From assembly GCA_031551525.1 (NCBI GenBank), contig JAVBNN010000009.1:1120-65119 (forward strand): a stretch of 64,000 nucleotides of DNA, read 5' to 3'. The translations under genes were made by a program, and so were the position numbers. This document shows positions 1 through 64,000 of this stretch, in pieces; positions within the stretch are counted from its first letter, which is position 1, and each line of letters starts with the position of its first letter. Source of the stretch: Acidaminococcales bacterium. GTDB taxonomy: Bacteria; Bacillota; Negativicutes; Acidaminococcales; JAISLQ01. The notes under the pieces are model-generated. The model worked only from the letters and a program-made list of their open reading frames with translations, was not told the DNA's origin and searched no databases.

Positions 1-645
1 TTTACGGCAAACTAGAAAAAATTTTGAAAAAAACGACTCGTTTCCCTGGCTTTGTTTGCGATTGGTGTGAGCCTGTAGTAACACTTCGAGGCGTTTGAGG
101 AAAGCGTCGCAGAATATGGCCAAAAGAGCGGCTGGAATGGCGCCGGCCAGGATGAGTTCCTGATTGGCTGTGGCTATGCCGCGGAAAATAAGGTCACCGA
201 GACCGCCCGCGCCCACCAAAGTCGCCAGGGTAGTCACCCCGATCATCAAAACGGTGGCGGTGCGTATACCGCCCATGATTACAGGCGTTGCCAGAGGCAG
301 CTCTATTTTAAAGAGGATCTGATGACCGGTCATGCCCATACCAACTCCTGCCTCAATGATAGCAGGAGTGACGCCGGTAATGCCGATATAGGTATTTCTT
401 ATGATAGGCAACAGTCCGTAAATGATAAGCGCTACTATAGCCGGCGCGGGGCCTATGCCGAGAAAAGGTATCATAAAGCCCAACAGGGCCAGACTGGGTA
501 TAGTCTGCATGACACCGGCAAAATTTATCACCGGGTCAGCCAGCCATTTGTGTCTGGTAAGGAAAATACCCGCAGGAACGGCAAGCGCAACAACTATGGA
601 CATTGCTACCAGAGTAAGTTCCAAATGCTGTATGGTCAGGGTCAC
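1..645 (-). CDS. Osmoprotectant (glycine betaine/choline-type) ABC transporter permease, N-terminal part. The ORF runs off the window edge and may be a permease-substrate-binding-domain fusion.
   Basis: My own translation of the minus strand from GTG (complement of 643-645) gives VTLTIQHLELTLVAMSIVVALAVPAGIFLTRHKWLADPVINFAGVMQTIPSLALLGFMIPFLGIGPAPAIVALIIYGLLPIIRNTYIGITGV...IEAGVGMGMTGHQILFKIELPLATPVIMGGIR. This is a typical OpuB/OpuC-type membrane domain. No stop occurs before position 1, which is why it is absent from the ORF track. It starts 30 nt downstream of the ATPase gene. Confidence 0.75.
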   Translation of the reverse strand, partial: MTLTIQHLELTLVAMSIVVALAVPAGIFLTRHKWLADPVINFAGVMQTIPSLALLGFMIPFLGIGPAPAIVALIIYGLLPIIRNTYIGITGVTPAIIEAGVGMGMTGHQILFKIELPLATPVIMGGIRTATVLMIGVTTLATLVGAGGLGDLIFRGIATANQELILAGAIPAALLAIFCDAFLKRLEVLLQAHTNRKQSQGNESFFSKFFLVCRK

Positions 646-674
646 TATATCATCCCACCTTGACGTGAATATGT

Positions 675-1814
675 TCAACATGCGACTTCCCTCCCTTCGA
701 TAAGCTGGCTGGCCATTACGTCGACCAGTTTGCCTCTTGTGATTATACCAAGGAGTTTCTTGTTTTCGTCTGTGACCGCCAGATAAGGAAGTTTAAGGTC
801 GCTCATCATGGCGACCGCCTCTTCGAGCGGTTTGTCCGCTGTAGCCGAGGGCAGGGCGGTAGACATAATATCGGCTACCGTACAGCTCTCTTTACTGTAA
901 TTGCGCATGATGCTCCAAACATCCACCACGCCGAGCAGGCGCTCTTTGCTGTCTACCACAAGGAGGGTGTCGACCTTCTTGTTACGCAATATATTCAGCG
1001 CTTCAGCCAGATAACGACTAGGTTGTACAGTGGTAGGTTTTATTATGATATCTGACAATTTTGGCAGTATGTTCGCTGTTGCGGCCGACAAACGGCTCTC
1101 GCCGATAAACGAACGCACAAAGTCATTGGCCGGATGACGCAAAAGATCTTCCGGCGTAGCAATCTGCATGATCTCGCCTTCTTTCATGACGCAGATACGG
1201 TTGGCGATCTTTAATGCCTCATCCATATCATGTGTGACAAAGACGATAGTTTTATGAAGCTTTGCCTGCAAATTTACCAATTCGTCCTGAAGTTGTTCAC
1301 GGCTGATAGGATCGAGCGCGCTGAACGGTTCATCCATCAATATTATGGGCGGATTGGCGGCCATGGCCCGGATGACCCCTATACGCTGCTGCTGACCGCC
1401 GGACAGCTCGCCCGGATAACGCCCGGCAAATACAGTGGGGTCGAGGTCTACCATCTTCAAAAGCTCATTCACTCTTTCAATATAATCGGCTTGCGGCCAT
1501 TTTTTGAGTCTGGGTACCAGCGCTACATTGTCGGCTATAGTCATATGGGGAAAGAGGCCTATGTTCTGTATTACATAACCAATATTGCGCCGCAGCTCGA
1601 CCGGGTCTGTTTCGGCGATATCTGCGCCATCGACAAATATCCGGCCTTCGGAAGGCTCGATCAAACGGTTGATCATTTTCATGGCAGTCGTTTTGCCACA
1701 GCCGCTAGGGCCTATCAATACAAGCAATTCTCCTTTTAAAATATTCAAATCAAGTGATTTTATGGCAGTAAATTCATCATTGTAGGTTTTACTGACCTGT
1801 TCAAACCTTATCAT
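675..1814 (-). CDS. Osmoprotectant ABC transporter ATP-binding protein with C-terminal tandem CBS domains (OpuAA/OpuCA/BusAA type)
   Basis: Walker A GPSGCGKTT, signature LSGGQQQR and Walker B ILMDEPFSALD are present, followed by a roughly 120-aa CBS-pair-like tail. The start was moved to MIRFEQVSKTY (ATG at 1814), which has a GGAGGT RBS 7 nt upstream. Confidence 0.9.
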   Translation of the reverse strand: MIRFEQVSKTYNDEFTAIKSLDLNILKGELLVLIGPSGCGKTTAMKMINRLIEPSEGRIFVDGADIAETDPVELRRNIGYVIQNIGLFPHMTIADNVALVPRLKKWPQADYIERVNELLKMVDLDPTVFAGRYPGELSGGQQQRIGVIRAMAANPPIILMDEPFSALDPISREQLQDELVNLQAKLHKTIVFVTHDMDEALKIANRICVMKEGEIMQIATPEDLLRHPANDFVRSFIGESRLSAATANILPKLSDIIIKPTTVQPSRYLAEALNILRNKKVDTLLVVDSKERLLGVVDVWSIMRNYSKESCTVADIMSTALPSATADKPLEEAVAMMSDLKLPYLAVTDENKKLLGIITRGKLVDVMASQLIEGREVAC

Positions 1815-1831
1815 GGCAAGACCTCCTATCC

Positions 1832-1876
1832 ACAACTTACAACTCTTATTATAGACTATGAGTTGTAGGTTGGCAA
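1832..1876 (-). promoter_or_regulatory. Sigma-70-type promoter of the transporter operon, with an overlapping inverted/direct repeat that is a candidate BusR-type operator
   Basis: On the minus strand, TTGCCA (complement of 1871-1876), a 17-nt spacer and TATAAT (complement of 1848-1853) form the promoter. ACAACTC (1839-1845) and GAGTTGT (1860-1866) form a 7-bp inverted repeat bracketing the -10. An extra ACAACT copy lies at 1832-1837. Confidence 0.45.
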
Positions 1877-1939
1877 GATTTAAAAATGTATACATAAAAA
1901 AACAGGCGTTGTCACACCTGTTTTACTGCAAATCAAGAA

Positions 1940-2563
1940 TTAAGTTTGTCCGCTGTGTATAAAAGCTATCGCTTTACTTATCGCCTCCAGTGTGCCGACG
2001 ACTACCAGTCGGTCGCCTACGTCCATCCTTTCCTGCGGGCCTGGGGAGATGACAACCTGGCCCTTTCGTCTTATAGCGACCACGGTAGATTTGGTGTGCT
2101 GCCAAAAATATGTTTCGCCGATTGATTTATTGACCATATAAGATTGGTGTGATAACTCTATTTCTATAGGATTGTAAGGGGTTATATCCTTGAACCGATT
2201 CGAATGTTCGATAATTTCCTGGAACAAGCCTTCCATTTCCATGTCCAGTTTTCTCTTTTGTTGGAGCAGTTCGCTAAACCTTTCTTTCAAAGAATATAGC
2301 GATTCCATATTTTTATTTTCTTCTACAAAAGTATAGGCATTTAGCGCGGAAAGCACCAACGGTTCTTTACCCTGTGACACCGCGACCACAGCGGCGCCTT
2401 TTAACATGGAGATAGCTTTGCGGATGGTTTCTGGTGACACTTTATAACCACCGGCCAGCATGGAACGGCCGGATATCTTTGCGCCAATGGGAAACTCGCC
2501 GGTCACTATTCGCTGGGCTATATCGACGGCGATTTTTTGATATATTGGTATGTCCTGATTCAT
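1940..2563 (-). CDS. GntR-family transcriptional regulator with C-terminal TrkA-C/RCK_C domain (BusR-like)
   Basis: The N-terminal winged HTH reads IYQKIAVDIAQRIVTGEFPIGAKISGRSMLAGGYKVSPETIRKAISML. The C-terminal TrkA_C-like segment reads VVAIRRKGQVVISPGPQERMDVGDRLVVVGTLEAI. Start chosen at MNQDIPIY (ATG 2563) behind GGAGGG. It lies directly upstream of the osmoprotectant transporter, as busR does in lactic acid bacteria. Confidence 0.75.
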   Translation of the reverse strand: MNQDIPIYQKIAVDIAQRIVTGEFPIGAKISGRSMLAGGYKVSPETIRKAISMLKGAAVVAVSQGKEPLVLSALNAYTFVEENKNMESLYSLKERFSELLQQKRKLDMEMEGLFQEIIEHSNRFKDITPYNPIEIELSHQSYMVNKSIGETYFWQHTKSTVVAIRRKGQVVISPGPQERMDVGDRLVVVGTLEAISKAIAFIHSGQT

Positions 2564-2678
2564 TTCCAGCCCTCCGTTATAATTAATATTGTGAATAAAA
2601 AATACCGGCAAATTTTTATACTAATGTTATAATCATTATATACCCTGATTGTAAAATAAATAAGGAGGGTGTTTTATT

Positions 2679-3077
2679 ATGTATGAAGATGTTATGGAAC
2701 AAAAAATATGGGCAGTTGCAGGTGCTTCGGAAGACTCGACAAAGTTTGGGTATAAGATATATAAAAAACTGAAAGAGAAAGGCTACACAGTATATCCATT
2801 GAATCCCGGTCTGGAAACCGTTATGGGTGAAAAATGCTATGCCAAGATCGCCGATCTGCCGCAAAAACCGGCTGTGGTGAACGTGGTCGTACCGCCGAAG
2901 GCCGCGATAGATGTAGCTAAACAAGCAGCGGCAGCCGGAGTGGAGTGTATATGGTTCCAGCCGGGAGCCAATACGGCGGAAGTGGTGGCGGAAGCAAAAA
3001 AATTCGGTATGAGAGTGGTTGCAGATGCCTGTGTGCTAGTAGAACTTAGAAAAGACATATTTTGTAAGATGCAATGA
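2679..3077 (+). CDS. CoA-binding domain protein (YccU/YneT family)
   Basis: The ORF-track protein reads WAVAGASEDSTKFGYKIYKKLKEKGYTVYPLNP...VVNVVVPPKAAIDVAKQAAAAGVECIWFQPGA, the CoA_binding_2 pattern. An AAGGAGGG RBS is present. Confidence 0.75.
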   Translation: MYEDVMEQKIWAVAGASEDSTKFGYKIYKKLKEKGYTVYPLNPGLETVMGEKCYAKIADLPQKPAVVNVVVPPKAAIDVAKQAAAAGVECIWFQPGANTAEVVAEAKKFGMRVVADACVLVELRKDIFCKMQ

Positions 3078-3183
3078 TGTGACGGCGGTTTTTCTACTTT
3101 GCAACGCTGACCGCCAAGTATTTCTTTTTGTATTATAGCATGGTAGAATGCATTTACTGTATTGTATATGAAGGAGGAGTAAC

Positions 3184-3663
3184 GTGTCGGAAACAGAACA
3201 GCTTGCCCTCGCGAGGGTGGCGGCAGCACTCGAAAAGTATGGCGATTTGCAGGCAATAACCTTTTCCGTTGATACCAGCACAGCAGAATTGGCCGCTCAA
3301 GCGGTCGGAGTGGCAGTGGGGCAGATAGCCAAATCTCTATGTTTTTTAGGCGACGGTCAGCCTTTTTTAGTAGTTACGGTAGGCGACCGCAAAATGGATA
3401 CACGTAAACTGGGCAAACAAGTGGGCGTCAAAAAAGTGCGTTTTGCCGATGCTGACACAGCTTATGCAGCTACCGGTTTTTTGCCGGGCGGGGTATGCCC
3501 GTTTGCGCTTAAAACTTCTTTACCTGTCTATGTAGATGAAAGCCTTTTCCAGTATGATATGGTGTATGCTTCGGCCGGTACGGCCAGTTCTGCACTGCCA
3601 ATCACTCCAACCAGACTGAAAGAGATAACAGGCGGGCGGGTGGTAGACGCTACTACAATTTAA
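3184..3663 (+). CDS. YbaK/EbsC-type aminoacyl-tRNA editing (deacylase) domain protein
   Basis: 159 aa with KSLCFLGDGQPFLVVTVGDRKMDTRKLGK...GFLPGGVCPFAL, characteristic of the tRNA_edit (YbaK/ProX) fold. GTG start. Confidence 0.65.
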   Translation: MSETEQLALARVAAALEKYGDLQAITFSVDTSTAELAAQAVGVAVGQIAKSLCFLGDGQPFLVVTVGDRKMDTRKLGKQVGVKKVRFADADTAYAATGFLPGGVCPFALKTSLPVYVDESLFQYDMVYASAGTASSALPITPTRLKEITGGRVVDATTI

Positions 3664-3897
3664 GTCTGGTAATTAGTGCGTCACATCACTAGGACTTAAG
3701 TATCATTTTGCAAATAAAATATATTTCCTGACTGGCAATATGAAAATGAATTTTTAGCATATATATGTATGATTTTTTAAATACACACAATATATTGTTG
3801 TTTGTGCAATTTATATTACCCAAATAGTGAGTATTCATCAGACAAAACATTCCTGCGCACTAGCAGGAATAATTTTTTTTGTGTAGAAATTATGGTG

Positions 3898-3925
3898 AAA
3901 GTGGTGTAAAGTGGTATAAAGTGGT
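3898..3925 (+). promoter_or_regulatory. Three direct AAAGTGGT repeats with exact 10-bp phasing, a candidate MraZ operator
   Basis: AAAGTGGT occurs at 3898-3905, 3908-3915 and 3918-3925, ending 35 nt upstream of the mraZ ATG. MraZ is known to bind phased GTG-containing direct repeats in its own promoter. Confidence 0.6.
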
Positions 3926-3959
3926 AAAAAATAAAAGTTAAGGGAAGGAGTGGCCGGAC

Positions 3960-4391
3960 ATGTTTATGGGTGAATATCAACACAATATCGATGTTAAAGG
4001 CCGCATAAGCTTTCCCGCCAAATTCCGTGAACAACTAGGGCAACGCTTTATCGCCACCAAGGGTTTGGATAAGTGTCTGTTCGTCTACTCGGAAGAAGAG
4101 TGGAAGGCACTTGAAGATAAACTCAAACAACTCCCAACTACCAGTAAGGATGCCAGGTCGGTCGTCAGATTTTTCTTCTCCGGCGCCACAGAGCTGGAGT
4201 GCGATAAACTGGGACGGATATTGTTACCGAGCAACCTGAGGGAACACGCGGCTTTAAACAGGGAAATATCCATCATCGGCGTCGGCGGGCGCATAGAGAT
4301 ATGGGATAGCGAGTGTTGGCGCAAATATAATGAAGAATCCGGAGAAGTCATCAATAACATAGCTGAACAACTGGTCAGCCTGGGTATATAA
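3960..4391 (+). CDS. mraZ: Transcriptional regulator MraZ
   Basis: [27 protein letters not shown] and a second SpoVT/AbrB-like half ([17 protein letters not shown]). First gene of the dcw cluster. Confidence 0.95.
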
Positions 4392-4393
4392 AA

Positions 4394-5332
4394 GTGGAAA
4401 ACAGCAAGTTTATGCACAAAAGTGTATTGCTTGACGAAGCGGTAGACTGGTTGGTCGATGACCCCGCCGGGACATATGTCGACTGCACTCTGGGTGGTGG
4501 CGGACACGCTCTTGCGATAGCCGGGCGATTGAGCGCTAAAGGTGTGCTCGTCGGTATAGACCAGGACGAGGACGCACTCAAGGCCGCCGCCGAAAGACTA
4601 AAGAACGTCGAATGTCGCCTAAAGCTGGTAAAAAGCAATTTTAGCCACCTTTCCGCAATACTTGAAGGAGAGGGACTGGGCAAGGTGAACGGCGTACTGT
4701 TTGATCTTGGCGTATCTTCCTATCAACTGGACACTCCAGAACGGGGTTTTTCCTACATGCAGGACGGCCTTTTGGATATGCGGATGGACAGGGAGAGCGA
4801 ACTGACTGCCGGGAAAGTAGTTAATGACTATCCGGAAAAAAAACTGGCCGACATCATCTGGCGTTACGGAGAAGAGCGTTGGGCCAAACGCATAGCACAG
4901 TTTATCGTAACCGCCCGACAGGAAAAACACATCGACACTACTGCGGAACTGGTCACTATAATCAAAAAAGCGGTACCCAAAGGAGCGCGGCAGGATGGAC
5001 CGCATCCCGCTAAACGCACCTTCCAGGCGATCCGCATAGAAGTAAACAACGAACTTGGCATACTGGAAAACGTATTCACTCAAGCAGTAGAAAACCTTGT
5101 TTCCGGTGGACGCATAGCTATAATAACATTTCACTCGCTCGAGGACCGGATAGCTAAACAAACTCTGACCATTTTAAGGAAAGGCTGTCAATGCCCGCCC
5201 AGCATACCAGTATGTGTATGCGGCAAGCGGCCGTTATTGAGTGATGTGAGCAGAAAAGTTCCGGACATTGAAGAAATAGAAAAAAATCCGCGGGCCCGCA
5301 GTGCTAAATTGCGGATGGCCATCAAAATATGA
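4394..5332 (+). CDS. rsmH: 16S rRNA (cytosine1402-N4)-methyltransferase RsmH (MraW)
   Basis: HKSVLLDEAVDWL, the SAM motif DCTLGGGGH, FDLGVSSYQLD and SFHSLEDRIAK-like ITFHSLEDRIAK. The start could instead be the ATG at 4412. Confidence 0.95.
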   Translation: MENSKFMHKSVLLDEAVDWLVDDPAGTYVDCTLGGGGHALAIAGRLSAKGVLVGIDQDEDALKAAAERLKNVECRLKLVKSNFSHLSAILEGEGLGKVNGVLFDLGVSSYQLDTPERGFSYMQDGLLDMRMDRESELTAGKVVNDYPEKKLADIIWRYGEERWAKRIAQFIVTARQEKHIDTTAELVTIIKKAVPKGARQDGPHPAKRTFQAIRIEVNNELGILENVFTQAVENLVSGGRIAIITFHSLEDRIAKQTLTILRKGCQCPPSIPVCVCGKRPLLSDVSRKVPDIEEIEKNPRARSAKLRMAIKI

Positions 5333-5350
5333 GAGGAGGGGCCGGTAAAC

Positions 5351-5782
5351 ATGTTGGCAAGAAAACTTGATTATCCTGAATACGATTACACCGCATACGA
5401 AACATACGAAGACACTGTGTACACGGAACCCTCTGTACGGCAGAAACCACGCGCAGTTTATACTAAAAACCTGCGCTGCGAATTCAGTATACTGGTAGGG
5501 ATAGTTCTGTTCTTTGCATTTTTTCTGGTCGCACGTGGCGACGTATCCATAAGAAAGGGCTATGAACTGGTGGCAGCACAAAGGCAGGAAAATGAACTCA
5601 TAAAAAATAATGAACATTTAAAAGTCCATTTGGCCGGACTTAAAGCACCGGAACGCATTACTGGCATGGCTTTGCAGATAGGAATGATACCGGCCGACAA
5701 AAATATCTACGTAAAGGCCGGACCGTCGGGACAAACTGCGCCTAAGGAAGATAAGCTGCGTATGGCGTGGAAAAAAGATTGA
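5351..5782 (+). CDS. ftsL: Cell division protein FtsL
   Basis: Bitopic architecture: a charged N-terminus, one TM (FSILVGIVLFFAFFLVA), a coiled coil, then LKAPERITGMALQIGMIP, typical of FtsL. Located after rsmH. Confidence 0.75.
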   Translation: MLARKLDYPEYDYTAYETYEDTVYTEPSVRQKPRAVYTKNLRCEFSILVGIVLFFAFFLVARGDVSIRKGYELVAAQRQENELIKNNEHLKVHLAGLKAPERITGMALQIGMIPADKNIYVKAGPSGQTAPKEDKLRMAWKKD

Positions 5783-5844
5783 CAGGTAGTTAAGAATACA
5801 AAAAAAACCAACCTGTGCTACAATCTATATATGGTCTGTTTGCG

Positions 5845-5881
5845 ATAAAGATTGGCAGCCTGGCGAAAGGCTGCCTTTATT
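5845..5881 (+). terminator. Terminator-like hairpin in the ftsL-murE spacer
   Basis: GGCAGCC (5854-5860), an 8-nt loop and GGCTGCC (5869-5875), followed by TTTATT. Confidence 0.4.
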
Positions 5882-5897
5882 GTAGGGAGGGTTTCTT

Positions 5898-7376
5898 GTG
5901 GCAAAATCATTGCAGGAGCTACTATCGGTATTAGATAGCTGCGAAATAACCGGATCTGAAGATGTATTGATTGAAGGCCTTTCCGACGATTCGCGCAATA
6001 TAAAAAAAGGCTTTCTGTTCATTTGCCATGCCGGATTTAAAAGCGACGGATATAGTTATGTGAAAAATGCCCTCGATAACGGGGCTGTGGCAATACTGAC
6101 CGACAAGGAGCTGGGCGGCTTGCCGGCCACGGTTGTCAAAGTAGCCGACAGCAACACCGCCATGCAAAAACTGGCGCCGCATTTCTTTGACTACCCGTCA
6201 CATAAAATGGCTATAATAGGTGTTACCGGCACTAACGGCAAAACCACCGTCACCCATATGCTAAGGCAGATATTTGCCGCTGCCGGACACATGACCGGCG
6301 TTATCGGCACCATACACGCCATGAGTGGCGAACGGGAAATACCGGTCAAAAATACTACGCCCGACGTCATGGAATTACAAACACTACTTGCCCAAATGTA
6401 TAATGATGGAGTAAAATATATATTTATGGAAGTGTCTTCGCACGCGCTTAGCCTCGAGCGTGTAGCGGGCTGTGAATTTGACATAGCCGTACTTACCAAT
6501 ATTACCCAAGATCACCTTGATTTTCATAAAACCTTCGAGGCTTATGTCGGGGCCAAAACACTTTTATTCAGCAGGCTGGAAAATAACCGTATAAAAAAAG
6601 GCGCAAAGGCTGTTATTAACACTGACGACCCGAGTGCCGCGGCCATAATGGCGGCCACCGGCGTGCCTGTCGTGACATATGGCCTGAAAGCGGGAAATGA
6701 TGTTTTTCCGCTTAAAACCAATCTTCAGGCCAAAGGAATGAAACTGTTGTTATCGACGCCGGGCGGTGAGCTGGACCTGTCTATCGCCACCACCGGACAT
6801 TTCAATGTATATAACGTCATGGCGGCGGTAAGCGCTGCCTGGGCGGCCGGTATTGCCCCGGAAACCATACAAAGCGGTCTCAATGCTTTTACTGCCGTTC
6901 CCGGGCGTTTCGAGCTGGTAGAAAGCGGCCAGCCGTTCACTGTTATCGTGGATTATGCTCACACGCCGGACGGCCTAGAAAATGTCCTCACGAGCGCCCG
7001 GCAGATAGCGCAGAATAAACTGATCGCAGTTTTTGGCTGCGGCGGTGACCGTGACAAAACCAAGCGCCCCTTGATGGGTTCCATAGCCGCGCGTCTATCA
7101 GACCATGTTTTTATCACATCTGATAATCCGCGCAGCGAGGTCCCTGAAAATATTATTGAAAATATAAAAACCGGCGTCCCGGATAAGGAAAACTATACGA
7201 CCATCGTTGACCGCAGGTCGGCCATAGAGTCGGCGCTGGCCGAGGCCGGAGCCGGAGATGTTGTGGTTATTGCCGGCAAAGGGCATGAAACCTATCAGAT
7301 ACTAAAAGACCGGACGATAGATTTCGATGACCGACAGGTAGCCAGAGATTATTTGAAAGGAAAATGGCGGGTATGA
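5898..7376 (+). CDS. murE: UDP-N-acetylmuramoyl-L-alanyl-D-glutamate--2,6-diaminopimelate ligase
   Basis: P-loop GVTGTNGKTT, Mur ligase middle and C-terminal domains, and the DNPR motif (TSDNPRSE) associated with meso-DAP specificity. GTG start behind GGGAGGG. Confidence 0.93.
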   Translation: MAKSLQELLSVLDSCEITGSEDVLIEGLSDDSRNIKKGFLFICHAGFKSDGYSYVKNALDNGAVAILTDKELGGLPATVVKVADSNTAMQKLAPHFFDYPSHKMAIIGVTGTNGKTTVTHMLRQIFAAAGHMTGVIGTIHAMSGEREIPVKNTTPDVMELQTLLAQMYNDGVKYIFMEVSSHALSLERVAGCEFDIAVLTNITQDHLDFHKTFEAYVGAKTLLFSRLENNRIKKGAKAVINTDDPSAAAIMAATGVPVVTYGLKAGNDVFPLKTNLQAKGMKLLLSTPGGELDLSIATTGHFNVYNVMAAVSAAWAAGIAPETIQSGLNAFTAVPGRFELVESGQPFTVIVDYAHTPDGLENVLTSARQIAQNKLIAVFGCGGDRDKTKRPLMGSIAARLSDHVFITSDNPRSEVPENIIENIKTGVPDKENYTTIVDRRSAIESALAEAGAGDVVVIAGKGHETYQILKDRTIDFDDRQVARDYLKGKWRV

Positions 7377-8743
7377 TCAGAATTAGTGAAATCTGCCAGT
7401 TTACCGGCGGCGGCGCGATACAGCCGTATGATGATTTTGAAGTGGGCGGCGTCAGCACGGACAGTCGTCTGGTAAAAAACGGGGACGTATTTGTCGCTCT
7501 CGAAGGGGAAAATTATAACGGTCATGATTTTTGCCAGGTTGCCGTTCAAAAAGGCGCGAAAGCCCTCGTTGTATCAAACCTGCCGCAACCTTTGCCGGAT
7601 AGCGTGGTAGTTATCAAGGTAAAAAACACACTAAAAGCCTATCAGGATATAGCCGCTTGCCACAGAAGCAAGTTCAATCTGCCGGTGGTTGCTGTTACTG
7701 GTTCGGCCGGGAAAACATCTACCAAAGATATCATCGCCGCCGCGCTTTCTGAAAGCAAAAATGTTCTGAAAAGCCAGGGAAACCACAATAATGAAATAGG
7801 CCTGCCGCTCACCTTGCTTGACTTGACGCCGCAGCACCAGGTGTTGGTGGTAGAGTTAGGTATGCGTGGATTGGGACAAATCAGGGAACTGGCTGAAATA
7901 GCCAGGCCGGACATTGCCGTCGTGACCAATGTCGGGCAAACACACATAGAATTATTAGGTTCACAGGAAAATATCGTTGCCGCCAAACGTGAGCTGGTGG
8001 AAAGCCTGTCGGACAGCGGCACAGCTATTTTAAACGGCGACGACACTTACGTGAGAGAAATGGCATCCGCCACCAAAGCAAGGAAGCTTTTCTACGGACT
8101 GGGAGAAAGCGCCGATATTACGGCGAAAAACATAAAACGCGAAGGACTGACAACAGTATTTTGTTGTGCAAATAAAATAAGCGGACAAGAATACGAAGTA
8201 CGGCTCCCTTTACTGGGTGAACACAATGTATATAACGCGCTGGCGGCAATAGCGGTGACCACAGTGTTGAAGATAGATAAAGACATTATGCTATCTGGCC
8301 TTGCGACAACCGTTCTCAGCGGCATGCGCCAGGAAGTCAGTGAAGCGGGTGGTTTACTGCTTGTCAATGACGCCTATAACGCCAATCCGGCGGCCATGTG
8401 TGCCGCCGCTAAAATGCTGAACAATATGCCCGGCAAACGCAAGGTCATGATACTGGGTGATATGCTGGAACTAGGCGACATGTCCGACGAAGCGCACCGT
8501 GCAGTGGGGCGGGAAATAGTCCGCCAGGGGATAGACATGGTAGTGACTGTAGGCGATAAATCCGCGTTGATTTCACGAGAGAGCGCCGAACAAGGGGTAC
8601 GTTCCTGGCATTTTGCGGAAAAAACGCCGGTTTTGCCGCTGCTAGAAGAAATATTGCAGCCGGGCGATACGGTACTCTTCAAAGGATCGCGCGGCATGCG
8701 CATGGAAGAACTGCTGGACGGCCTTAAAGAAAAAATAACCTAA
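7364..8743 (+). CDS. murF: UDP-N-acetylmuramoyl-tripeptide--D-alanyl-D-alanine ligase
   Basis: VTGSAGKTSTKD P-loop, NNEIGLPLTLL and DAYNANP. Overlaps the murE stop. Confidence 0.93.
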   Translation: MAGMIRISEICQFTGGGAIQPYDDFEVGGVSTDSRLVKNGDVFVALEGENYNGHDFCQVAVQKGAKALVVSNLPQPLPDSVVVIKVKNTLKAYQDIAACHRSKFNLPVVAVTGSAGKTSTKDIIAAALSESKNVLKSQGNHNNEIGLPLTLLDLTPQHQVLVVELGMRGLGQIRELAEIARPDIAVVTNVGQTHIELLGSQENIVAAKRELVESLSDSGTAILNGDDTYVREMASATKARKLFYGLGESADITAKNIKREGLTTVFCCANKISGQEYEVRLPLLGEHNVYNALAAIAVTTVLKIDKDIMLSGLATTVLSGMRQEVSEAGGLLLVNDAYNANPAAMCAAAKMLNNMPGKRKVMILGDMLELGDMSDEAHRAVGREIVRQGIDMVVTVGDKSALISRESAEQGVRSWHFAEKTPVLPLLEEILQPGDTVLFKGSRGMRMEELLDGLKEKIT

Positions 8744-8767
8744 GCGTAAAGGATAGGTAAACGCTGA

Positions 8768-9715
8768 ATGTACGATCTTTTTTTAGCAGCGCTTGTTTCA
8801 TTTGCCGCGACAGCATTATGCGGTGTAACTATCATCCCCTTCCTGCGACGCCTTAAGTTTGGGCAGAGCATCAGGGACTGCGGGCCCGAAGCCCATCTGA
8901 AAAAAGCCGGCACTCCTACAATGGGCGGTTTGATGCTTTTTCCGGCAGTATTATTGACGACCTTGTTTTTGGCGCCGGTAGACCATTTCACCTATCTGGC
9001 TCTCTTTCTTTTTTTTAGTCATGCGGCTATCGGTTTTGCCGACGACTATATAAAGGTAGTCCTCAAACGCAACCTGGGCCTGACTGCCAGGCAAAAACTG
9101 CTGGGCCAGACATTGGCGGCCGTACTGTTCATATTTTTCAATACCAGTGAAAACAGCATATGGATACCGGTGTTCAATACAGAACTGGAACTCGGACCAC
9201 TTTATTATCTACTGGTATTTTTGCTGCTTTTAGGCACCACCAACGCAGTAAACCTGACCGACGGCCTCGATGGCCTGGCCGCGGGGGCGACTATTCCGGT
9301 GCTCATAGTCTATGCTTTTATAGCTTTTTCTTTATCCCGCTCTCTGGCGGTTTTTGCGGTAGCCGTAGCAGGCGCCTGCGCAGGATTTCTTTTATTCAAC
9401 CGCCATCCGGCCAAAGTTTTCATGGGTGATACCGGATCATTGGCGCTCGGCGGGGCGGTAGCCGCGCTGGCCCTTTTAACAAAGACCGAACTTTTTTTGG
9501 TATTTATCGGCGGCCTTTATGTGATAGAGGCGCTTTCCGTCATTATACAAGTCATTTCCTTTAAAACACGCGGTAAAAGGATATTTCGCATGAGCCCTCT
9601 GCATCATCATTTTGAATTGGGCGGCTGGAGCGAACAAAAAGTAGTAAAGGCATTCTGGTTGGCCAGTACGGCTTTTTCGCTCGGCGGTTTGGCGCTGTGG
9701 CTTTCAGGGAGGTAG
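8768..9715 (+). CDS. mraY: Phospho-N-acetylmuramoyl-pentapeptide transferase
   Basis: Polytopic membrane protein with KKAGTPTMGG, NAVNLTDGLDGLA and MSPLHHHFEL. Confidence 0.95.
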   Translation: MYDLFLAALVSFAATALCGVTIIPFLRRLKFGQSIRDCGPEAHLKKAGTPTMGGLMLFPAVLLTTLFLAPVDHFTYLALFLFFSHAAIGFADDYIKVVLKRNLGLTARQKLLGQTLAAVLFIFFNTSENSIWIPVFNTELELGPLYYLLVFLLLLGTTNAVNLTDGLDGLAAGATIPVLIVYAFIAFSLSRSLAVFAVAVAGACAGFLLFNRHPAKVFMGDTGSLALGGAVAALALLTKTELFLVFIGGLYVIEALSVIIQVISFKTRGKRIFRMSPLHHHFELGGWSEQKVVKAFWLASTAFSLGGLALWLSGR

Positions 9716-9719
9716 TTCA

Positions 9720-11081
9720 ATGTTCAAAGACAAAAAAATATTGATATTTGGCGCCGGAGTAAGCGGGGTGGGAGTAGCTGCCGTGTTGGCGGATGAAGGC
9801 GCCGAAACTGTTATTTATGATGAAAACCTGCCGCAAGAAAAGCAAAAATCTTTAACTGAACAAAATATCCCTTTCCTGACAGGCCCCCTGACGGCTGATT
9901 TTCTCTCCACGCAGGACTTTATGATACTTTCTCCCGGCGTGTCCATCTACAGTAAACTGGTCGAACGGGCCGGGGCGGTCGGCGTAAAGGTGCTAGCAGA
10001 GGTAGAAGTGGCGGCCCGGCTTTTTCCGGGCAAACTTATAGCTATAACAGGTACAAATGGCAAGACGACTACTACCATGCTGCTTGGCCAGATGCTGGGG
10101 AAACTCCCGGTAAAAAGCGCCGTGGGCGGTAATATAGGTGATGCCCTTTCGGTGGCTGCCAAAACACTGCCTGCTAAAAATGACATTTTGCTGGCGGAAA
10201 TATCCAGTTTTCAAATGGAGAGCGTGGATACCTTTCACCCTAATATCGCAGCCGTTCTCAACCTGACGCCCGACCATCTCGACCGGCACCGCACCTTTGC
10301 CGAATACAAAAGACGCAAAGAGGCCGTCTTTGCGAGGCAGACACCGGATGACTATCTGGTGCTGAATTTTGATGACACAGAAGTAAAAGACATGGCCGAA
10401 CGGGCTAAAGCGCGCACAGTTTTTTTCAGCGGTAAGCAGGAACTGCCGGAAGGCGCTTTTTTGCAAAATAATATAATAACCATCTTCTGGCAAGGGGAAA
10501 AATACGAAGTGTGCCCGACGTCAGCCATGCAGATTTTTGGCGCGCACAACGTTGAAAATGCTTTAGCGGCCTCTATATGCGCTTTTTTAGCTGGAGTACC
10601 GATAGCTGATATTAGAAATGTTCTCGAGAACTTTGAAGGGGTAGAGCACCGGCTGGAGTACGTGGCGACGGTTGCCGGGGTGCCCTACTATAACGACTCC
10701 AAGGCCACCAACCCCGAATCGGCGGTAAAGGCGCTGGAGGCTTTTGCCGGAAATATAGTGCTGATAGCGGGTGGCAAGGACAAATTGACCGACCTGTCGG
10801 AATTCATGGCTTTGGCAAAAGAAAAGACCAGCTTATGCATATTTTTGGGTGAAGCCCGGGAACGTTTCTCTCGGGAAGCGCAAACCGCAGGAGTTGGCAA
10901 AATTTTTCTGGCCGGTACATTTGAAGAAGCGGTGGAAAAAGCACATTCTTTTGCGAAGCCGCCCCAGGTGGTGCTTTTGTCGCCGGCCTGTTCGTCTTTT
11001 GACATGTTTAACAATTTTCCCGAGCGCGGCAGGTATTTCAAACAACTGGTAAAAACCTACAAATCAAGGGAAAAAACCTAG
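9720..11081 (+). CDS. murD: UDP-N-acetylmuramoylalanine--D-glutamate ligase
   Basis: N-terminal Rossmann fold GAGVSGVGVA, P-loop ITGTNGKTTTT, LNLTPDHLDRH and YNDSKATNP. Confidence 0.93.
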   Translation: MFKDKKILIFGAGVSGVGVAAVLADEGAETVIYDENLPQEKQKSLTEQNIPFLTGPLTADFLSTQDFMILSPGVSIYSKLVERAGAVGVKVLAEVEVAARLFPGKLIAITGTNGKTTTTMLLGQMLGKLPVKSAVGGNIGDALSVAAKTLPAKNDILLAEISSFQMESVDTFHPNIAAVLNLTPDHLDRHRTFAEYKRRKEAVFARQTPDDYLVLNFDDTEVKDMAERAKARTVFFSGKQELPEGAFLQNNIITIFWQGEKYEVCPTSAMQIFGAHNVENALAASICAFLAGVPIADIRNVLENFEGVEHRLEYVATVAGVPYYNDSKATNPESAVKALEAFAGNIVLIAGGKDKLTDLSEFMALAKEKTSLCIFLGEARERFSREAQTAGVGKIFLAGTFEEAVEKAHSFAKPPQVVLLSPACSSFDMFNNFPERGRYFKQLVKTYKSREKT

Positions 11082-11107
11082 GATAACGGGATTTTTTTGG
11101 AGGTCTT

Positions 11108-12214
11108 ATGCGCATCGTTATTTCAGGCGGCGGTACCGGCGGGCACATATATCCGGCACTGGCGATTGCCGAAGAACTGGAAAGAGTACGACCGGAAACG
11201 GAAATAATTTTTGTCGGCAGTAAAAAAGGGATGGAAAACGGCATCCTGGCAAAATACAGTTATAAAGTTTACCAGATCGGAGTGAGCGGTTTTGACCGCA
11301 AACTAGGCTTCGATACGTTGTTTTCCGCCAAAAATGCAGTAAAGGGGTTGCAAGAAGCTTTTAACCTGATAAAAAAACTTAAACCGGATGCGGTTATCGG
11401 CACAGGCGGCTATGTTTGCGGTCCTGTCGTCCTGGCCGCCGCCCTCAGCGGCATAAAGACCTGCATACAGGAACAGAACGCCGTTCCGGGAGTGACCAAT
11501 AAAATACTTTCCCGCTTCGCGAAACGTATTTACCTTGGCAGTCCGGGCGCGCAGGATTTCCTTCCGAAAAGTAAAGCAATAGTGCTGAGCGGTAACCCGG
11601 TGCGTAAAGACATATTGAGCACCGACCGTCTCGAAGGACTTTCCGCTTTACAACTGGACGGCGGCAAACTGACCGTTTTGATATCCGGCGGTAGTCGCGG
11701 TGCGATGAGTATGAACCACGCCATGTTATACGTAAATGACAAACTGGCTGGCCGCGCAGATGTGCAGATAGTACATATAACAGGGAAAAGCGGCCATGGT
11801 ATAGTCCTGGAGGGCTTATCGGTCAAGGCAAAAAAAGCCGATAATATAAAAATAACACCGTATTTGGATGATATGCCGCTGGCACTGGCGGTGGCCGACC
11901 TTGCAGTTTTTCGTGCCGGGGCGCTGGGACTTGCGGAACTGGCCGCGCGTGGGGTGCCGTCTATACTGGTTCCCTATCCATATGCGGCGGCCAATCACCA
12001 GGAACACAATGCGCGCGCTTTTGAAAAAGAAGGAGCGGCTATTGTAGTGCGAGATAAAGAACTCACCGGGGAAGGGCTGTTGGGCCTTATTGAGATACTC
12101 CTCGCGGACCGCCAGCGCCTCCAGCAAATGGCTGATTGCGCCAAAAAACTGGGGCGGCCTAACGCAGCAGAAGATATCGTAGCAGATATTATAGAAATGA
12201 TTGAAAAAAAGTGA
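11108..12214 (+). CDS. murG: Undecaprenyldiphospho-muramoylpentapeptide beta-N-acetylglucosaminyltransferase
   Basis: ISGGGTGGHIYPALAIAEEL, GGYVCGPV and GALGLAELAARGVPSILVPYPYAAANHQEHNA. Confidence 0.95.
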   Translation: MRIVISGGGTGGHIYPALAIAEELERVRPETEIIFVGSKKGMENGILAKYSYKVYQIGVSGFDRKLGFDTLFSAKNAVKGLQEAFNLIKKLKPDAVIGTGGYVCGPVVLAAALSGIKTCIQEQNAVPGVTNKILSRFAKRIYLGSPGAQDFLPKSKAIVLSGNPVRKDILSTDRLEGLSALQLDGGKLTVLISGGSRGAMSMNHAMLYVNDKLAGRADVQIVHITGKSGHGIVLEGLSVKAKKADNIKITPYLDDMPLALAVADLAVFRAGALGLAELAARGVPSILVPYPYAAANHQEHNARAFEKEGAAIVVRDKELTGEGLLGLIEILLADRQRLQQMADCAKKLGRPNAAEDIVADIIEMIEKK

Positions 12215-12230
12215 CCACGGAGGGTTTAAA

Positions 12231-13604
12231 ATGCTGGAAAAAATAAAGAAAGTGCATTTTATTGGCATAGGCGGTGTTGGCATGAGCGCTATCGCCTATG
12301 TGCTAAATAAACTTGGCTATGAAGTTTCCGGCTCGGACGAAAAAACCAGTCGTCTGACAGAAAGTCTCGCCGCCGAAGGCGTGAAGATATACTGCGGTCA
12401 TGCCAGGGGACAAATCGGAGATTGTGATGCTGTAGTATTGTCTACCGCGATAAACTGCGCAAATCCTGAAGTAAAAGAAGCCGAGGAACGTAACATACCG
12501 GTGCTGCACCGCTCGGATATGCTGGCCGATCTCATAAACAGCCATTATGGTATTGCGGTAGCCGGAGCGCACGGGAAAACCACCACCACCTCCATGCTTT
12601 CCTGCCTGGCTGTGGCGGCCGGCCTTGATCCGACCGTACTTATCGGAGGTGAAGTAGCAGCGCTTGGCGGCAACGCTCTTTGTGGCAACAGTCGTTACCT
12701 GATAGCCGAGGCGGACGAAAGTGACGGCTCTTTTTTGAAATTTTTCCCCCATATTGCCATCATAACGAATATAGAAAACGACCATATGGATTTTTATCAA
12801 ACCATGGATCGTATGAATAAGGCCTTCGAACAGTTCATGGGGCAACTGATGGAAGATGGCGTCATTGTTTTGTGTTTTGAAGATGAACTACTAAGAGCCA
12901 TGTCCGCAAAAACTAAAAACCGCGTCATTTCCTACGCGATAGATCAGGAAGCGGATTACCGGGCGCTCAATGTTGAATATAAAACGGACGGAACCTATTA
13001 TGACGCAGTATATAAAGGAGAAAAACTGGGCAGGGTAAAACTGTCCGTACCCGGTCGCCACAACGTGCTCAATTCATTGGCGGTCATTGCGGTGGGGCGG
13101 TTTTTGAACCTTGCTTTCAATGATATATCGGGGGCACTGGCGGATTTTTCTGGAGCCAAGAGGCGGTTTGAAGTAAAAGGCAAGGTAAAAGGCGCGGTGA
13201 TAGTAGACGACTACGCCCATCATCCCACGGAGATAATGACAACCCTGTCTGCCGCACGCCAGAGGAGCCCCGAGCGGCTGATCTGCGCTTTTCAACCGCA
13301 CCGTTACACCCGGACACAGCTTTTACAAGAGGAATTTGGCGGATGTTTCGCGGTTTGCGACATCCTCTTGCTGACCGATATTTACGCGGCCAGCGAACAG
13401 CCTATAACCGGCATAGACGGGCAGACCCTCGTAGACGAGGTCAGACGCCAAACCGGCCAACAGGTAGTTTATGCCGCTACAGTAGATGAAGCGGCCGACT
13501 ATCTATATTCCATAATACAAAATGGCGATATGATCGTCACGGTAGGGGCCGGGGATATATATAAAGCGGGAGAAAAACTGCTGACCAAAAATACAGAACC
13601 ATAA
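12231..13604 (+). CDS. murC: UDP-N-acetylmuramate--L-alanine ligase
   Basis: VHFIGIGGVGMSAIA, GAHGKTTTTSM, EADESDGSF and DDYAHHPTE. Start moved to MLEKIKK (ATG 12231) behind GGAGGG. Confidence 0.93.
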   Translation: MLEKIKKVHFIGIGGVGMSAIAYVLNKLGYEVSGSDEKTSRLTESLAAEGVKIYCGHARGQIGDCDAVVLSTAINCANPEVKEAEERNIPVLHRSDMLADLINSHYGIAVAGAHGKTTTTSMLSCLAVAAGLDPTVLIGGEVAALGGNALCGNSRYLIAEADESDGSFLKFFPHIAIITNIENDHMDFYQTMDRMNKAFEQFMGQLMEDGVIVLCFEDELLRAMSAKTKNRVISYAIDQEADYRALNVEYKTDGTYYDAVYKGEKLGRVKLSVPGRHNVLNSLAVIAVGRFLNLAFNDISGALADFSGAKRRFEVKGKVKGAVIVDDYAHHPTEIMTTLSAARQRSPERLICAFQPHRYTRTQLLQEEFGGCFAVCDILLLTDIYAASEQPITGIDGQTLVDEVRRQTGQQVVYAATVDEAADYLYSIIQNGDMIVTVGAGDIYKAGEKLLTKNTEP

Positions 13605-13633
13605 AGAACACTAAACATTGAGGAGCTTGGCCG

Positions 13634-14395
13634 GTGTCCACTGTTGAGCGCATACAGGAAAAGCGCCTGGTAAAAAGGCGTATCAAATTCAAGAAAATAG
13701 CAATGTATGCTTTGACGGCAGTTTCTTTTGTGGCGTTGTTTTTTTTGCTACGCCAGCCCTGGTTTGCTTTTGGCACAGTATATATAACCGGGACGGAAAG
13801 ACTGAGCCGCCAGGAAATACTCGCCCTTACCGGTCTTAAAGAACCGGTCAACCTTATTATTCTCGATAAGGCCAACGTAGAACACATCCTAACTAACGAC
13901 CTTAGAATAAAAAAAGCGGCAGTGTCGTATGAATTGCCCAACATATTGCGCATAGACATACTGGAAGAAGCGCCGTTCTTTTATATAAAGACCAGTTATG
14001 GTTTTGCCGGTGTCCGTTCAGACGGCAAACTAATGTCAGCCGGGAAAAACATAAAAGACGCACTGGCGCCTGTTTTGACTGGTGTATCGATTGGCAATAC
14101 CTTTGTCGGGGATACAGTTTCCACAAAAGAAATAAATTATTTCAGGGATTTTTTAACTACCGCAGGTACCGAAGCGCGCGGCAAAATAGCGGAAATACAT
14201 ATAAATTCTTCCGGCAAAGCGAAAATATTTGATCTGTCAGGAGTGCCCTACATAATAGGCGATCTGACAGAGGCGGGGAAAAAATCCATGACTTTTTCTG
14301 CCATAGTCAAAGAAATAAACGAAAAAAATCTGGCTGTCGAATTTGCGGACTTGTCATATTCAAAACCCTATATTAAGATAAAAAAGCAGTCATAA
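13634..14395 (+). CDS. ftsQ: Cell division protein FtsQ/DivIB (POTRA domain)
   Basis: Basic N-terminus, a single TM (MYALTAVSFVALFFLL) and a POTRA-like segment VYITGTERLSRQEILALTGL. Located after murC. Confidence 0.75.
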   Translation: MSTVERIQEKRLVKRRIKFKKIAMYALTAVSFVALFFLLRQPWFAFGTVYITGTERLSRQEILALTGLKEPVNLIILDKANVEHILTNDLRIKKAAVSYELPNILRIDILEEAPFFYIKTSYGFAGVRSDGKLMSAGKNIKDALAPVLTGVSIGNTFVGDTVSTKEINYFRDFLTTAGTEARGKIAEIHINSSGKAKIFDLSGVPYIIGDLTEAGKKSMTFSAIVKEINEKNLAVEFADLSYSKPYIKIKKQS

Positions 14396-14424
14396 TAAAT
14401 GTCTGCTGAAAGCGAGGAAGGAAA

Positions 14425-15123
14425 ATGTTCCCCAACAAGCAAGCCAGGCTGGTTGTTACTTTTATCTGCCTGATACTTGGATTGATGCTTGCTACCCAGT
14501 TTAGAACAGTAGAGAATTTGAAAGCTAATGCTTTGCCTTACCAAAGGCTGGAAGACTTGACGGAAAAACTCAAGCGGGCAGAAAAAGAACGCACTGATCT
14601 AATGGTGGAGCTGCAAAGATTTAAGGAAGAAGCCGGTAGCGAAGTACAGGCAAAAGAAAGCCGGTTGCTGCAAATGTACGCGGGTACTTTGCCTATGCAA
14701 GGACCGGGAGTCCTTGTGACCATCGACGACAGCAAGATGCCAGCAAAACCGGGCGATAACCCAAATATTTACCTGATACATGACGACGATCTTTTGAAAG
14801 TAATAAACGAACTCAAGGCGGCCGGGGCGGAAGCTATCTCAATAAACGAACAGCGTTTGATCGCCACCTCGGAAATACGCTGTGCCGGGCCCACCGTATC
14901 TGTCAACAACGTCCGTTCCTCGCCGCCTTATATCATAAAGGCGATCGGTGATCCACAAAGCCTCGACGCATCGTTGAAAATGCGCGGCGGAGTAATAGAA
15001 ACGCTGAAATTCTGGGGCATACAGGTGCAGACCAAAAAAGAAGAAAAGCTCAAAGTGCCAGGATATGGCGGGGTTTTTCGCTTTGATTATGCAAAACCTG
15101 TGGAAGAAGGTACAAAACAATGA
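14425..15123 (+). CDS. DUF881 family division-associated protein (YlxW/YlxX-like)
   Basis: N-terminal TM, coiled coil, and GPGVLVTIDD...HDDDLLKVINELKAAGAEAISINEQR, typical of DUF881. Confidence 0.75.
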   Translation: MFPNKQARLVVTFICLILGLMLATQFRTVENLKANALPYQRLEDLTEKLKRAEKERTDLMVELQRFKEEAGSEVQAKESRLLQMYAGTLPMQGPGVLVTIDDSKMPAKPGDNPNIYLIHDDDLLKVINELKAAGAEAISINEQRLIATSEIRCAGPTVSVNNVRSSPPYIIKAIGDPQSLDASLKMRGGVIETLKFWGIQVQTKKEEKLKVPGYGGVFRFDYAKPVEEGTKQ

Positions 15124-15449
15124 TATACCCTTTGCTAGGGCTGTTTGCGGGTATACTTCTGGGAAGTGTTTTTTCCCTGCATGTACCGCACGAATATTCT
15201 AAGTTCATGTCGGTTGCCCTCATGGCGGGTCTCGATTCAGTATTTGGTGGTATACGCTCCGCCATGGAAGAAAAATATGATAACATGATATTTATCACGG
15301 GTTTTTTTACCAACACGCTCCTGGCAGTCGGTCTGACCTATGTGGGAGAGCGGCTGTCCATAGATCTTTATTTTGTCGCCGTACTGACTTTTGGCTTGCG
15401 TATGTTCCAAAACCTTGCCATCATCCGGCGGTTGTTTTTAAAAAAATAA
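15120..15449 (+). CDS. sbp: Small basic protein Sbp (DUF1290)
   Basis: A 109-aa membrane protein that overlaps the DUF881 stop, in the same position as sbp in Bacillus and Clostridium dcw clusters. Confidence 0.65.
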   Translation: MIYPLLGLFAGILLGSVFSLHVPHEYSKFMSVALMAGLDSVFGGIRSAMEEKYDNMIFITGFFTNTLLAVGLTYVGERLSIDLYFVAVLTFGLRMFQNLAIIRRLFLKK

Positions 15450-15564
15450 TTTTAGAACATACATATTGTGTTTGTTTAAAGAGTAAGGTACTATATATAA
15501 CAAAGATTGCTAAAATTGGAAGAAGATTTAGCCGCCAACAAGTGGTTAAGGAGGAACATAGCGG

Positions 15565-16680
15565 ATGATGGAAATGGAAATGGATATAAGTACCCTTGCC
15601 AACATCAAGGTAGTTGGGGTAGGCGGGGGCGGCACCAACGCGGTAAACCGCATGATTATGGCCGGTGTAAACGGCGTGGAGTTTATCTCGGTAAACACCG
15701 ACTCCCAGGCGCTCTTGTATGCTCATGCTCCTACCCGCATCCAGATCGGTGAAAAACTCACGCGAGGGCGCGGAGCTGGCGCCAATCCTGAAATCGGCGC
15801 CCAGGCGGCGGAAGAATCTCGAGAACAATTACTGGAACTATTAAAAGACGCAGAAATGGTCTTTGTTACCGCCGGAATGGGTGGCGGTACCGGCACAGGT
15901 GCTGCCCCAATCGTTGCCGAATGTGCGCGGCAAGTGGGCGCTCTTACAGTAGGCGTGGTTACCAAGCCCTTTGCTTTTGAAGGAAAACGTCGCCAAAGCC
16001 AGGCCGAATATGGCATCAGTAAACTCAAAGAAAAAGTGGATACGCTGATAACCATTCCCAATGACCGCCTGATGCAGGTGATCGACAAACGCACACCTAT
16101 GCTGGAAGCTTTTCGGATCGCCGACGATATTTTACGCCAGGGCGTGCAAGGCATTTCGGACCTCATCGCTGTTCCTGGCCTCATCAATCTTGACTTTGCC
16201 GACGTACGCACCATCATGTCAGATGCGGGCAGTGCCCTGATGGGTATAGGCGTGGCAAAAGGCGAGGGCGGGGCACTGGCGGCCGCCGAGTCTGCCATCA
16301 AAAGCCCGCTTCTCGAAACCTCGATAGACGGAGCGCGCGGTGTGCTGTTTAATATCACCGGCGGTAAAAACCTGAGTTTGTTCGACGTAAACGAAGCCTC
16401 GCAGATCATTGCCGATGCCGCGGATAAAGATGCTAACATAATTTTTGGCGCGGTCATCGACGAAGCAATGGACGAAGAAATACGAGTTACAGTAATCGCC
16501 ACCTGTTTTGAGCAACGTCTTGGCAAGTCTGCCACCTTTTCCGTGCCGGGGCTTTCGTTACCGGACGTTAAAAGTCAGCCTGTACCGGCAACCGCCTCCA
16601 ACGCAGGGAAGGAAGACTTTTGGTCAGTACCGCCCTGGATGGTCAGTCGCAAAGAAAAACCCCCTGCGACAGATAAATAA
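15565..16680 (+). CDS. ftsZ: Cell division GTPase FtsZ
   Basis: [17 protein letters not shown] and the tubulin signature [16 protein letters not shown], with the T7 loop NDRL. Confidence 0.97.
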
Positions 16681-16696
16681 CTCTATATTTTATATA

Positions 16697-16726
16697 AAAC
16701 TGCCGGTTATGAGACCGGCAGTTTTC
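16697..16726 (+). terminator. Rho-independent terminator after ftsZ
   Basis: CTGCCGGT (16700-16707), a 6-nt loop and ACCGGCAG (16714-16721), followed by TTTT. Confidence 0.75.
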
Positions 16727-16770
16727 AATATATAGTGTACGTCAAAAAATACATATACTATATATTGAAA
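16723..16770 (+). promoter_or_regulatory. Tandem NrdR boxes upstream of nrdR-nrdD-nrdG
   Basis: Box 1 is tttCAATATATAGtgt (16723-16738) and box 2 is ataCTATATATTGaaa (16755-16770). Both cores match the published NrdR-box core CwAtATaTwG perfectly. Box centres are 32 bp apart, the usual tandem spacing. Confidence 0.8.
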
Positions 16771-16848
16771 AATGAAGTTTGTTGTGCGATAATAAAACAC
16801 GGGTGAAAAATGAACCCTACCAAAAAAATCGGGAAGGTGTGAAGTACA

Positions 16849-17340
16849 TTGAAATGTCCTTTTTGCGCCTACTTTGACAGCAGAGTAGTCGATTCGCGTG
16901 CTATCGAAGACGCTACCGCGATCCGTCGTCGCCGTGAATGCCCTTCTTGCAACAAAAGATTTACTACTTATGAAAAAATGGAAGAAATACCTTTGATGGT
17001 AGTAAAAAAAGACGGGCGCAGAGAGATATTCAATGAAAAGAAACTATTTGGCGGCTTGGTGAAAGCTTTTGAAAAACGCCCCGTACCCATCGAACGCATA
17101 CAGGAACTGGCTGACAAAGTGGAACGGGAAGTACGCGGCACGGGGGAAGCTGAGATCGCCAGTGAACGCATCGGCGAAGCAGTCATGCGCTATATTGCCG
17201 AAGTCGACCAGATAGCATATGTACGCTTTGCTTCAGTATATCGGCAATTCGCCGATGTAAACAATTTCATGCAGGAAATACAGCATATAATGAAAAACAC
17301 ACAGCATACGCCGGAAAAGGGGAAAAACAAAGATGTTTGA
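16849..17340 (+). CDS. nrdR: Transcriptional repressor NrdR
   Basis: TTG start. MKCPFCAYFDSRVVDSR...RRRRECPSCNKRFTTYE zinc ribbon followed by an ATP-cone. Confidence 0.95.
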   Translation: MKCPFCAYFDSRVVDSRAIEDATAIRRRRECPSCNKRFTTYEKMEEIPLMVVKKDGRREIFNEKKLFGGLVKAFEKRPVPIERIQELADKVEREVRGTGEAEIASERIGEAVMRYIAEVDQIAYVRFASVYRQFADVNNFMQEIQHIMKNTQHTPEKGKNKDV

Positions 17341-19282
17341 CGTGATAGTTAAGCGTGACGGGCGAAAAATGCCTTTTGACGAAAGTAAAATAACCAACGC
17401 CATATTCAGGGCGGCTAACGCGGTGGGCGGCGCCGACCGGCAGTTAGCCATGGAAATAACTATAGATGTATTGCGCTATATTAAAACCAAATATAATGGC
17501 GGCTCCTTTGGCGTCGAAGACGTTCAGGACGCAGTGGAGAAAGTGCTTATCGAACGTGGGCACGCCAGAACTGCCAAAGCGTATATCCTTTACCGGGCCC
17601 GTCGCAATAACATCAGAAACGCCCGTTCCGAACTTATGGACGCCGTGGCAGACATCCTTGTCGAAACCAATCGCGATAACGCGAACATTTCTAATTCCCC
17701 TTCGGCCAAAATGCTGCAGATAGCCAGCGCGGCCAGCAAAGAATATTACTTGTCCCGACTGATCCCGGAGCATATTGCCGCGGCGCATAAGCGTGGCGAC
17801 ATACATATACATGACCTTGATTTTTACGGAAAAACGCTCAATTGCGTAAACATTCCGCTCAAAAAACTTTTACAGAACGGTTTCAATAACGGGCACGGCT
17901 ACATCAGGCCGCCCCGTCGCCCGGGATCGGCTACCGCTCTGGCGGCTATCGTCCTGCAAAGCTCGCAAAACGATATGTTCGGCGGTCAGTCCTTTGGTTT
18001 TTTTGACTTTGACATGGCTTCTTTTATGAAGGACGCCAGTGACGAAGAAGCCTTCCAGTCTATGGAAGCGCTGGTCTACAACCTCAACAGCATGCATTCT
18101 CGCGCCGGCGCACAAGTACCATTCTCCAGCCTCAATCTTGGTCTTGACACATCGGATGAAGGACGCAAAGTTACCAAAAACCTTCTTTTGGCTTATGAAA
18201 AAGGCCTTGGCCGCGGTGAAAACCCTATTTTCCCCAATATAATCTTTCGCGTGAAAAAAGGCATCAATTTCGCCGAAGGCGATCCCAACTATGATCTTTT
18301 CAAACTGGCTATCCGTGTCGCTTCGCAGCGCATGAACCCGACCTTTAGCTTTATGGACACGACCTTTAACAAGCCATACGATGGTGAAGTAGCCTATATG
18401 GGTTGCCGCACCAGAGTTATCGCCGACCGGCATGGGGAGTCTATTACTACTGGCCGCGGCAACCTGTCCTTTACCACTATAAACTTGCCCCGTCTTGCTA
18501 TGCGGGCTGAACGCAATATAATGCTTTTTTACCAATACCTCGATGAAATGATCGAACTTACCAGTGAACAACTTTACCACCGTTTTGAAGTACAGAGCAA
18601 ACTGCGGATGAACGACCTGCCCTTTTTGATGGGACAGGGACTGTATCTTGACTCTGATAAACTCGGACCGGACGATACTATCAAGGAAGTCATCAAACAC
18701 GGTACCCTTACAATTGGCTTTATCGGACTTGCGGAAACCCTGGTTTCCCTCACCGGGGCACACCACGGCGAAAACGAAGACTCAAGAGCACTCGGAGAAG
18801 AAATAGTCGCTTTCCTGCGTAACAAGACGGATAAAATGGCGGAGCGCTACGACCTTAATTATACACTTATCGCTACCCCGGCCGAGGGACTCTCGGGGCG
18901 TTTTGTAAATATGGACAGGAAAGAATTCGGACTTATCCCCGGCGTCACGGACAAGAGCTTTTATACTAACTCCTTTCATGTGCCGGTCAACTATCGCATC
19001 AGCGCTTTTGAAAAAATGAAGATCGAAGGCAAATTTCACGGCTACACCAATGCCGGACATATCAGCTATGTAGAATTTTCCTCGCCGCCCGTCAACAACC
19101 TTACCGCAGTGGAAGACCTGTTGAAATTTATGCTGGAATGTGACTGCGGCTATGCCGGCATAAATTTTCCGATAGACTATTGCGACAATTGCGGCTATCT
19201 TGGCGTTATCAACCAGGATTATTGCCCGCGGTGCGATTCGAGCCATGTGCGCTGCACCGTGCGCAAAAACCACGACAATTAA
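17333..19282 (+). CDS. nrdD: Anaerobic ribonucleoside-triphosphate reductase large protein NrdD, lacking the C-terminal glycyl-radical domain
   Basis: N-terminal ATP-cone (VIVKRDGRKMPFDESKI...), the core motif AYMGCRTRV, and the C-terminal Zn-ribbon CDNCGYLGVINQDYCPRC. The protein stops 15 aa later (DSSHVRCTVRKNHDN*) with no RxxGY glycyl-radical motif. nrdG starts only 15 nt after the stop. Confidence 0.9.
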   Translation: MFDVIVKRDGRKMPFDESKITNAIFRAANAVGGADRQLAMEITIDVLRYIKTKYNGGSFGVEDVQDAVEKVLIERGHARTAKAYILYRARRNNIRNARSELMDAVADILVETNRDNANISNSPSAKMLQIASAASKEYYLSRLIPEHIAAAHKRGDIHIHDLDFYGKTLNCVNIPLKKLLQNGFNNGHGYIRPPRRPGSATALAAIVLQSSQNDMFGGQSFGFFDFDMASFMKDASDEEAFQSMEALVYNLNSMHSRAGAQVPFSSLNLGLDTSDEGRKVTKNLLLAYEKGLGRGENPIFPNIIFRVKKGINFAEGDPNYDLFKLAIRVASQRMNPTFSFMDTTFNKPYDGEVAYMGCRTRVIADRHGESITTGRGNLSFTTINLPRLAMRAERNIMLFYQYLDEMIELTSEQLYHRFEVQSKLRMNDLPFLMGQGLYLDSDKLGPDDTIKEVIKHGTLTIGFIGLAETLVSLTGAHHGENEDSRALGEEIVAFLRNKTDKMAERYDLNYTLIATPAEGLSGRFVNMDRKEFGLIPGVTDKSFYTNSFHVPVNYRISAFEKMKIEGKFHGYTNAGHISYVEFSSPPVNNLTAVEDLLKFMLECDCGYAGINFPIDYCDNCGYLGVINQDYCPRCDSSHVRCTVRKNHDN

Positions 19283-19297
19283 CTGGGGGCGTAAAAG

Positions 19298-19792
19298 GTG
19301 CTTAGAGTTGCCAATATCCTGCCCGAATCCGTCGTTGACGGAAGCGGTATAAGGACGGTAGTATTCTTTCAAGGTTGCCTGCATCATTGTCCGGGCTGTC
19401 ATAACCCGGATCTGCTTGAACTTTGCGGCGGAACCGCCTATACCGTGGAAGAACTTGCCGATTCTATCATAGAAGAACTAACCGCCCTCCATAAAGGAGT
19501 GACTTTTAGCGGGGGCGACCCGCTTTTGCAGGCGGAAGAACTGGAAAAACTCATTATTATTTTGCGCCAAAGACGGCCGCATATCAACATCTGGCTCTAC
19601 ACAGGCTATGTTTACGAAAACATTTCCGGCTGGCCGGTCTTGCGAGGTGTGGATGTATTGGTGGACGGCCCCTTTAAAGAAGGGGAGCGGGATCTTTTAT
19701 TAAGATTTCGAGGTTCAGCAAACCAAAAAATAATTGATATTCCTAAATCTCTGGCCACAGGCCAGACGATAGAATACCAACTACCAGATTGA
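19298..19792 (+). CDS. nrdG: Anaerobic ribonucleotide reductase activating protein (radical SAM)
   Basis: GTG start. VVFFQGCLHHCPGCHNPD contains the CxxxCxxC cluster. About 164 aa, typical NrdG size and position. Confidence 0.92.
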   Translation: MLRVANILPESVVDGSGIRTVVFFQGCLHHCPGCHNPDLLELCGGTAYTVEELADSIIEELTALHKGVTFSGGDPLLQAEELEKLIIILRQRRPHINIWLYTGYVYENISGWPVLRGVDVLVDGPFKEGERDLLLRFRGSANQKIIDIPKSLATGQTIEYQLPD

Positions 19793-19818
19793 CAGGGCGA
19801 AAGCCCTGTTATTTTTTT
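19792..19818 (+). terminator. Rho-independent terminator after nrdG
   Basis: CAGGGC (19793-19798), GAAA loop and GCCCTG (19803-19808), followed by TTATTTTTTT. Confidence 0.8.
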
Positions 19819-19878
19819 GCAGGAAAAAAACCGTATAAAGAGAATATATACTACAAATACTTAAAGAGGTGTGCCTGG

Positions 19879-20331
19879 ATGCGTCTTTTTACCGCGCTGA
19901 AAACAGGAGGGGACATTGATATACTGACCGCCCTGGCCGACGATGGATTCGTGCCTATACCGGCGGACGATTTTGACGGAGAAGACCGTTTTTCCGTAGC
20001 AGTCACCGGAGACGCTGGCGATAATGACCGCGTATGGATAAAATGGCGGCCACAGCTCATTTTTTCCGCCAGTAAAGCAGGCATCAACAGCAAACTCTAC
20101 AACTGGCATACTTATGAAGTGGGCGCGAAAAAACTCTTTTTGGGTGTTCTCTCTGACCGGCCGTTTGTATTGCCCGGCGACTGGTATCTGGATTATCGGT
20201 GCAGCTCTGATGATAGCGCGGTTTTTTTGAAGGCTCTGGCCGACTACAGTTACCGCTATGTTCTTGCGGAAGCCATGGCGGAAAACGCCGAATGGTGCGG
20301 GCATATGTCGTCGGTAGTACATAGATTATAA
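19879..20331 (+). CDS. Hypothetical protein (about 150 aa), no recognisable motif
   Basis: ORF-track frame 19789-20331. Start moved to MRLFTALK (ATG 19879) behind AAGAGGTG, because 19789-19818 is the nrdG terminator. It ends 7 nt before the PPK2 gene. Confidence 0.55.
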   Translation: MRLFTALKTGGDIDILTALADDGFVPIPADDFDGEDRFSVAVTGDAGDNDRVWIKWRPQLIFSASKAGINSKLYNWHTYEVGAKKLFLGVLSDRPFVLPGDWYLDYRCSSDDSAVFLKALADYSYRYVLAEAMAENAEWCGHMSSVVHRL

Positions 20332-20338
20332 GGAGTGG

Positions 20339-21844
20339 ATGTCGTTGCTCGATACTTTAGATTTAAAACTTAGCCTCGATAAAAAAGAATACAAAAAAAT
20401 CAAAGATGAGCGCATGGAACGTCTGGGGGCGCTTCAGCGCGCGATACGCGACGCCAAAATCCCGGTAGTCATTATTTTCGAAGGCTGGAACTCATCCGGT
20501 AAAGGTGTATTGATAAACTCTTTGGTGCAGGCCATGGACCCACGCGGTTTTAAAGTCCATACCTCATATCAGGCCAGGGAAGAAGAACGCAGCAAACCGT
20601 TTTTCTGGCAATTTTGGACCAAGCTTCCGGCTAAGGGCAACCTGGCTATTTTCGACCGGGGCTGGTATTTCCAAACCGTGCACCGCGAGGTTTGCGGACA
20701 CGCCAGTGCAATGGAAAGCGCCATAGCATACGGCGACATCAACGCTTTTGAACGCCTCTTGACAGATGATAATCACATCATCATAAAATTTTTTACACAT
20801 ATCTCAGCTAAAGAACACAAAAAGCGCATCAAAGAATTGGAGAAGAATTTTGGCAAGGATTGGCGGCCAACTGACGAAGACTGGCGAGAGATAAAAATAT
20901 ATGAGCCGCTCTTGGCTATATACGAGGAAATGTTCAGCAAAACCGATACTGCGCACGCTCCGTGGGTGGCCGTCGAAGCTCACGATACAAAATACGCACA
21001 AATCAAAGTGCTTGACCATGTGATAAATGTTCTTGAGAAAAAACTCGAAGAAGTCGAAACAGCAAAAAAAGAAACTGTGCAGTGTAAAAAAGAGAAAACG
21101 CAAAACCCTTTGCCGGAAAACGCTTTTCATTCATCTGTCCTTAATAAAGTCAAGCTCGACCAGGATGTAACGGAAAAAGAATATGAAGAAAAAATGGACA
21201 AGTATCAGGAACGGTTGCAAGAACTGCAGTTCAAACTGTTTCGCAGCAAAATGCCGATGATACTGGTATTTGAAGGATGGGACGCAGCCGGAAAAGGCGG
21301 TACAATAAAGCGGGTGACGGCGCATATGGATCCGCGCGGGTACTACGTTACACCCGTGGCTGCGCCCGGCCTCGTCGACCGTGACTACCACTATCTTTGG
21401 CGTTTCTGGAAAGAAATGCCTCCCAAAGGAATGGTGGCGATTTTTGACCGTAGCTGGTATGGGCGTGTCATGGTTGAACGGGTAGAGGGTTTTGCCACGG
21501 AAGACCAGTGGCGCAGGGCTTACAAAGAAATCAACGAAATGGAAGAGCAACTCACCAACAGCGGCAACATTCTTTTAAAATTCTGGTTGCAGATCGACAA
21601 AGAGGAACAACTTCGCCGTTTTGAAGACCGCCAGAGTACGCCAGCCAAAAACTGGAAAATAACAGAAGAGGACTGGCGCAACAGGGAAAAATGGGATGAA
21701 TATGAAGTCGCTGTAAATGAAATGCTCTTTAGGACGAGCACGACCCACGCCCCCTGGACCATAGTAGAATCCAACTGTAAGTTTTATGGCCGCCTGAAAA
21801 CTATCAAAACCATCGTGAATCATATAGAAAGCCATTTCAAGTAA
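20339..21844 (+). CDS. Two-domain polyphosphate kinase 2 family protein (polyphosphate:AMP/nucleotide phosphotransferase type)
   Basis: Two PPK2 modules. The first has VVIIFEGWNSSGKGV...MDPRGFKV...FWQFW..LPAKGNLAIFDRGWY. The second has ILVFEGWDAAGKGGTIKRVTAHMDPRGYYV...YLWRFWKEMPPKGMVAIFDRSWYGRV. Confidence 0.88.
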   Translation: MSLLDTLDLKLSLDKKEYKKIKDERMERLGALQRAIRDAKIPVVIIFEGWNSSGKGVLINSLVQAMDPRGFKVHTSYQAREEERSKPFFWQFWTKLPAKGNLAIFDRGWYFQTVHREVCGHASAMESAIAYGDINAFERLLTDDNHIIIKFFTHISAKEHKKRIKELEKNFGKDWRPTDEDWREIKIYEPLLAIYEEMFSKTDTAHAPWVAVEAHDTKYAQIKVLDHVINVLEKKLEEVETAKKETVQCKKEKTQNPLPENAFHSSVLNKVKLDQDVTEKEYEEKMDKYQERLQELQFKLFRSKMPMILVFEGWDAAGKGGTIKRVTAHMDPRGYYVTPVAAPGLVDRDYHYLWRFWKEMPPKGMVAIFDRSWYGRVMVERVEGFATEDQWRRAYKEINEMEEQLTNSGNILLKFWLQIDKEEQLRRFEDRQSTPAKNWKITEEDWRNREKWDEYEVAVNEMLFRTSTTHAPWTIVESNCKFYGRLKTIKTIVNHIESHFK

Positions 21845-21890
21845 ACAACATATAGTATTGCAAAAGATAACCCCGTACTATATAATGTAT
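21843..21890 (+). promoter_or_regulatory. Second tandem NrdR-box pair, overlapping a sigma-70-type promoter in front of the small glycyl-radical ORF
   Basis: Box A core is CAACATATAG (21846-21855; reverse strand CTATATGTTG, 9/10 to CwAtATaTwG). Box B core is CTATATAATG (21878-21887, 9/10). Centres are 32 bp apart. TTGCAA (21858-21863), a 17-nt spacer and TATAAT (21881-21886) form the promoter. Confidence 0.7.
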
Positions 21891-21950
21891 GTTGCAAGAA
21901 GGGCTTTTGTTTAGGCAACATGATTCAAGCCCGCAGAGGGGGACAAAGCA

Positions 21951-22244
21951 GTGCAAAAATTTGTTTTTCAGGACGTTCTGGTCAGCTGCCCGGAAGAGAT
22001 GCCGTTACCGGAGGCCAGGGGATATGTGGCCGAGCAACTTACGATAAAGCCCGGCTGTAAACTAGCTGAACTGGAGATAAAACTGGCTGGAAATGAAGTC
22101 GTATTGGCGCCACATTATGATTCTATCGTGCGCATACGCCGCATAACCGGTTATCTCAGTACCATCAGCAAATTCAACGATGCCAAAAAAGACGAAGAGC
22201 GCAGCCGCTTGAAACATATCTGCTGTGATAGCGCCTGCGGCTGA
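21951..22244 (+). CDS. Stand-alone glycyl-radical domain protein homologous to the NrdD C-terminus (97 aa)
   Basis: GTG start behind AGAGGGGGA. The C-terminal half HYDSIVRIRRITGYLSTISKFNDAKKDEERSRLKH matches the NrdD glycyl-radical consensus (RxxGYL...N.GK..E...R.KH). The predicted radical Gly67 codon is at 22149-22151. The N-terminal roughly 55 aa have no recognisable motif. Confidence 0.75.
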   Translation: MQKFVFQDVLVSCPEEMPLPEARGYVAEQLTIKPGCKLAELEIKLAGNEVVLAPHYDSIVRIRRITGYLSTISKFNDAKKDEERSRLKHICCDSACG

Positions 22245-22264
22245 TGCCGTTTCCGCAAATTCAT

Positions 22265-22306
22265 AAAAAGCAAAAGAGGAAGGAGCTCCTTCCTCTTTTG
22301 CTTTTC
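22265..22306. terminator. Bidirectional terminator between the small glycyl-radical ORF and the convergent PfkB kinase
   Basis: A perfect 20-bp palindrome AAAAGCAAAAGAGGAAGGAG/CTCCTTCCTCTTTTGCTTTT centred at 22285/22286, with A and T runs on either side. Confidence 0.8.
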
Positions 22307-22323
22307 AATATGAACCGACCATA

Positions 22324-23283
22324 TTACTTCTTCACCCAAGAGAGCAATTTTTCTCTATAACTCTCATTTTTCAAGGCGTCTATGGCGGAACACTCGCTAT
22401 TTTTATCAGCGATGACCAAAGATGCAAGCTTGGCGCCTATGTCGACCGCGTCGCGCAGACTTTGGCCATGTAAAAGGGCGGCCGACGTAGCGGAAAAAAA
22501 GGAATCCCCGGCGCCGGTCGAATCCACTACCGTAGTAGGGTAGGCTTTTTGCAGCCCGCAATCACCATATTGGTCAAGATAGGCGGCGCCCGCTTCGCCC
22601 AAAGTGACGACGAAATTTTTAAGGCTGTGGCCTTTGGCAAAATCCTGCATGGCAGACAGTAGAATGTCTGACGGACCCTCAACAGGCTGCCCGAAAAGAC
22701 GGGAAGCTTCCTCTTTGTTGCAAATAAAACAATGAATATCTTTAAAAAGATCATAATGTTGACCGATGACTGAAAAATTGCCGGGCAGGGCGTAGACCTT
22801 TCGCCCGGCGGCGGTTGCGCTGTCGATGATCGCGCGCGCCAAATCTTCGCTTAAGTCTATTTCCAGCAAAATAGCATCCACTTTTGCCAAAACAGAGGGC
22901 AAATTAGACATTATTGCCTTGTGCATCAAATCTATATCCGGCATTTGCGACACCGACCCCAAAAGCTCACCGTCGTGGCCGATGAGCGCCAGCCAAGCGC
23001 CTGTGCCGCCCTGGGCGACAAAAGTGGCGTTTTCAAAATGTACGCCCATGGAAACCAGCCTGGTTTTAAGGAGTTCTCCTGACCCGTCCTGGTTTAAAGT
23101 GCCGACAAACCAGGTGTCTACATCGAGATGGGCCATATTTACGGCCACATTGCGGGCTACCCCGCCGGCCACCAGTTCCACCCGGCCGAGATTGCGTCCG
23201 GCAGGATTGAAACCGGGACCGGCAAAACCTTTATAATCTATGAACACTGTTCCGATGACAGCGGCACATGGCCGTGGTTGCAT
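22324..23283 (-). CDS. PfkB-family carbohydrate/nucleoside kinase
   Basis: VIGTVFIDYKGF...GGVARNVAVNMA and the PfkB signature VVDSTGAGDSFFSA. GGGGAGGT RBS. Confidence 0.8.
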   Translation of the reverse strand: MQPRPCAAVIGTVFIDYKGFAGPGFNPAGRNLGRVELVAGGVARNVAVNMAHLDVDTWFVGTLNQDGSGELLKTRLVSMGVHFENATFVAQGGTGAWLALIGHDGELLGSVSQMPDIDLMHKAIMSNLPSVLAKVDAILLEIDLSEDLARAIIDSATAAGRKVYALPGNFSVIGQHYDLFKDIHCFICNKEEASRLFGQPVEGPSDILLSAMQDFAKGHSLKNFVVTLGEAGAAYLDQYGDCGLQKAYPTTVVDSTGAGDSFFSATSAALLHGQSLRDAVDIGAKLASLVIADKNSECSAIDALKNESYREKLLSWVKK

Positions 23284-23300
23284 GTAAAATACCTCCCCGA

Positions 23301-23792
23301 TTAGCGCATATTGGTGAATTGCAAATCTACGCCAAAATCTCCCTGCTTCAGGGCTTGTATGACTGCCTGCAACTCATCTTTTTTAGCGCCGCTGACTCTT
23401 ACCTGGTCATCCATGATCTGGGCCTGGACCTTGAGTTTGAGGTTTTTTATCGTATTGACTATATCTTTTGCCTTATCTTTGGCGATACCCTTTTGAATAG
23501 TGATAATTTGGCGTACGGTGCCCTTGGAAGCCGGCTCTATCTTGCCGGAAATCAGGCAGCGCAAAGGCAGTTCGCGTTTTGCCATGCGCACGCGAAGCAT
23601 GTCGAGTATGGTCTCCAGTTTGTATTCATCCTCGGCGGACAGCTTTATTTCATTATCCACCAATTCGATGCTGGCCGACGAATTTTTAAAATCATACCTC
23701 TGCGCAATCTCGCGCGCGACCTGGTTGATCGAATTATCCATCTCCTGCATGTCGACTTCCGATACTACGTCAAAAGAGCTGTCTTTAGCCAT
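23301..23792 (-). CDS. yajQ: YajQ family nucleotide-binding protein (UPF0234)
   Basis: MAKDSSFDVVSEVDMQEMDNSINQVAREIAQRYDFKNSSASIEL... and the 163-aa length are typical of YajQ. Confidence 0.88.
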   Translation of the reverse strand: MAKDSSFDVVSEVDMQEMDNSINQVAREIAQRYDFKNSSASIELVDNEIKLSAEDEYKLETILDMLRVRMAKRELPLRCLISGKIEPASKGTVRQIITIQKGIAKDKAKDIVNTIKNLKLKVQAQIMDDQVRVSGAKKDELQAVIQALKQGDFGVDLQFTNMR

Positions 23793-23882
23793 GATGTAAC
23801 CTCCGTGATAATATTTGCCTTATTGTAGCATATAAACATACTGCCCTCAATATAGATAAAAAAGAAAGAGAGCAAGCGCTCT

Positions 23883-24371
23883 CTAAAGAAAACGGTTTTC
23901 AACTACATTGTAAGCCAGTGCATTGTACTCCTGAACACCGTCACTGGTAGTCACTATAACATGACCGGAAAACTTGGCAACTTTTGTTTGCCAGCAGTAT
24001 TCGCCATAATCGGATGTTATCTCCATGCCGTCACGCTTGAAACATAGATTGCCGGATATTTCGGCCGTTTTGCGGTTGGAATAAACGTACAAGTCGTCGC
24101 CGTTAAAGACGATATCGTCCTGGGTAAAGGTGATATTACCACGGGCCCAGACATTTAGGGAAAGAGGATCAAACGTAGCCTGGTTCGCGGTGGCAGTCCG
24201 GTTTTTAGCGCTGACGCAGACATCGCCGGTCAGCACATAAAGTCCGCGCGCCGGATCGAAATATTGTTTGTTCGCTTTTATGAACGGCTTTTCAGCAGCA
24301 TAAGAAATATTTGTTAATATGCTGGCGCTAAAAAAAAGTGCTGCCAGCAACACAAGAAATTTTTTCACCAT
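23883..24371 (-). CDS. Secreted OstA/LptA-like beta-jellyroll protein (tentative)
   Basis: Start moved to MVKKFLVLLAALFFSASILTNISYA (signal peptide; ATG 24371, GGAAGGA RBS). Repetitive beta-strand pattern L.GDV....K......A..A.......V.A.GN..F.....F.GDDL.....K.A...GN resembles OstA_N/LptA. The function call rests on pattern only. Confidence 0.45.
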   Translation of the reverse strand: MVKKFLVLLAALFFSASILTNISYAAEKPFIKANKQYFDPARGLYVLTGDVCVSAKNRTATANQATFDPLSLNVWARGNITFTQDDIVFNGDDLYVYSNRKTAEISGNLCFKRDGMEITSDYGEYCWQTKVAKFSGHVIVTTSDGVQEYNALAYNVVENRFL

Positions 24372-24601
24372 AAAATCACTTCCTTCCGATATATTATAGC
24401 AAAAAAAAGCGGTATTTGCTAAAAAAATTATCTTTTCACGGCAGGAAAACCCGCCAATACTGAAAAACACTAAATAAAACCGACGCCAATAAAGTGCGGG
24501 CCCGCGGCGTAAAAAAGAGGAAATAGAGAATTTTTATTGAATAATAATCTCAAACAGTAAAATATTTGGTGCTGTTTAAGTTGATACGGCGGTGTAAGTC
24601 C

Positions 24602-26368
24602 ATGGATGACTCTTACAGGGAGTTTGTCGAGACCGTAAGGACAAAAAGCGACATACTTGCGCTCGTGTCCGACTATGTGGAATTAAAAAAGCGCGGCGGC
24701 AAATATTGGGGCTGCTGTCCGTTCCACCAGGAGAAAACGGGCTCCTTTTCAGTTACTCCCGAAAAAGGATTGTTTTATTGTTTTGGTTGCCATGCTGGTG
24801 GCGATACAATAAGTTTTATTCAAAAAATAGAAAACCTCTCTTTTGTTGATGCGATAGTCCTTATGGGTGAAAAAATGGGCCTTGAGCCTCCCCGGCGCCA
24901 ACAGTCGGACGCTTATGCGCAAAAAGACAGACTGGCGCAGGATATATACAAAATAAACACACTGGCAGTCGAATATTTTTCCGCCTGCCTCAACAAGACC
25001 AAATTTGGCCAGCATACATCAACGTATCTTGCCGGGCGTGGCATAAACAAAGAAACCATAGAAAAGTTTTCTCTTGGCGCGGCTCTCCCCAGTCGCGATG
25101 CTATGTATAGAGCGTTTCTCAAACGCGCGGCCGATATTGACCTTATGATGAAAGCCCGGCTAGTCACCGAACGCGGCGCAGGAGAGCATTTCGACTTTTT
25201 CCGTTCCCGGCTCATGATACCCATTAAAGACGCCCGTGGCAGGGTTGTAGGATTTGGTGGGCGCATTATGGGGGAAGGTCAACCCAAATATTTAAACAGT
25301 GCGGAAAGCGAATGGTTCAACAAAAGATTTTTACTGTATGGTTTGGATCTGGCCATGCCAAATATAAAAAAACTGGGCAGCGCGATTATAGTGGAAGGCT
25401 ACATGGATGCCATAGCACTGCACTCAGCTGGCTTTTCCAATGCGGTGGCCTCTCTTGGCACAGCGTTTTCGGCACAGCAGGCAAAGTTGTTGGCCCGGGT
25501 TGCCCCAGAAGCAGTATTTTGTTATGACAGTGACCAGGCAGGCCGGCAGGCTACCCTTAGGGCAGTGTCGATGGCCAGGGCTGCCGGACTGAAGGTAAAG
25601 GCGCTAACGCTTCCGGGCAGCAAGGATCCAGACGAATTTATTGCTAAAAACGGCGCGGAAGCGTTCTCTGAAATGCTCAAAAAAGCAAAAACGGGTTTTG
25701 ATTTTCAAAAAGACTACATTCTGTCGCAGACAGATTTTTCTTCTTTAGCAGGAAAAGTAGAAGTCGTGTCGAATATGTTACCGATAATTGCAGAGTTAAA
25801 AAATGCAATCGAAATCAAAGAACATGTTTCCAACCTGGCCCAGCAGCTTACCATAGACGAGGCTGCCATTCAAAGCGAACTTAATAAATATCTGCGCGGT
25901 AACAAGCAAAGCAGCGAAGTTGTCATCGCGAAGTTGCCTGCAGAAAAAAAGTCCATGCTGGAGAAAGCAGAACTGCAGCTATTGGGAGCGGCCTACAAAA
26001 ACCCGGATATTGTTAGTTATATCGAAAAACATCTCGGCGGGGAAAACTTCACCGATCAGGAAAACCGGGAAATATTTTCCCTACTGAAAAGACGCCTGGG
26101 GGAAAACCTTCTGCCGGAAGAAATTTTCTCGCTTTTGCCCGATGCCGCCAAAGCTAGACTGTCTGTTATTCTGGCTGACGATACCGTTGCGGACTTCAAA
26201 ACGGCAGAAGACTGTTTGAAACAGATAAAAAAAGCTGTTTTAGAAAAAAAGTTCAAAGAAAGCAGTGACAAAGCCACGGAATATGCACGTTTGGGGGATA
26301 GCCGTTATTTACAGGAATTGGCAAAAAGTAAAGATATTAAAGAAGAGATCAAAGACCTGTTTTCATGA
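24602..26368 (+). CDS. dnaG: DNA primase
   Basis: Zinc finger [31 protein letters not shown] and [18 protein letters not shown]...CYDSDQAG. Start at MDDSYREF (ATG 24602). Confidence 0.95.
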
Positions 26369-26406
26369 TAAACAACAGGCGACTTTGCAGGAAAGGAGGG
26401 GATAAC

Positions 26407-27999
26407 ATGGCTCAAACAAAAAAATTGCCTAAAGAGCAACAGGAACATGTAGATGAACTATTAAGCAAGGGCAAAAAACGCGGCGGAATTTTGACGCACA
26501 AGGAAATACAGGATTCCATGCAGGATTTTGAAGATATGCCGCCGGAAGACATGGATGAAATGTATGAAATGTTCGCACACCAGGGCATAGAGATAGTAGA
26601 AGAACTGCAGAGCGGGTCAGAGGAAGAGTCCGTCCAGGCTGTGCCGGCAAATATTACCGAAGATACGGAAGTGGAACTGGTCGTGCCTGATGGTATCGGC
26701 ATTGACGATCCGGTCAGGATGTATCTTAAAGAAATAGGCCGTGTCCCCCTTTTAACAGGCGAAGACGAGATAAAATTGGCGAAGAGGATGGACAAGGGCG
26801 ACTATGTCCAGCGTATATTGAATAATGATCTCGATGATAACGACGTGCCCAATCTTGACCGCAAAAAATCCAAGACCCTCCTTGAAACCATTGATAAAAT
26901 TGTTGAACAGGAAATAGTGCTGATCAACCAGAGAAATCCGGATCATATCATGGATCTTCTCTTGAAAAAAGCGGGCAAAGATAAAAAATTAAGCAACTCC
27001 GACATCAAAAAAATTGCCTTTGACCTTACCAAATGTGAGATGGGGCTAATTATCCGTACTCTTCAGGAACTGCACATAGAGATAAAAGCGGATGTTCCCT
27101 TGTCTATTAATACTCAAACCACCGACCGGGAGATTTCTCGGCTGTTGGAAATGCATCATATGGTTCATGCCCTTCAAATACGTGTACACAGCGGGGATAA
27201 AGTAGTAACGCGGGCGCAGCTCAGGGAACGCACCAAACGCTACAATAATATCATGAACACCGTTCTTTTGCAGGGCGACGCAGCTAAACGATGTCTCTCC
27301 GAAGCAAACCTGCGTCTGGTGGTAAGTATCGCCAAACGCTATGTGGGGCGTGGTATGCTGTTTCTCGACCTCATACAGGAAGGGAATCTCGGTCTTATTA
27401 AAGCAGTAGAGAAGTTCGACTACAACAAAGGCTACAAATTCAGTACATATGCCACATGGTGGATACGGCAGGCCATTACCCGCGCTATTGCCGACCAGGC
27501 CCGTACTATCCGTATACCGGTGCATATGGTGGAAACCATAAACAAACTTATCCGCGTTTCCCGCCAGCTCTTACAGGAAATGGGCCGTGAACCTCTGCCG
27601 GAAGAGGTGGCCAGTGAGATGGACACCACGGTAGAGCGAGTGCGCGAGATCATGAAAATAGCACAGGAGCCGGTATCTCTCGAAACGCCGATCGGTGAAG
27701 AAGAAGACTCCCATTTGGGCGACTTTATCGAAGATCAGGACGCCCCGGCACCGGCGGACGCTGCATCGTTTATACTTCTGCGAGAGCAGTTGGATGAAGT
27801 GTTGGAAACACTGACTTCGAGAGAAAAGAAAGTGCTCGAGCTCAGGTTTGGTCTCGAAGACGGCCGATCGCGTACTCTTGAAGAAGTTGGTCAGTATTTC
27901 GGTGTCACCAGGGAACGCATACGCCAGATAGAGGCCAAAGCTTTGCGCAAACTGCGTCACCCGTCACGCAGCAAGAAATTGAAGGACTTTTTGGAATAA
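26407..27999 (+). CDS. sigA: Primary sigma-70 factor (SigA/RpoD) with a long insertion between regions 1.2 and 2.1
   Basis: Region 1.2 [16 protein letters not shown], region 2 [39 protein letters not shown] and [27 protein letters not shown], region 4.2 [30 protein letters not shown]. About 530 aa. Start at MAQTKK (ATG 26407). Confidence 0.95.
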
Positions 28000-28075
28000 A
28001 CCATTGACACAGCACAAGATATAATATTATAATATATTCGTTGGCTCTAGGCGGATTGCCTGGTGAGTCTGACAA

Positions 28076-28150
28076 GGGCCTATAGCTCAGCGGTAGAGCC
28101 ACCGGCTCATAACCGGTCGGTCCCTGGTTCAATCCCAGGTGGGCCCACCA
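28076..28150 (+). tRNA. tRNA with anticodon CAT (Met, or Ile2 if lysidine-modified)
   Basis: Cloverleaf by eye: GGGCCTA/TA/GCTC-AGCGGTA-GAGC/C/ACCGG-CTCATAA-CCGGT/CGGTC/CCTGG-TTCAATC-CCAGG/TGGGCCC-ACCA, with an encoded CCA. It lacks the initiator features (1:72 is paired and the anticodon stem has no three G-C pairs). The C4-C5 acceptor pairs resemble tRNA-Ile2. Confidence 0.88.
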
Positions 28151-28212
28151 ATTTGTTTTGGAAGCGGAACCTTGCCGGGTTTCGCTTTTAATATTTTACA
28201 GGATGTGGTAAT

Positions 28213-28902
28213 ATGCGCCTCGGAGAAAGGCTCAAATGCGTAGCCAGCTATGTGCCCGAGGGCGCAAAACTTGCCGATGTCGGTACAGACCACGCTTACC
28301 TGCCCGTCTGGCTGACTGAAAATGGCGTCATAAACTTTGCCATAGCCACGGACATTGCGGCAGGACCGTGCAGTGCGGCGCGCGCTTCTATAGAACGGGC
28401 CGGACTGACCGATAAAATAAAAGTACGCAGGGGTGACGGCCTGGCGGCCGTACAACCGGGCGAAGTAGATACTGTGGTGATAGCCGGAATGGGCGCATCC
28501 AATATCATTGGCATATTGCAAAAAGCCACAACCGTATTGGACAAAACAGAAAAACTCATACTGCAACCTATGGCAGAAAGCGTTTTTTTGCGACGCTGGC
28601 TGCACGCTAACGGCTGGCGTGTGGAAAAAGAAAAACTGGCTAAGGAAGCAGAACGTATATATGAAATAATAAGCGCAATAAAAAGTGCTGGCGACAAGTA
28701 CGAAGAATGGGAGTACCAGACCGGGCGTTTGCAGCTACGGGAAAAAGATCCGTTGTGGTGTGAATACATGGGAATTTTATCAAAAAAACACAACTTTGTT
28801 CTTAAAGAAATGGAAAAAAGCAACGATGCTGCCGGGAACGAGAAATATAGGGAATATCAAAAACTTGTGGCAAAACTGGAGGAACTTTTGAAATGCCAGT
28901 AA
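28213..28902 (+). CDS. trmK: tRNA (adenine22-N1)-methyltransferase TrmK (YqfN)
   Basis: MRLGERLKCVASYVPEGAKLADVGTDHAYLPVWL...ATDIAAGP, plus the conserved position after sigA. Confidence 0.85.
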   Translation: MRLGERLKCVASYVPEGAKLADVGTDHAYLPVWLTENGVINFAIATDIAAGPCSAARASIERAGLTDKIKVRRGDGLAAVQPGEVDTVVIAGMGASNIIGILQKATTVLDKTEKLILQPMAESVFLRRWLHANGWRVEKEKLAKEAERIYEIISAIKSAGDKYEEWEYQTGRLQLREKDPLWCEYMGILSKKHNFVLKEMEKSNDAAGNEKYREYQKLVAKLEELLKCQ

Positions 28903-29993
28903 AAGTAGCGGAACTGGTAACACTCTTGGAGAGTTTTGCGCCGCCTGCCTTGGCCGAAGAGTGGGACAATGTCGGCCTTCTGACGGGACGTAGCGACAGG
29001 GCAGTCACAAAAGTGCTTCTGGCACTTGACGTGACGCCGGAGGTAGTAGGTCAGGCCGTGTCTGTTGGTGCGGAAATGATAATATCCCATCATCCGCTGA
29101 TTTTTTCCCCGTTGAAAAGTCTGGCAGAGACCAATTGGCATACCAGAATGTTAGCCATGATTATTAAAAACGAATTAGCGGTCTATTCAGCACATACTAA
29201 TCTAGATATGGCCACAGACGGTGTAAATGACGTTCTGGCTAAAAAACTTTCATTGCTCAATGTTGAAAAACTCCATACGGGAAAGTATGAAGAACTGCAC
29301 AAAATAGCTGTATTTGTGCCGCTCAGTCATGCCGAGGTAGTGGCCACAGCCATGACGCAAAAAGGAGCCGGCCATATTGGGAACTATAGTGACTGTACTT
29401 TTCAGATGCAGGGAACGGGCACTTTTCGTCCGCTTGAAGGCAGCAGTCCTTTTATTGGGCAAAATGGCCAACTTGAAAAAGTTAAGGAAATAAAAATAGA
29501 AACTATCGTAAACGCCAACAGGCAACAGGAAGTAATAGCGGCCATGCTGGCCGCCCATCCATATGAAGAAGTAGCCTACGATATATACACCTTGCTGAAC
29601 AAAAATCACTCCGAAGGCCTTGGACGGATAGGAGAATTGCCGGATGAACTTGATACCAGAGAGTTTGCCAAATTTGTCAAAGTGGCACTGGATATTGAAC
29701 ATATCTTATATGTAGATGCCGGCAAACCGGTAAAAAAAGTTGCTGTGTGCGGCGGAGCGGGCGGGGATTTTTTAAAGTATGCCATACAGGCGGGTGTGGA
29801 CCTTTTTCTAACTGGCGACGTCAAATACCATACCGCCCAGGAAGCTCTGCTTTCTGATATAAGCATAGTGGACGCAGGGCATCAAGGTACAGAAAAACAC
29901 ATAATGCCGGTATTGGCGGAAAAAATAAAAATATGGGACAACACCCTGGAAGTTATATTGGCCAAAGAAAAAAGTATTTTTCAGCAATTATGA
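28893..29993 (+). CDS. Nif3-like dinuclear metal centre protein (YqfO/GTP cyclohydrolase 1 type 2 homolog)
   Basis: AEEWDNVGLL...ISHHPLIF...AHTNLD...GGAGGDF...TGDVKYH are NIF3 family hallmarks. It overlaps the trmK stop, as in the Bacillus yqfN-yqfO pair. Confidence 0.88.
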   Translation: MPVKVAELVTLLESFAPPALAEEWDNVGLLTGRSDRAVTKVLLALDVTPEVVGQAVSVGAEMIISHHPLIFSPLKSLAETNWHTRMLAMIIKNELAVYSAHTNLDMATDGVNDVLAKKLSLLNVEKLHTGKYEELHKIAVFVPLSHAEVVATAMTQKGAGHIGNYSDCTFQMQGTGTFRPLEGSSPFIGQNGQLEKVKEIKIETIVNANRQQEVIAAMLAAHPYEEVAYDIYTLLNKNHSEGLGRIGELPDELDTREFAKFVKVALDIEHILYVDAGKPVKKVAVCGGAGGDFLKYAIQAGVDLFLTGDVKYHTAQEALLSDISIVDAGHQGTEKHIMPVLAEKIKIWDNTLEVILAKEKSIFQQL

Positions 29994-30008
29994 CAATGGA
30001 GGGCGACC

Positions 30009-30944
30009 ATGCTAGATGAATTTAAAGCGGGAGATAAAATACGGCACATCGTGCTTTTACGGGTGCAAAAAGTAGGCACATCCTCAAACGGAGGAGTATT
30101 TGCCAGAGGAACAGTTCAGGATAATAGCGCATCACTGCCGTTTGTCTGTTTTGACAGCTACACGGTGGAGCTTTTACGTAAACTCGCCGGCCCGACTGTT
30201 TTTACGGTCTACGGTGCCGTTGATGTCAACCGCTTTGCTAATGACGGCTCCTTACAGCTCATGCTGCAAAAAATAGATGAACCGCTTTCCACAGACAACC
30301 TAGACCATCTCTTGCCGCAGGGCGAATTGGATATAAAAAAATATGAAGCACGCTTCAAGGCTCTCCTGGACGCTATCGTCGACCCGCCAGTAAAAAAGCT
30401 GCTGGAGGAAATTTTCCAAGGCGTTTTATACCAGTCCTACAAGACCAACCCGGCTGGGATGCGCCTCCATCACGCCTATATCGGTGGCCTCTTGGAACAC
30501 TCGGTAGACGTAGCCGAACTGGCTCTCGCTATGGCGGACAAAATCGGGAATACGGATAAAGACCTAGTCATCGCCGGTGCGCTCATGCACGATTTAGGCA
30601 AACTGAAAGAGATATCCCAAGATATCGGATTTCCCTATACAGACGAAGGGAAACTGGCCGGGCATATCACCCTTGGCGTCATCATGGTAAGTGAATTTGC
30701 CAGACGCATGGAGGCGGAACCTTTACCACAGGAACGTCTCAGCGAACTCCTGCATATACTGGTTGCCCACCACGGTACCCAGGAAAAAGGCTCGCCGGTG
30801 CCCTGTAAAACCAGAGAAGCTTTTATCGTTAGCTATGCAGATGAGCTCGATTCCATCATGAACCAGTTTCGTCACCCTGAAACATCCGGCAAGTGGCAAT
30901 ATTCCAAGATACTGGGCCGCGAGATAATGCTACCTGTTGACTAG
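30009..30944 (+). CDS. OB-fold plus HD-domain 3'-5' exoribonuclease, YhaM-like
   Basis: N-terminal OB-like segment (VLLRVQKVGTSSNGGVFARGTVQDNS) and an HD domain HHAYIGGLLEHSVDV...GALMHDLGKLKE...HHG. Confidence 0.7.
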   Translation: MLDEFKAGDKIRHIVLLRVQKVGTSSNGGVFARGTVQDNSASLPFVCFDSYTVELLRKLAGPTVFTVYGAVDVNRFANDGSLQLMLQKIDEPLSTDNLDHLLPQGELDIKKYEARFKALLDAIVDPPVKKLLEEIFQGVLYQSYKTNPAGMRLHHAYIGGLLEHSVDVAELALAMADKIGNTDKDLVIAGALMHDLGKLKEISQDIGFPYTDEGKLAGHITLGVIMVSEFARRMEAEPLPQERLSELLHILVAHHGTQEKGSPVPCKTREAFIVSYADELDSIMNQFRHPETSGKWQYSKILGREIMLPVD

Positions 30945-30977
30945 CATTTACCGCTGTGTTATGCTCAAATCAGGTAA

Positions 30978-31333
30978 TGTGAGCAAGAAAGGCAATCGCG
31001 CCCGTGCACGACACGGTCGAGGAAAGTCCGAGCTCCACAGGGCAGGGTGCTGGGTAACACCCAGCGGGGGCGACCCCAGGGAAAGTGCCACAGAAATGAG
31101 GACCGCCGGCATTTATGCCGGTAAGGGTGGAACGGTGCGGTAAGAGCGCACCAGCGGACGGGTGACCGTCCGGCTAGGTAAACCCCGCCTGGAGCAAGAC
31201 CAAATAGGGAAGGGATGAAGCTGCCCGCTGAACCTTCCGGGTGCGTCGCTAGAGCAGGCAGGTAACTGCCCGCCCAGATAAATGATTGCCACCGCTTTTG
31301 CGGAACAGAACTCGGCTTATTGACTGCTCACAC
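30978..31333 (+). ncRNA. rnpB: RNase P RNA, bacterial type A
   Basis: P4 strands GAGGAAAGTCCGAGC (31019-31033) and ACAGAACTCGGCTTA (31305-31319), plus GGTAAGGGTGGAACGGTGCGGTAAGAGCGCACC and CAGATAAATGATTGCC. The 5' GTGAGCA pairs with the 3' TGCTCAC to form P1. Ends are approximate to within about 5 nt. Confidence 0.92.
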
Positions 31334-31393
31334 TACCGTTTTTTTGCCCGCAGGAATTTGTTAAAAATCGCAAAATAAAAAGGAGGGATTTTT

Positions 31394-31717
31394 GTGGGTA
31401 TATTACATCTTGACGCGGCCGATAAATTTGAAGCAATGGTCGCTAAATCGGAAACACCGGTATTAGTAGATTTTTGGGCGCCCTGGTGTGGGCCCTGCCG
31501 TATGGTAGCGCCGGAACTGGAAAAACTTGATGCCGAAGCGGGCAGCAAAGTGAAAATCGTGAAGATCAATATAGACGACTTCGGTGACTTGGCTAAAGCG
31601 CACAAAGTCCTCGGTGTTCCAACTATGGTGCTTTTTAAAGGCGGCAAGGAAGAAGAACGGCTGGTCGGCTTTCGGCCTCACAAAGACATCCAGAAAGCTA
31701 TCGAAAAATTTTTGTAA
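31394..31717 (+). CDS. trxA: Thioredoxin
   Basis: VLVDFWAPWCGPCRMVAP active site. 107 aa, GTG start behind AGGAGGG. Confidence 0.93.
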   Translation: MGILHLDAADKFEAMVAKSETPVLVDFWAPWCGPCRMVAPELEKLDAEAGSKVKIVKINIDDFGDLAKAHKVLGVPTMVLFKGGKEEERLVGFRPHKDIQKAIEKFL

Positions 31718-31731
31718 ATGGCGGTAACCAG

Positions 31732-32100
31732 ATGAAACTTCGTGGAGTCAGGGGCGCGACTACCTGCCAAGAAGACCGGCGGGAAGCCATATTTGAAGCC
31801 GTACAGGAATTGTGGCGGCAACTGGAAACAGATAACAGCTTTACGGAAGATGACATCGGAGCGATAATCTTTAGTTCCACCCCCGACCTTTCGTCAGCTT
31901 TTCCCGCCGCCGCTGTCCGCGCACTGGGTTGGGAAAATGCTCCGCTCTTTGGTACAGTAGAAATAGACAACCCGGACGCGGTAAAAAAATGCGTTCGCGT
32001 CCTGGTTCTTTGGAACACAGATAGAGGACAAAGAGAGATAAAACACGCCTATCTGCGCGGCGCGGCAGTATTGCGGCCGGATAGGGCGAACATAAAATAA
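31732..32100 (+). CDS. aroH: Chorismate mutase, AroH class
   Basis: MKLRGVRGATTCQEDRREAI...IFSSTPDL...FPAAAVR...VRVLVLWNTD is the monofunctional AroH pattern. Confidence 0.85.
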   Translation: MKLRGVRGATTCQEDRREAIFEAVQELWRQLETDNSFTEDDIGAIIFSSTPDLSSAFPAAAVRALGWENAPLFGTVEIDNPDAVKKCVRVLVLWNTDRGQREIKHAYLRGAAVLRPDRANIK

Positions 32101-32128
32101 AAACCGTTTAAAAAACGGTTTTTATTTT
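32098..32128 (+). terminator. Rho-independent terminator after aroH
   Basis: AAACCGTTT (32101-32109), AAA loop and AAACGGTTT (32113-32121), followed by TTATTTT. Confidence 0.75.
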
Positions 32129-32178
32129 ATATAATGCTTATCTAGTAACTTTAGTTACATTTTTTAAAATGGCCGATT

Positions 32179-32230
32179 CATTAGAATGCTGCTTCTAAGT
32201 TTCAATAAACTTAGAAGCAGCATTCTAATG
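32179..32230. promoter_or_regulatory. Perfect 24-bp-arm inverted repeat, a candidate upstream activator sequence for the sigma-54 enhancer-binding protein
   Basis: CATTAGAATGCTGCTTCTAAGTTT (32179-32202), CAAT, then AAACTTAGAAGCAGCATTCTAATG (32207-32230). The centre is about 110 bp upstream of the -24/-12 promoter. Confidence 0.5.
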
Positions 32231-32311
32231 TTTAAGAAGAAAAACTTCGGTATAAAATCAGAAAATTCAAAACAGTTCAGTCTTTACCTACTGAATGTTC
32301 AAACAGATATT

Positions 32312-32327
32312 TGGCATGAAAATTGCT
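32312..32327 (+). promoter_or_regulatory. Sigma-54 (-24/-12) promoter
   Basis: TGGCATGAAAATTGCT has GG and GC in the canonical spacing (consensus TGGCAC-N5-TTGCW). It lies 55 nt upstream of the first gene of the operon, and a sigma-54 activator is encoded at the operon's end. Confidence 0.8.
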
Positions 32328-32382
32328 ATTTAATACAACAGGAGCGCAAAAGCTTACTAATTTTATTAAGAGGTGAGGAGCA

Positions 32383-33600
32383 GTGGGAGTAAAACTGACA
32401 CGTGAAGAAGAGGCCATGTTGCGTGGTGACAATGGTGAAGCCTGTAAAATAGCGATGGAAGTATTGATGCGCCTGGCCAAATCGCTTGGCGCGGAAGAAT
32501 TGGTTCCGGTGTCATCAGTGCAATGCATGGCGCATTATGGTTCGCTTCACGATGCGGGACTGGAATGGCTGGAAAAGCTGGCTGCACTAGGCGGAAAATG
32601 CTGTGTGCCGGCAACTCAAGACCCGGCGTCTATACCGTTTGACTGCTGGGAAGAGATGGGTTTTGACAAAGAATACGCAGCCAAGCAGCATCGTCTTGCC
32701 GCGGCTATTAAAGAATTGGGTGAAGTTTTGACCTGGAGCTGTACGCCTTACGCAGTTGGTCAAGTGCCGCGTTTTGGCCAAAACATCGCCTGGGCGGAAT
32801 CTTCAGCCGTGTCTTACGCAAACTCCGTTATCGGGGCAAGGACTAACAGGACGCCTGCCGGTATGGCCATCTGTACGGCTATAGCGGGCCGGGTACCGAA
32901 AGAACGTATGTATCTTGACGACAACAGGGTAGCAACCGTAAAAGTAAATATCAAAGATGCCGGCGAACTGACCGATCTTGATTATAACACCTTGGGCATA
33001 ATGCTGGGCAAATTTGCCGGTACCAAGATAGTGGCTTTGGACGGCATACCCACATCGGTGACTAACGATGGTTTGAAATATTTCGGCGCAGCGGCTGCGG
33101 CGAGCGGCAGTGTATCCATGTATCATATCCTTGGCGTAACACCCGAAGCCTTTGGCCGCGATCCGTTTGCCGGCAAAAAACCTGCCGAAGAAGTTACTTG
33201 GACACGTCAAGACATAAAAGCCATGGAAGAGTCGCTTACCACGAAAAATGCCGGAGAGGTGGATATAGTAGTAGTCGGCTGTCCGCACTATTCCATAAGC
33301 GAACTCATGAAACTGGCCAAACTGGTAAAAGGCAAAAAAATCAAAAAAGGCAAAGAATTTTGGGTATATACACCGTTTGAAACGGAAAATTTGGCCAAAC
33401 GCATGGGATTGGTGGATATTTTGGCAGGAGCCGGTGTTACTATCCTGGCCTCCAGCTGCCTTGTGATAAGCCCATTCCCGCGTTCATACAAAACACTGAT
33501 GACCGATTCCGGTAAAAATGCCAGCTATCTGCCATCAGAACACAATATAGAACTGGTATACGGCTCCATGGAAGACTGCGTAAAAGCGGTAATGAACTAA
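32383..33600 (+). CDS. Aconitase X catalytic (large) subunit, DUF521 family
   Basis: 405 aa starting MGVKLTREEEAMLRGDNGEACKIAMEVLMRLAKSLGAEELVPVSSVQCMAH..., with conserved Cys in SCTPY, VGCPH and SSCLV contexts. It is followed by the DUF126 partner. GTG start behind GAGGTGAGGAG. Confidence 0.75.
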   Translation: MGVKLTREEEAMLRGDNGEACKIAMEVLMRLAKSLGAEELVPVSSVQCMAHYGSLHDAGLEWLEKLAALGGKCCVPATQDPASIPFDCWEEMGFDKEYAAKQHRLAAAIKELGEVLTWSCTPYAVGQVPRFGQNIAWAESSAVSYANSVIGARTNRTPAGMAICTAIAGRVPKERMYLDDNRVATVKVNIKDAGELTDLDYNTLGIMLGKFAGTKIVALDGIPTSVTNDGLKYFGAAAAASGSVSMYHILGVTPEAFGRDPFAGKKPAEEVTWTRQDIKAMEESLTTKNAGEVDIVVVGCPHYSISELMKLAKLVKGKKIKKGKEFWVYTPFETENLAKRMGLVDILAGAGVTILASSCLVISPFPRSYKTLMTDSGKNASYLPSEHNIELVYGSMEDCVKAVMN

Positions 33601-33615
33601 GGGAGGGCAGAGCAG

Positions 33616-34047
33616 ATGGAAAAAATAATCATAAAAGGCCGGCCGGTAGTCGGCGGCGTAGTTGAAGGAAAAGCCCTGGTCAGCCAGGATGCTTTAGTTT
33701 GGTCACACGGCGTCTATCCGCCGACCGGAAAAATAAACGATGTACGGGTAAAATTGAACGGCACGAGCGTCAAAGACGTCATTTTAGTCTACCCTTATGG
33801 CAAAGGCTCCACCAGCACCTCTACCTGGATGCTGGAGACCTTCCGTTACGGCAATGGCCCCAAAGCTATTTTAAACATCGAAACAGAGGGCCTGATAGCC
33901 ATAGGTTCTATTTTAGCAGATACCCTCTACGGGATAAAATGCCCGGTCGTGGATCGTTTTGACAAAAATCCTCTGGAACTCATAGAAACTGGCGACCTAG
34001 TGCGTGTTGACGGTGAAACAGGCATTGTAGAAATAACCAAAGCGTAA
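33616..34047 (+). CDS. Aconitase X swivel (small) subunit, DUF126 family
   Basis: 143 aa with KGRPVVGGVVEGKALVSQDAL...GKINDV...VKDVILVYPYGKGSTSTSTWMLETFRYGNGPKAIL, the DUF126 pattern. Confidence 0.75.
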   Translation: MEKIIIKGRPVVGGVVEGKALVSQDALVWSHGVYPPTGKINDVRVKLNGTSVKDVILVYPYGKGSTSTSTWMLETFRYGNGPKAILNIETEGLIAIGSILADTLYGIKCPVVDRFDKNPLELIETGDLVRVDGETGIVEITKA

Positions 34048-34076
34048 AGTTTATTGATATGCATCAGGAGGGCATT

Positions 34077-35294
34077 ATGGGGGAAAAGGTGGCAGGCGCA
34101 CTCTCGGGAGTGAGAGTGCTGGATCTGACAAGAGTTTTGGCAGGTCCATTTTGTACGATGCTCCTTGGCGACATGGGAGCGGAGATCATAAAAATAGAAG
34201 AACCGGGAAAAGGTGACGATACCAGAGGCTATCCGCCATTCAAAGATGGTTTTAGCACTTATTTCGGCAATATGAATCGCGGCAAAAAAAGTATAACACT
34301 GGATCTAAAGAATGCAGAAGCGAAAAAAATTTTTCTATCTATGGTAGAAAAAGCCGATGTGGTCGTTGAAAACTATAAACCCGGCACTATGGATAAATTA
34401 GGCATAGGACACGAAGTACTGAAAAAAATCAATCCGATGATAATCTTTGCCTCGATATCCGGTTTTGGCCAGTTTGGACCATATAAAGACCGTCCGGGCT
34501 ACGATATCATAGGCCAGGCTATGGGTGGGCTGATGAGCGTGAGCGGCTGGCCGGACTCGCCGCCCACGAGGAGTGGAACGGCTATGGGCGACGTATTGGC
34601 GGGTCTGAATTGCTGTATTGGCATATTGGCCGCGCTGAAAGGGCGTGACGTTACCGGGAGAGGCCAGAGCGTCGATGTTTCACTGGTTGACTCGGTAGTT
34701 AGCGCCATGGAAACCATCATCCAGATATATTTGGTCGATGGGCGGGTACCGGGCAGAATAGGTAACCGTTATGAATTTATAGCGCCCTATGATACCTTTC
34801 AGGCCAAAGACGGCTGGGTAGTAGTCGCGGTGGGCAACAACGCAGTGTGGAAAAGATTTTGCACAGTTATTGGCCATGAAGAACTGATAGAACATCCGGA
34901 TTTAAAAAATAACGCCGACCGGGTGAACAACTACGGCAAAGTCACAGAGATCGTGTCAAACTGGGTCAAAGACAAAACTGTGGACGAAACGGTAGAACTC
35001 CTGCTCAAAAGCAGTATTCCTAGCGCGCCGATCAACGACGTGTCCCGTATAGTAAACGACCCGCATATAGCAGGGGCGCGGGAAATGTTTGTCGACATGG
35101 ACACACCGGGCGGGGGCAGTATGAAAGCGGTGGCCTGCCCGATAAAATTTTCGGAAACAAAAGCAGCTATATATAGCCCGCCACCTACTATCGGACAGCA
35201 CAATATACAAGTTTTACAAGAAGTATTGGGTTTAGAAACCAAACAAATAAATAAGTTAAATGAAAAAAGGATATTTGGCACTCAAACAATGTAA
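34077..35294 (+). CDS. Family III CoA-transferase (CaiB/BaiF/Frc type)
   Basis: LSGVRVLDLTRVLAGPFCTMLLGDMGAEIIKIEEPGKGDDTR...NRGKKSITLDLK...VVVENYKPGTMDKLG are family III hallmarks. Start at MGEKV (ATG 34077) behind CAGGAGGG. Confidence 0.88.
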   Translation: MGEKVAGALSGVRVLDLTRVLAGPFCTMLLGDMGAEIIKIEEPGKGDDTRGYPPFKDGFSTYFGNMNRGKKSITLDLKNAEAKKIFLSMVEKADVVVENYKPGTMDKLGIGHEVLKKINPMIIFASISGFGQFGPYKDRPGYDIIGQAMGGLMSVSGWPDSPPTRSGTAMGDVLAGLNCCIGILAALKGRDVTGRGQSVDVSLVDSVVSAMETIIQIYLVDGRVPGRIGNRYEFIAPYDTFQAKDGWVVVAVGNNAVWKRFCTVIGHEELIEHPDLKNNADRVNNYGKVTEIVSNWVKDKTVDETVELLLKSSIPSAPINDVSRIVNDPHIAGAREMFVDMDTPGGGSMKAVACPIKFSETKAAIYSPPPTIGQHNIQVLQEVLGLETKQINKLNEKRIFGTQTM

Positions 35295-35326
35295 AAAGCA
35301 TTTGTTTGTACTGAGGAGGGATAAAA

Positions 35327-36406
35327 TTGCAGGATTATAGTATCTCGTACCCCAAGAAAGTAATAATAGGTGATTTGACTATCCGGGATGGCTTGCAGCA
35401 CGAAGAAAAATTTATTTCTACGGACGCTAAGGTATACTATACCGAACAACTGATTTTAGCCGGTTTCAAGAGGATAGAGCTGACAAATCTAGGCAGCCCG
35501 GTAAACTTGCCGCAATTTAAAGACGCAGTGGATTTGTTGACACGGGTAATAAATAGCAGGGTACTGAAAAATGCTGGCATTAATATCAACGATATAGAAA
35601 TTACCGCTGTTACTATCAGGGAAAAAGCGGTAGATCGGGCCATAGAACTTAGAAAACAAGGTATTGGTCCCGACCGTATCTTGATGATGGTCTCGACAGA
35701 CGAGGAACACCACTTCGCCAATTCGGGCACTACCTTGACGGAATACTGGCGCGAAGCCGAACGCTGTATCAAAAAAGCGGCGGACGCCGGGATAAAAATG
35801 AACGGGACAGTTAGCACCATCTGGGGCAGCCCGATTTCCGGCCCGACCGACATGAAAGAAGCCATTGCTTTTACTAAACGTTGGTTAGATATAGGCGCCG
35901 CGGATGTAGAACATGCAGACCATGACGGCTCCGCTCCTCCCGACCAGACCTACCGGTACTTCTCCATGCTGTTGGATGCTATACCGCAGCCGGAAAAACA
36001 TTTGGCCCATTTCCACGCTACTCGTGGCTGGGGCCTGGCTAATGTGCTTGCAGCGCTTCAGGCAGGAATATGTGTGTTTGAAAGTACACTCGGCGGCATA
36101 GGCGGCCAGCCAGCCAACTTTATGGACGACTGTCCTATCCCCGGTACCGGCAGCTACTACTACAAAGACCCCAATACCGTAGGGCTGGTGAGCACGGAAG
36201 ACGTTGTAGTGATGATGGACGAGATGGGTATAGACACAGGGATAGATGTAGACAGACTGCTCAACTTGGGTCGGCTGTTCGAGAGGACTATAGGACGCAA
36301 GCTGCGTTCAGGCTCTATACACCACGGCAGAATACCGGAAGAAGCCAATGAAGAATATAAGAGAAAAGGCCTTAAAGAACGCAAGGAAAAACTTGGCGAA
36401 AAATAA
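35327..36406 (+). CDS. HMG-CoA-lyase-like (HMGL family) acyl-CoA lyase
   Basis: TIRDGLQHE at the N-terminus of a TIM-barrel-like sequence, then HFHATRGWGLANVLAALQAG and ESTLGGIGG. TTG start behind GAGGAGGG. Confidence 0.82.
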   Translation: MQDYSISYPKKVIIGDLTIRDGLQHEEKFISTDAKVYYTEQLILAGFKRIELTNLGSPVNLPQFKDAVDLLTRVINSRVLKNAGININDIEITAVTIREKAVDRAIELRKQGIGPDRILMMVSTDEEHHFANSGTTLTEYWREAERCIKKAADAGIKMNGTVSTIWGSPISGPTDMKEAIAFTKRWLDIGAADVEHADHDGSAPPDQTYRYFSMLLDAIPQPEKHLAHFHATRGWGLANVLAALQAGICVFESTLGGIGGQPANFMDDCPIPGTGSYYYKDPNTVGLVSTEDVVVMMDEMGIDTGIDVDRLLNLGRLFERTIGRKLRSGSIHHGRIPEEANEEYKRKGLKERKEKLGEK

Positions 36407-36459
36407 GGACAGGTTTTGCCGAGTAAAGCGTTGCGGAATAAAATGAAGGAGGATATATC

Positions 36460-37863
36460 GTGGATGTAATTATTATTCTGGCGTGCTTGTTTTTATTGAT
36501 GTATTTGTCATATAAAGGATTTTCTGTTATGTTGCTGGCGCCGACTTGCAGTCTTTTGGCTATTGCCCTCTTAGGCAAAACGGTATTACCGGCTTATTCA
36601 GAATTGTTCATGATAAAGACCGTAGGTTTTATTAAAAACTTTTTCCCGATATTTTTTCTGGGATCACTGTTTGGGCAACTTATGGGCGACAGCGGTTTTG
36701 CCCACAGCATTGCAAAAGCTATCATTACAAAAATCGGCAAAGACAAGGCTCTACTAGCGGTAGTATTGGCAGGAAATGTGCTGAGTTACGGCGGAGTAAG
36801 CGCTTTTGTAGTCATTTTTGCAATATATCCTTTTGCTACAGCGTTATATAGGGAAGCTGACATACCCAAAAGATTTATCATCGGCGCTATATTGCTAGGT
36901 TCATTCTGTGCCACCTTGGGTTGTTTGCCAGGTACGCCGCAGATACAAAACGTCATACCGGCAACTTACTTTATGACCAATATTTTTGCCGGACCGGGCA
37001 TCGGGATAGTGACTGGATTTGTATTATGGATAGTATTGTATTTTTATATGGCTTACCTACACAAAAAAGCTGCCGCAGCAGGCGAAGGCTATGGAATGGG
37101 ACATAAAAACGAGCCAGCTATCAAGGAAGATGAGAATGCAAACATAAACTGGTTGGTGGCTTTAGCACCTTTGGTAGTGGTGCTGGCGATAAACTTTTTC
37201 ATTACCTATTATATTTCATGGGATCCTAAGCTTTTAGATCCATATAAAGCCATGAAATTACCGATGTTGGCCAGCATAAAGAGTGTTCAAAGCTCATGGG
37301 CTCTGATCTGCGGTTTGTTCGTCGGAATACTGCTAACCATAGGCTTAGGCTGGAAAAACTTTGTCGACGGCTGGAAAGGTATAGTAAAATCACTGAATGC
37401 CGGAACGAATGGTTCGATTTTAGCAATCATGAACACTGCTTGCTTGGTCGGTTTCGGCAGTATAATTTCTACATCAGACGGTTTTAAAATAATCTTGGAC
37501 AGTTTGATGGCAATCAGGATAGGCGAGACGCCATTGTGGTCTATGGCAATAAGCATAAATCTTTTGGCGGCCATTACCGGTTCGGCCTCTGGTGGAGTGT
37601 CCATAGCATTAGATTTGATGGGTAAAGACTGGTTAGCTTGGGGGTTGAATAGCGGCGTTCCGGCCGAAGCGCTGACAAGGATAGCCGCCATAGCGTCGGG
37701 TGGCCTGAGCATGGTACCACATAATGGAGCACTGATAACAATGTTGACTGTCTGTGGGCTTACCCATAAGGAAACATACGGGCATGTGGCGGTAATATGT
37801 TTGATAAAGGGTTCGGCGGCATTCTTCGGGATATTGCTATATTATCTATTCGGCAGTTTTTAA
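36460..37863 (+). CDS. GntP-like organic-acid:H+ symporter (polytopic permease)
   Basis: 467 aa, highly hydrophobic. The N-terminus IIILACLFLLMYLSYKGFSVMLLAP..LLAIAL and FGQLMGDSGFAHSIAKAI resemble GntP/IT-superfamily carriers. The family call is by resemblance only. Confidence 0.6.
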   Translation: MDVIIILACLFLLMYLSYKGFSVMLLAPTCSLLAIALLGKTVLPAYSELFMIKTVGFIKNFFPIFFLGSLFGQLMGDSGFAHSIAKAIITKIGKDKALLAVVLAGNVLSYGGVSAFVVIFAIYPFATALYREADIPKRFIIGAILLGSFCATLGCLPGTPQIQNVIPATYFMTNIFAGPGIGIVTGFVLWIVLYFYMAYLHKKAAAAGEGYGMGHKNEPAIKEDENANINWLVALAPLVVVLAINFFITYYISWDPKLLDPYKAMKLPMLASIKSVQSSWALICGLFVGILLTIGLGWKNFVDGWKGIVKSLNAGTNGSILAIMNTACLVGFGSIISTSDGFKIILDSLMAIRIGETPLWSMAISINLLAAITGSASGGVSIALDLMGKDWLAWGLNSGVPAEALTRIAAIASGGLSMVPHNGALITMLTVCGLTHKETYGHVAVICLIKGSAAFFGILLYYLFGSF

Positions 37864-37922
37864 TATTGGGGGTAAGCGGGTGTAAAGCCTGATAATAACA
37901 AACATAACTGGAGGGATTATTT

Positions 37923-38297
37923 ATGAAAACGTACAAAAAAGTAACAATGAAAAATGTAGAAGTCTATTCGCCGCCCGGACACGGCGATACTTACAACAAG
38001 CGCCTCATTGGCCCTAAAGACGGCTCTATGCATGTCGAAGTGATACACGGGCAAATGGGCAACGTAGGCCACGCGGAACCGCATGTACACACGGAATTCG
38101 ATCAGTGCATGTATATGCTGACCGGTCGGCTGAGAGTTACTGGTGACGGAGAAGAAGTAGTTCTGGAAAAAGACGATTTCATTTTCTTCCCGAAAAACTC
38201 TTCGCATAAGGTGGTTTGCGAGACAGAAATAGCTACTTTTTTGGTAATATATGCCCCGCCGCGGGAAGCTTCCAGTGAAGCGGTCAACAAAGGCTGA
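37923..38297 (+). CDS. Cupin-domain protein
   Basis: 124 aa with the cupin metal motif GHAEPHVHTEFDQCMYMLTG...FFPKNSSHKV. Confidence 0.75.
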   Translation: MKTYKKVTMKNVEVYSPPGHGDTYNKRLIGPKDGSMHVEVIHGQMGNVGHAEPHVHTEFDQCMYMLTGRLRVTGDGEEVVLEKDDFIFFPKNSSHKVVCETEIATFLVIYAPPREASSEAVNKG

Positions 38298-38305
38298 TAT
38301 TACTG

Positions 38306-38344
38306 TAGGCTGCTGTCAAAAAATAGACAGCAGCCTATTTTTTA
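38306..38344 (+). terminator. Rho-independent terminator ending the sigma-54 operon
   Basis: TAGGCTGCTGTC (38306-38317), an 8-nt loop and GACAGCAGCCTA (38326-38337), followed by TTTTTT. Confidence 0.85.
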
Positions 38345-38470
38345 AAACGTTTGGATTTATTTTCCCGATATTGGTGTTCACAGTATGGTAAAATAAATAG
38401 GGTAAATATATTGGCTGCCTATAACATGCATTGCAACAGGCGATATTGTTTTTATTTTACGAGGTGTGAG

Positions 38471-39841
38471 ATGAAACGGGCAAAAGAATTTTTTGTGGAC
38501 AAAGAGACTATCGAGAGTTTGATAGGGGCGGTTTATGAAGGTATGCTTATCGCCGACCACGATGCAATTGTGCGTTATGTCAATGACAGTTATCTTGAAA
38601 TTGCCAATATAAAACGCGAAGATATAATAAATAAACCGCTGTCTGAAGTGCGGCCGGGCAGTGTGCTGCCGCAGGTGATAAGAACGGGTGAGGGCAGAGT
38701 CAATATATTTCGTAACGAAGGCGATACCGTATATGTAGTCGACCTCTCACCGATCAAAATGGACGGAAAGATCATCGGCGGGATATCGGTGGTCAAAGGC
38801 CTCGTACAGGCGCAAGAGTTGTCGAAAGAACTAGAAAAGTATATCGCTAAAACACAGGAACTGAAAGATACTGTGCACAGGGCATACCAGGCCTATTACA
38901 CTTTTGACGATATTGTCGGCGCTTCTGACGAATATAAAAAAGTCATAGCAATGGCGAAAAAAATGGCCGGGTATGACGAAGATGTGTTGATAATCGGCGA
39001 AAGCGGCACAGGAAAAGAATTGTTTGCCCACGCCATACATAACTACAGCCACAGGTTTTCCCAGCCGTTCGTAGCGGTAAACTGTTCTACACTTAGCCCG
39101 TCTTTGATCGAAAGCGAACTTTTCGGCTATAAAGCCGGCTCTTTTACCGGCGCTTTAAAAGGCGGCAAGGTAGGTTTGTTTTCTATTGCGGATAAAGGAA
39201 CTATTTTGTTGGATGAGATCGCCGAGTTGCCTCTTGAGATGCAAGCAAAATTCTTGCGGGTATTGCAGGAACGCAAGATAAGGCGGGTGGGCGACCTGCG
39301 GGAAGAAGACATAAATGTGCGCGTCATCGCGGCTACCAATAAGGATTTAAAGCAATTGACCAACGAAGGCAAATTCCGTGAAGACTTGTACTATCGTTTA
39401 TCGGCTATGACTTTAGAAGTGCCGAATCTGCAAAAAAGAAAAGACGACCTGAAATTGCTGGCCGATTACTTTTTGCATCAGTGGTGTAAACGGCGCAACC
39501 GGCAGGTGACTATAACCACGGAGGTGTACGAACGGATGAAGGAATACACCTGGCCGGGCAATGTGCGTGAACTGAAAAATGTCGTGCAGTTCTCCGCCTA
39601 TGCCAGTGAAAATAATATTATAACAGAACTGAATTTGCCTAAAACCACCTCTAAAGAGTCGGCAAGGGAAGAAACAAGCATCCCCCAGTATAACGGAAGA
39701 TTAAAAGACATCATTGCCGATACCGAGCGGCGAGTAATACATGATATGATCAAAAAATATGGCGACAGTGTAATCAACCGAAAACTGATCGCAGAAAAAC
39801 TGGGAATATCATTGGCGACTTTATATAATAAGGCCAAGTAA
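38471..39841 (+). CDS. Sigma-54-dependent transcriptional activator (PAS sensor, AAA+ domain, Fis-type HTH)
   Basis: PAS-like N-terminus (GMLIADHDAIVRYVNDSYLEI). AAA+ motifs GESGTGKE, ESELFGYKAGSFTGA (GAFTGA variant) and LLDEIAELPLEMQAKFLRVLQE. C-terminal HTH LIAEKLGISLATLYNK. Start moved to MKRAKEFF (ATG 38471). Confidence 0.9.
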   Translation: MKRAKEFFVDKETIESLIGAVYEGMLIADHDAIVRYVNDSYLEIANIKREDIINKPLSEVRPGSVLPQVIRTGEGRVNIFRNEGDTVYVVDLSPIKMDGKIIGGISVVKGLVQAQELSKELEKYIAKTQELKDTVHRAYQAYYTFDDIVGASDEYKKVIAMAKKMAGYDEDVLIIGESGTGKELFAHAIHNYSHRFSQPFVAVNCSTLSPSLIESELFGYKAGSFTGALKGGKVGLFSIADKGTILLDEIAELPLEMQAKFLRVLQERKIRRVGDLREEDINVRVIAATNKDLKQLTNEGKFREDLYYRLSAMTLEVPNLQKRKDDLKLLADYFLHQWCKRRNRQVTITTEVYERMKEYTWPGNVRELKNVVQFSAYASENNIITELNLPKTTSKESAREETSIPQYNGRLKDIIADTERRVIHDMIKKYGDSVINRKLIAEKLGISLATLYNKAK

Positions 39842-39856
39842 ATACCAAAAGCATAA

Positions 39857-39893
39857 TAAAATGACACTGGCCTTTTAAGCCAGTGTCATTTTT
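39857..39893. terminator. Bidirectional terminator between the activator gene and the convergent ABC ATPase
   Basis: ATGACACTGGC (39861-39871), a 7-nt loop and GCCAGTGTCAT (39879-39889), flanked by A and T runs. It overlaps the ATPase stop codon. Confidence 0.75.
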
Positions 39894-40650
39894 GCAGGAT
39901 GCTCTGTAAAAAAGCTTTTGTCCTCTCCTGCTGCGGTCGAGTAAATATATCCTGCGGAGGGCCTTCTTCCACGATCAGTCCTTTGTCCATGAATAGTACC
40001 CGGTCGGCCACATCACGGGCAAAGCCCATTTCGTGCGTTACTACGATCATGGTCATATGTTCTTCGGCTAGTTGGCGCATGGTTTTCAGTACTTCGCCGG
40101 TCAGTTCAGGGTCGAGCGCTGAGGTGGGTTCGTCAAACAGCATGATGTCCGGCTGCATAGCTAAGGCCCGGGCGATAGCCACCCGCTGCTTTTGTCCACC
40201 GGATATGCGGCTGGGGTAGCTGTTTTTCTTGTCTAAGAGTCCGACTTTTTCGAGCAGTTTTTCCGCTTGCGGCAGTACTTCATCCAGGGTGAAGCCTTTG
40301 ACCAGCATAGGCGGTTTTATGACGTTTTCAAGGACGGTGAAATGGGGGAAAAGATTGAAATGCTGAAATACCATGCCCATTTTTCCGCAGATGCGTTTGG
40401 CGGTTTTTTCTTCCGCATACCGTGCTTTGCCGTCCGGACCGGGCGAGACCAGCAACTCTCCTTCGATGAAGATAGCGCCGTTGTCAATGGTTTCCAAGCG
40501 GTTTAAGCAGCGCAAAAAGGTACTCTTGCCGGAACCGCTGGGGCCGATTATGGCGATTACTTCGCCTTGGCCGACTTTTAGCGAAACGCCTTTTAAGGCA
40601 GCCGTATCCTGAAAATTTTTATGTATGTCGCTTGCTTTTATCATATCCAT
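39886..40650 (-). CDS. Polar amino-acid ABC transporter ATP-binding protein (GlnQ type)
   Basis: [38 protein letters not shown] and VVTHEMGFA. Confidence 0.92.
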
Positions 40651-40665
40651 AAATCTATACCCACA

Positions 40666-41310
40666 TCATTCCTCATAAGCGGAATGCTTCTCTTCCAGTT
40701 TTTTGAACAGCCAGGTCAAAAGCAGTGTCATGCCAAGATAAAAGACGGCCGCCACCAAAAAGGGGGTAGTGTTGAAGTCGCGCTGCACAATGTTGCGTGT
40801 GCTGCGCATCAAGTCATTCATGGCGAGAACGTAGACCAGAGAAGTATCTTTTACTAGGGTGATTATTTCGTTGCTAATAGGCGGAAGCACATGGCGCACT
40901 ACCTGCGGCAGTATTATCTGGCGCATGGTTTGCGTATAAGTCATGCCTAGCGTTTTGGCCGCTTCATATTGGCCGCGGTCGATCGCCTGTATGCCGGCGC
41001 GGAATATTTCCGCAAAATAAGCGGCGTAATTTAACGCAAAAGCAATAAGCGCGGCAGAAAAGTCAGAGAGCATAATGCCGATGCCAGGCAGGGCAAAATA
41101 GAAAAACAATAGTTGGAGCATGAGCGGTGTTCCGCGCAGCAGCCAGATATAAAAACCGGTGGCGCCCGATAAAATACCGATTTTGGAAATGCGCATTAAA
41201 GAAAGCAGAAGCCCAAGCGGCAGAGAAAATATGATGGTGGCAAAAAATATTTGCATGGTTAGGGAAAAACCGCTTAAAAGTGGAGGGAAAATACTTAAAA
41301 TATATTCCAT
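40666..41310 (-). CDS. Polar amino-acid ABC transporter permease (HisM/GlnP type)
   Basis: 214 aa. The EAA loop reads EAAKTLGMTYTQTMRQIILPQVVRHVLPPISNEIITLVKDTSL. Confidence 0.9.
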   Translation of the reverse strand: MEYILSIFPPLLSGFSLTMQIFFATIIFSLPLGLLLSLMRISKIGILSGATGFYIWLLRGTPLMLQLLFFYFALPGIGIMLSDFSAALIAFALNYAAYFAEIFRAGIQAIDRGQYEAAKTLGMTYTQTMRQIILPQVVRHVLPPISNEIITLVKDTSLVYVLAMNDLMRSTRNIVQRDFNTTPFLVAAVFYLGMTLLLTWLFKKLEEKHSAYEE

Positions 41311-41373
41311 ACATATTTCTCCTGTTATAATACCTTAAAAGGCGGCGGCCAAAGGCCACCGCCTCAACACAAA

Positions 41374-42162
41374 TCATTTTACAATATTAGAACCAAACCA
41401 TTGAGTGGAGATTTTAGCGGAAGTACCGTCTTTTTTCATATCATCGAGAGCTTTTTGCAGTTTGGCCATCAAGTCTTTGTCTTCTTTTCTGAGGCCGACG
41501 CCATATTCTTCTGTGCCGAAGTTTTCAACCAACACAGCATATTGTCCAGGTTTTTTCGCAGTATAGTAGCGGCCGACTATTTCGTCTATGACCACCGCGT
41601 CAAGGCGTCCAGCGTCAAGATCCATCAGGGTGGCAATAAAGTCGCCGTACTTTTTGAAGTCTTTAAAAGATTTTAAGATATTTGGTTCTTTTTCAACCGC
41701 GTCAACACTGGTGCTGCCTTCCTGAGTGCCCACTACTTTACCTTTCAGATCGGCTTTGGTCTTGATCGTAGAGCCGCTTTTTACTATCACGATCTGGCGG
41801 TTTTCCATGTAGGGTTTGCTAAAAGCAATTTTTTCCTTGCGTTTTTCGGTTATAGTCAAGCCGTTCCAAAGCATGTCCACGCGTTTGCTGGTGATTTCGG
41901 CTTCCTTGCTATTCCAGTCGATGGGTTTGAATTCTGCCTCTGATCCGATGCGCTTAGCAGCCTCTTTGGCCATATCGATATCAAAACCGACCAGTTTGCC
42001 GTCTTTGTCCCTAAAGCCCATTGGCGGGAAATTGTCATCAAGACCGATCACGATCTTCTTTGGTGCGGCGGCAGGTTTTGCCGCTGGTTTGCTGTCGCCG
42101 CAACCTGCGGCCAAGCTGGCCATGATAAATACTGCTATTGAAGCTAAAAAAATTTTTTTCAA
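41374..42162 (-). CDS. Polar amino-acid ABC transporter substrate-binding lipoprotein (family 3 SBP)
   Basis: Lipobox LAAGCG, then GLDDNFPPMGFRDKDGKLVGFDIDMAKEAAKR...IDWNSKEAEITSKRVDMLWNGLTIT. Confidence 0.9.
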   Translation of the reverse strand: MKKIFLASIAVFIMASLAAGCGDSKPAAKPAAAPKKIVIGLDDNFPPMGFRDKDGKLVGFDIDMAKEAAKRIGSEAEFKPIDWNSKEAEITSKRVDMLWNGLTITEKRKEKIAFSKPYMENRQIVIVKSGSTIKTKADLKGKVVGTQEGSTSVDAVEKEPNILKSFKDFKKYGDFIATLMDLDAGRLDAVVIDEIVGRYYTAKKPGQYAVLVENFGTEEYGVGLRKEDKDLMAKLQKALDDMKKDGTSAKISTQWFGSNIVK

Positions 42163-42374
42163 AATATACGCCTCCTTGATTTTATCTTTCTCTACTATGT
42201 TACTTTAATATATTAAAATGGTAAATGATAGTAAATATGCATTATTTTGCCACAAACTCTATTTTTCTTCTTCAAACTCCTTTTTTCAATGAAATTCATA
42301 GTATGTTACAAAAAACAACAAAAAATATAAAAATTCCCCGGTTGAAAAATATAACAATGTAGTGTATATTAAAA

Positions 42375-42503
42375 GTCGACGATTTTTATCCGAATCCATT
42401 TTAAATGGTACGGGGGACCCACTAACTGGGGTGAAGTTTCCAAATTATGGAAATAGAGCGGCTCCTTGCTCGAACCCGACAGCTAACCCCGGAGGAGAAG
42501 GGA
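42375..42503 (+). ncRNA. c-di-AMP riboswitch (ydaO-yuaA motif)
   Basis: Conserved blocks CCGAATCC (42390-42397), ACGGGGGACCCA (42410-42421), GGGGTGAA (42428-42435) and CGAACCCGACAGCTAACC (42471-42488), in the pseudo-symmetric order typical of ydaO. It lies immediately upstream of an NlpC/P60 gene, a classic genomic context. Ends are approximate. Confidence 0.85.
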
Positions 42504-42514
42504 GTAAAAGCAGT

Positions 42515-43189
42515 ATGTATGTTTCGCGTTTTTGTCTGGCAATAGTTTTTTTCGCATCGTGTTTTTGTCTGTCTTTTGCCAATCCCGGTGAGGCTTTCTA
42601 CCGGACGGGCGATCGGGGGCCTGAAGTTCAGGAAATACAGGTCAGGCTGAAAAAATTAGGTTATGAGATAGGAACTGTCGACGGTGTTTTCGGCGGTAAT
42701 ACCGCCAAAGCGGTGAAAACCTTCCAGACAGTCACAGGTATAGATGTTGATGGCGTAGTGGGCGAGCAGACTTTCCGCAAGCTCATGGAACGTGACATGC
42801 CGCCCAGTCGGGCCGGTATGGTGAACACGCTGAGGCGGCTGATTTCCTCGGCGCTTAGTTATCAGGGCGTTCCGTATGTATTTGGCGGAATATCCCCATA
42901 TGGTTTTGATTGTTCGGGTTATACCAAGTATGTGTTTGCCCAGGCCGGCATAGATTTGCCGCGCATGGCCGATGACCAGTTCTACGCTACCCGTGAGATT
43001 GCAAAAAGTGAGTTGTCCCGTGGCGACCTGGTTTACTTTACTACATACACCCCCGGCATTTCGCATGTAGGCATTTACCTTGGCAACGACCAGTTCATCA
43101 GCGCTACCTCCAGCGCGGGTATCGCGATACGTTCGCTGTACGACAGCTACTGGGGGCCGCGTTATGTGGCGGCAAGCCGGGTCATTTAG
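42515..43189 (+). CDS. Secreted cell-wall hydrolase: peptidoglycan-binding domain 1 plus NlpC/P60 endopeptidase
   Basis: Start moved to MYVSRFCLAIVFFASCFCLSFA (signal peptide; ATG 42515), because 42362-42514 is the riboswitch. PG_binding_1 GDRGPEVQEIQVRLKKLGYEIGTVDGVFGGNTAKAVKTFQ. NlpC/P60 YVFGGISPYGFDCSGYTKYVF...ISHVGIYLG. Confidence 0.9.
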   Translation: MYVSRFCLAIVFFASCFCLSFANPGEAFYRTGDRGPEVQEIQVRLKKLGYEIGTVDGVFGGNTAKAVKTFQTVTGIDVDGVVGEQTFRKLMERDMPPSRAGMVNTLRRLISSALSYQGVPYVFGGISPYGFDCSGYTKYVFAQAGIDLPRMADDQFYATREIAKSELSRGDLVYFTTYTPGISHVGIYLGNDQFISATSSAGIAIRSLYDSYWGPRYVAASRVI

Positions 43190-43252
43190 GAAAAAATACA
43201 GCAGACTGGCGCTAGATGTTAGCAGCCAGTCTGTTTTATATTTTACGACACA

Positions 43253-43831
43253 ATGGGGGGATATATTTTGCAACAGGAAAAAGCCTATGAAATATTGAAA
43301 AAGTATGTTAATGCTGACCATTTGGTGAAACATTGTGCGGCGGTGGAAATAGCCGTGCGCGCCTACGCGGAGAAATTTGGTGAAGACGTCGACTATTGGG
43401 GAGCGGTAGGGCTGCTGCACGACATAGACTTTGAAAAATACCCCGAAGAGCACCTGCAACATTCGCGGGATATATTGATCGCCGAAGGGTTTGACGAGCA
43501 GTTCGTTACCGATGTTTTATCGCACGGGCGCGACTGGCAGCCTGAACGCACTTTACTGCAAAAAACACTGTTCGCCACGGACGAGATGACTGGCTTCGTA
43601 CTGGCCTGCGCTCTGGTAAGGCCGGACAAAAGCCTTGACAACCTGGAAGTAAAGTCAGTGGTGAAAAAAATGAAAGACAAGGCTTTCGCCAAAGCGGTCA
43701 ACCGTGAAACGCTGACCAAAGGCGCTGAAATGTTGGGTATGGATATCAAAGAACACATAGAATTTGTGACCAAAGCTCTGGCGGATAAAGTAAACCAGCC
43801 ACCGTACGCGGCGCTGAAGTTTCTCGGCTAG
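43253..43831 (+). CDS. HD-domain hydrolase (small stand-alone HD superfamily protein)
   Basis: LVKHCAAVEIAVRAYAEKFGEDVDYWGAVGLLHDIDFEKYPEEH. The real start may be the TTG at 43268, behind GGGGGGA. Confidence 0.7.
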   Translation: MGGYILQQEKAYEILKKYVNADHLVKHCAAVEIAVRAYAEKFGEDVDYWGAVGLLHDIDFEKYPEEHLQHSRDILIAEGFDEQFVTDVLSHGRDWQPERTLLQKTLFATDEMTGFVLACALVRPDKSLDNLEVKSVVKKMKDKAFAKAVNRETLTKGAEMLGMDIKEHIEFVTKALADKVNQPPYAALKFLG

Positions 43832-43836
43832 ATGAT

Positions 43837-43866
43837 ACAGGCCTTTTGCGGGCCTGTTTTTTTATT
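43837..43866 (+). terminator. Rho-independent terminator after the HD-domain gene
   Basis: ACAGGCC (43837-43843), a 7-nt loop and GGCCTGT (43851-43857), followed by TTTTTTTAT. Confidence 0.8.
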
Positions 43867-43916
43867 GAGCGTATGCTTGCATTCATGTATAATAAATATG
43901 TTAGGGAGGTAGTGCT

Positions 43917-45248
43917 TTGAACGCGGATAAAAAAACTTACCATATCATAAATTACGGCTGCCAGATGAACCAGAGTGATTCTGAACACTACGCCGGACAA
44001 CTGGACGCTATGGGCTATAATGGTATAGATAGCTATGCTGGAGCCGACGTCGTCTTGATAAATACCTGCTGCATCAGAGAGAGCGCGGAAAAAAAAATAC
44101 ATGGCAAGATTGGTGAACTGAAGCGCCTGAAAACCGAAAAACCAGGCTGCGTTATCGTATTGGCCGGATGTATGGCGCAAAAAGACGGAGAAAAACTGCT
44201 AAAAAAATACAGCCAACTTGATCTAGTCTTGGGTACTTTTCATATCAGCAGATTTGCGCAGATACTTTCGGAATTTTTAGCCAGTCCCAAACGACGGGTC
44301 AGCGTGGAAGAAAAACTGCAAGAAGGTGAATTTGAAAGCGGAGTCGGGCGCCGTAGCAGTTTTGCCGCCTGGGTACCCATCATGTATGGCTGCAACAATT
44401 TTTGCACCTATTGTATAGTGCCCTATGTCAGAGGACGAGAACGCAGCCGGGCGCAGGGAGACATCATAGCGGAAATGGCGGCGGCAGTCACCCAAGGCTA
44501 TACAGAGTTCACTCTTTTGGGGCAGAACGTCAATTCTTACGGTAAAGACCAGGGCCGGAAAAACGCTTTTTCCGAACTGCTCAAAGCGGTTGACGCAGTA
44601 AAAGGCGTAGAACGTATACGCTTTATGACCAGTCACCCGCGCGACATGGGAAAAGACGTTATAGAGGCGGTGGCGGCAGGCGAGCATCTTTGCGAACATT
44701 TTCATCTGCCGGTACAGGCGGGGAGCGATAGAATCATTTCCGCCATGAATCGCGGCTACAGCAGCGGTGAATATCTTGAACTGGTAGGCATGGTCAGGGA
44801 TTTGATTCCAGCGGCCAGCATAACGACCGATATCATAGTTGGTTTTCCCGGCGAAACGGAAAAAGATTTTCAGGCGACCCGCGACATGGTGGAACGGGTG
44901 GGTTATGACGCGGCATATACATTTCTTTACTCCGCGCGTTCCGGTACTCCGGCCGCTAAAATGCCGGAACAGGTGCCGCTTGACGTTAAAAAAACGCGCC
45001 TGAAAGAACTTATGTCCGTACAAAATATCAACGGACTCAAGCGCAACCAGTCGCTTCTCGGTAGCGTGCAAGAGGTAATGTTGGAGGGGGCAAGCCATAA
45101 GGATGAACAAACACTTTCCGGGCGGACCCGGACCAATAAAATAGTCATATGGCCGCGGGAGAGCAGGGAGGTAACTCCCGGCGAGCTCATACCAGTTAAA
45201 ATAACGGCGGCGCAGACATGGTTAGTGAAAGGACAGGAAGCCCAATGA
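43917..45248 (+). CDS. miaB: tRNA-2-methylthio-N6-dimethylallyladenosine synthase
   Basis: The UPF0004 N-domain has NYGCQMNQSDSE. Radical SAM MYGCNNFCTYCIVPYVRG. TRAM C-terminus. TTG start. Confidence 0.92.
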   Translation: MNADKKTYHIINYGCQMNQSDSEHYAGQLDAMGYNGIDSYAGADVVLINTCCIRESAEKKIHGKIGELKRLKTEKPGCVIVLAGCMAQKDGEKLLKKYSQLDLVLGTFHISRFAQILSEFLASPKRRVSVEEKLQEGEFESGVGRRSSFAAWVPIMYGCNNFCTYCIVPYVRGRERSRAQGDIIAEMAAAVTQGYTEFTLLGQNVNSYGKDQGRKNAFSELLKAVDAVKGVERIRFMTSHPRDMGKDVIEAVAAGEHLCEHFHLPVQAGSDRIISAMNRGYSSGEYLELVGMVRDLIPAASITTDIIVGFPGETEKDFQATRDMVERVGYDAAYTFLYSARSGTPAAKMPEQVPLDVKKTRLKELMSVQNINGLKRNQSLLGSVQEVMLEGASHKDEQTLSGRTRTNKIVIWPRESREVTPGELIPVKITAAQTWLVKGQEAQ

Positions 45249-47827
45249 CGGTGACTTATACGCCAATGATCCAGCAATATAAAGAGATAAAAGAATGCCA
45301 CCCGGGAGACATACTATTTTTCCGGTTGGGCGATTTTTATGAAATGTTTTTCGAAGATGCGGAACTGGCTTCCCGCGAACTGGAAATAACTCTTACCGGG
45401 CGCGAGGGTGGGTCAAAAGAACGTATTCCTATGTGTGGTGTGCCTTACCATGCGGCGGAAGGTTATATAGCCAAACTTTTGAAAAAAGGTTACCGCATAG
45501 CTATCTGCGAACAGACCGAAGACCCCAAACAGGCAACTGGCCTCGTGAAACGCGAAGTAGTGAAAATAATCACACCAGGCACTACGATGAACGAACAAAT
45601 ACTGGAAGACAAAACCAACCAGTATCTTGTTTTGGTTTATGAAGAAAACGCTCTGCTTTGCCTTGTAGCCGCCGACATATCGACCGGCGAATGCCTGTGG
45701 ACGGTTTGCCGTGGAGCGGCTCGTCACGAAAAAGCAGCCGACTTTATCTTCCAGACCTCACCGGCTGAAATCGTGCAGTCCGGCAATGTAGAAAACTGGG
45801 ACAAACTCGAAGATTTTTGTCGGCAAAAACTCGGCAATTTCGTTTTTACCAGCTTTTTGCCGGAAAACATTAAAACGTCCGGGCAACTGGCGGAAAAGCA
45901 TTTTACGGACACCTCCCGTTTACCGCAAGAGGCTCGTACCGCGCTAGGTTTTATGCTGTCTTACCTTTATCAGGTGGTCAAGTCCGACCTGGCTCATTTG
46001 AACAGGCTGAACGAATTGAATTATGATAACACTATGCTTATGGACGCTACCGCCATACGTAACTTGGAAGTTTTAAAAAATATGCGTGACGGCTCCAAAA
46101 AAGACACGCTACTTTCTGTTTTGGATCGCACCCATACGGCGATGGGGGGGCGCCAGATAAAGCGCTGGCTGGAAATACCGCTTTTGAATCCGCTGTATAT
46201 AAAAAAACGCCAGCAGGTAGTAAAAGACCTCTTGGGCAATGTCGTTCTGCGTGACACTTTGGCCGACAACCTAAAGCGGATACAGGACATAGAACGCATA
46301 CTATCCCGGGTGGAGGTAGGAACGGCCAACGCCCGTGACCTGGCTGCGTTATCGTCATCACTAGGCGCTTTGCCGGAAATAAAAAGGATACTTTCTGTTG
46401 CCGGCTCCAGTAGTTTGGCGCTCTTGGGCGGGCAGATGGAAGTACACGCAGCGCTGTTTAACCTGCTCGTTAGCGCTTTGGTTGAAGAACCGCCTTTTTC
46501 CGTGCGCGAAGGCGGCATGATCAAAGAAGGGTATGATTTTGAACTCGACGAACTGCGCGCTATTTCCCGCGAAAGTCGCGCCTGGATGGCGGACTTTGAG
46601 CAAAAGGAACGGATAAGCACAGGGATAAAAAACCTCAAAGTCGGTTATAACAAAGTTTTTGGTTATTACATAGAGATAACCAAGTCCAATTTGCAGTCTG
46701 TGCCTGATAATTTTGTCAGAAAACAGACTTTGGCCAACGCAGAGCGCTATATAGTGCCAGAACTCAAAGAATTTGAAAACAAAATATTGGGTGCGCAAGA
46801 ACGCATAGAGCAGCTGGAATACCATCTATTTGGTCTTTTGCGGGAGAAAGTGCGCGAACAACTGGTTAGCCTTCAGGATACCGCCCGTTTGCTGGCCGAC
46901 ATAGACGTTTTCATGGCGCTGGCGGTGGCAGCGGACAAGTACAATTTTGTTTGCCCGGAAATTAACGACCGTCAGGAAATAATCATAAAAGACGGCCGTC
47001 ATCCGGTAGTGGAGAGACTGTTAGTTCGCGAGATGTTTGTACCGAATGATACGGCGCTCAACATGAAAGAACAGCGCACCGTCATCATAACCGGTCCGAA
47101 TATGGCCGGCAAATCTACTTATATGCGCCAAGTGGCGCTCATTGTCCTGTTGGCGCAGATCGGCAGTTTTGTGCCGGCGCGTGAAGCCAGCATTTGCCCG
47201 GTGGATAGGATATTTACCAGGGTGGGGGCGAGCGACGACTTGGCCAGTGGACAGAGTACCTTTATGGTGGAGATGACCGAAGTTGCGCAGATCATCAAAT
47301 ATGCAACCGCTAACAGCCTGATAATCCTTGACGAAGTGGGACGGGGCACCAGCACTTACGATGGTATGAGTATCGCGCGGGCAGTCATTGAACACATCAG
47401 CGGCAGGATAAAGGCCAAGACTCTATTTGCCACGCACTACCACGAACTTATACAACTGGAAGAAAGCATATCTTCCCTAAAAAACTATTCGGTGGCAGTA
47501 AAGGAACGCGGCAACGAAGTAGTGTTTTTGCGTCGGATCATCCCCGGCGGGGCTGACAAGAGCTACGGCATACACGTGGCACAGCTCGCCGGTTTGCCGA
47601 AAAATCTCCTGGCACGAGCCCAGGAACTTTTAGCAGAATACTCCGAAGGTATATGCGCGACGCCCGTTCAGGACAATGCCGTACAAAACGGTCAATCATC
47701 CTTGTTTGCCAGTGCCTTGAGCAGTGAACTTTTAAAACTGGACGTCACCACGCTTACTCCGCTCGAAGCGCTCAATAAAATATTTGAACTGCAGCAAGAG
47801 GCAAGGCGGGAGGCTGGGTTATCATGA
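45245..47827 (+). CDS. mutS: DNA mismatch repair protein MutS
   Basis: TPMIQQYKEIKECHPGDILFFRLGDFYEMFFEDA, Walker A GPNMAGKSTYMRQ, and DEVGRGTSTYDG. The ATG at 45245 overlaps the miaB stop. Confidence 0.97.
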   Translation: MTVTYTPMIQQYKEIKECHPGDILFFRLGDFYEMFFEDAELASRELEITLTGREGGSKERIPMCGVPYHAAEGYIAKLLKKGYRIAICEQTEDPKQATGLVKREVVKIITPGTTMNEQILEDKTNQYLVLVYEENALLCLVAADISTGECLWTVCRGAARHEKAADFIFQTSPAEIVQSGNVENWDKLEDFCRQKLGNFVFTSFLPENIKTSGQLAEKHFTDTSRLPQEARTALGFMLSYLYQVVKSDLAHLNRLNELNYDNTMLMDATAIRNLEVLKNMRDGSKKDTLLSVLDRTHTAMGGRQIKRWLEIPLLNPLYIKKRQQVVKDLLGNVVLRDTLADNLKRIQDIERILSRVEVGTANARDLAALSSSLGALPEIKRILSVAGSSSLALLGGQMEVHAALFNLLVSALVEEPPFSVREGGMIKEGYDFELDELRAISRESRAWMADFEQKERISTGIKNLKVGYNKVFGYYIEITKSNLQSVPDNFVRKQTLANAERYIVPELKEFENKILGAQERIEQLEYHLFGLLREKVREQLVSLQDTARLLADIDVFMALAVAADKYNFVCPEINDRQEIIIKDGRHPVVERLLVREMFVPNDTALNMKEQRTVIITGPNMAGKSTYMRQVALIVLLAQIGSFVPAREASICPVDRIFTRVGASDDLASGQSTFMVEMTEVAQIIKYATANSLIILDEVGRGTSTYDGMSIARAVIEHISGRIKAKTLFATHYHELIQLEESISSLKNYSVAVKERGNEVVFLRRIIPGGADKSYGIHVAQLAGLPKNLLARAQELLAEYSEGICATPVQDNAVQNGQSSLFASALSSELLKLDVTTLTPLEALNKIFELQQEARREAGLS

Positions 47828-49656
47828 ACGATATGAAAATAATCCTTTTGGATCAGAATACCGCTAACCAGATAGCGGCAGGAGAAGTAGTGGAAAAACC
47901 GGCTTCGGTCGCTAAAGAACTGATGGAGAACGCTCTTGACGCCGGGGCAAAGGCGATTGAACTGGAAATAGCCGAGGGCGGGATAAAATACCTGCGCGTC
48001 ACGGATGACGGTAGTGGAATGTCGCCGAAAGACGCGCGCCTGTCGGTGGCGCGCCATGCCACCAGCAAGATAAAGAGCAGCAGTGACCTTGTTGACATAG
48101 ACACACTGGGCTTTCGCGGCGAAGCTTTGCCGAGCATAGCTTCAGTGTCGCGTTTCACTCTTTTGACCCGTGTGGCAGACAGCGAGCTGGCAACGCAAAT
48201 AACCCTTACCGGGGGCGAAAAAGAAGAGATATTGGAAACAGGCGGGCGCATAGGCACTAGCGTGATAGTGGAAGACCTGTTTTTCAATGTTCCGGCCCGT
48301 CGCAAGTTTTTGCGCACGGACAGTACAGAAGGGCGCTATATTAATGAAATGGTGGGGAAATTGGCACTGACCCGACCGGATGTAAAATTCATACTGACTA
48401 ATAATGGCCGGCAGGTGGTGAATACGCCGGGTAACGGCGACTTGGCCGATACGGTGGCCGCCATTTACGGTTTCAAGACGCGCGAGGATCTTTTACCGGT
48501 AAACTACCAGTCGGATAACATAAAAGTAACCGGGTATATAGGAAAACCCTCTCTCATCAAAAGTTCCCGCCAGTGGCAGACGGTGATAGTAAACAGGCGG
48601 GTGATAAACAGCCGTTTCCTTTCCCGCGCCCTTGACCACGCCTATCAGTCGCAACTGCCCAAGAACGGCTATCCGTTTACCGTCCTAAACATAGAATTGT
48701 CGGGATCGGCGATCGATGTAAATGTACATCCGCAAAAAAGTGAAATACGTTTCAGCGACGAACAAGGTGTTTATCGCGTGGTATACCGGGCCATCTCCAA
48801 AGCGTTGGAGGTTCCCTTGCAAACTAATGCCGGTGAAACGGAAAAACCGGTCTTGCCGACAGTGGCTGCCCCCCCCGCCGTTTACAGGCTGAATTTTGAA
48901 GAAGAAAAAAGGCCTGTTTTTAAATACACGGATAAACTGCCAGAGCGGCAGTTTCAGGTACGGGAAGAGGCCGCGTTATATGACGGCAGGAAAATAGCCG
49001 TAGATGATTTTCTTGCGGCACGGGAAACCATGATGGCCGACACGGTACTTTCCCAGGCGAGAAGCGATGTGCAAGCGGAAGGCGGTGTAGCTGCCATATG
49101 GCCATTGGGACAGATAGATCGCATGTATGTTGCCGCCCAGTCTGACGATTGCCTGTACATTATCGACCAGCACGCAGCGCATGAGCGTATAATGTACGAC
49201 CGCCTGTCAGCCGCAAAAAAAGATATACCGGCCCAACAACTGCTAGTACCGATATTTGTAGAATTGGCCCCGGACGACCTCGACCTCATCATGTCTTGCC
49301 GGGAAGTTTTTTTCGGGCTTTGTTTTGACTTGGAAGAAGCCGGGCCGGATGTATTGCGGATAAACAGCATACCGGCAGATATAGATACTGGCGAACTGGA
49401 AGCCTTTATCCGCGAAGCCCTGCGCTTTATAGTAGAAATGAAAAAGCCGGACGCAGCCGAACTGCGCCACGAATTTATTGCAATGGCATCCTGCAAGGCT
49501 GCTATAAAAGCGGGACAGACTCTTAATATGCGTGAGATGAAAGAGCTTATCGCCGATCTGATGAAAACCGCGCATCCATTCACGTGTCCGCACGGGCGGC
49601 CGGCTATACTAAGCTTCCCTAGCCAGGAACTCTTTCGTTTGTTCAAAAGGACTTGA
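47824..49656 (+). CDS. mutL: DNA mismatch repair protein MutL
   Basis: IAAGEVVEKPASVAKELMENALDAGA (GHKL N-box), GFRGEAL, and the C-terminal dimerisation domain with QHAAHERIMYD and CPHGRP. Confidence 0.97.
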   Translation: MNDMKIILLDQNTANQIAAGEVVEKPASVAKELMENALDAGAKAIELEIAEGGIKYLRVTDDGSGMSPKDARLSVARHATSKIKSSSDLVDIDTLGFRGEALPSIASVSRFTLLTRVADSELATQITLTGGEKEEILETGGRIGTSVIVEDLFFNVPARRKFLRTDSTEGRYINEMVGKLALTRPDVKFILTNNGRQVVNTPGNGDLADTVAAIYGFKTREDLLPVNYQSDNIKVTGYIGKPSLIKSSRQWQTVIVNRRVINSRFLSRALDHAYQSQLPKNGYPFTVLNIELSGSAIDVNVHPQKSEIRFSDEQGVYRVVYRAISKALEVPLQTNAGETEKPVLPTVAAPPAVYRLNFEEEKRPVFKYTDKLPERQFQVREEAALYDGRKIAVDDFLAARETMMADTVLSQARSDVQAEGGVAAIWPLGQIDRMYVAAQSDDCLYIIDQHAAHERIMYDRLSAAKKDIPAQQLLVPIFVELAPDDLDLIMSCREVFFGLCFDLEEAGPDVLRINSIPADIDTGELEAFIREALRFIVEMKKPDAAELRHEFIAMASCKAAIKAGQTLNMREMKELIADLMKTAHPFTCPHGRPAILSFPSQELFRLFKRT

Positions 49657-49659
49657 GCC

Positions 49660-50445
49660 ATGCGCTATGCGGTTACCATAGGAAAAAACGAACAGGTGGA
49701 TCTCGCCGCTGTGGCTCAAACATGGGCAACAGAGCTGGAAGTGCCCTATCTCTCGCGCAGGCGCGGGCGATTGGATGAACTTTTGCAAAAAGAAAATTTG
49801 GATGGCCTGATAGTGGCGACGGCGCTCGGTCCGCGCGCCTATTCTGCCGGAGGCACACTTTTTTTTCATCCAGGTATGGGACGGTTGCGTTGCGACAATA
49901 TTAAAAATGGTCTGGGCGACCGTATGATTACAGCCATGCAGCTGGCAAACGGTATGAGCGTTCTCGACTGCACCCTGGGCCTGGCAGCGGATGCTTTTGT
50001 CGCCGCTTATGTGACGGGGGAGGACGGCAAGGTCGTCGGACTCGAAACTTCAGCGCCGGTGGCTTTTGTGATCAGGGAAGGGTTAAAGTGCTATCAGGAC
50101 GACGAAGACGAGTACAGTGCGGCCAGCCGCCGGATAACAGTCATAAATAAAGAAGCGGGAGAATATCTTTTCAGTTTGCCGGATGATTGTTTCGACGTGG
50201 TGTATTTTGATCCGATGTTCGCAAGAGGCGTGCCCGAATCTTCCGGCATGCAGCCACTGCGGCCATTTTCATGTACAATGCCGCTTGAAGCAAAAATACT
50301 GCGAGAAGCGGAACGGGTAGCCAGGAAGAGAGTCGTCATAAAAAGCGACAAATATTATCGACCGTCTTTTTTGGTAAATGCAAAGGAAGCGCCCGGCGGG
50401 AAATACAGCAGAGTGAAATATTCAGTCATAGAGGTTGGCAAATGA
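49660..50445 (+). CDS. Class I SAM-dependent methyltransferase, RsmJ-like (DUF548 type)
   Basis: VLDCTLGLAADAFVAAYVTGEDGKVVGLE ... VVYFDPMF ... KRVVIKSD parallels RsmJ motifs (DATAGLGRDAF, VVYLDPMF, KRVVVKRP). Confidence 0.65.
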   Translation: MRYAVTIGKNEQVDLAAVAQTWATELEVPYLSRRRGRLDELLQKENLDGLIVATALGPRAYSAGGTLFFHPGMGRLRCDNIKNGLGDRMITAMQLANGMSVLDCTLGLAADAFVAAYVTGEDGKVVGLETSAPVAFVIREGLKCYQDDEDEYSAASRRITVINKEAGEYLFSLPDDCFDVVYFDPMFARGVPESSGMQPLRPFSCTMPLEAKILREAERVARKRVVIKSDKYYRPSFLVNAKEAPGGKYSRVKYSVIEVGK

Positions 50446-51371
50446 AAGAAAAACTCGTGGTATTGCTAGGTCCGACCGCCACAGGGAAAACTAGGGCGGG
50501 CGTGGCACTGGCCAAAAGGATGGGTACGGAGATAATATCCGGTGACTCCATGCTGGTGTATAAGGGGCTTGATATCGGCACTGCCAAACCTAACCGGGAA
50601 GAACGCCAGGGCGTGAAACATCATCTTATAGATATAGCCGATCCGCTGGATGATTTCAGTGCGGCAGCCTTTCAGCAACAGGCGGCAAAAATCATCAGCG
50701 AACTTAACCGGGCTGGCAAGATACCTCTGGTAGTCGGCGGGACGGGGCTTTACATAAAGTCTTTGCTGGAAGGGTATATATTTTCTGCCGTACGGGGAGA
50801 AAGTGAAGTGCGTCGGGAACTGGCCGTTTTCACCGAAAAGTTTGGTACACCGGCTCTATGGGAACGGCTTAATAAAATAAATGCCGAAGCTGCGCGTGCG
50901 ATACACCCCAATAACAGGCATCGGCTCATCCGGGCGCTGGAGGTGGCCTTGGCTGGTGAAACGGTATCCAGGGAGAAACAGCCGGAACTGGTTTATGACG
51001 CGCTTGTTTTTGGTCTGACGGCGGAAAGGGGAACCCTTTACGAACGCATAAATGATCGAGTAGAGGAGATGTTCCAGGAAGGCTTGGCGGAAGAAGCCGC
51101 TCGTTTACTGGTAAATGGCATACCGAAAGAAGCGAAATGCCTCCAGGGTATTGGTTATAAAGAAACTGTCCGGTATTTGTCAGGCGAGATCAGTCGGCAG
51201 GAATGTATAAATCTGACAAAAAGGAATACGCGGCGTTTTGCCAAGCGTCAACTTACCTGGTACAGAAGCATGCCGTATATCAATTGGTTCGATGTAGCAA
51301 AAGATACCGATTGGCAACAATTAGTGGATGATATATATACAAAACTTGTGAAAAACTTTAAATTGCGGTAA
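50442..51371 (+). CDS. miaA: tRNA dimethylallyltransferase
   Basis: VVLLGPTATGKT, ISGDSMLVYKGLDIGTAKP, VVGGTGLY and RQLTWYR. Confidence 0.95.
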   Translation: MKEKLVVLLGPTATGKTRAGVALAKRMGTEIISGDSMLVYKGLDIGTAKPNREERQGVKHHLIDIADPLDDFSAAAFQQQAAKIISELNRAGKIPLVVGGTGLYIKSLLEGYIFSAVRGESEVRRELAVFTEKFGTPALWERLNKINAEAARAIHPNNRHRLIRALEVALAGETVSREKQPELVYDALVFGLTAERGTLYERINDRVEEMFQEGLAEEAARLLVNGIPKEAKCLQGIGYKETVRYLSGEISRQECINLTKRNTRRFAKRQLTWYRSMPYINWFDVAKDTDWQQLVDDIYTKLVKNFKLR

Positions 51372-51410
51372 AATAGAACAAATAACTATATATTTGGGGG
51401 CTAAAAGATA

Positions 51411-51659
51411 ATGGCGATAGTAAATAAAAGCATTAATTTGCAGGATAGCTTTTTAAATCAAGTAAGAAAAGAAAATGTAGCAGTTACCATTTATTTGGTC
51501 AACGGTTTTCAACTCAAGGGTATGGTAAGAGGTTTTGACAATTTTACCGTTATATTGGAAAACGACAACAAACAGCAACTTGTCTATAAACATGCCATAT
51601 CCACGATAACACCCATGCAAAGCATGCAGATCATGGCCCCGGAAAAGCCGCGGGTTTGA
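51411..51659 (+). CDS. hfq: RNA chaperone Hfq
   Basis: [57 protein letters not shown] (Sm1/Sm2). Located downstream of miaA. Confidence 0.95.
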
Positions 51660-51684
51660 TTTTTGCTAAAGAGGGGGCGGGAGT

Positions 51685-52572
51685 TTGCAAGCCCAACTGA
51701 AGTCTTTCATACAATACATGCGGGTGGAGGAAGGTTTTTCGCCCAATACTATAATTTCTTACGAATCAGATATAAAACAATTCATCGCTTTTGCCAAAAG
51801 TAAAAATATCGAACAAGTATCTGAGGTCAGCCGGGAACTCTTGAGCGCATTTTTGCAGGCAGACAGAAAAAGCGGCTCTGTCGCTACCACCGCTTCGCGC
51901 CGGGTGGCTGCTTTCAAGTCTTTTTTTCGCTTTCTGGTAGACGAAGGCGAACTGGATAAAAATCCTGCCAGCTTGTTGCTCACGTCAAAGCGGGCACAAC
52001 ACCTGCCCAAAATATTATCATTTGATGAAGTGTTGCTTCTTCTGGAACAACCGGATATTGAAACTGCCGAAGGGCTGCGTGACCGCGCGATGCTGGAACT
52101 GCTCTACGCTACGGGCATGCGGGTATCAGAACTGGTGGGTTTGGACGTTAAAAATGTAAATACCGGTATGAGTTATATCATTTGCTATGGCAAAGGCTCA
52201 AAGGAACGCCTTATCCCGGTGGGGACGGCTGCCGTGGAGTGGCTGGTACGCTACCAGGAGAAAGGGCGTCCTCGGCTTATGCGTACGCCCTCGTTAGAGG
52301 CGCTTTTTTTGAGCAATAAAAGCAGTCGCATAACCAGGCAGGGTTTTTGGTACAATTTAAAAAATTATGCACAGAAAGCGGGAATAACCAAGGAATTGAC
52401 CCCGCATACTTTGCGACACTCGTTTGCCACGCATCTTCTTGAGAACGGAGCAGACCTGCGTGTAGTTCAGGAAATGCTGGGTCATGCGGATATCTCTACT
52501 ACCCAAATATATACCCATCTGACCAAAAAACATCTCAGGGATATTTACGATAAAACACATCCTCGCGCTTGA
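51685..52572 (+). CDS. Tyrosine site-specific recombinase, XerC/XerD family
   Basis: SAM-like N-domain (FIQYMRVEEGFSPNTIISYESDIKQF). Catalytic residues in ATGMRVSELVGL, HTLRHSFATHLL and LGHADISTTQIYTH. TTG start. Confidence 0.88.
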   Translation: MQAQLKSFIQYMRVEEGFSPNTIISYESDIKQFIAFAKSKNIEQVSEVSRELLSAFLQADRKSGSVATTASRRVAAFKSFFRFLVDEGELDKNPASLLLTSKRAQHLPKILSFDEVLLLLEQPDIETAEGLRDRAMLELLYATGMRVSELVGLDVKNVNTGMSYIICYGKGSKERLIPVGTAAVEWLVRYQEKGRPRLMRTPSLEALFLSNKSSRITRQGFWYNLKNYAQKAGITKELTPHTLRHSFATHLLENGADLRVVQEMLGHADISTTQIYTHLTKKHLRDIYDKTHPRA

Positions 52573-52583
52573 AAGGGGAAATT

Positions 52584-53807
52584 ATGCGTAAGAAACAAAA
52601 ATCATCAAAACTCTGGCTTTTTTTATTGCTGATCGGCTGCTCGGTAGCGGCGGTCAGCTATTTTGCCTGGGGTTCGGAAGATAAAGAAAAAAAGACGCCG
52701 GAGGTGAAACCTACCCCGGCCAGCGAACAAAAGCAGGAAGAAAAAAAGCCTTCCGGGGAGGGTGATTTTAAAGCGGCGTCAGCAGCTTTGCAGTCTGAAG
52801 TAGATAAACTATTGACCGCTAAAAAAGGCTGGCAAGTAAAAGACCCGGGTAAAACTGCGCAACAGGTCAAGCGCGACGCCGGCAAGGGCACTATCGACTG
52901 GTGGCAGCGAAACCTGGCTCTGACGGTCGACAAGGAGACCAACATCGACCAACTCACCAAATATATTTCCGATAGTTTAAAAGGGAAAAAGGGCATCATA
53001 CTGCGCCAGGAACAAGACACCTATGCTGGTAGCCAAGTCACCAGGCTGGATATTGCTCTGGTAGACAAACTGGGCGGCGACGACCTCAAACTTGTGACAG
53101 ACCGCATATATGTCATGGGACTGGCTCCGTTAGTGAAAAAACTCGGCAGCGGCAAACTGGCCATACTGATCGACGACTGCGGTTATGATACCGAAACAGT
53201 AAGCGCTATGAGCGCCCACACGCAAAAACTTACTTTTGCCGTACTGCCGGGCAGGGCGTATAGCAAGCAGGCCCTGTCTATCATAAAAGCGAACGGCCAG
53301 CAGGCTATGCTGCACCTGCCGATGGAGCCGCTTGATTCGTCACAGCAGTCGGAAAGCAAAACGGTTACCGTCAATATGACTGACGAACAGGTAAAGTCGA
53401 CTACCGCCTGGGCGCTCGATCAGGTGCCGGGTGTCGCCGGGGTCAACAACCATCAGGGCTCCCGGGCTACCGCCGATGAACGGGTTATGAAAGCGGCTCT
53501 TTCGGTAATAAAAAGCAAAGGCCTGTTTTTCGTCGACAGCAATACACAGCCAAAAACCATCGCCTATAAAGTGGCAGGCTCCATGGGAGTAAGGACTGCT
53601 ATAAACAATGCATTTTTAGACGGGGAAGCCGATGTCGGCTATATCAAGAACCGCATGCGTCAGGCCGGGCAGGCGGCGATAAAAAACGGCTCATACATAG
53701 CTATATGCCATGCCAGACCGAAAACAGTCATTGCGCTCTCGGAGATGGTGGGTGAACTGGAAGCGATGGGCGTGCAGTTTGTTTTCGTATCCAGCCTGTT
53801 ACATTAA
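52584..53807 (+). CDS. Divergent polysaccharide deacetylase family protein (YibQ/DUF610) with N-terminal membrane anchor
   Basis: TM LWLFLLLIGCSVAAVSYFAW, a Lys/Glu-rich linker, then LAILIDDCGYD, FAVLPG, HLPMEP, NNHQGS and FFVDSNT. Confidence 0.8.
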   Translation: MRKKQKSSKLWLFLLLIGCSVAAVSYFAWGSEDKEKKTPEVKPTPASEQKQEEKKPSGEGDFKAASAALQSEVDKLLTAKKGWQVKDPGKTAQQVKRDAGKGTIDWWQRNLALTVDKETNIDQLTKYISDSLKGKKGIILRQEQDTYAGSQVTRLDIALVDKLGGDDLKLVTDRIYVMGLAPLVKKLGSGKLAILIDDCGYDTETVSAMSAHTQKLTFAVLPGRAYSKQALSIIKANGQQAMLHLPMEPLDSSQQSESKTVTVNMTDEQVKSTTAWALDQVPGVAGVNNHQGSRATADERVMKAALSVIKSKGLFFVDSNTQPKTIAYKVAGSMGVRTAINNAFLDGEADVGYIKNRMRQAGQAAIKNGSYIAICHARPKTVIALSEMVGELEAMGVQFVFVSSLLH

Positions 53808-53908
53808 GCATGAACGCGATAATATGACCATCCGCCCACAAACAAGAGAAAAGTCAAATAAAGTCAAAGAAATGTGTTTATTTAAGAAAAAGCGGGTAAT
53901 AACGCTTA

Positions 53909-53937
53909 TTGTGAAATATGACTAAATAACTTATAAT
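53909..53937 (+). promoter_or_regulatory. Sigma-70-type promoter upstream of htpX
   Basis: TTGTGA (53909-53914), a 17-nt spacer and TATAAT (53932-53937), 35 nt upstream of the htpX ATG. Confidence 0.5.
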
Positions 53938-53971
53938 TTAATCGTAAACTTTTTTGGGGGGGATATTTGTT

Positions 53972-54832
53972 ATGAATAGTATCAAAACAGTGTTACTTAT
54001 GACGATGATGATCGTTTTGCTTACATCCATCGGCGGTATGATTGGTGGCCGCGACGGTATGTTTATAATGTTCGGCATTTCGCTGGTGATGAATTTTGCC
54101 AGCTATTGGTTCAGCGATACAATGGTGCTAAAAGCCTACCGCGCCGAGGAAGCTACCGAGCAAACCGCGCCGGAGCTCTTCCGCATGGTGGCCAATCTGG
54201 CTAAAAATGCCGATTTGCCTATGCCCAAGGTATACACGATAAACACGGATGTGCCTAACGCTTTTGCCACAGGGCGCAATCCTTCGCACGCCGCAGTGGC
54301 GGTCACCAGCGGCATAATGCGTGCGCTTAACTACGAAGAACTGGAAGGCGTGCTGTCCCATGAACTTAGCCACGTAAAACACCGCGACACACTTATCAGC
54401 ACACTTTCCGCCACCATGGCCGGTACCATCTCCATGTTGGCAAACGCCGCTCAGTGGGGAGCCATGATGGGCGGACGCCGTGACGATGAAGAAGGCGGCG
54501 GCAGCCTTATCGGTACGCTTATTATCGCGATACTGGCGCCTTTTGCGGCCATGCTCATCCAAATGGCTATTTCGCGTTCGCGCGAATACATGGCTGATGA
54601 AAGCGGCGCTCATATATGCGGCAAACCGCTTGCCTTAGCCAGTGCCCTGCAAAAGATCGAAATGTACGCCCAGCGTAAAGTGCTGCCGAGCGCCACACCT
54701 GCCACCTCGCACATGTTTATCATAAACCCCTTAGCCGGTATCGGCGGGATGATGAACAGCATGTTTAGTACCCATCCCGCAACGCCAGATCGCATCGCAC
54801 GGCTGCAGGAGATAGCAAGGGAAATGAAATGA
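53972..54832 (+). CDS. htpX: Zinc metalloprotease HtpX (M48 family)
   Basis: Membrane N-terminus and HELSHVKHRD (HExxH), plus a C-terminal EYMADESGA. Start at MNSIKTV (ATG 53972). Confidence 0.92.
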   Translation: MNSIKTVLLMTMMIVLLTSIGGMIGGRDGMFIMFGISLVMNFASYWFSDTMVLKAYRAEEATEQTAPELFRMVANLAKNADLPMPKVYTINTDVPNAFATGRNPSHAAVAVTSGIMRALNYEELEGVLSHELSHVKHRDTLISTLSATMAGTISMLANAAQWGAMMGGRRDDEEGGGSLIGTLIIAILAPFAAMLIQMAISRSREYMADESGAHICGKPLALASALQKIEMYAQRKVLPSATPATSHMFIINPLAGIGGMMNSMFSTHPATPDRIARLQEIAREMK

Positions 54833-54836
54833 CACT

Positions 54837-54870
54837 AAATGGCCGGAAAAGAGCTTCCGGCCATTTAAAT
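54837..54870 (+). terminator. Rho-independent terminator after htpX
   Basis: AAATGGCCGGAA (54838-54849), loop, then TTCCGGCCATTT (54855-54866), followed by AAATTT. Confidence 0.7.
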
Positions 54871-54931
54871 TTGTACAATAGTTGATAAAAGATATATAAT
54901 AAATCATATACATTTTTTCAGGAGGGCACTC

Positions 54932-56011
54932 ATGGTATTGCGGACAGATAAATCACTGGAATGGCTAAAAAAGTTTTCTGAAGTTTGCGGACCGACCGGC
55001 TATGAACAAAGGATAAAAGCGCTTTTATCCGAACGGATGAAAGGCTTGGGAGATATATCGACCGATGGCCTCGGAAGCATCGTATTCACCCGCAAAAACA
55101 AAGGACCGGTCGTAATGATGGCCGCCCATATGGATGAAATCGGTTTTATGGTCAAACATATCACCAAAGAAGGATTTTTGAAATTCGTCTGCCTGGGCGG
55201 CTGGTGGGAGCAAGTCATGCTCGGCCAGCGCGTTACCGTGCACACAGATAAAGGCGACATCATAGGAGTTATCGGCAGCAAACCGCCGCATATCCTCGCA
55301 CCTGAAGAACGCAAAAAAATGGTCGAGAAAAAAGACATGTTCATTGATATCGGTGCCGCCGGACAGCAAGAAGTCGTCGAAAAATTCGGCGTTCAGCCGG
55401 GCAACTTTATCACTCCGTATAGTCAATTTGCCGTTATGGCCAACAAAGATTACCTTTTGGGCAAAGCCTGGGACAACCGGGTAAGCTGCGCCGTTATGGC
55501 CGAAGTAATGGAAAACCTGGTTAAAGTCGGACACCCCAATACCCTTTGTGCGGTGGGTACTGTGCAGGAAGAAGTGGGGTTGCGCGGCGCAGGCACTAGT
55601 GCCAATATGCTCAAGCCTGATATCGGTCTTGTCATAGACACCACCATAGCCGGCGGCATGCCGGGCGTGGCGGACGACATAGCCCCTTCCAAACTGGGCG
55701 CGGGGGTGGGCATCACTATCTATGACGCGTCCCTCATACCCAACACCGCTTTGCGCGATCTGGCGATCGACACGGCGAAAAAAGGCAAGATACCCTATCA
55801 GCTTTCCTACTCGGAAGGCGGCGGCACGGACGGCGGGCGCATACACATGCAGGGCAACGGCGTACCGACGCTGGTACTCAGTCTGCCTACCCGCTATATC
55901 CATAGCCACCAGGGCATTATACATCGCAAAGACTATGATGCCGCGGTAAAACTTATCACCGGCCTCGCCGGGCGCCTAGACGCCGCAATGGTGAAAAAGA
56001 TACGTGGCTGA
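54932..56011 (+). CDS. M42 family metallo-aminopeptidase (YsdC/FrvX/PepA-like)
   Basis: LKKFSEVCGPTGYEQRI...VMMAAHMDEIGFMVKHI...AWDNRVSCAV...TVQEEVGLRGA...VIDTT...RYIHS. Confidence 0.88.
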   Translation: MVLRTDKSLEWLKKFSEVCGPTGYEQRIKALLSERMKGLGDISTDGLGSIVFTRKNKGPVVMMAAHMDEIGFMVKHITKEGFLKFVCLGGWWEQVMLGQRVTVHTDKGDIIGVIGSKPPHILAPEERKKMVEKKDMFIDIGAAGQQEVVEKFGVQPGNFITPYSQFAVMANKDYLLGKAWDNRVSCAVMAEVMENLVKVGHPNTLCAVGTVQEEVGLRGAGTSANMLKPDIGLVIDTTIAGGMPGVADDIAPSKLGAGVGITIYDASLIPNTALRDLAIDTAKKGKIPYQLSYSEGGGTDGGRIHMQGNGVPTLVLSLPTRYIHSHQGIIHRKDYDAAVKLITGLAGRLDAAMVKKIRG

Positions 56012-56558
56012 TAACAATACAAGGGCGATAATCTTGAAACAAGACGCGATAATTATTCTGGATCCAGAATACAAACGCGCGCTTGATAATTTTAAGTTAA
56101 ACGATAGCAAAAATAAAATCATCCCCCACTCTTGTGGTTTAGGGGATGAAAACAAAGAACTCGAAATAGAATATAACGAAAACCTCAAAGGTTGTATGAG
56201 TACGACGAGGGATAATAAGTCTTATATGGATCAAAGCAAGGAAGCGCACAAAGAAAAAATTAAAATCGTTGATATTGCCGATGTTTTGCCATCCATAATA
56301 GAAGCGCACCCGGAAAATGCTCTCATTTTCAAAATCGACTGTGAAGGCGGAGAGTATGATATTTTTACTAGGCTTGAAAAAACCGGGCTGTTTAAGAAGA
56401 TAAATTTTATAGTAATGGAATGGCATAATTCCCAGGAAAAAAATGTAGAACAACTTGAAAAGATATTGAAACAAAACGATTTTTTCTATCGCTTGACAGG
56501 AAAAAGAGACGGAGTAGTAGGGAATATATTTGCTGTGAATTGCAAAACAAAAAACTAG
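56004..56558 (+). pseudogene. FkbM-family methyltransferase fragment (C-terminal two-thirds only), AT-rich
   Basis: FKIDCEGGEYDIF and the preceding ...PHSCGLGDENKELEI match the FkbM (Methyltransf_21) core. The N-terminal SAM-binding D.GAN.G segment is missing. The frame opens only at a GTG inside the peptidase gene. Base composition is visibly more AT-rich than both flanks. Confidence 0.5.
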
Positions 56559-56615
56559 CAATATTTTTTGTGCCTTGCGATTTATCATATAAGAGCATAT
56601 TTAGGAGGAGAAAAA

Positions 56616-57032
56616 ATGCAAAAAACATTTGTATTGGTAAAACCCGATGGAGTACAGAAAAATCTTATCGGTGAAGTCATCGCCCGTTTTGAAAGACGCG
56701 GCTTGAAAGTAACTGGCCTGAAAATGATCAAAATAACCGAAGCCCAGGCGAAAAAACATTATGCCGAACACGCGGAAAAACCCTTCTTTGGCGAATTGGT
56801 TGAATTTATTACATCCGGCCCTGTAGCCGCCATGGTTATATGCGGCGAAAACGCCATAAAAGCCGTACGCGGCATGATGGGCGCGACAAATCCCCTCGAC
56901 GCTGTTCCGGGCTCCATCCGCGGCGATTATGCTTTGACCATGTCGCAAAACATCGTGCATGGCTCTGATGGAGAAGAAAGCGCCAAAAATGAGATAGAAA
57001 ACTTCTTCAAGACGGAAGAACTGTTCAACTAA
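56616..57032 (+). CDS. ndk: Nucleoside diphosphate kinase
   Basis: [32 protein letters not shown]..., active-site NIVHGSD. Start at ATG 56616 behind AGGAGGAG. Confidence 0.95.
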
Positions 57033-57053
57033 AAGAAAAGGGGATGTGATCTC

Positions 57054-57560
57054 ATGGCGAAAGTCTACACCAAGACTGGCGATAAAGGGACGACCGGCCT
57101 CTATACAGGTGAGCGGGTAGCTAAAGACAGCCTCAGGGTGGATGCCTACGGTTCGATAGACGAGTTCAATTCGGCGCTCGGTCTCAGCCGCGCTTTTGTC
57201 AGGCGGGAGGATGTCAGGGAAACGGTACATGGCCTGCAAAAACTGCTCATGTCCATTATGGCCGACGTCGCCAGCCTGAATGCGGAAAAACCCAATATAA
57301 CCGAAGAACAGGTAGCCTTTTTGGAAAACACGATAGATAAATATGACGCAATGCTCAAGCCCCTGGGAAGATTTATCATCCCCGGCGATACCCAGGGCGC
57401 GGCCGCGCTCGATGTGGCGCGCACCACGGCACGTCGCGCGGAAAGGCATTTACTGCGTTTGCACAGAGAAGAACCAGTGAACGAATATGTACTCATTTCG
57501 ATGAACAGGCTTTCTGATTTGTGTTTTATTCTCTCAAGAGTGGAAGTAGAAGTGAAGTAA
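57054..57560 (+). CDS. ATP:cob(I)alamin adenosyltransferase, PduO type
   Basis: VYTKTGDKGTTGLYTGERVAKDSLRVDAYGSIDEFNSALG and a C-terminal LNRLSD. Confidence 0.88.
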   Translation: MAKVYTKTGDKGTTGLYTGERVAKDSLRVDAYGSIDEFNSALGLSRAFVRREDVRETVHGLQKLLMSIMADVASLNAEKPNITEEQVAFLENTIDKYDAMLKPLGRFIIPGDTQGAAALDVARTTARRAERHLLRLHREEPVNEYVLISMNRLSDLCFILSRVEVEVK

Positions 57561-57564
57561 GTAA

Positions 57565-57596
57565 AGGGCGGCAGCTGTAAACTGCCGCCTGTTTAT
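57565..57596 (+). terminator. Rho-independent terminator after the adenosyltransferase gene
   Basis: GGCGGCAG (57567-57574), a 7-nt loop and CTGCCGCC (57582-57589), followed by TGTTTAT. Confidence 0.7.
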
Positions 57597-57754
57597 ATGT
57601 AACGATGAATTTTATGCATAGCCAAAAGTAAATAGATAAATTTATATTTTTCCTGCTTATTTTCGATAACTAGCAGGAAAAAATGTTTTTTATAGAGAAC
57701 TTAGCAAAGTATGACTTATCAATATATTTTATTCGCTGGCAGGAGGGATTGGTT

Positions 57755-59827
57755 TTGAAAGATTATACAGGGGACAATATTCGTAATGTGGCAATAATTG
57801 CGCATGGCGGGGCGGGAAAGACGTCGGTAACCGAGGCGCTGCTTTATCGCAGTGGCGCGATCACCAGAATGGGCCGGGTGGAAGACTCTAATACCACGAC
57901 CGATTTCGAACCGGAAGAAACCAAACGCAAAGTTACTATAAGTGCAGCTTTGGCCCCTATCGAATGGCGCGACCAGAAAATAAATTTTATAGATACTCCG
58001 GGGTATTCGGACTTCGTAGCGGAAGTAAAGGGTGCTCTCAGGGCGGCCGACAGCGCGCTCGTTTTGGTGTGTGCGGCTTCCGGTGTTGAAGTGGAAACCG
58101 AAAAAGTCTGGCGTTACTCTGAAGAACTTAACCTGCCGCGTGTGGTTATGGTGAACAAGATGGACCGCGAAAACGCCAATTTTGACAATGTGGTGGCCGA
58201 CCTTCGTGCCACCCTTAGTCCCAGCATACTGCCCATACAGATGCCGATTGGCGCGGAAGCTGATTTTAAAGGCATCATCGATCTGATCAAAATGAAAGCC
58301 TATTTCCAGCAAGGTAACAGTTCGGTCGAGCAGGACATACCGGCCGAATTTATGGACGCCGCGCAGGCGGCGCGTGACGCTATGGTAGAGGCAGCTGCCG
58401 AAACAGATGACGATATGACCATGAAGTACCTTGAAGGTGAGCAACTTACCGAAGAAGAGATCATGCGAGGTATCGTCAACGGCATCAGGACGGCGAAAAT
58501 CTATCCGGCAGTGGTGGGCTCTGCCGTAAAGAGTGTCGGTATGGGGCGTGTGATGGACGCGATCGTTGACTATACTCCATCTGCGACCGAGAGGAAGTTT
58601 GTCATAATCGACAAGGCAAGTGGTGACGAAACAGAAAAAACCGCCGATGACAAGCTTGCCGCGTTGGTATTTAAAACTACTACTGATCCGTTTGTTGGTC
58701 GTTTGAGCTATTTTCGCGTATTTTCCGGCGTGTTAAAGAGCGACGGTACTATCTATAACGCCAGCAAGGACAAGAGTGAACGTGTTGGCGCGGCCTTTAC
58801 CCTGCGCGGAAAAACACAGATACCTATGAAAACCATAGTAGCCGGAGATATCGGCGTCATAGCCAAACTACAGGAAACTGAAACAGGCGACACCATTTGC
58901 GACAAAGATAAACCTGTTCTTTTCCTGCCGATCGCATTTCCCAAACCTATGTATACCCTGTGCATCGAAGCCAAGAACAAGGCCGACGAAGACAAGATCG
59001 GCCAGGCGCTGGTGCGCTTGATGGACGAAGACAAGACCTTTTTACTTGATAAAAATACCGAGACCAAAGAAAAACTGGTCAGCGGTATTGGTGACCAACA
59101 CCTTGAAATCATCATGGAAAAATTAAAACGCAAATTCGGCGTGGAAGCCGTGTTAAAGCCGCCCACAATTGCCTACCGCGAAACCATCAGAGGCAAAGCC
59201 CGGGTAGAAGGAAAGCATAAAAAACAAAGCGGCGGCCATGGGCAGTTTGGGCATATCTGGATAGAAATGGAACCTCTGGCAACTGGCGGTGGTTTCGAAT
59301 TTGTCGACTCGATCTTTGGCGGCTCGGTGCCGCGCCAATATATACCGGCGGTAGAAAAGGGTATGCGCGAAGCCATCCAAAGCGGCGTACTGGCCGGCTG
59401 TCCGGTAGTGGATATAAAAATCAACCTGGTGGACGGTTCTTACCATACTGTCGACTCTTCGGAAATGGCTTTCAAGATCGCCAGTCACCAGGCCTTCAAA
59501 AAAGGCTCCTTGCAAGCAAAGCCGGTACTTTTAGAGCCGATATACAGTATTGAAGTTATTGTTCCCGAACATAATATGGGCGACATAATCGGCGACTTTA
59601 ACAGCAAGCGCGGTCGCATACTTGGTATGGAACCGATCGGTAACGGTTTGGGTTGTGTCAAAGCACAGGTACCATATTCCGAACTTTTGAAATACGCAGT
59701 AGATTTGCGTTCCATGACACAAGGCCGGGGCAGCTTTGATATGAATTTTGCCCATTATGAAGAAGTGCCGCAAAAAATAGCTGAAGAGATAATCGCCAAA
59801 TCCGGCGTTAAAAATACCGAAGAATAA
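57755..59827 (+). CDS. Elongation factor G paralog (EF-G-like translational GTPase outside the str operon)
   Basis: G1 AIIAHGGAGKTS, G3 DTPGYSDF and G4 NKMD, with EF-G domains II-V (for example GDQHLEIIMEKLKRKFGVE). Start set to the TTG at 57755, 8 nt after AGGAGGG. The upstream part of the ORF-track frame looks non-coding. Confidence 0.85.
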   Translation: MKDYTGDNIRNVAIIAHGGAGKTSVTEALLYRSGAITRMGRVEDSNTTTDFEPEETKRKVTISAALAPIEWRDQKINFIDTPGYSDFVAEVKGALRAADSALVLVCAASGVEVETEKVWRYSEELNLPRVVMVNKMDRENANFDNVVADLRATLSPSILPIQMPIGAEADFKGIIDLIKMKAYFQQGNSSVEQDIPAEFMDAAQAARDAMVEAAAETDDDMTMKYLEGEQLTEEEIMRGIVNGIRTAKIYPAVVGSAVKSVGMGRVMDAIVDYTPSATERKFVIIDKASGDETEKTADDKLAALVFKTTTDPFVGRLSYFRVFSGVLKSDGTIYNASKDKSERVGAAFTLRGKTQIPMKTIVAGDIGVIAKLQETETGDTICDKDKPVLFLPIAFPKPMYTLCIEAKNKADEDKIGQALVRLMDEDKTFLLDKNTETKEKLVSGIGDQHLEIIMEKLKRKFGVEAVLKPPTIAYRETIRGKARVEGKHKKQSGGHGQFGHIWIEMEPLATGGGFEFVDSIFGGSVPRQYIPAVEKGMREAIQSGVLAGCPVVDIKINLVDGSYHTVDSSEMAFKIASHQAFKKGSLQAKPVLLEPIYSIEVIVPEHNMGDIIGDFNSKRGRILGMEPIGNGLGCVKAQVPYSELLKYAVDLRSMTQGRGSFDMNFAHYEEVPQKIAEEIIAKSGVKNTEE

Positions 59828-59833
59828 AACAAT

Positions 59834-59873
59834 ATCCCCGCAACTGCACGCGGTTGCGGGGATAGCTATTTTT
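59834..59873 (+). terminator. Rho-independent terminator after the EF-G paralog
   Basis: ATCCCCGCAAC (59834-59844), an 8-nt loop and GTTGCGGGGAT (59853-59863), followed by AGCTATTTTT. Confidence 0.85.
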
Positions 59874-59880
59874 GCAGCGT

Positions 59881-59909
59881 TTGACGTTAGGGAACAGTAA
59901 GATTATAAT
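59881..59909 (+). promoter_or_regulatory. Sigma-70-type promoter upstream of tkt
   Basis: TTGACG (59881-59886), a 17-nt spacer and TATAAT (59904-59909). Confidence 0.6.
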
Positions 59910-59954
59910 TAAATTATATTGTTGTCAAGAATATTTTGGAGGTATTGGCGAAAT

Positions 59955-61946
59955 ATGTACGATGATATTGACAAAAAATGTATCAGCACTTTACGTATGC
60001 TGGCAATAGAGGCAGTAGAAAAGGCAAAATCCGGCCATCCGGGTTTCCCCCTTGGGGCGGCGCCTCTCATGTATACCATTTGGGACAGGTTTATGGAGCA
60101 CAACCCGTCCAACCCGCAATGGGAAAACCGTGACAGATTCATTCTGTCCGCCGGTCATGGCTCGGCATTACTGTATGCCATGCTACATGTAAGCGGCTAT
60201 GACCTCTCTGTAGAAGAACTTAAAAATTTTCGCCAGTGGGGCTCTAAGACGCCAGGACACCCGGAATATGGCCATACGGTGGGGGTAGAAGCTACCACAG
60301 GGCCGCTGGGGCAAGGTTTTGCCGCCGGCGTTGGCATGGCGGTAGCGGAAAAGATGCTGGCCGCCCGCTATAACCAGCCTGGTTATGATGATATAGTAAA
60401 CCACTATGTATACGGCATCGTGTCGGACGGCGACCTTATGGAAGGCGTGTCGGGCGAGGCGGCATCCCTGGCAGGTACTTTGGGCCTCGGCAAACTTATC
60501 TATCTTTATGACGATAACCACATAACTATCGAGGGTGATACAAATATTGCTTTTACCGAAGATGTAGAAAAGCGTTTCCAGGCTTATGGCTGGCACACGG
60601 TGAGAGTGGGCGACTCTGAATATGTTACCGCCATAGAAGAATCCATCCGGCAAGCTAAGGCTGCAACAGACAAGCCTTCTTTGATATTGGTGCGTACACA
60701 TATTGGCTATGGCAGTCCCAAACAGGATACTGCGGCCGCACATGGTGAACCGCTCGGTACAGACGCTTTTGTCAAAACCAAAGAAAAATATGGATTTTCT
60801 TCGTCTGAAGCCTTTACCGTACCCAATGAGGTATGGGAGTATTTCTCGCAAAACAGGAAAAAATGGGCTACCTGGGAACATGTATGGAACCTGCGCTGGG
60901 AAAAATACCGGCAGGCATACCCGGAACTGGCCAGTGAACTAGCCGCCCGCTGGCAAGGTGATTTTGATGTGCCAGAGGAATACCTGCAGAAGTTATTTAC
61001 CAAAACCGCCAGCACATCTACACGCGAAGCTTCCGGCGTGATATTACAAAAACTGGCGGAAATGCTGCCCGCCCTGTGCGGTGGTTCAGCTGATCTGGCG
61101 CCGTCCAATAAAAGTTATATTAACGAAGCGGGAGATTTTTCCGCGGCGACCCCGGAGGGGCGCAACCTGCACTTTGGTGTACGTGAAGCGGCTATGACCG
61201 CTGTCGTCAACGGCATGGCCCTGCATGGCGGTTTTATACCATATGGAGCCACTTTTCTGGTATTTGCCGATTTCATGCGTCCGGCTATTCGGCTGGCCGC
61301 ACTTATGGGAACACATTCCATATTTGTACTTACCCATGACAGCATAGCAGTCGGCGAAGACGGGCCAACCCACCAACCGATAGAGCAGGCAATGAGTCTT
61401 AGGATAATCCCCGGACTTAACGTACTCCGTCCGGCAGATGCGCTGGAAACCGCCGCCGCTTGGCGTGTGGCGGTAAATGCGCGAAAACCCGTGGCACTTC
61501 TTTTGACGCGCCAAAAATTGCCTGTATTGCACGATTATGCCTCAGCAATAGAACAAGGTGCGGGAAAAGGCGGTTACGTCATAAGCGATTCACCAAAAGC
61601 CCGATTGTCGCTTCTTGCTACCGGTTCGGAGGTCAGCCTGGCGCTTTCGGCGCAAAAGGCCCTTAATGCCGAAGGGATAAGCGCCCGGGTGGTATCTTTG
61701 CCGTCCTGGGAAATGTTTGATGCACAAAGCGAAGAATACAGGAGCTCGGTTTTGCCGGCTGACATTCCGGCGCTGGCGATAGAAGCTGGTACGCCTATAG
61801 GTTGGAGCCGCTATACAGGCAGCGAGAAAAATGTCATAGGGCTCGACCGTTTCGGAGCGTCCGCTCCAGGTGACGTAGTTTATGAAAAACTGGGTTTCAG
61901 TATTAACAATATATTGGATAAAGCCAGGGAAATACTTGGCAAATAA
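59955..61946 (+). CDS. tkt: Transketolase
   Basis: [29 protein letters not shown], the TPP motif GDGDLMEG-like [11 protein letters not shown], and [15 protein letters not shown]. Start at MYDDIDKK (ATG 59955). Confidence 0.95.
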
Positions 61947-61973
61947 TAGTTTTACAGGCGCAAGGAGCAGTTA

Positions 61974-62780
61974 ATGAAAAACGTATTGAGCATAGCAGGT
62001 TCTGATTGCAGTGGTGGTGCAGGTATCCAGGCCGACCTTAAAACATTCAGTGCGCATGGAGTATTTGGCATGAGCGTAGTGGTTTCCGTCGTAGCGGAAA
62101 ATACCAGCAGGGTCATTGATGTACAAGACGTGCGCCCAGATATGATAGAAAAACAAATAGATGCGGTGTTTGAGGATATACCGGTGCATGCAGTCAAGAT
62201 AGGCATGCTTTCCAATGCTGAAAGTATGGCTGCCGTTGCAGGCAAACTGGCCCAATATAAACCGCACAATATAGTTCTTGACCCGGTAATGTACGCCAAA
62301 AACGGCTGTCCGCTTATGGATCCGTCGGCCATCGACGCGCTTATTGCCAATGTAGTGCCACTAGCTGATATCGTCACACCCAATATTCCTGAAGCAGAAA
62401 AGATGGCCGGAATGGAGATAAAAAATATCGCCGACATGGAAAAAGCCGCAGTTATCATTCGAAATATGGGTTGCGGCAGCGTTCTCTTAAAAGGCGGGCA
62501 CGCTGAAGGTGATGCTATAGACGTTCTATTTGACGGGGCTCAATACAACTATTTTTCTGCCAAACGCATAAATACTAAAAATACCCATGGCACGGGCTGC
62601 ACTTACTCATCCGCCATAGCGGCCAATCTCACGCGGGGCCTTTTAAAAGAAGACGCGATCAAACAGGCAAAAAAATACGTCACACTGGCAATTGAGCATG
62701 CTTTGCCTATCGGCAAGGGCAATGGCCCGACACATCATTTTGTCGAACTATATAAAAAAATGGGCTGGTTAGATGACTGA
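61974..62780 (+). CDS. thiD: Hydroxymethylpyrimidine/phosphomethylpyrimidine kinase
   Basis: [29 protein letters not shown], and [14 protein letters not shown]. Confidence 0.93.
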
Positions 62781-63579
62781 TATAACACTTTCTGCAGCGG
62801 CCTCGCTCCTGGCAAAAGTTCGTACAGTGAGACCTCTCCTGCACCATGTCACAAACCACGTTACATCTTGGTCTAGCGCTTCCATGGCTCTAGCCTGCGG
62901 AGCATCGCCGGTCATGGCCGAAGCTTCGGAAGAATCCACCGAAGTGGCAAAGGTGGCTGATGCTTTGGTGCTGAATTTGGGAACTATCACGACCGCCAAA
63001 TATGAAGCAATGCATAAGGCGCTTAAAATGGCAAAGGCCCGCAGCATACCGGTCATATTAGATCCGGTGGGCGTGGGGCTCACTTCTTTGCGTGCCGATA
63101 TGGCTGACGTGCTTTTGATGGCCGGAGTGTCGGTCGTAAGGGGAAACTCTTCCGAACTGGCAGTATTGGCGGGGATCAGGCCCACCCACACCAGCATTGA
63201 CGGCGATATCAACCTGTCAGGTAAAGACGCAGCGCAAAAAACAGCAAACAAATACGCTTGCCTGGCAGTCGCTACTGGCGAAACAGATTATATAAGCGGC
63301 GGTGGCGAAACTTATAAAGTGAAAAATGGACATAGCTTATTTGCCAGCATAACAGGTGCGGGCTGTATGACAGATACTCTGATAGCAGCTTTTTGTGCCG
63401 TCCACCCTGAAGATTTACTATTGCCTACGGTGGCCGCCCTTTTGACTATGGGGGTGTCCGGGGAGCTTGCAGCGGAAAAGGCTGACGGGCCAGGCAGTTT
63501 TACTATGGCTTTATTGGACTCGGTTTATAAGCTGACTGCGGACGATATCATGCAAAGAGGAAAACTGGAGGCTGTGTGA
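62773..63579 (+). CDS. thiM: Hydroxyethylthiazole kinase
   Basis: PLLHHVTNHVTSWSSASMALACGASPVMA, LNLGT, VLDPVG, and ITGAGCM. It overlaps the thiD stop. Confidence 0.9.
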   Translation: MTDITLSAAASLLAKVRTVRPLLHHVTNHVTSWSSASMALACGASPVMAEASEESTEVAKVADALVLNLGTITTAKYEAMHKALKMAKARSIPVILDPVGVGLTSLRADMADVLLMAGVSVVRGNSSELAVLAGIRPTHTSIDGDINLSGKDAAQKTANKYACLAVATGETDYISGGGETYKVKNGHSLFASITGAGCMTDTLIAAFCAVHPEDLLLPTVAALLTMGVSGELAAEKADGPGSFTMALLDSVYKLTADDIMQRGKLEAV

Positions 63580-64000
63580 TGAAAGGATTTAACTGCCGTT
63601 TGTATCTTGTGACAGATAACAATAGCTTGGCCGGAAAAGATTTGCTGTTAAGCATAGAAGAAGCTTTGCGGGCGGGGGTGACCCTTCTGCAACTGCGTGA
63701 AAAAAACATTGGCAGCAAAGATTATTTTGAGTTAGCTTTAGAAGTCAAAAAGTTATGCGATAAATACGGCGTGCCTCTTATAATAAATGACCGTGTGGAT
63801 ATTGCCCTGGCCGTAAAAGCCGCCGGGGTGCATATCGGGCAGGAAGACCTTCCGTTGCCGGTTGTGCGGGAACTTTTAGGTGATGACGCCATCATCGGCG
63901 TCACCGCGCACAATGTAGAAGAAGCCTTGCTGGCAGAGAAGCAGGGAGCGGATTATCTTGGTGTGGGCTGTGTTTTCCATACGGCCACCAAGCTCGATAC
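63579..64000 (+). CDS. thiE: Thiamine-phosphate synthase, 5' part (runs off the window)
   Basis: My own translation from the ATG at 63579 (overlapping the thiM TGA): MKGFNCRLYLVTDNNSL...GVTLLQLREKN...VPLIINDRVDIALAVKAAGVHIGQEDLP...IIGVTAHNVEEA...GADYLGVG. Confidence 0.9.
   Translation, partial: MKGFNCRLYLVTDNNSLAGKDLLLSIEEALRAGVTLLQLREKNIGSKDYFELALEVKKLCDKYGVPLIINDRVDIALAVKAAGVHIGQEDLPLPVVRELLGDDAIIGVTAHNVEEALLAEKQGADYLGVGCVFHTATKLD

Follow-up and report, generated by a model that had tools for sequence, protein, structure and literature searches.

A predicted NrdR operator over the promoter of a small gene for a detached glycyl-radical module of class III RNR in an Acidaminococcales bacterium

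The segment 21843-21890 of the window (the whole stretch of 64,000 nucleotides analysed here) is best explained as an NrdR operator lying over the sigma-70-type promoter of a monocistronic gene for a 97-aa protein, which would switch this gene together with the other piece of a split class III RNR. We give this reading a probability of about 0.85. The operator itself appears to be an ordinary NrdR site, and it is the target, a radical domain encoded in trans, that appears to be undescribed. The locus has the following features.

21843-21858, no strand: NrdR box 1 (16 bp), AAACAACATATAGTAT; 15.1 bits, rank 3 in the window
21858-21863, + strand: predicted -35 hexamer TTGCAA (TTGC(A/T)A or TTGAAA in the related loci L001-L004)
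21859-21874, no strand: 16-bp spacer separating the boxes, holding most of the -35 hexamer; its sequence has diverged among relatives
21875-21890, no strand: NrdR box 2 (16 bp), GTACTATATAATGTAT; 11.6 bits, rank 7 in the window
21881-21886, + strand: predicted -10 hexamer TATAAT, 17 nt past the -35; invariant in relatives
21937-21944, + strand: ribosome-binding site GAGGGGGA, 6 nt 5' of the GTG start codon
21951-22244, + strand: 97-aa ORF, predicted stand-alone class III RNR glycyl-radical module; matches the C-terminus of the NRDD profile
22266-22305, no strand: strong, apparently bidirectional hairpin terminator; 18-bp stem, -27.9 kcal/mol, z -7.1

The initial annotation had described two palindromes with cores CAACATATAG (21846-21855) and CTATATAATG (21878-21887), their centres 32 bp apart as in the pair in front of nrdR, overlapping a TTGCAA-17-TATAAT promoter. 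Coordinates and distance were verified on the sequence, and both pairs have a 16-bp spacer. The overlap was confirmed as well: box 1 adjoins the -35 hexamer and shares one nucleotide with it (the last base of the box is the first of the hexamer), while box 2 spans the -10 hexamer. The six positions described as critical in an NrdR box are C4, A6, A8, T9, T11 and G13 (PMC13584703). All six are present in box 1 and five in box 2, the weaker box, where T11 is replaced by the A that generates TATAAT; A6T, the mirror image of this T11A change, is tolerated in vitro (PMC13584703). The 16-bp spacer agrees with the 15-16 bp usual for NrdR sites (PMC12051234, PMC13584703), and spacers of 15-16 or 24-27 bp set the centres of the two boxes a whole number of helical turns apart (PMC12051234).

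The predicted promoter matches the consensus at 10 of 12 positions, and transcription is predicted to start near 21893, about 7 nt after the -10 hexamer. A second promoter, starting from a repeated TTGCAA at 21892, was rejected, as no acceptable -10 follows it. Ribosome-binding sites of the GGAGG type occupy the equivalent position in relatives. The 5' UTR of the small ORF has no unusual structure (z +1.2), and when 15000-23500 was scanned with Rfam, neither a riboswitch nor any other known RNA was found in this UTR.

The cognate repressor is encoded in the same window, in a cluster that carries the reference operator.

16723-16770, no strand: reference NrdR operator of nrdR-nrdD-nrdG; boxes 16723-16738 and 16755-16770, 16-bp spacer; 15.4 and 14.7 bits
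16849-17340, + strand: nrdR, repressor with Zn ribbon and ATP-cone; Pfam PF22811 and PF03477, TIGR00244 at 192 bits
17333-19282, + strand: nrdD, 649 aa, with ATP-cone, barrel and four-Cys Zn ribbon; Pfam NRDD positions 1-535 of 562
19298-19792, + strand: nrdG, radical-SAM activase; Pfam Fer4_12 and Radical_SAM
19790-19811, + strand: intrinsic terminator 3' of nrdG, with seven consecutive T after the hairpin; -16.2 kcal/mol, z -4.6

The NrdR protein is intact, and its DNA-contact residues R12, D15, R17, R26-29 and R37 are present (compared with PMC9110341). Box 2 of the reference operator overlaps the -35 hexamer of a predicted promoter, TTGAAA-17-GATAAT, and an equivalent pair is found in the related locus L003. 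This operator lies 5 kb upstream of the one at the small ORF, and nrdD and the small ORF are 2.7 kb apart. As had been noted before, the small ORF is parted from nrdDG by a terminator and two genes. The terminator is the one at 19790-19811, and the genes are a 180-aa ORF without family match and a polyphosphate:AMP phosphotransferase (PPK2).

By sequence comparison, the 97-aa ORF is a stand-alone glycyl-radical module of class III RNR. In the Pfam NRDD profile (PF13597, 562 positions), the protein matches positions 533-562 alone, and the window's NrdD matches positions 1-535 alone. This homology goes beyond the earlier claim that the small ORF functions with the RNR, and strengthens it. The NCBIfam NrdD models likewise match the protein at their C-termini only. 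Residues 1-57 form a beta-beta-alpha-beta-beta domain, and residues 58-90 carry the motif RIRRITGYLS..FNDAKK..E...R..H; the radical-loop signature R-(V/I)-x-G-Y followed by (W/F)-N-x-x-K...E...R..H is present as RIRRITGYLSTISKFNDAKKDEERSRLKH. For the small protein, 46 homologues of about 90 aa were found. Among 30 family members, R61, R63, R64, I65, T66, G67, Y68, L69, N76, D77, A78, K79, E82 and H89 are invariant. For the coding sequence, pN is 0.16-0.25 vs pS 0.62-0.98. The family profile matches chain residues 697-739 of P. copri NrdD (PDB 8p23), and within the aligned Gly711/Tyr712 region Gly67 corresponds to the radical Gly711. No match to Pfam Gly_radical (PF01228) and no PDB sequence match to GrcA was obtained for the protein, and a fold search of the PDB with its AlphaFold model (pLDDT 75; about 88 for the N-terminal domain) yielded nothing significant (best E 0.9).

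The only NrdD in the window is of a tail-less form: the 649-aa protein ends after the CPRC of the Zn ribbon, just ahead of the glycyl-radical motif, which sits on the separate 97-aa protein. This small protein would thus work as an NrdD tail, yet outside any canonical NrdD. Comparison of the C-termini with full-length homologues showed that NrdD is also tail-less in the Acidaminococcales homologues of L003, L005 and Avacidaminococcus, and that 38 of the 120 closest homologues lack the tail. No small ORF was found within 10 kb either side of the truncated nrdD of P0117 and of Acetonema longum (P0120).

The alternative that survives best, although rather unlikely, accepts the operator and differs on the protein, which would be a spare part for oxygen damage (GrcA-like), or an accessory to a full-length NrdD encoded elsewhere, and not an obligatory radical subunit. 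Three genomes do have small ORFs together with a full-length NrdD, namely Lucifera butyrica (P0077 with L026 and L029), OY764022 (P0128 with L027) and Anaerospora hongkongensis (L045 with L056). The family therefore probably started as an addition to an intact enzyme. Moreover, the window covers 64 kb of the genome, and a second, full-length nrdD is possible elsewhere. Against a mere spare part, the sole NrdD of the window has no radical glycine, the clean truncation is retained among homologues of 73-90% identity, and nrdG adjoins the truncated nrdD. Truncated NrdD also recurs in many independent assemblies, an argument that a copy supplied in trans makes the cis tail dispensable.

The gene boundaries bear on a second alternative, in which the boxes would act chiefly on transcription arriving from PPK2, as a roadblock or 3'-end element, with the small ORF expressed mainly by read-through. 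The stop codon of PPK2 lies partly within box 1, and since there is no terminator between PPK2 and the small ORF, some of the small ORF's expression may come from read-through. As the main route it is very unlikely. The module of operator, promoter and ORF is found downstream of at least four different genes, depending on the lineage (PPK2, a 175-aa ORF, a 344-350-aa ORF or a deoB-lipoprotein pair), and it stands without PPK2 in L001, L002, L004 and the Acidaminococcaceae loci. Both promoter hexamers are conserved. In Phascolarctobacterium faecium (locus L020, small ORF at 9995-10267), RNA contigs 9994-10359 (depth 43) and 9978-10334 (depth 61) start past the promoter and cover the small ORF alone, with zero coverage of the upstream gene. 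From the window's own ORF, one 209-nt metatranscriptome contig lies inside the gene (21992-22184) and carries no 5'-end information. The small ORF also has its own terminator (22266-22305), which it apparently shares with the convergent pfkB. The portable module, this terminator, the convergent pfkB and the P. faecium RNA all speak for the initial proposal that the promoter is dedicated to the small ORF.

The strength of the operator was assessed with a weight matrix trained solely on nrdR/nrdD operators from 18 other Firmicutes genomes. Among about 64,000 positions in the window, the two boxes rank third and seventh as single sites; two other high-scoring single boxes, one within mutS (46777) and one at the 3' end of tkt (61904), were dismissed as chance matches. 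As a 32-bp pair they reach 26.8 bits; only the nrdR operator scores higher (30.1 bits), and the third-best pair in the window has 15.4 bits. None of 2000 first-order Markov windows attained 26.8 bits, and neither did any of 1500 simulated 64-kb sequences with the intergenic composition of the window (39.7% GC).

The pair is also conserved in relatives. Pairs above 8 bits precede 24 of 54 homologous small ORFs, compared with 1 of 2194 control windows. When all spacings of 17-60 bp were allowed, those 24 pairs showed 31 bp (n=3), 32 bp (n=13) or 41 bp (n=8) and none other. The pair is absent before 22 of the 54 ORFs; on this evidence NrdR control is not universal across the small-ORF family. In 1.26 Mb of related loci, 49 phased pairs were counted: 27 before the small ORF, 19 before nrdR/nrdD and three weak others. 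In a comparison of five loci with saturated synonymous sites, the spacer and flanks have diverged, box 1 and the -35 are conserved (box 1 being kept in L001-L004), and the 13-bp core of box 2, TACTATATAATGT, is invariant. The conservation of box 2 is confounded with that of the -10 hexamer and in part is promoter conservation. These counts uphold, at the level of sequence and with binding by NrdR predicted, the placement of the small ORF in the NrdR regulon, and they support the conservation of this membership across genera. The geometry of repression is predicted to differ between lineages, because loci of the Phascolarctobacterium type have their boxes ahead of the -35 and not on the -10.

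This evidence weighs on the possibility that a sigma-70 promoter rich in AT, made up of a -35, a -10 and a UP-like element, resembles NrdR boxes by chance, with NrdR inactive there. TATAAT does lie within box 2 and box 1 adjoins the -35. Consensus-type promoter matches are frequent (13 found vs 8.1 expected in 6 kb), and TATA-type palindromes arise readily in intergenic DNA rich in AT. Such a coincidence is nevertheless highly improbable in view of the simulations and the control rate given above. Furthermore, C4 and G13, neither of which serves a -10 or -35 element, are conserved on both arms, and in Acidaminococcaceae the boxes are conserved away from the -10, at the same three distances alone. 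Least probable of all is a different regulator with a similar site: many regulators recognise AT-rich palindromes and binding by NrdR is here a prediction, but the site fits a matrix built solely from nrdR/nrdD operators, has the geometry of the nrdR operator in the same genome, falls into spacing classes equal to the experimentally determined optima of NrdR (PMC12051234) and precedes a gene for an RNR component.

Under the preferred reading, an NrdR operator over the promoter of the small gene, box content, spacer and promoter position fit the published binding data (PMC13584703, PMC12051234, PMC9110341). By analogy with other species, it is assumed that when dATP is plentiful, an NrdR tetramer with dATP and ATP bound would occupy the two boxes, whose centres are three helical turns apart. 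The DNA would then be kinked across the -35/-10 region and RNA polymerase excluded. When dATP drops, NrdR would form ATP-only oligomers incapable of binding DNA, and the small gene would be transcribed. Its product would supply the glycyl-radical loop lost from the 649-aa NrdD of this lineage. The separate operator would keep the radical-bearing and catalytic pieces under one nucleotide-sensing switch despite the terminator and two genes between them. Expression of the two RNR pieces probably rises and falls in concert, because the operator type is common to nrdR-nrdD-nrdG and the small ORF. The inferred steps of this scheme are that NrdR binds and represses, that NrdG activates the small protein and that this protein docks into NrdD.

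More broadly, it is more probable than not that Acidaminococcales, and probably other Negativicutes lineages, use a two-polypeptide class III RNR, with the oxygen-labile glycyl-radical loop on a 10-kDa protein that has its own transcript, is controlled by NrdR and docks in trans with an NrdD lacking the tail. The family may have begun as a spare part beside a full-length NrdD, as in Lucifera and Anaerospora, which would have left the cis tail free to be lost or to decay repeatedly.

In E. coli and P. aeruginosa, phased box pairs occur at RNR operons only (bioRxiv 10.1101/2025.03.28.645925). The site resembles the known pairs of RNR operons (E. coli nrdAB, nrdHIEF and nrdDG; L. monocytogenes nrdDG; S. 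coelicolor nrdRJ) in its 16-bp partial palindromes with the same critical positions, its non-conserved spacer of 15-16 bp, its overlap with RNA polymerase elements and a genome-encoded nrdR that is autoregulated via an equivalent site. It differs in what it would control, a monocistronic gene whose roughly 90 codons encode a detached glycyl-radical module, and in the T11A change by which box 2 doubles as a consensus -10. The small-ORF operators with centres 41 bp apart, found in Acidaminococcaceae/Phascolarctobacterium (L006, L008-L009, L011-L014, L019, L020 and L023), have a 25-bp spacer like the long-spacer sites of Streptococcus pneumoniae (25-26 bp, four helical turns; PMC12051234), unlike the short spacer of the window's operator.

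The protein itself recalls GrcA/YfiD and T4 Y06I, spare parts of pyruvate formate-lyase (PFL), which are also small glycyl-radical-loop proteins encoded apart from the catalytic subunit and presumably activated, likewise, by the cognate radical-SAM activase. Unlike GrcA/YfiD, it is homologous to the NrdD tail rather than to PFL, has an ordered instead of a disordered N-terminal domain, and is under predicted NrdR control. GrcA/YfiD coexists with an intact parent and rescues it once oxygen has cleaved it; here the parent NrdD is full length in Lucifera, OY764022 and Anaerospora, and the window, L003, L005 and Avacidaminococcus have it truncated. The partner NrdD of this lineage has no radical glycine of its own, and therefore the small protein would be obligatory and not a repair part. 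According to a 2026 review (PMC13450708), formate lyases are the sole class of glycyl-radical enzymes with known spare-part proteins. The split class II NrdJa/NrdJb of Pseudomonas aeruginosa also has a C-terminal RNR module on a separate polypeptide and NrdR control, but it concerns another RNR class and another module (Zn-finger/IscU-like vs glycyl-radical loop), and nrdJa and nrdJb adjoin in one operon, whereas the two genes here are 2.7 kb apart under separate operators. A literature search, with most subscription journals outside its scope, found no split NrdD or RNR spare-part protein.

Phased NrdR pairs have so far been regarded as marking RNR operons and nothing else, and here a pair marks an unannotated gene of about 90 codons. 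The pair at the small ORF identifies an RNR component, suggesting that components missing from the RNR pathway can be found by scanning for operators. If the reading is true, no glycyl-radical enzyme before this one would have had an autonomous radical module except the formate lyases, and none at all an obligatory one. The question is directly testable in Phascolarctobacterium faecium, which is cultivable. A functional trans arrangement would revise the view of radical installation and of oxygen-damage repair in anaerobic RNR and offer a natural two-piece system for studying the entry of the radical domain into the barrel. It would also explain the many truncated-looking NrdD genes of gut Negativicutes, which might be mis-called as pseudogenes.

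The 97-aa small ORF, a stand-alone glycyl-radical module of class III RNR, is preceded by two complete 16-bp boxes (partial palindromes), which were read directly from the sequence and lie where the initial annotation had placed them. They are separated by 16 bp, giving 32 bp from centre to centre, and this spacing is identical to that of the pair ahead of nrdR, as had been claimed. Both overlap the proposed TTGCAA-17-TATAAT promoter: box 1 touches the -35 element and box 2 spans the -10 element. The unit is indeed set apart from nrdG by a terminator and two genes (a 180-aa ORF and PPK2). The features are arranged as follows.

16723-16738, nrdR operator box 1, TTTCAATATATAGTGT
16755-16770, nrdR operator box 2, ATACTATATATTGAAA
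19789-20331, 180-aa ORF between nrdG and PPK2; conserved in position in L003, the locus of a relative, with 57% identity
19790-19811, terminator after nrdG, -16.2 kcal/mol, then seven U
between nrdG and the small-ORF unit, two-domain PPK2, polyphosphate:AMP phosphotransferase (TIGR03708, E 4e-191)
21843-21858, NrdR box 1, AAACAACATATAGTAT, complete box
21858-21863, predicted -35 TTGCAA, 17-nt spacer downstream
21875-21890, NrdR box 2, GTACTATATAATGTAT, complete box
21881-21886, predicted -10 TATAAT, matching with the -35 10 of 12 sigma-70 consensus positions
6 nt ahead of the GTG start at 21951 (+), Shine-Dalgarno, GAGGGGGA
22244, 3' end of the small ORF, then a hairpin (18-bp stem, -27.9 kcal/mol, z -7.1)

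The hairpin is common to the convergent pfkB, and read-through from PPK2 into the small ORF is possible. For the 180-aa ORF, Pfam and NCBIfam give no family match; in run X2, no RNA contig of the region is deeper than the one on this ORF (19900-20221, depth 22). Immediately after box 2, where transcription is predicted to start, TTGCA(A/G) occurs a second time (21892-21897), mirroring the TTGCAA after box 1. It is kept in four of five aligned relatives, with no usable -10 downstream.

A symmetrised weight matrix was built from box pairs that precede nrdR or nrdD in 18 further Firmicutes genomes (spacing 31 bp, n = 7; 32 bp, n = 11), excluding the window and all small-ORF promoters. Among the ~64,000 window positions, box 1 (15.1 bits) ranks third and box 2 (11.6 bits) seventh. 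As a pair they score 26.8 bits; only the nrdR operator scores higher (30.1 bits), and the pair ranked third reaches 15.4 bits. When spacings of 16-60 bp were scanned with both boxes above 6 bits, only 32 bp (three pairs) and 43 bp (one pair) were found in the window. Equally good tandem pairs at many unrelated sites, as a chance match would predict, appear neither in the 64-kb window nor in simulations: neither 2000 first-order Markov replicas of the window nor 1500 simulated 64-kb sequences modelled on its intergenic DNA (39.7% GC) contained a pair reaching 26.8 bits.

The third 32-bp-phased pair is weak and lies 60-110 bp upstream of ftsZ (15456-15503; AACATACATATTGTGT, 9.1 bits, and GTACTATATATAACAA, 6.3 bits). 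L003 has this pair ahead of ftsZ too (3463/3495). NrdR binding there is doubtful, because each box is without one critical position, C4 or G13. As a single box, ACACAATATATTGTTG (3785-3800) scores highest in the window (16.0 bits). It lies ~175 bp ahead of mraZ/rsmH, where the cell-division gene cluster begins, and has no partner box. To our knowledge, NrdR does not bind single boxes in vitro, so this match may be due to chance.

Mutagenesis has identified C4, A6, A8, T9, T11 and G13 as the conserved NrdR-box positions, of which C4 and G13 are essential at a required distance of 8 bp. A6 and T11 also count as important, although the substitution A6T is tolerated (PMC13584703). All six critical positions are present in box 1 and five in box 2. 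In box 2, T11 is replaced by A, which mirrors the A6T substitution that NrdR tolerates and gives this box its consensus TATAAT. Spacers of 15-16 bp are best for NrdR, with a second optimum at 24-27 bp, corresponding to three or four helical turns centre to centre (PMC12051234). These optima are accounted for by the cryo-EM structure of the NrdR tetramer, whose two DNA-binding sites are 80 Å apart and in which D15 and R17 make the base contacts (PMC9110341). The window NrdR comprises a Zn ribbon and an ATP-cone, with R12, D15, R17, R26-29 and R37 present at these contact positions. Judged from its sequence, the small-ORF element is a standard NrdR operator.

A scan of the family, limited to one genome for each species, yielded 80 loci, 55 with stand-alone small ORFs (Acidaminococcales, Phascolarctobacterium, Lucifera, Sporomusa, Pelosinus, Anaerospora, some Clostridia and Mollicutes MAGs); the remaining loci are C-termini of full-length NrdD. 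Close homologues of the 97-aa protein number 46, at ~90 aa each. Together, these loci span 1.26 Mb and contain 49 phased pairs with both boxes above 6 bits: 27 upstream of the small ORF, 19 upstream of nrdR/nrdD and three, weak, elsewhere. At 8 bits, pairs are found upstream of 24/54 small ORFs, compared to 1/2194 control windows of equal size taken from these loci. Their spacing, scanned from 17 to 60 bp, is only 31 (3), 32 (13) or 41 bp (8), phases that NrdR accepts in experiments. Pairs are absent in 22/54 family members, and Phascolarctobacterium-type loci have their boxes placed upstream of the -35.

The operator-promoter architecture of the window recurs unchanged in its four closest relatives (L001-L004). 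Box 1 fused to TTGCAA and the 13-bp core of box 2, TACTATATAATGT, are invariant, while the spacer and flanks have diverged. Synonymous sites of the small ORF are saturated between the window and its closest relatives (pS 0.62-0.98 vs pN 0.16-0.25), so the footprint is a sign of constraint and not of recent shared ancestry. The conservation of box 2 is confounded with that of the -10. The gene upstream of the module varies by lineage: PPK2 in the window and L003, a 175-aa ORF in L001, a 344-350-aa ORF in L002 and L004, and a deoB-lipoprotein pair in Acidaminococcaceae. The module thus belongs to the small ORF, with which it travels, in agreement with the dedicated promoter first proposed.

Two genomes carry paralogous small ORFs, one MAG (L001 and L003) and Lucifera butyrica (L026 and L029). 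An NrdR pair precedes all four copies, box 1 of L026 being weak (6.4 bits). Sporomusa-type small ORFs (L032, L035, L039, L054, L068, L079) are without NrdR boxes and have a common element ~40-90 nt upstream (CTATTGACTATTAT, 12-13 nt, TTATTATTAAAG). It is promoter-like, with an AT-rich inverted repeat, and possibly another regulator's site.

RNA from the window consists of one 209-nt metatranscriptome contig within the small ORF (21992-22184). For the P. faecium DSM 14760 ortholog (locus L020, ORF 9995-10267), two sparse synthetic-community RNA-seq runs gave one contig each (9994-10359, depth 43; 9978-10334, depth 61), both confined to the small ORF, and the upstream gene has no coverage in either run. 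In a third run, the contig is interrupted exactly at the operator-promoter region. These are assembled contigs, which do not map 5' ends; they fit a short, abundant, monocistronic RNA beginning just past the predicted -10.

In the Pfam NRDD profile, the small ORF matches only the final 30 positions (533-562 of 562) and the adjacent 649-aa NrdD positions 1-535; NCBIfam agrees for both. The residues invariant in its family (R61, R63, R64, I65, T66, G67, Y68, L69, N76, D77, A78, K79, E82, H89) align to the loop that carries the glycyl radical in P. copri NrdD (PDB 8p23): Gly67 falls on the radical Gly711, and Tyr68 on Tyr712, which is conserved. By this alignment, the small ORF is the tail missing from the window's NrdD. 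The N-terminal 57 residues have a confidently predicted beta-beta-alpha-beta-beta fold, for which no structural relatives were detectable. The C-terminus bears a Cys-rich extension, ICCDSACG (22221-22244), missing in all relatives, whose ends read ...KHIQ.

In the window, as in L003 and L005 (90% and 73% identity, respectively), NrdD stops directly after the Zn-ribbon CPxC. The glycyl-radical motif is missing or degenerate in 38 of the best 120 NrdD homologues, in several independent ways: the clean stop is the Acidaminococcales form, frameshift-like tails occur outside this order, and the full-length homologue P0152 has Thr replacing the radical Gly. Two motif-deficient proteins are each found repeatedly, in 9 and 16 independent assemblies, including one isolate genome. 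The small ORF is also present in genomes with an intact NrdD (Lucifera butyrica, the OY764022 genome, Anaerospora hongkongensis). In the simplest history, the small protein would have begun as a second copy of the radical module, the cis tail then being lost in lineages like that of the window. Full-length nrdD in L064, L067, L074, L077 and L078 (Clostridia, Tissierellia) aligns to the window NrdD in 2-3 blocks with gaps of 0.3-3 kb, which suggests inserted elements (inteins or introns).

Most likely, dATP/ATP-loaded NrdR would occupy both boxes and occlude the small-ORF promoter. The radical module would be repressed and derepressed in step with nrdR-nrdDG, whose operator shares its geometry. 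We infer NrdR binding and repression at this operator, with a transcript start near 21893. NrdG presumably activates the small protein, which would dock into NrdD. Motif, geometry, significance, conservation and portability, assessed in 64 kb of the Acidaminococcales genome and in its relatives, support placing the small ORF in the NrdR regulon.

According to a June 2026 review, small spare-part proteins are known among glycyl-radical enzymes solely for formate lyases (PMC13450708), and no description of a split NrdD was found in the literature searched. The phased pair corroborates, as evidence other than homology, that the small ORF would work in the anaerobic RNR. In E. coli and P. aeruginosa, the phased-pair signature is found only at RNR operons (bioRxiv 10.1101/2025.03.28.645925); here, it would reach a new kind of target.

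Follow-up and report, generated by a model that had tools for sequence, protein, structure and literature searches.

Which compound does the six-gene, sigma-54-controlled operon of an anaerobic Firmicute break down, and what does its AcnX (de)hydratase do there? We analysed the 64,000-nucleotide stretch of DNA that carries the operon (the window), together with related loci (L numbers). We propose, with slightly better than even confidence, that the operon is an inducible catabolic unit for a branched C6 dicarboxylate, working via 3-methylglutaconate, 3-hydroxy-3-methylglutarate (HMG) and HMG-CoA; every substrate and product named here we infer from the observed gene content, operon architecture, promoter and repeats, catalytic and specificity residues, and neighbourhood patterns.

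Results

Operon layout and regulation

On the + strand, genes for the AcnX large subunit, AcnX small subunit, family III CoA-transferase, HMGL-like lyase, GntP-like permease and cupin follow one another between a -24/-12 element and an intrinsic terminator, after which comes the gene for a PAS-AAA+-HTH activator (Table 1). All seven genes are present as the original prediction described them, as is the terminator. Upstream, a hairpin closes the thioredoxin and chorismate mutase genes and is the 5' boundary of the unit. The likely start of the CoA-transferase is ATG 34077, served by an AGGAGG ribosome-binding site; the product then has 405 aa, as in the call on contig L081. Likewise, although the activator ORF spans 38351-39841 and opens at TTG 38351, its true start is likely ATG 38471 behind GAGGTG, giving 456 aa as in its homologues. 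A possible extended -10 (TGGTAAAAT, 38386-38394) was spotted by eye only.

Table 1. Features of the operon and its boundaries.
Feature	Position	Strand	Details
Terminator-like hairpin	32097..32125	+	AAAACCGTTT/AAACGGTTTT plus T-run; inverted repeat
Perfect palindrome, 24-nt arms, 4-nt spacer	32179..32230	.	arms 100% complementary
Sigma-54 type -24/-12 promoter	32311..32327	+	TTGGCATGAAAATTGCT; 56 nt before start codon
AcnX large (catalytic) subunit, 405 aa	32383..33600	+	PF04412, 460 bits
AcnX small (swivel) subunit, 143 aa	33616..34047	+	PF01989, 70 bits
Family III CoA-transferase	34059..35294	+	PF02515, 455 bits
'Long' HMGL-like DRE-TIM lyase, 359 aa	35327..36406	+	PF00682, 105 bits
Divergent GntP-family (ion-transporter superfamily) permease, 467 aa	36460..37863	+	predicted substrate carrier
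Single-domain metal cupin (Cupin_2), 124 aa	37923..38297	+	putative metal site His54/His56/Gln61/His95
Intrinsic terminator of six-gene operon	38305..38344	+	13-bp stem 38305-38338, then T-run
Sigma-54 enhancer-binding protein, 456 aa	38471..39841	+	PAS - AAA+ with GSFTGA loop - HTH_50
Hairpin between activator gene and convergent ABC-transporter genes	39858..39892	.	3' boundary

One-mismatch matches to the -24/-12 motif number 9 in the 64 kb versus 5.8 expected, which alone is not significant. However, 12 other loci with an adjoining activator also keep a TGGCAY-N5-TTGC element ahead of their first operon gene, along with the upstream repeats, and both element and repeats are absent from four related loci that lack one (L006, L007, L089 and L091), where the regulators are LacI, IclR or LysR instead. 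Because its position is conserved and it is present or absent together with the activator, the element is credible despite the motif count, and the originally predicted promoter is borne out. Further upstream, 82-133 nt from the -24 element, lies the palindrome, which the original prediction had not mentioned. Its TTAGAA/TTCTAA half-sites (4 versus 0.09 expected; 89-131 nt upstream of the -24 element) are enriched at the matching place in L095, L085, L003-L005, L008 and L009, and we regard the palindrome as a candidate upstream activating sequence for the activator, which carries a sigma-54 interaction domain, a GSFTGA loop and an HTH.

The label GntP-like holds for seven of ten permease relatives, which pass the PF02447 cut-off, but only weakly for the window protein itself (E=0.03, 13.4 bits, cut-off 22.5). 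Carriers at the same position in operon relatives are unrelated (CitMHS/DASS, TRAP or ABC carboxylate carriers). The cupin, in which Arg27 and Arg114 are invariant, is possibly an isomerase of the unsaturated acid.

Neighbourhoods of the lyase and CoA-transferase

By sequence, the window lyase falls in a large, uncharacterised 'long' HMGL subfamily, and we predict that it is an HMG-CoA lyase forming acetoacetate and acetyl-CoA. At 166 bits it falls short of the 246 set by the curated HMG-CoA lyase model. The Asn metal ligand is missing, and in the GGCP loop Gln plus 17 inserted residues stand in place of the catalytic Cys, so that the enzyme would differ from the textbook one in mechanism and possibly also in specificity.

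Relatives 65-84% identical are abundant in anaerobes, and their contexts carry the argument. In Koleobacter (L094), a 73%-identical lyase directly follows a class II HMG-CoA reductase (TIGR00532, 486 bits; cut-off 260); an activator governs this locus, which also encodes a TctA carrier. The reductase-lyase arrangement recurs in L098 and L121, and by analogy the L094 locus matches mvaAB, the mevalonate catabolic operon of Pseudomonas mevalonii. Across 80 metagenome loci, lyase neighbours include a carboxyltransferase (30 + 9), an enoyl-CoA hydratase directly upstream (21-23), an acyl-CoA dehydrogenase (13-14) and an AMP-ligase (11), which by family are the enzyme types of the route from isovaleryl-CoA to HMG-CoA. 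With 140 bits to mmdA, the carboxyltransferase commonest beside the lyase is a divergent one, and 'Liu-like' as a label for these loci describes a pattern, not an identification. Overall, lyase orthologues 70-81% identical adjoin genes for class II HMG-CoA reductase, for enoyl-CoA hydratase, carboxyltransferase and acyl-CoA dehydrogenase, for thiolases and for 3-oxoacid CoA-transferases. Two-subunit 3-oxoacid CoA-transferases (TIGR02429 and TIGR02428, both above cut-off) end the operons of L082, L088 and L092, and L100 likewise has one; they point to acetoacetate as the probable product. Within the window, neither a 3-oxoacid CoA-transferase nor a thiolase was found.

Three clusters (L093, L096 and L097) each encode two HMGL-type lyases, which is unexplained if both cleave HMG-CoA and counts against this reading. 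In L096 and L097, the cupin (67-77% identical) and long lyase occur with an enoyl-CoA hydratase and a SucCD-like ligase rather than with AcnX and CoA-transferase, an apparent non-orthologous displacement of the latter pair.

The window CoA-transferase is predicted to be an HMG:acyl-CoA CoA-transferase. Its PDB matches include YfdE (1e-88) and human succinate-hydroxymethylglutarate CoA-transferase SUGCT (5e-86), the latter appearing about as close as any solved relative. It misses every cut-off of the curated equivalog models; the top NCBIfam match, succinyl-CoA:mesaconate CoA-transferase, reaches 356 bits, far below the 700-bit cut-off. In L095 and L099, the lyase stands in an AcnX-less operon with just the orthologous CoA-transferase (73% identity, L095), a CitMHS carrier and the closest activator (59%), and thiolases lie nearby. 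From the lyase contexts and the 3-oxoacid CoA-transferase in three sibling operons, we read CoA-transferase and lyase as probably taking HMG to HMG-CoA and on to acetoacetate and acetyl-CoA.

A separate AcnX clade

The AcnX large subunit appears to represent a new subclass, with its own clade in the tree and the motif SVQ[AC]MA-H[YF]GSLH / TQDPAS. In an alignment with TkAcnX, large-subunit Cys120/300/359, Glu139-Ser140-Ser141, Lys378 and Tyr382 and small-subunit Ser65-Thr66 (the catalytic Ser62-Thr63 of TkAcnX) fall on the Fe-S ligands and on the carboxylate/C3-OH site. Where TkAcnX binds phosphate through Gly48-Val49-Ser50/Asn53/Asn79, the window enzyme has Met49-Ala50-His51/Ser54/Asp80; His56 and Trp89 are invariant. 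We predict a [4Fe-4S] hydratase of a free beta-hydroxy or enoate dicarboxylate; our best guess is that it interconverts free 3-methylglutaconate and HMG, in place of a CoA-level hydratase.

AcnX proteins of this clade (69-83% identical) always occur with an HMGL-type lyase and a CoA-activating enzyme. The window, L001, L082, L088 and L092 have a CoA-transferase in the latter role; in L089, the partners are a SucCD-like ligase and a canonical HMG-CoA lyase (NF004283, 420 bits versus 246). The sister clade pairs not with a lyase but with AtuA, for which we know of no function. As a separate observation, the pocket expected to hold the distal carboxylate contains an invariant Asp80, which is unexpected and counts against our reading.

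Alternative readings

The same architecture might act on a different acid, with AcnX taking another beta-hydroxy or unsaturated di- or tricarboxylate and the lyase cleaving the corresponding 3-hydroxyacyl-CoA; candidates are glutaconate/3-hydroxyglutarate, trans- or cis-aconitate/citrate, a 3-alkyl HMG homologue or a hydroxy-acid isomer of HMG. The AcnX specificity pocket is unlike that of any characterised AcnX, the active-site loop of the long lyase is rebuilt, sibling carriers are of citrate/di-tricarboxylate type (CitMHS, DASS, TRAP, MatC), some clusters have two lyase paralogues, which may mean more than one substrate, and Acidaminococcus ferments trans-aconitate. We nevertheless consider this reading unlikely, though the strongest competitor: the HMG-CoA reductase adjacency fixes HMG-CoA as substrate for the 73%-identical orthologue, acetoacetate is indicated by the 3-oxoacid CoA-transferases, and the operon is without oxaloacetate- or malonate-semialdehyde-handling genes.

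More doubtful still is a C5 route, in which AcnX would hydrate citraconate, mesaconate or an isomer of itaconate to citramalate, the CoA-transferase would form citramalyl-CoA and the lyase would release pyruvate and acetyl-CoA. Read from its C4 carboxylate, citramalate is a 3-hydroxy acid that would fit the conserved AcnX head-group site, and Chloroflexus pairs a family III succinyl-CoA:(R)-citramalate CoA-transferase with an HMGL-family (R)-citramalyl-CoA lyase. The sister-clade partner DUF1446/AtuA is found next to methylaspartate ammonia-lyase (PMC4682846). The mesaconate CoA-transferase match, although the best in NCBIfam, stands at half its cut-off, with glutarate/HMG-type transferases scoring equally, and the neighbours of the lyase orthologues listed above have no role in a pyruvate-forming route. 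Because of those neighbours (HMG-CoA reductase, enoyl-CoA hydratase, carboxyltransferase, acyl-CoA dehydrogenase, thiolases and 3-oxoacid CoA-transferases), the original list of substrates narrows to the C6 pair 3-methylglutaconate/HMG, with mesaconate, citraconate, citramalate and itaconate less favoured. They likewise displace the originally suggested likeness to itaconate and citramalyl-CoA routes: the closest analogy is the lower leucine/mevalonate pathway, with AcnX in place of methylglutaconyl-CoA hydratase.

Independent transcription of functionally unrelated neighbours is very improbable: the few weak sigma-70-like matches inside the block do not exceed shuffled expectation, gaps are 11-59 nt with a ribosome-binding site before every gene, no internal terminator was found in the block, a single conserved sigma-54 promoter precedes it, and the gene set keeps its content and order in L001, L082/L083, L088 and L092, although the proteins are 65-85% identical and the flanks differ. 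A dehydratase acting on cis-3-hydroxy-L-proline, suggested by the automatically assigned names of a few homologues (P0108, P0112) and an NF051439 match, is already contradicted by sequence and can practically be dismissed, since that match (293 bits) is far below the 700-bit cut-off, the nitrogen-/ring-binding Asp203, Ile206, Trp35 and Thr72 of AtAcnX are Met49, His51, Ser30 and Ser67 here, the three Cys ligands are those of [4Fe-4S] type II enzymes, the clade is separate, and no proline or hydroxyproline genes were found nearby.

Discussion

Proposed pathway

The originally proposed scheme, in which an imported acid is hydrated by AcnX, receives CoA by transfer and undergoes retro-Claisen cleavage into a keto-acid and acetyl-CoA, fits all of the comparative evidence. 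In the C6 pathway that we favour, the PAS-domain activator, expressed from a transcript of its own, would sense the acid, bind the TTCTAA/TTAGAA palindrome and drive sigma-54 RNA polymerase from the -24/-12 promoter, so that the operon is inducible. The GntP-like permease would import the acid, and the two-subunit, oxygen-sensitive [4Fe-4S] AcnX would add water to free 3-methylglutaconate to give HMG, the dicarboxylate counterpart of the reversible mevalonate-5-phosphate/trans-anhydromevalonate-phosphate reaction of archaeal relatives. The cupin would probably turn another isomer (E/Z or double-bond position) of the unsaturated acid into the AcnX substrate. The CoA-transferase would then convert HMG, which could also enter directly at this point, to HMG-CoA, and the long lyase would cleave this to acetoacetate and acetyl-CoA. 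A 3-oxoacid CoA-transferase, which siblings encode within the operon and this genome presumably elsewhere, would then activate acetoacetate. We are not aware of any natural supply of free 3-methylglutaconate to anaerobes. That bacteria use HMG as a nutrient in the gut is documented (PMC11343714). If true, free-acid hydration would add a third function, not described so far, to those of the AcnX family.

Comparison with known systems

The lower leucine/isovalerate pathway (methylglutaconyl-CoA hydratase LiuC/AUH and HMG-CoA lyase LiuE/HMGCL) and P. mevalonii mvaAB share with our proposal the conversion of HMG-CoA into acetoacetate plus acetyl-CoA, and orthologues of the window lyase occupy both types of context in other anaerobes. 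In the leucine pathway, however, a crotonase hydrates the CoA ester, whereas here an Fe-S AcnX would hydrate the free acid before CoA is attached, and the long lyase, unlike LiuE/HMGCL, is without the GGCP cysteine. SUGCT (EC 2.8.3.13; PDB 9br6), also of family III and a full-length match, activates HMG and glutarate, of which HMG is the predicted acceptor of the window enzyme; it is no closer than YfdE, an acetyl-CoA:oxalate CoA-transferase. The Chloroflexus pair also places a family III CoA-transferase beside a lyase of the HMGL family, with a tertiary hydroxy-dicarboxylate as substrate, but it yields pyruvate rather than acetoacetate, and the contexts of our lyase orthologues point to HMG-CoA. 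Hydroxyproline-dehydratase-type AcnX (AtAcnX) shares superfamily, fold and carboxylate/OH recognition but has a [2Fe-2S] cluster with another ligand set, and the window protein lacks its substrate landmarks.

The best solved relative of the window AcnX is the two-subunit archaeal phosphomevalonate dehydratase (PMDh; AcnX type IIb, TkAcnX PDB 7cnr/7cns, ApPMDh), with E = 3e-66 for the large and 7e-19 for the small subunit. They have in common the Fe-S cysteines (all three), the catalytic Ser of the small subunit and the Glu-Ser-Ser/Lys/Tyr site for carboxylate and C3-OH; the reaction that we propose, in which a 3-methyl-2-enoate takes up water to become a 3-hydroxy-3-methyl acid, would be reversible like that of PMDh (PMC10040528). 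The window enzyme is about 38-40% identical, forms a separate clade, and differs in its replaced phosphate loop and Asn53/Asn79 and in a 9-residue insertion with Trp89; archaeal PMDh sits with mevalonate-pathway genes, whereas the window enzyme, in a bacterial anaerobe, stands in a catabolic context of CoA-transferase and lyase.

Operon structure and predicted regulation

The existence of the operon, as described in the original prediction, was confirmed by gene calls, domain matches, short gaps and a terminator. Intergenic spacing within the six-gene block is 11-59 nt, every gene is preceded by a Shine-Dalgarno sequence, and the genes for the large and small subunits of aconitase X (AcnX) adjoin with a 15-nt gap. 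The block and the activator gene that follows it are flanked by the terminator of a thioredoxin/chorismate mutase pair on one side and a convergent amino-acid ABC transporter on the other. The predicted activator start is the ATG at 38471 rather than the TTG that opens the ORF at 38351.

Features of the operon and its surroundings (window coordinates)
Feature	Position	Strand	Evidence or remark
Bacterial class A RNase P RNA	30980-31334	+	305 bits; between HD-domain and thioredoxin genes
Perfect palindrome, 24+24 nt	32179-32230		82-133 nt 5' of the -24 element
-24/-12 element	32311-32327		TTGGCATGAAAATTGCT
AcnX large subunit	32383-33600	+	PF04412, 460 bits (gathering 31.5)
AcnX small (swivel) subunit	33616-34047	+	PF01989, 70 bits (gathering 27)
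Family III CoA-transferase	34059-35294 (probable start 34077)	+	PF02515, 455 bits, profile 1-366 of 366
HMGL-like lyase	35327-36406	+	PF00682
Permease	36460-37863	+	Weak GntP match
Cupin	37923-38297	+	Cupin_2
Strong terminator	38305-38344		
PAS-AAA+-HTH sigma-54 activator	38471-39841	+	3' of the strong terminator
c-di-AMP (ydaO-type) riboswitch	42378-42509	+	89 bits; precedes NlpC/P60 + PG_binding_1 cell-wall hydrolase gene

The ORF of the cell-wall hydrolase that follows the riboswitch is listed as starting at 42362, 5' of the RNA element, so its true start must lie farther downstream. An Rfam search of the operon leader itself returned no RNA element.

The -24/-12 element is a good match to the sigma-54 consensus (GG-N10-GC core; TGGCAC-N5-TTGCW context). 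One-mismatch versions of this pattern occur 9 times in the 64 kb window against 5.8 expected, which is not significant alone, and the case for the promoter therefore rests on conservation across related loci from other genomes and metagenomes (designated L001-L177). TGGCAY-N5-TTGC lies 50-160 nt 5' of the first operon gene in L001, L003, L004, L005, L008, L009, L082, L085, L088, L092 and L095, and about 315 nt 5' of it in L010, together most of the related loci bearing a PAS activator. It is missing from four related loci that carry LacI, IclR or LysR regulators (L006, L007, L089 and L091). The upstream palindrome contains four TTAGAA/TTCTAA half-sites compared to 0.09 expected, and such half-sites are enriched at the matching position in most activator loci. 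By its core, context, distance and candidate upstream activator site, the window promoter is predicted to be sigma-54-dependent; no rpoN gene lies within the window.

The activator matches PF00158 (223 bits), PAS and HTH_50, with a GSFTGA loop and a GESGTGKE Walker A motif visible in its translation, features that place it by sequence among the bacterial sigma-54 enhancer-binding proteins. Its closest relative (59% identity) is encoded in L095, beside an operon containing only a CoA-transferase, lyase and carrier. This similarity to the activator of an AcnX-less operon suggests that the two operons share an inducer that is independent of AcnX.

The aconitase X pair keeps its catalytic residues and has a predicted new distal pocket

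To our knowledge, aconitase X has only two known activities, hydroxyproline dehydratase and archaeal phosphomevalonate dehydratase. Four bacterial subclasses (IIc-IIf) have been left uncharacterised (Watanabe et al., 2021), and our literature search found no paper that assigns a third AcnX function or describes an operon of AcnX, CoA-transferase and lyase. The best solved relative of the window pair is the phosphomevalonate dehydratase of T. kodakarensis (TkAcnX; 3e-66 for the large subunit and 7e-19 for the small), with hydroxyproline dehydratases second. Using the structural description in PMC8184944, we mapped Cys120, Cys300 and Cys359 to the TkAcnX cluster ligands Cys110, Cys283 and Cys342, and these three cysteines, invariant in the clade, predict a [4Fe-4S]/[3Fe-4S] cluster. 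Glu139-Ser140-Ser141, Lys378 and Tyr382 correspond to the TkAcnX carboxylate/C3-OH site (Glu129, Ser130, Ser131, Lys361 and Tyr365), and Ser65-Thr66 of the small subunit to the catalytic Ser62-Thr63. Separate subunits, cysteine ligands and carboxylate/C3-OH site are thus all as in two-subunit, type II AcnX.

The phosphate-binding residues of TkAcnX are replaced: Gly48-Val49-Ser50, Asn53 and Asn79 become Met49-Ala50-His51, Ser54 and Asp80, with CM-AHYGS where TkAcnX has AGVSY..N and TQDPAS where it has TLNPAG. AGVS[YF] is present in all of the 60+ archaeal and Chloroflexi relatives sampled and missing from the window clade, where Asp80, within the presumed carboxylate pocket, is invariant, as are the new residues His56 and Trp89 (the latter in a 9-residue insertion) of the large subunit and Ser30-His31 and Ser67 of the small. 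Because the carboxylate/C3-OH site is kept and the residues around the distal group are replaced, we predict that the chemistry (beta-hydroxy acid <-> 2-enoate) is conserved and that the distal-group pocket is new.

We examined the relationships of the clade by neighbour joining of 85+ large subunits, without bootstrap and with the hydroxyproline enzyme as outgroup. The window protein clusters with those of five loci that have an adjacent HMGL-type lyase; we term this group type A, with motif HYGSLH[D/E]. Sister to it is type B, with motif HFGSLHI and about 60% identity, which comes from Clostridia of gut and termites and in place of the lyase always has AtuA and AtuA-ferredoxin adjacent; type A has Tyr52/Asp57 where type B has Phe52/Ile57. 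Desulfobacterales and Nitrososphaerales groups lie farther out, and the archaeal and Chloroflexi phosphomevalonate dehydratases, which bear the AGVSY motif, fall outside all of these groups. The tree shows a separate clade and no tight grouping with the hydroxyproline dehydratases, a grouping that would have counted against the original prediction. The window clade is presumably one of subclasses IIc-IIf. It is also rare: large subunits at least 57% identical to that of the window occur in about 10 GTDB species, and the best 120 matches in 5.8 billion proteins comprise 14 of type A and 94 of type B.

Neither known activity suits the pair. Hydroxyproline dehydratase was rejected on model scores (NF051439, 293 bits for the large and 61 bits for the small subunit against a 700 cut-off), on replacement of AtAcnX Trp35, Thr72, Asp203 and Ile206 by, respectively, Ser30 and Ser67 of the small subunit and Met49 and His51 of the large, and on tree position and gene context. 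Phosphomevalonate dehydratase was rejected on the replaced phosphate site, the separate tree position, the small-subunit model NF003046 (102.7 bits against a 163-bit cut-off) and the lack of mevalonate-pathway genes nearby: the context of TkAcnX is the mevalonate pathway, whereas the window pair neighbours a CoA-transferase, lyase, carrier and cupin.

Type B loci (L003-L010, L085-L087 and L091) mostly share with the window operon the activator family, the -24/-12 promoter and the TTCTAA/TTAGAA repeats, and occur with or without a cupin, a family III CoA-transferase, dicarboxylate carriers, or a Na/Ala symporter and M20 peptidase. Literature searches on AtuA (PF07287/DUF1446) and its partner AtuA_ferredoxin (PF23544/DUF4387) returned no function, and AtuA had no solved relative, so its pairing with type B AcnX could be a lead to its role. 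Separately, the AcnX-like large subunits of Nitrososphaerales MAGs (L014-L019) share the HxxSLH and VDPAS motifs of the window clade and keep only one of the three Fe-S cysteines (FGVPH replaces GCPH, and STDAE replaces SSCLV); these proteins may have no cluster, or one held by other ligands.

The CoA-transferase and lyase resemble an HMG utilisation module

The CoA-transferase matches human succinate-hydroxymethylglutarate CoA-transferase (E = 5e-86), a similarity that is consistent with a module for 3-hydroxy-3-methylglutarate (HMG) and non-discriminating. Its translation contains the motif GYDIIGQA, whose Asp is presumably the equivalent of catalytic Asp169 of Frc.

Solved HMG-CoA lyases share about 30% identity with the window lyase, which scores 166 bits against the canonical model NF004283 (cut-off 246; 179 for the Koleobacter orthologue). 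Our alignment of the 'long' subfamily to which it belongs (360-378 aa) shows invariant Arg20-Asp21 (RDGLQ) and His228/His230 (HxH), and throughout the subfamily GGQP replaces GGCP and is followed by a 17-residue insertion, with Leu in place of an Asn metal ligand; the lost Cys and Asn are presumably Cys266 and Asn275 of human HMGCL. The subfamily is large and well conserved (65-84% identity across Negativicutes, Clostridia, Thermodesulfobacteriota and others) and appears uncharacterised.

Its gene neighbours point to HMG-CoA. In Koleobacter methoxysyntrophicus (L094), the lyase gene lies 3' of a class II HMG-CoA reductase (TIGR00532, 486 bits), accompanied by a sigma-54 activator and TctA carrier; the reductase-lyase arrangement, which recurs in L098 and L121, follows the mvaAB logic of mevalonate catabolism. 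In Dethiobacter (L093), the long lyase is found with a symporter, AMP-ligase, enoyl-CoA hydratase, canonical lyase and acyl-CoA dehydrogenase. L095 and L099 combine an activator, CoA-transferase (73% identical to that of the window), lyase (81% in L095 and 75% in L099) and CitMHS carrier, and L095 has two thiolase genes upstream. In 80 metagenome loci that a lyase query had recovered, clustering of neighbours revealed carboxyltransferase (PF01039) in 30 + 9, enoyl-CoA hydratase directly upstream in 21-23, acyl-CoA dehydrogenase in 13-14, AMP-ligase in 11, family III CoA-transferase in six, HMG-CoA reductase in two and 3-oxoacid CoA-transferase in one. Across these loci the lyase is thus associated with enzymes that would make HMG-CoA or consume acetoacetate: HMG-CoA reductase; enoyl-CoA hydratase, carboxyltransferase and acyl-CoA dehydrogenase; 3-oxoacid CoA-transferase; and thiolase. 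In the operons closest to that of the window (siblings L082/L083, L088 and L092), the last genes encode the two subunits of a 3-oxoacid CoA-transferase, which exceed the cut-offs of TIGR02428 and TIGR02429; neither this enzyme nor a thiolase is encoded in the 64-kb window. Taken together, these contexts and the sibling 3-oxoacid CoA-transferases make it the simplest reading that the long lyase is the predicted HMG-CoA lyase of many anaerobes, and that CoA-transferase and lyase would form a self-sufficient module that yields acetoacetate and acetyl-CoA from HMG. None of the 80 metagenome lyase loci has AcnX and only about 14 of the best 120 AcnX relatives are of type A; the AcnX pathway is a rare add-on.

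A second, different HMGL-type gene belongs to the cluster of the long lyase in L093, L096, L097 and 19/80 metagenome loci, as a canonical 308-aa form, a 325-330-aa paralogue that also has the Gln loop, or a divergent form of 315 aa encoded on the other strand.

A candidate route from 3-methylglutaconate

Type A AcnX is always found with a lyase and a CoA-activating enzyme, the type of which varies. The window, L001, L082, L088 and L092 have a family III transferase; L089 (Thermodesulfobacteriota) has a SucCD-like ligase, together with a lyase of the canonical HMG-CoA type (420 bits; cut-off 246). A cupin 67-77% identical to that of the window occurs with the long lyase, and without AcnX, in L096 and L097, where a crotonase-type hydratase and SucCD-like ligase stand in for AcnX and CoA-transferase. 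Operons with no hydratase (L094, L095 and L099) also have no cupin. This pattern fits an unsaturated acid as an extra substrate of the hydratase-bearing operons, with the cupin acting on the unsaturated species; hydration would either precede CoA transfer, with AcnX acting on the free acid, or follow the ligase step, with crotonase acting on the CoA ester.

HMG and mevalonate-5-phosphate differ solely in the distal group. HMG is the best explanation for the acid that CoA-transferase and lyase handle, and the simplest candidate for the AcnX reaction is therefore 3-methylglutaconate + H2O <-> HMG, after which HMG would be converted to HMG-CoA and cleaved. The phosphomevalonate dehydratase reaction is reversible and requires an oxygen-sensitive [4Fe-4S] cluster (PMC10040528), a requirement that suits strictly anaerobic hosts. 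We tentatively propose, at somewhat less than even confidence, that enzymes of this clade are 3-methylglutaconate hydratases (HMG dehydratases) acting on the free acid, a third physiological function of aconitase X and that of one orphan IIc-IIf subclass. If this reading is true, AcnX would be partnered by HMG-CoA lyases of a new, cysteine-less subfamily and by an isomerase of the cupin type.

The original prediction of uptake, (de)hydration, CoA activation and cleavage to acetyl-CoA and a keto-acid is supported by these gene contexts, and its broad list of substrates narrows to the 3-methylglutaconate/HMG branch. The C5 acids on that list (citramalate, mesaconate and itaconate) are the main specific rival, but a minor one, demoted by the association of the lyase with HMG-CoA reductase, with hydratase, carboxyltransferase and acyl-CoA dehydrogenase, and with CoA-transferase. 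The generic rival is that AcnX acts on some other beta-hydroxy or unsaturated acid.

The accessory genes provide little guidance on substrate. The permease is a distant GntP relative (PF02447, 13.4 bits against a gathering score of 22.5, E = 0.03, aligned full length), and 7/10 of its homologues at 30-50% identity exceed the gathering score; with no homologue in any related locus and no NCBIfam match, it offers no substrate clue. Carriers are non-homologous between operon versions: GntP-like in the window, CitMHS/DASS in L082, TRAP in L088/L092/L096/L097, ABC in L089 and MatC/CitMHS in L003/L006. Sequence and fold searches of the PDB with the cupin returned generic small metal cupins only (TM1459, RemF, KdgF, EutQ and a quercetinase domain), with no functional lead.

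Discussion

These analyses give one uncharacterised bacterial AcnX subclass a specific, cheaply testable hypothesis. If it is true, anaerobes possess a way into HMG-CoA lyase catabolism that does not depend on CoA, and the sister clade that is always paired with AtuA/DUF4387 would provide the first biochemical handle on orphan AtuA. The HMG-CoA lyase of many anaerobes, in turn, appears to be an unstudied subfamily without the textbook catalytic cysteine.

Negativicutes and Clostridia would thus have operons under sigma-54 control that are dedicated to HMG-type acids. Such acids are known gut nutrients of host and plant origin. HMG itself is documented as a gut nutrient derived from the host (PMC11343714). 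Other organic-acid clusters under sigma-54 activators neighbour two of the related operons, one with BKACE, CitMHS and DHDPS-like genes (L082, 1776-9810) and one with BKACE, an SCFA transporter, an SDR and a PrpR-like activator (L097, 13934-20381); such anaerobes appear to keep arrays of sigma-54-controlled organic-acid operons.

The end chemistry of the AcnX pathway is classical. We read the operon as classical HMG-CoA cleavage preceded by a putative hydratase of a novel kind, an Fe-S enzyme acting on the free acid; its lyase is non-canonical and its cupin an orphan. The substrate proposed for AcnX would be a dicarboxylate analogue of that of the archaeal enzyme, a relation that bears on how the enzymes of the archaeal mevalonate pathway and of bacterial catabolism diverged.
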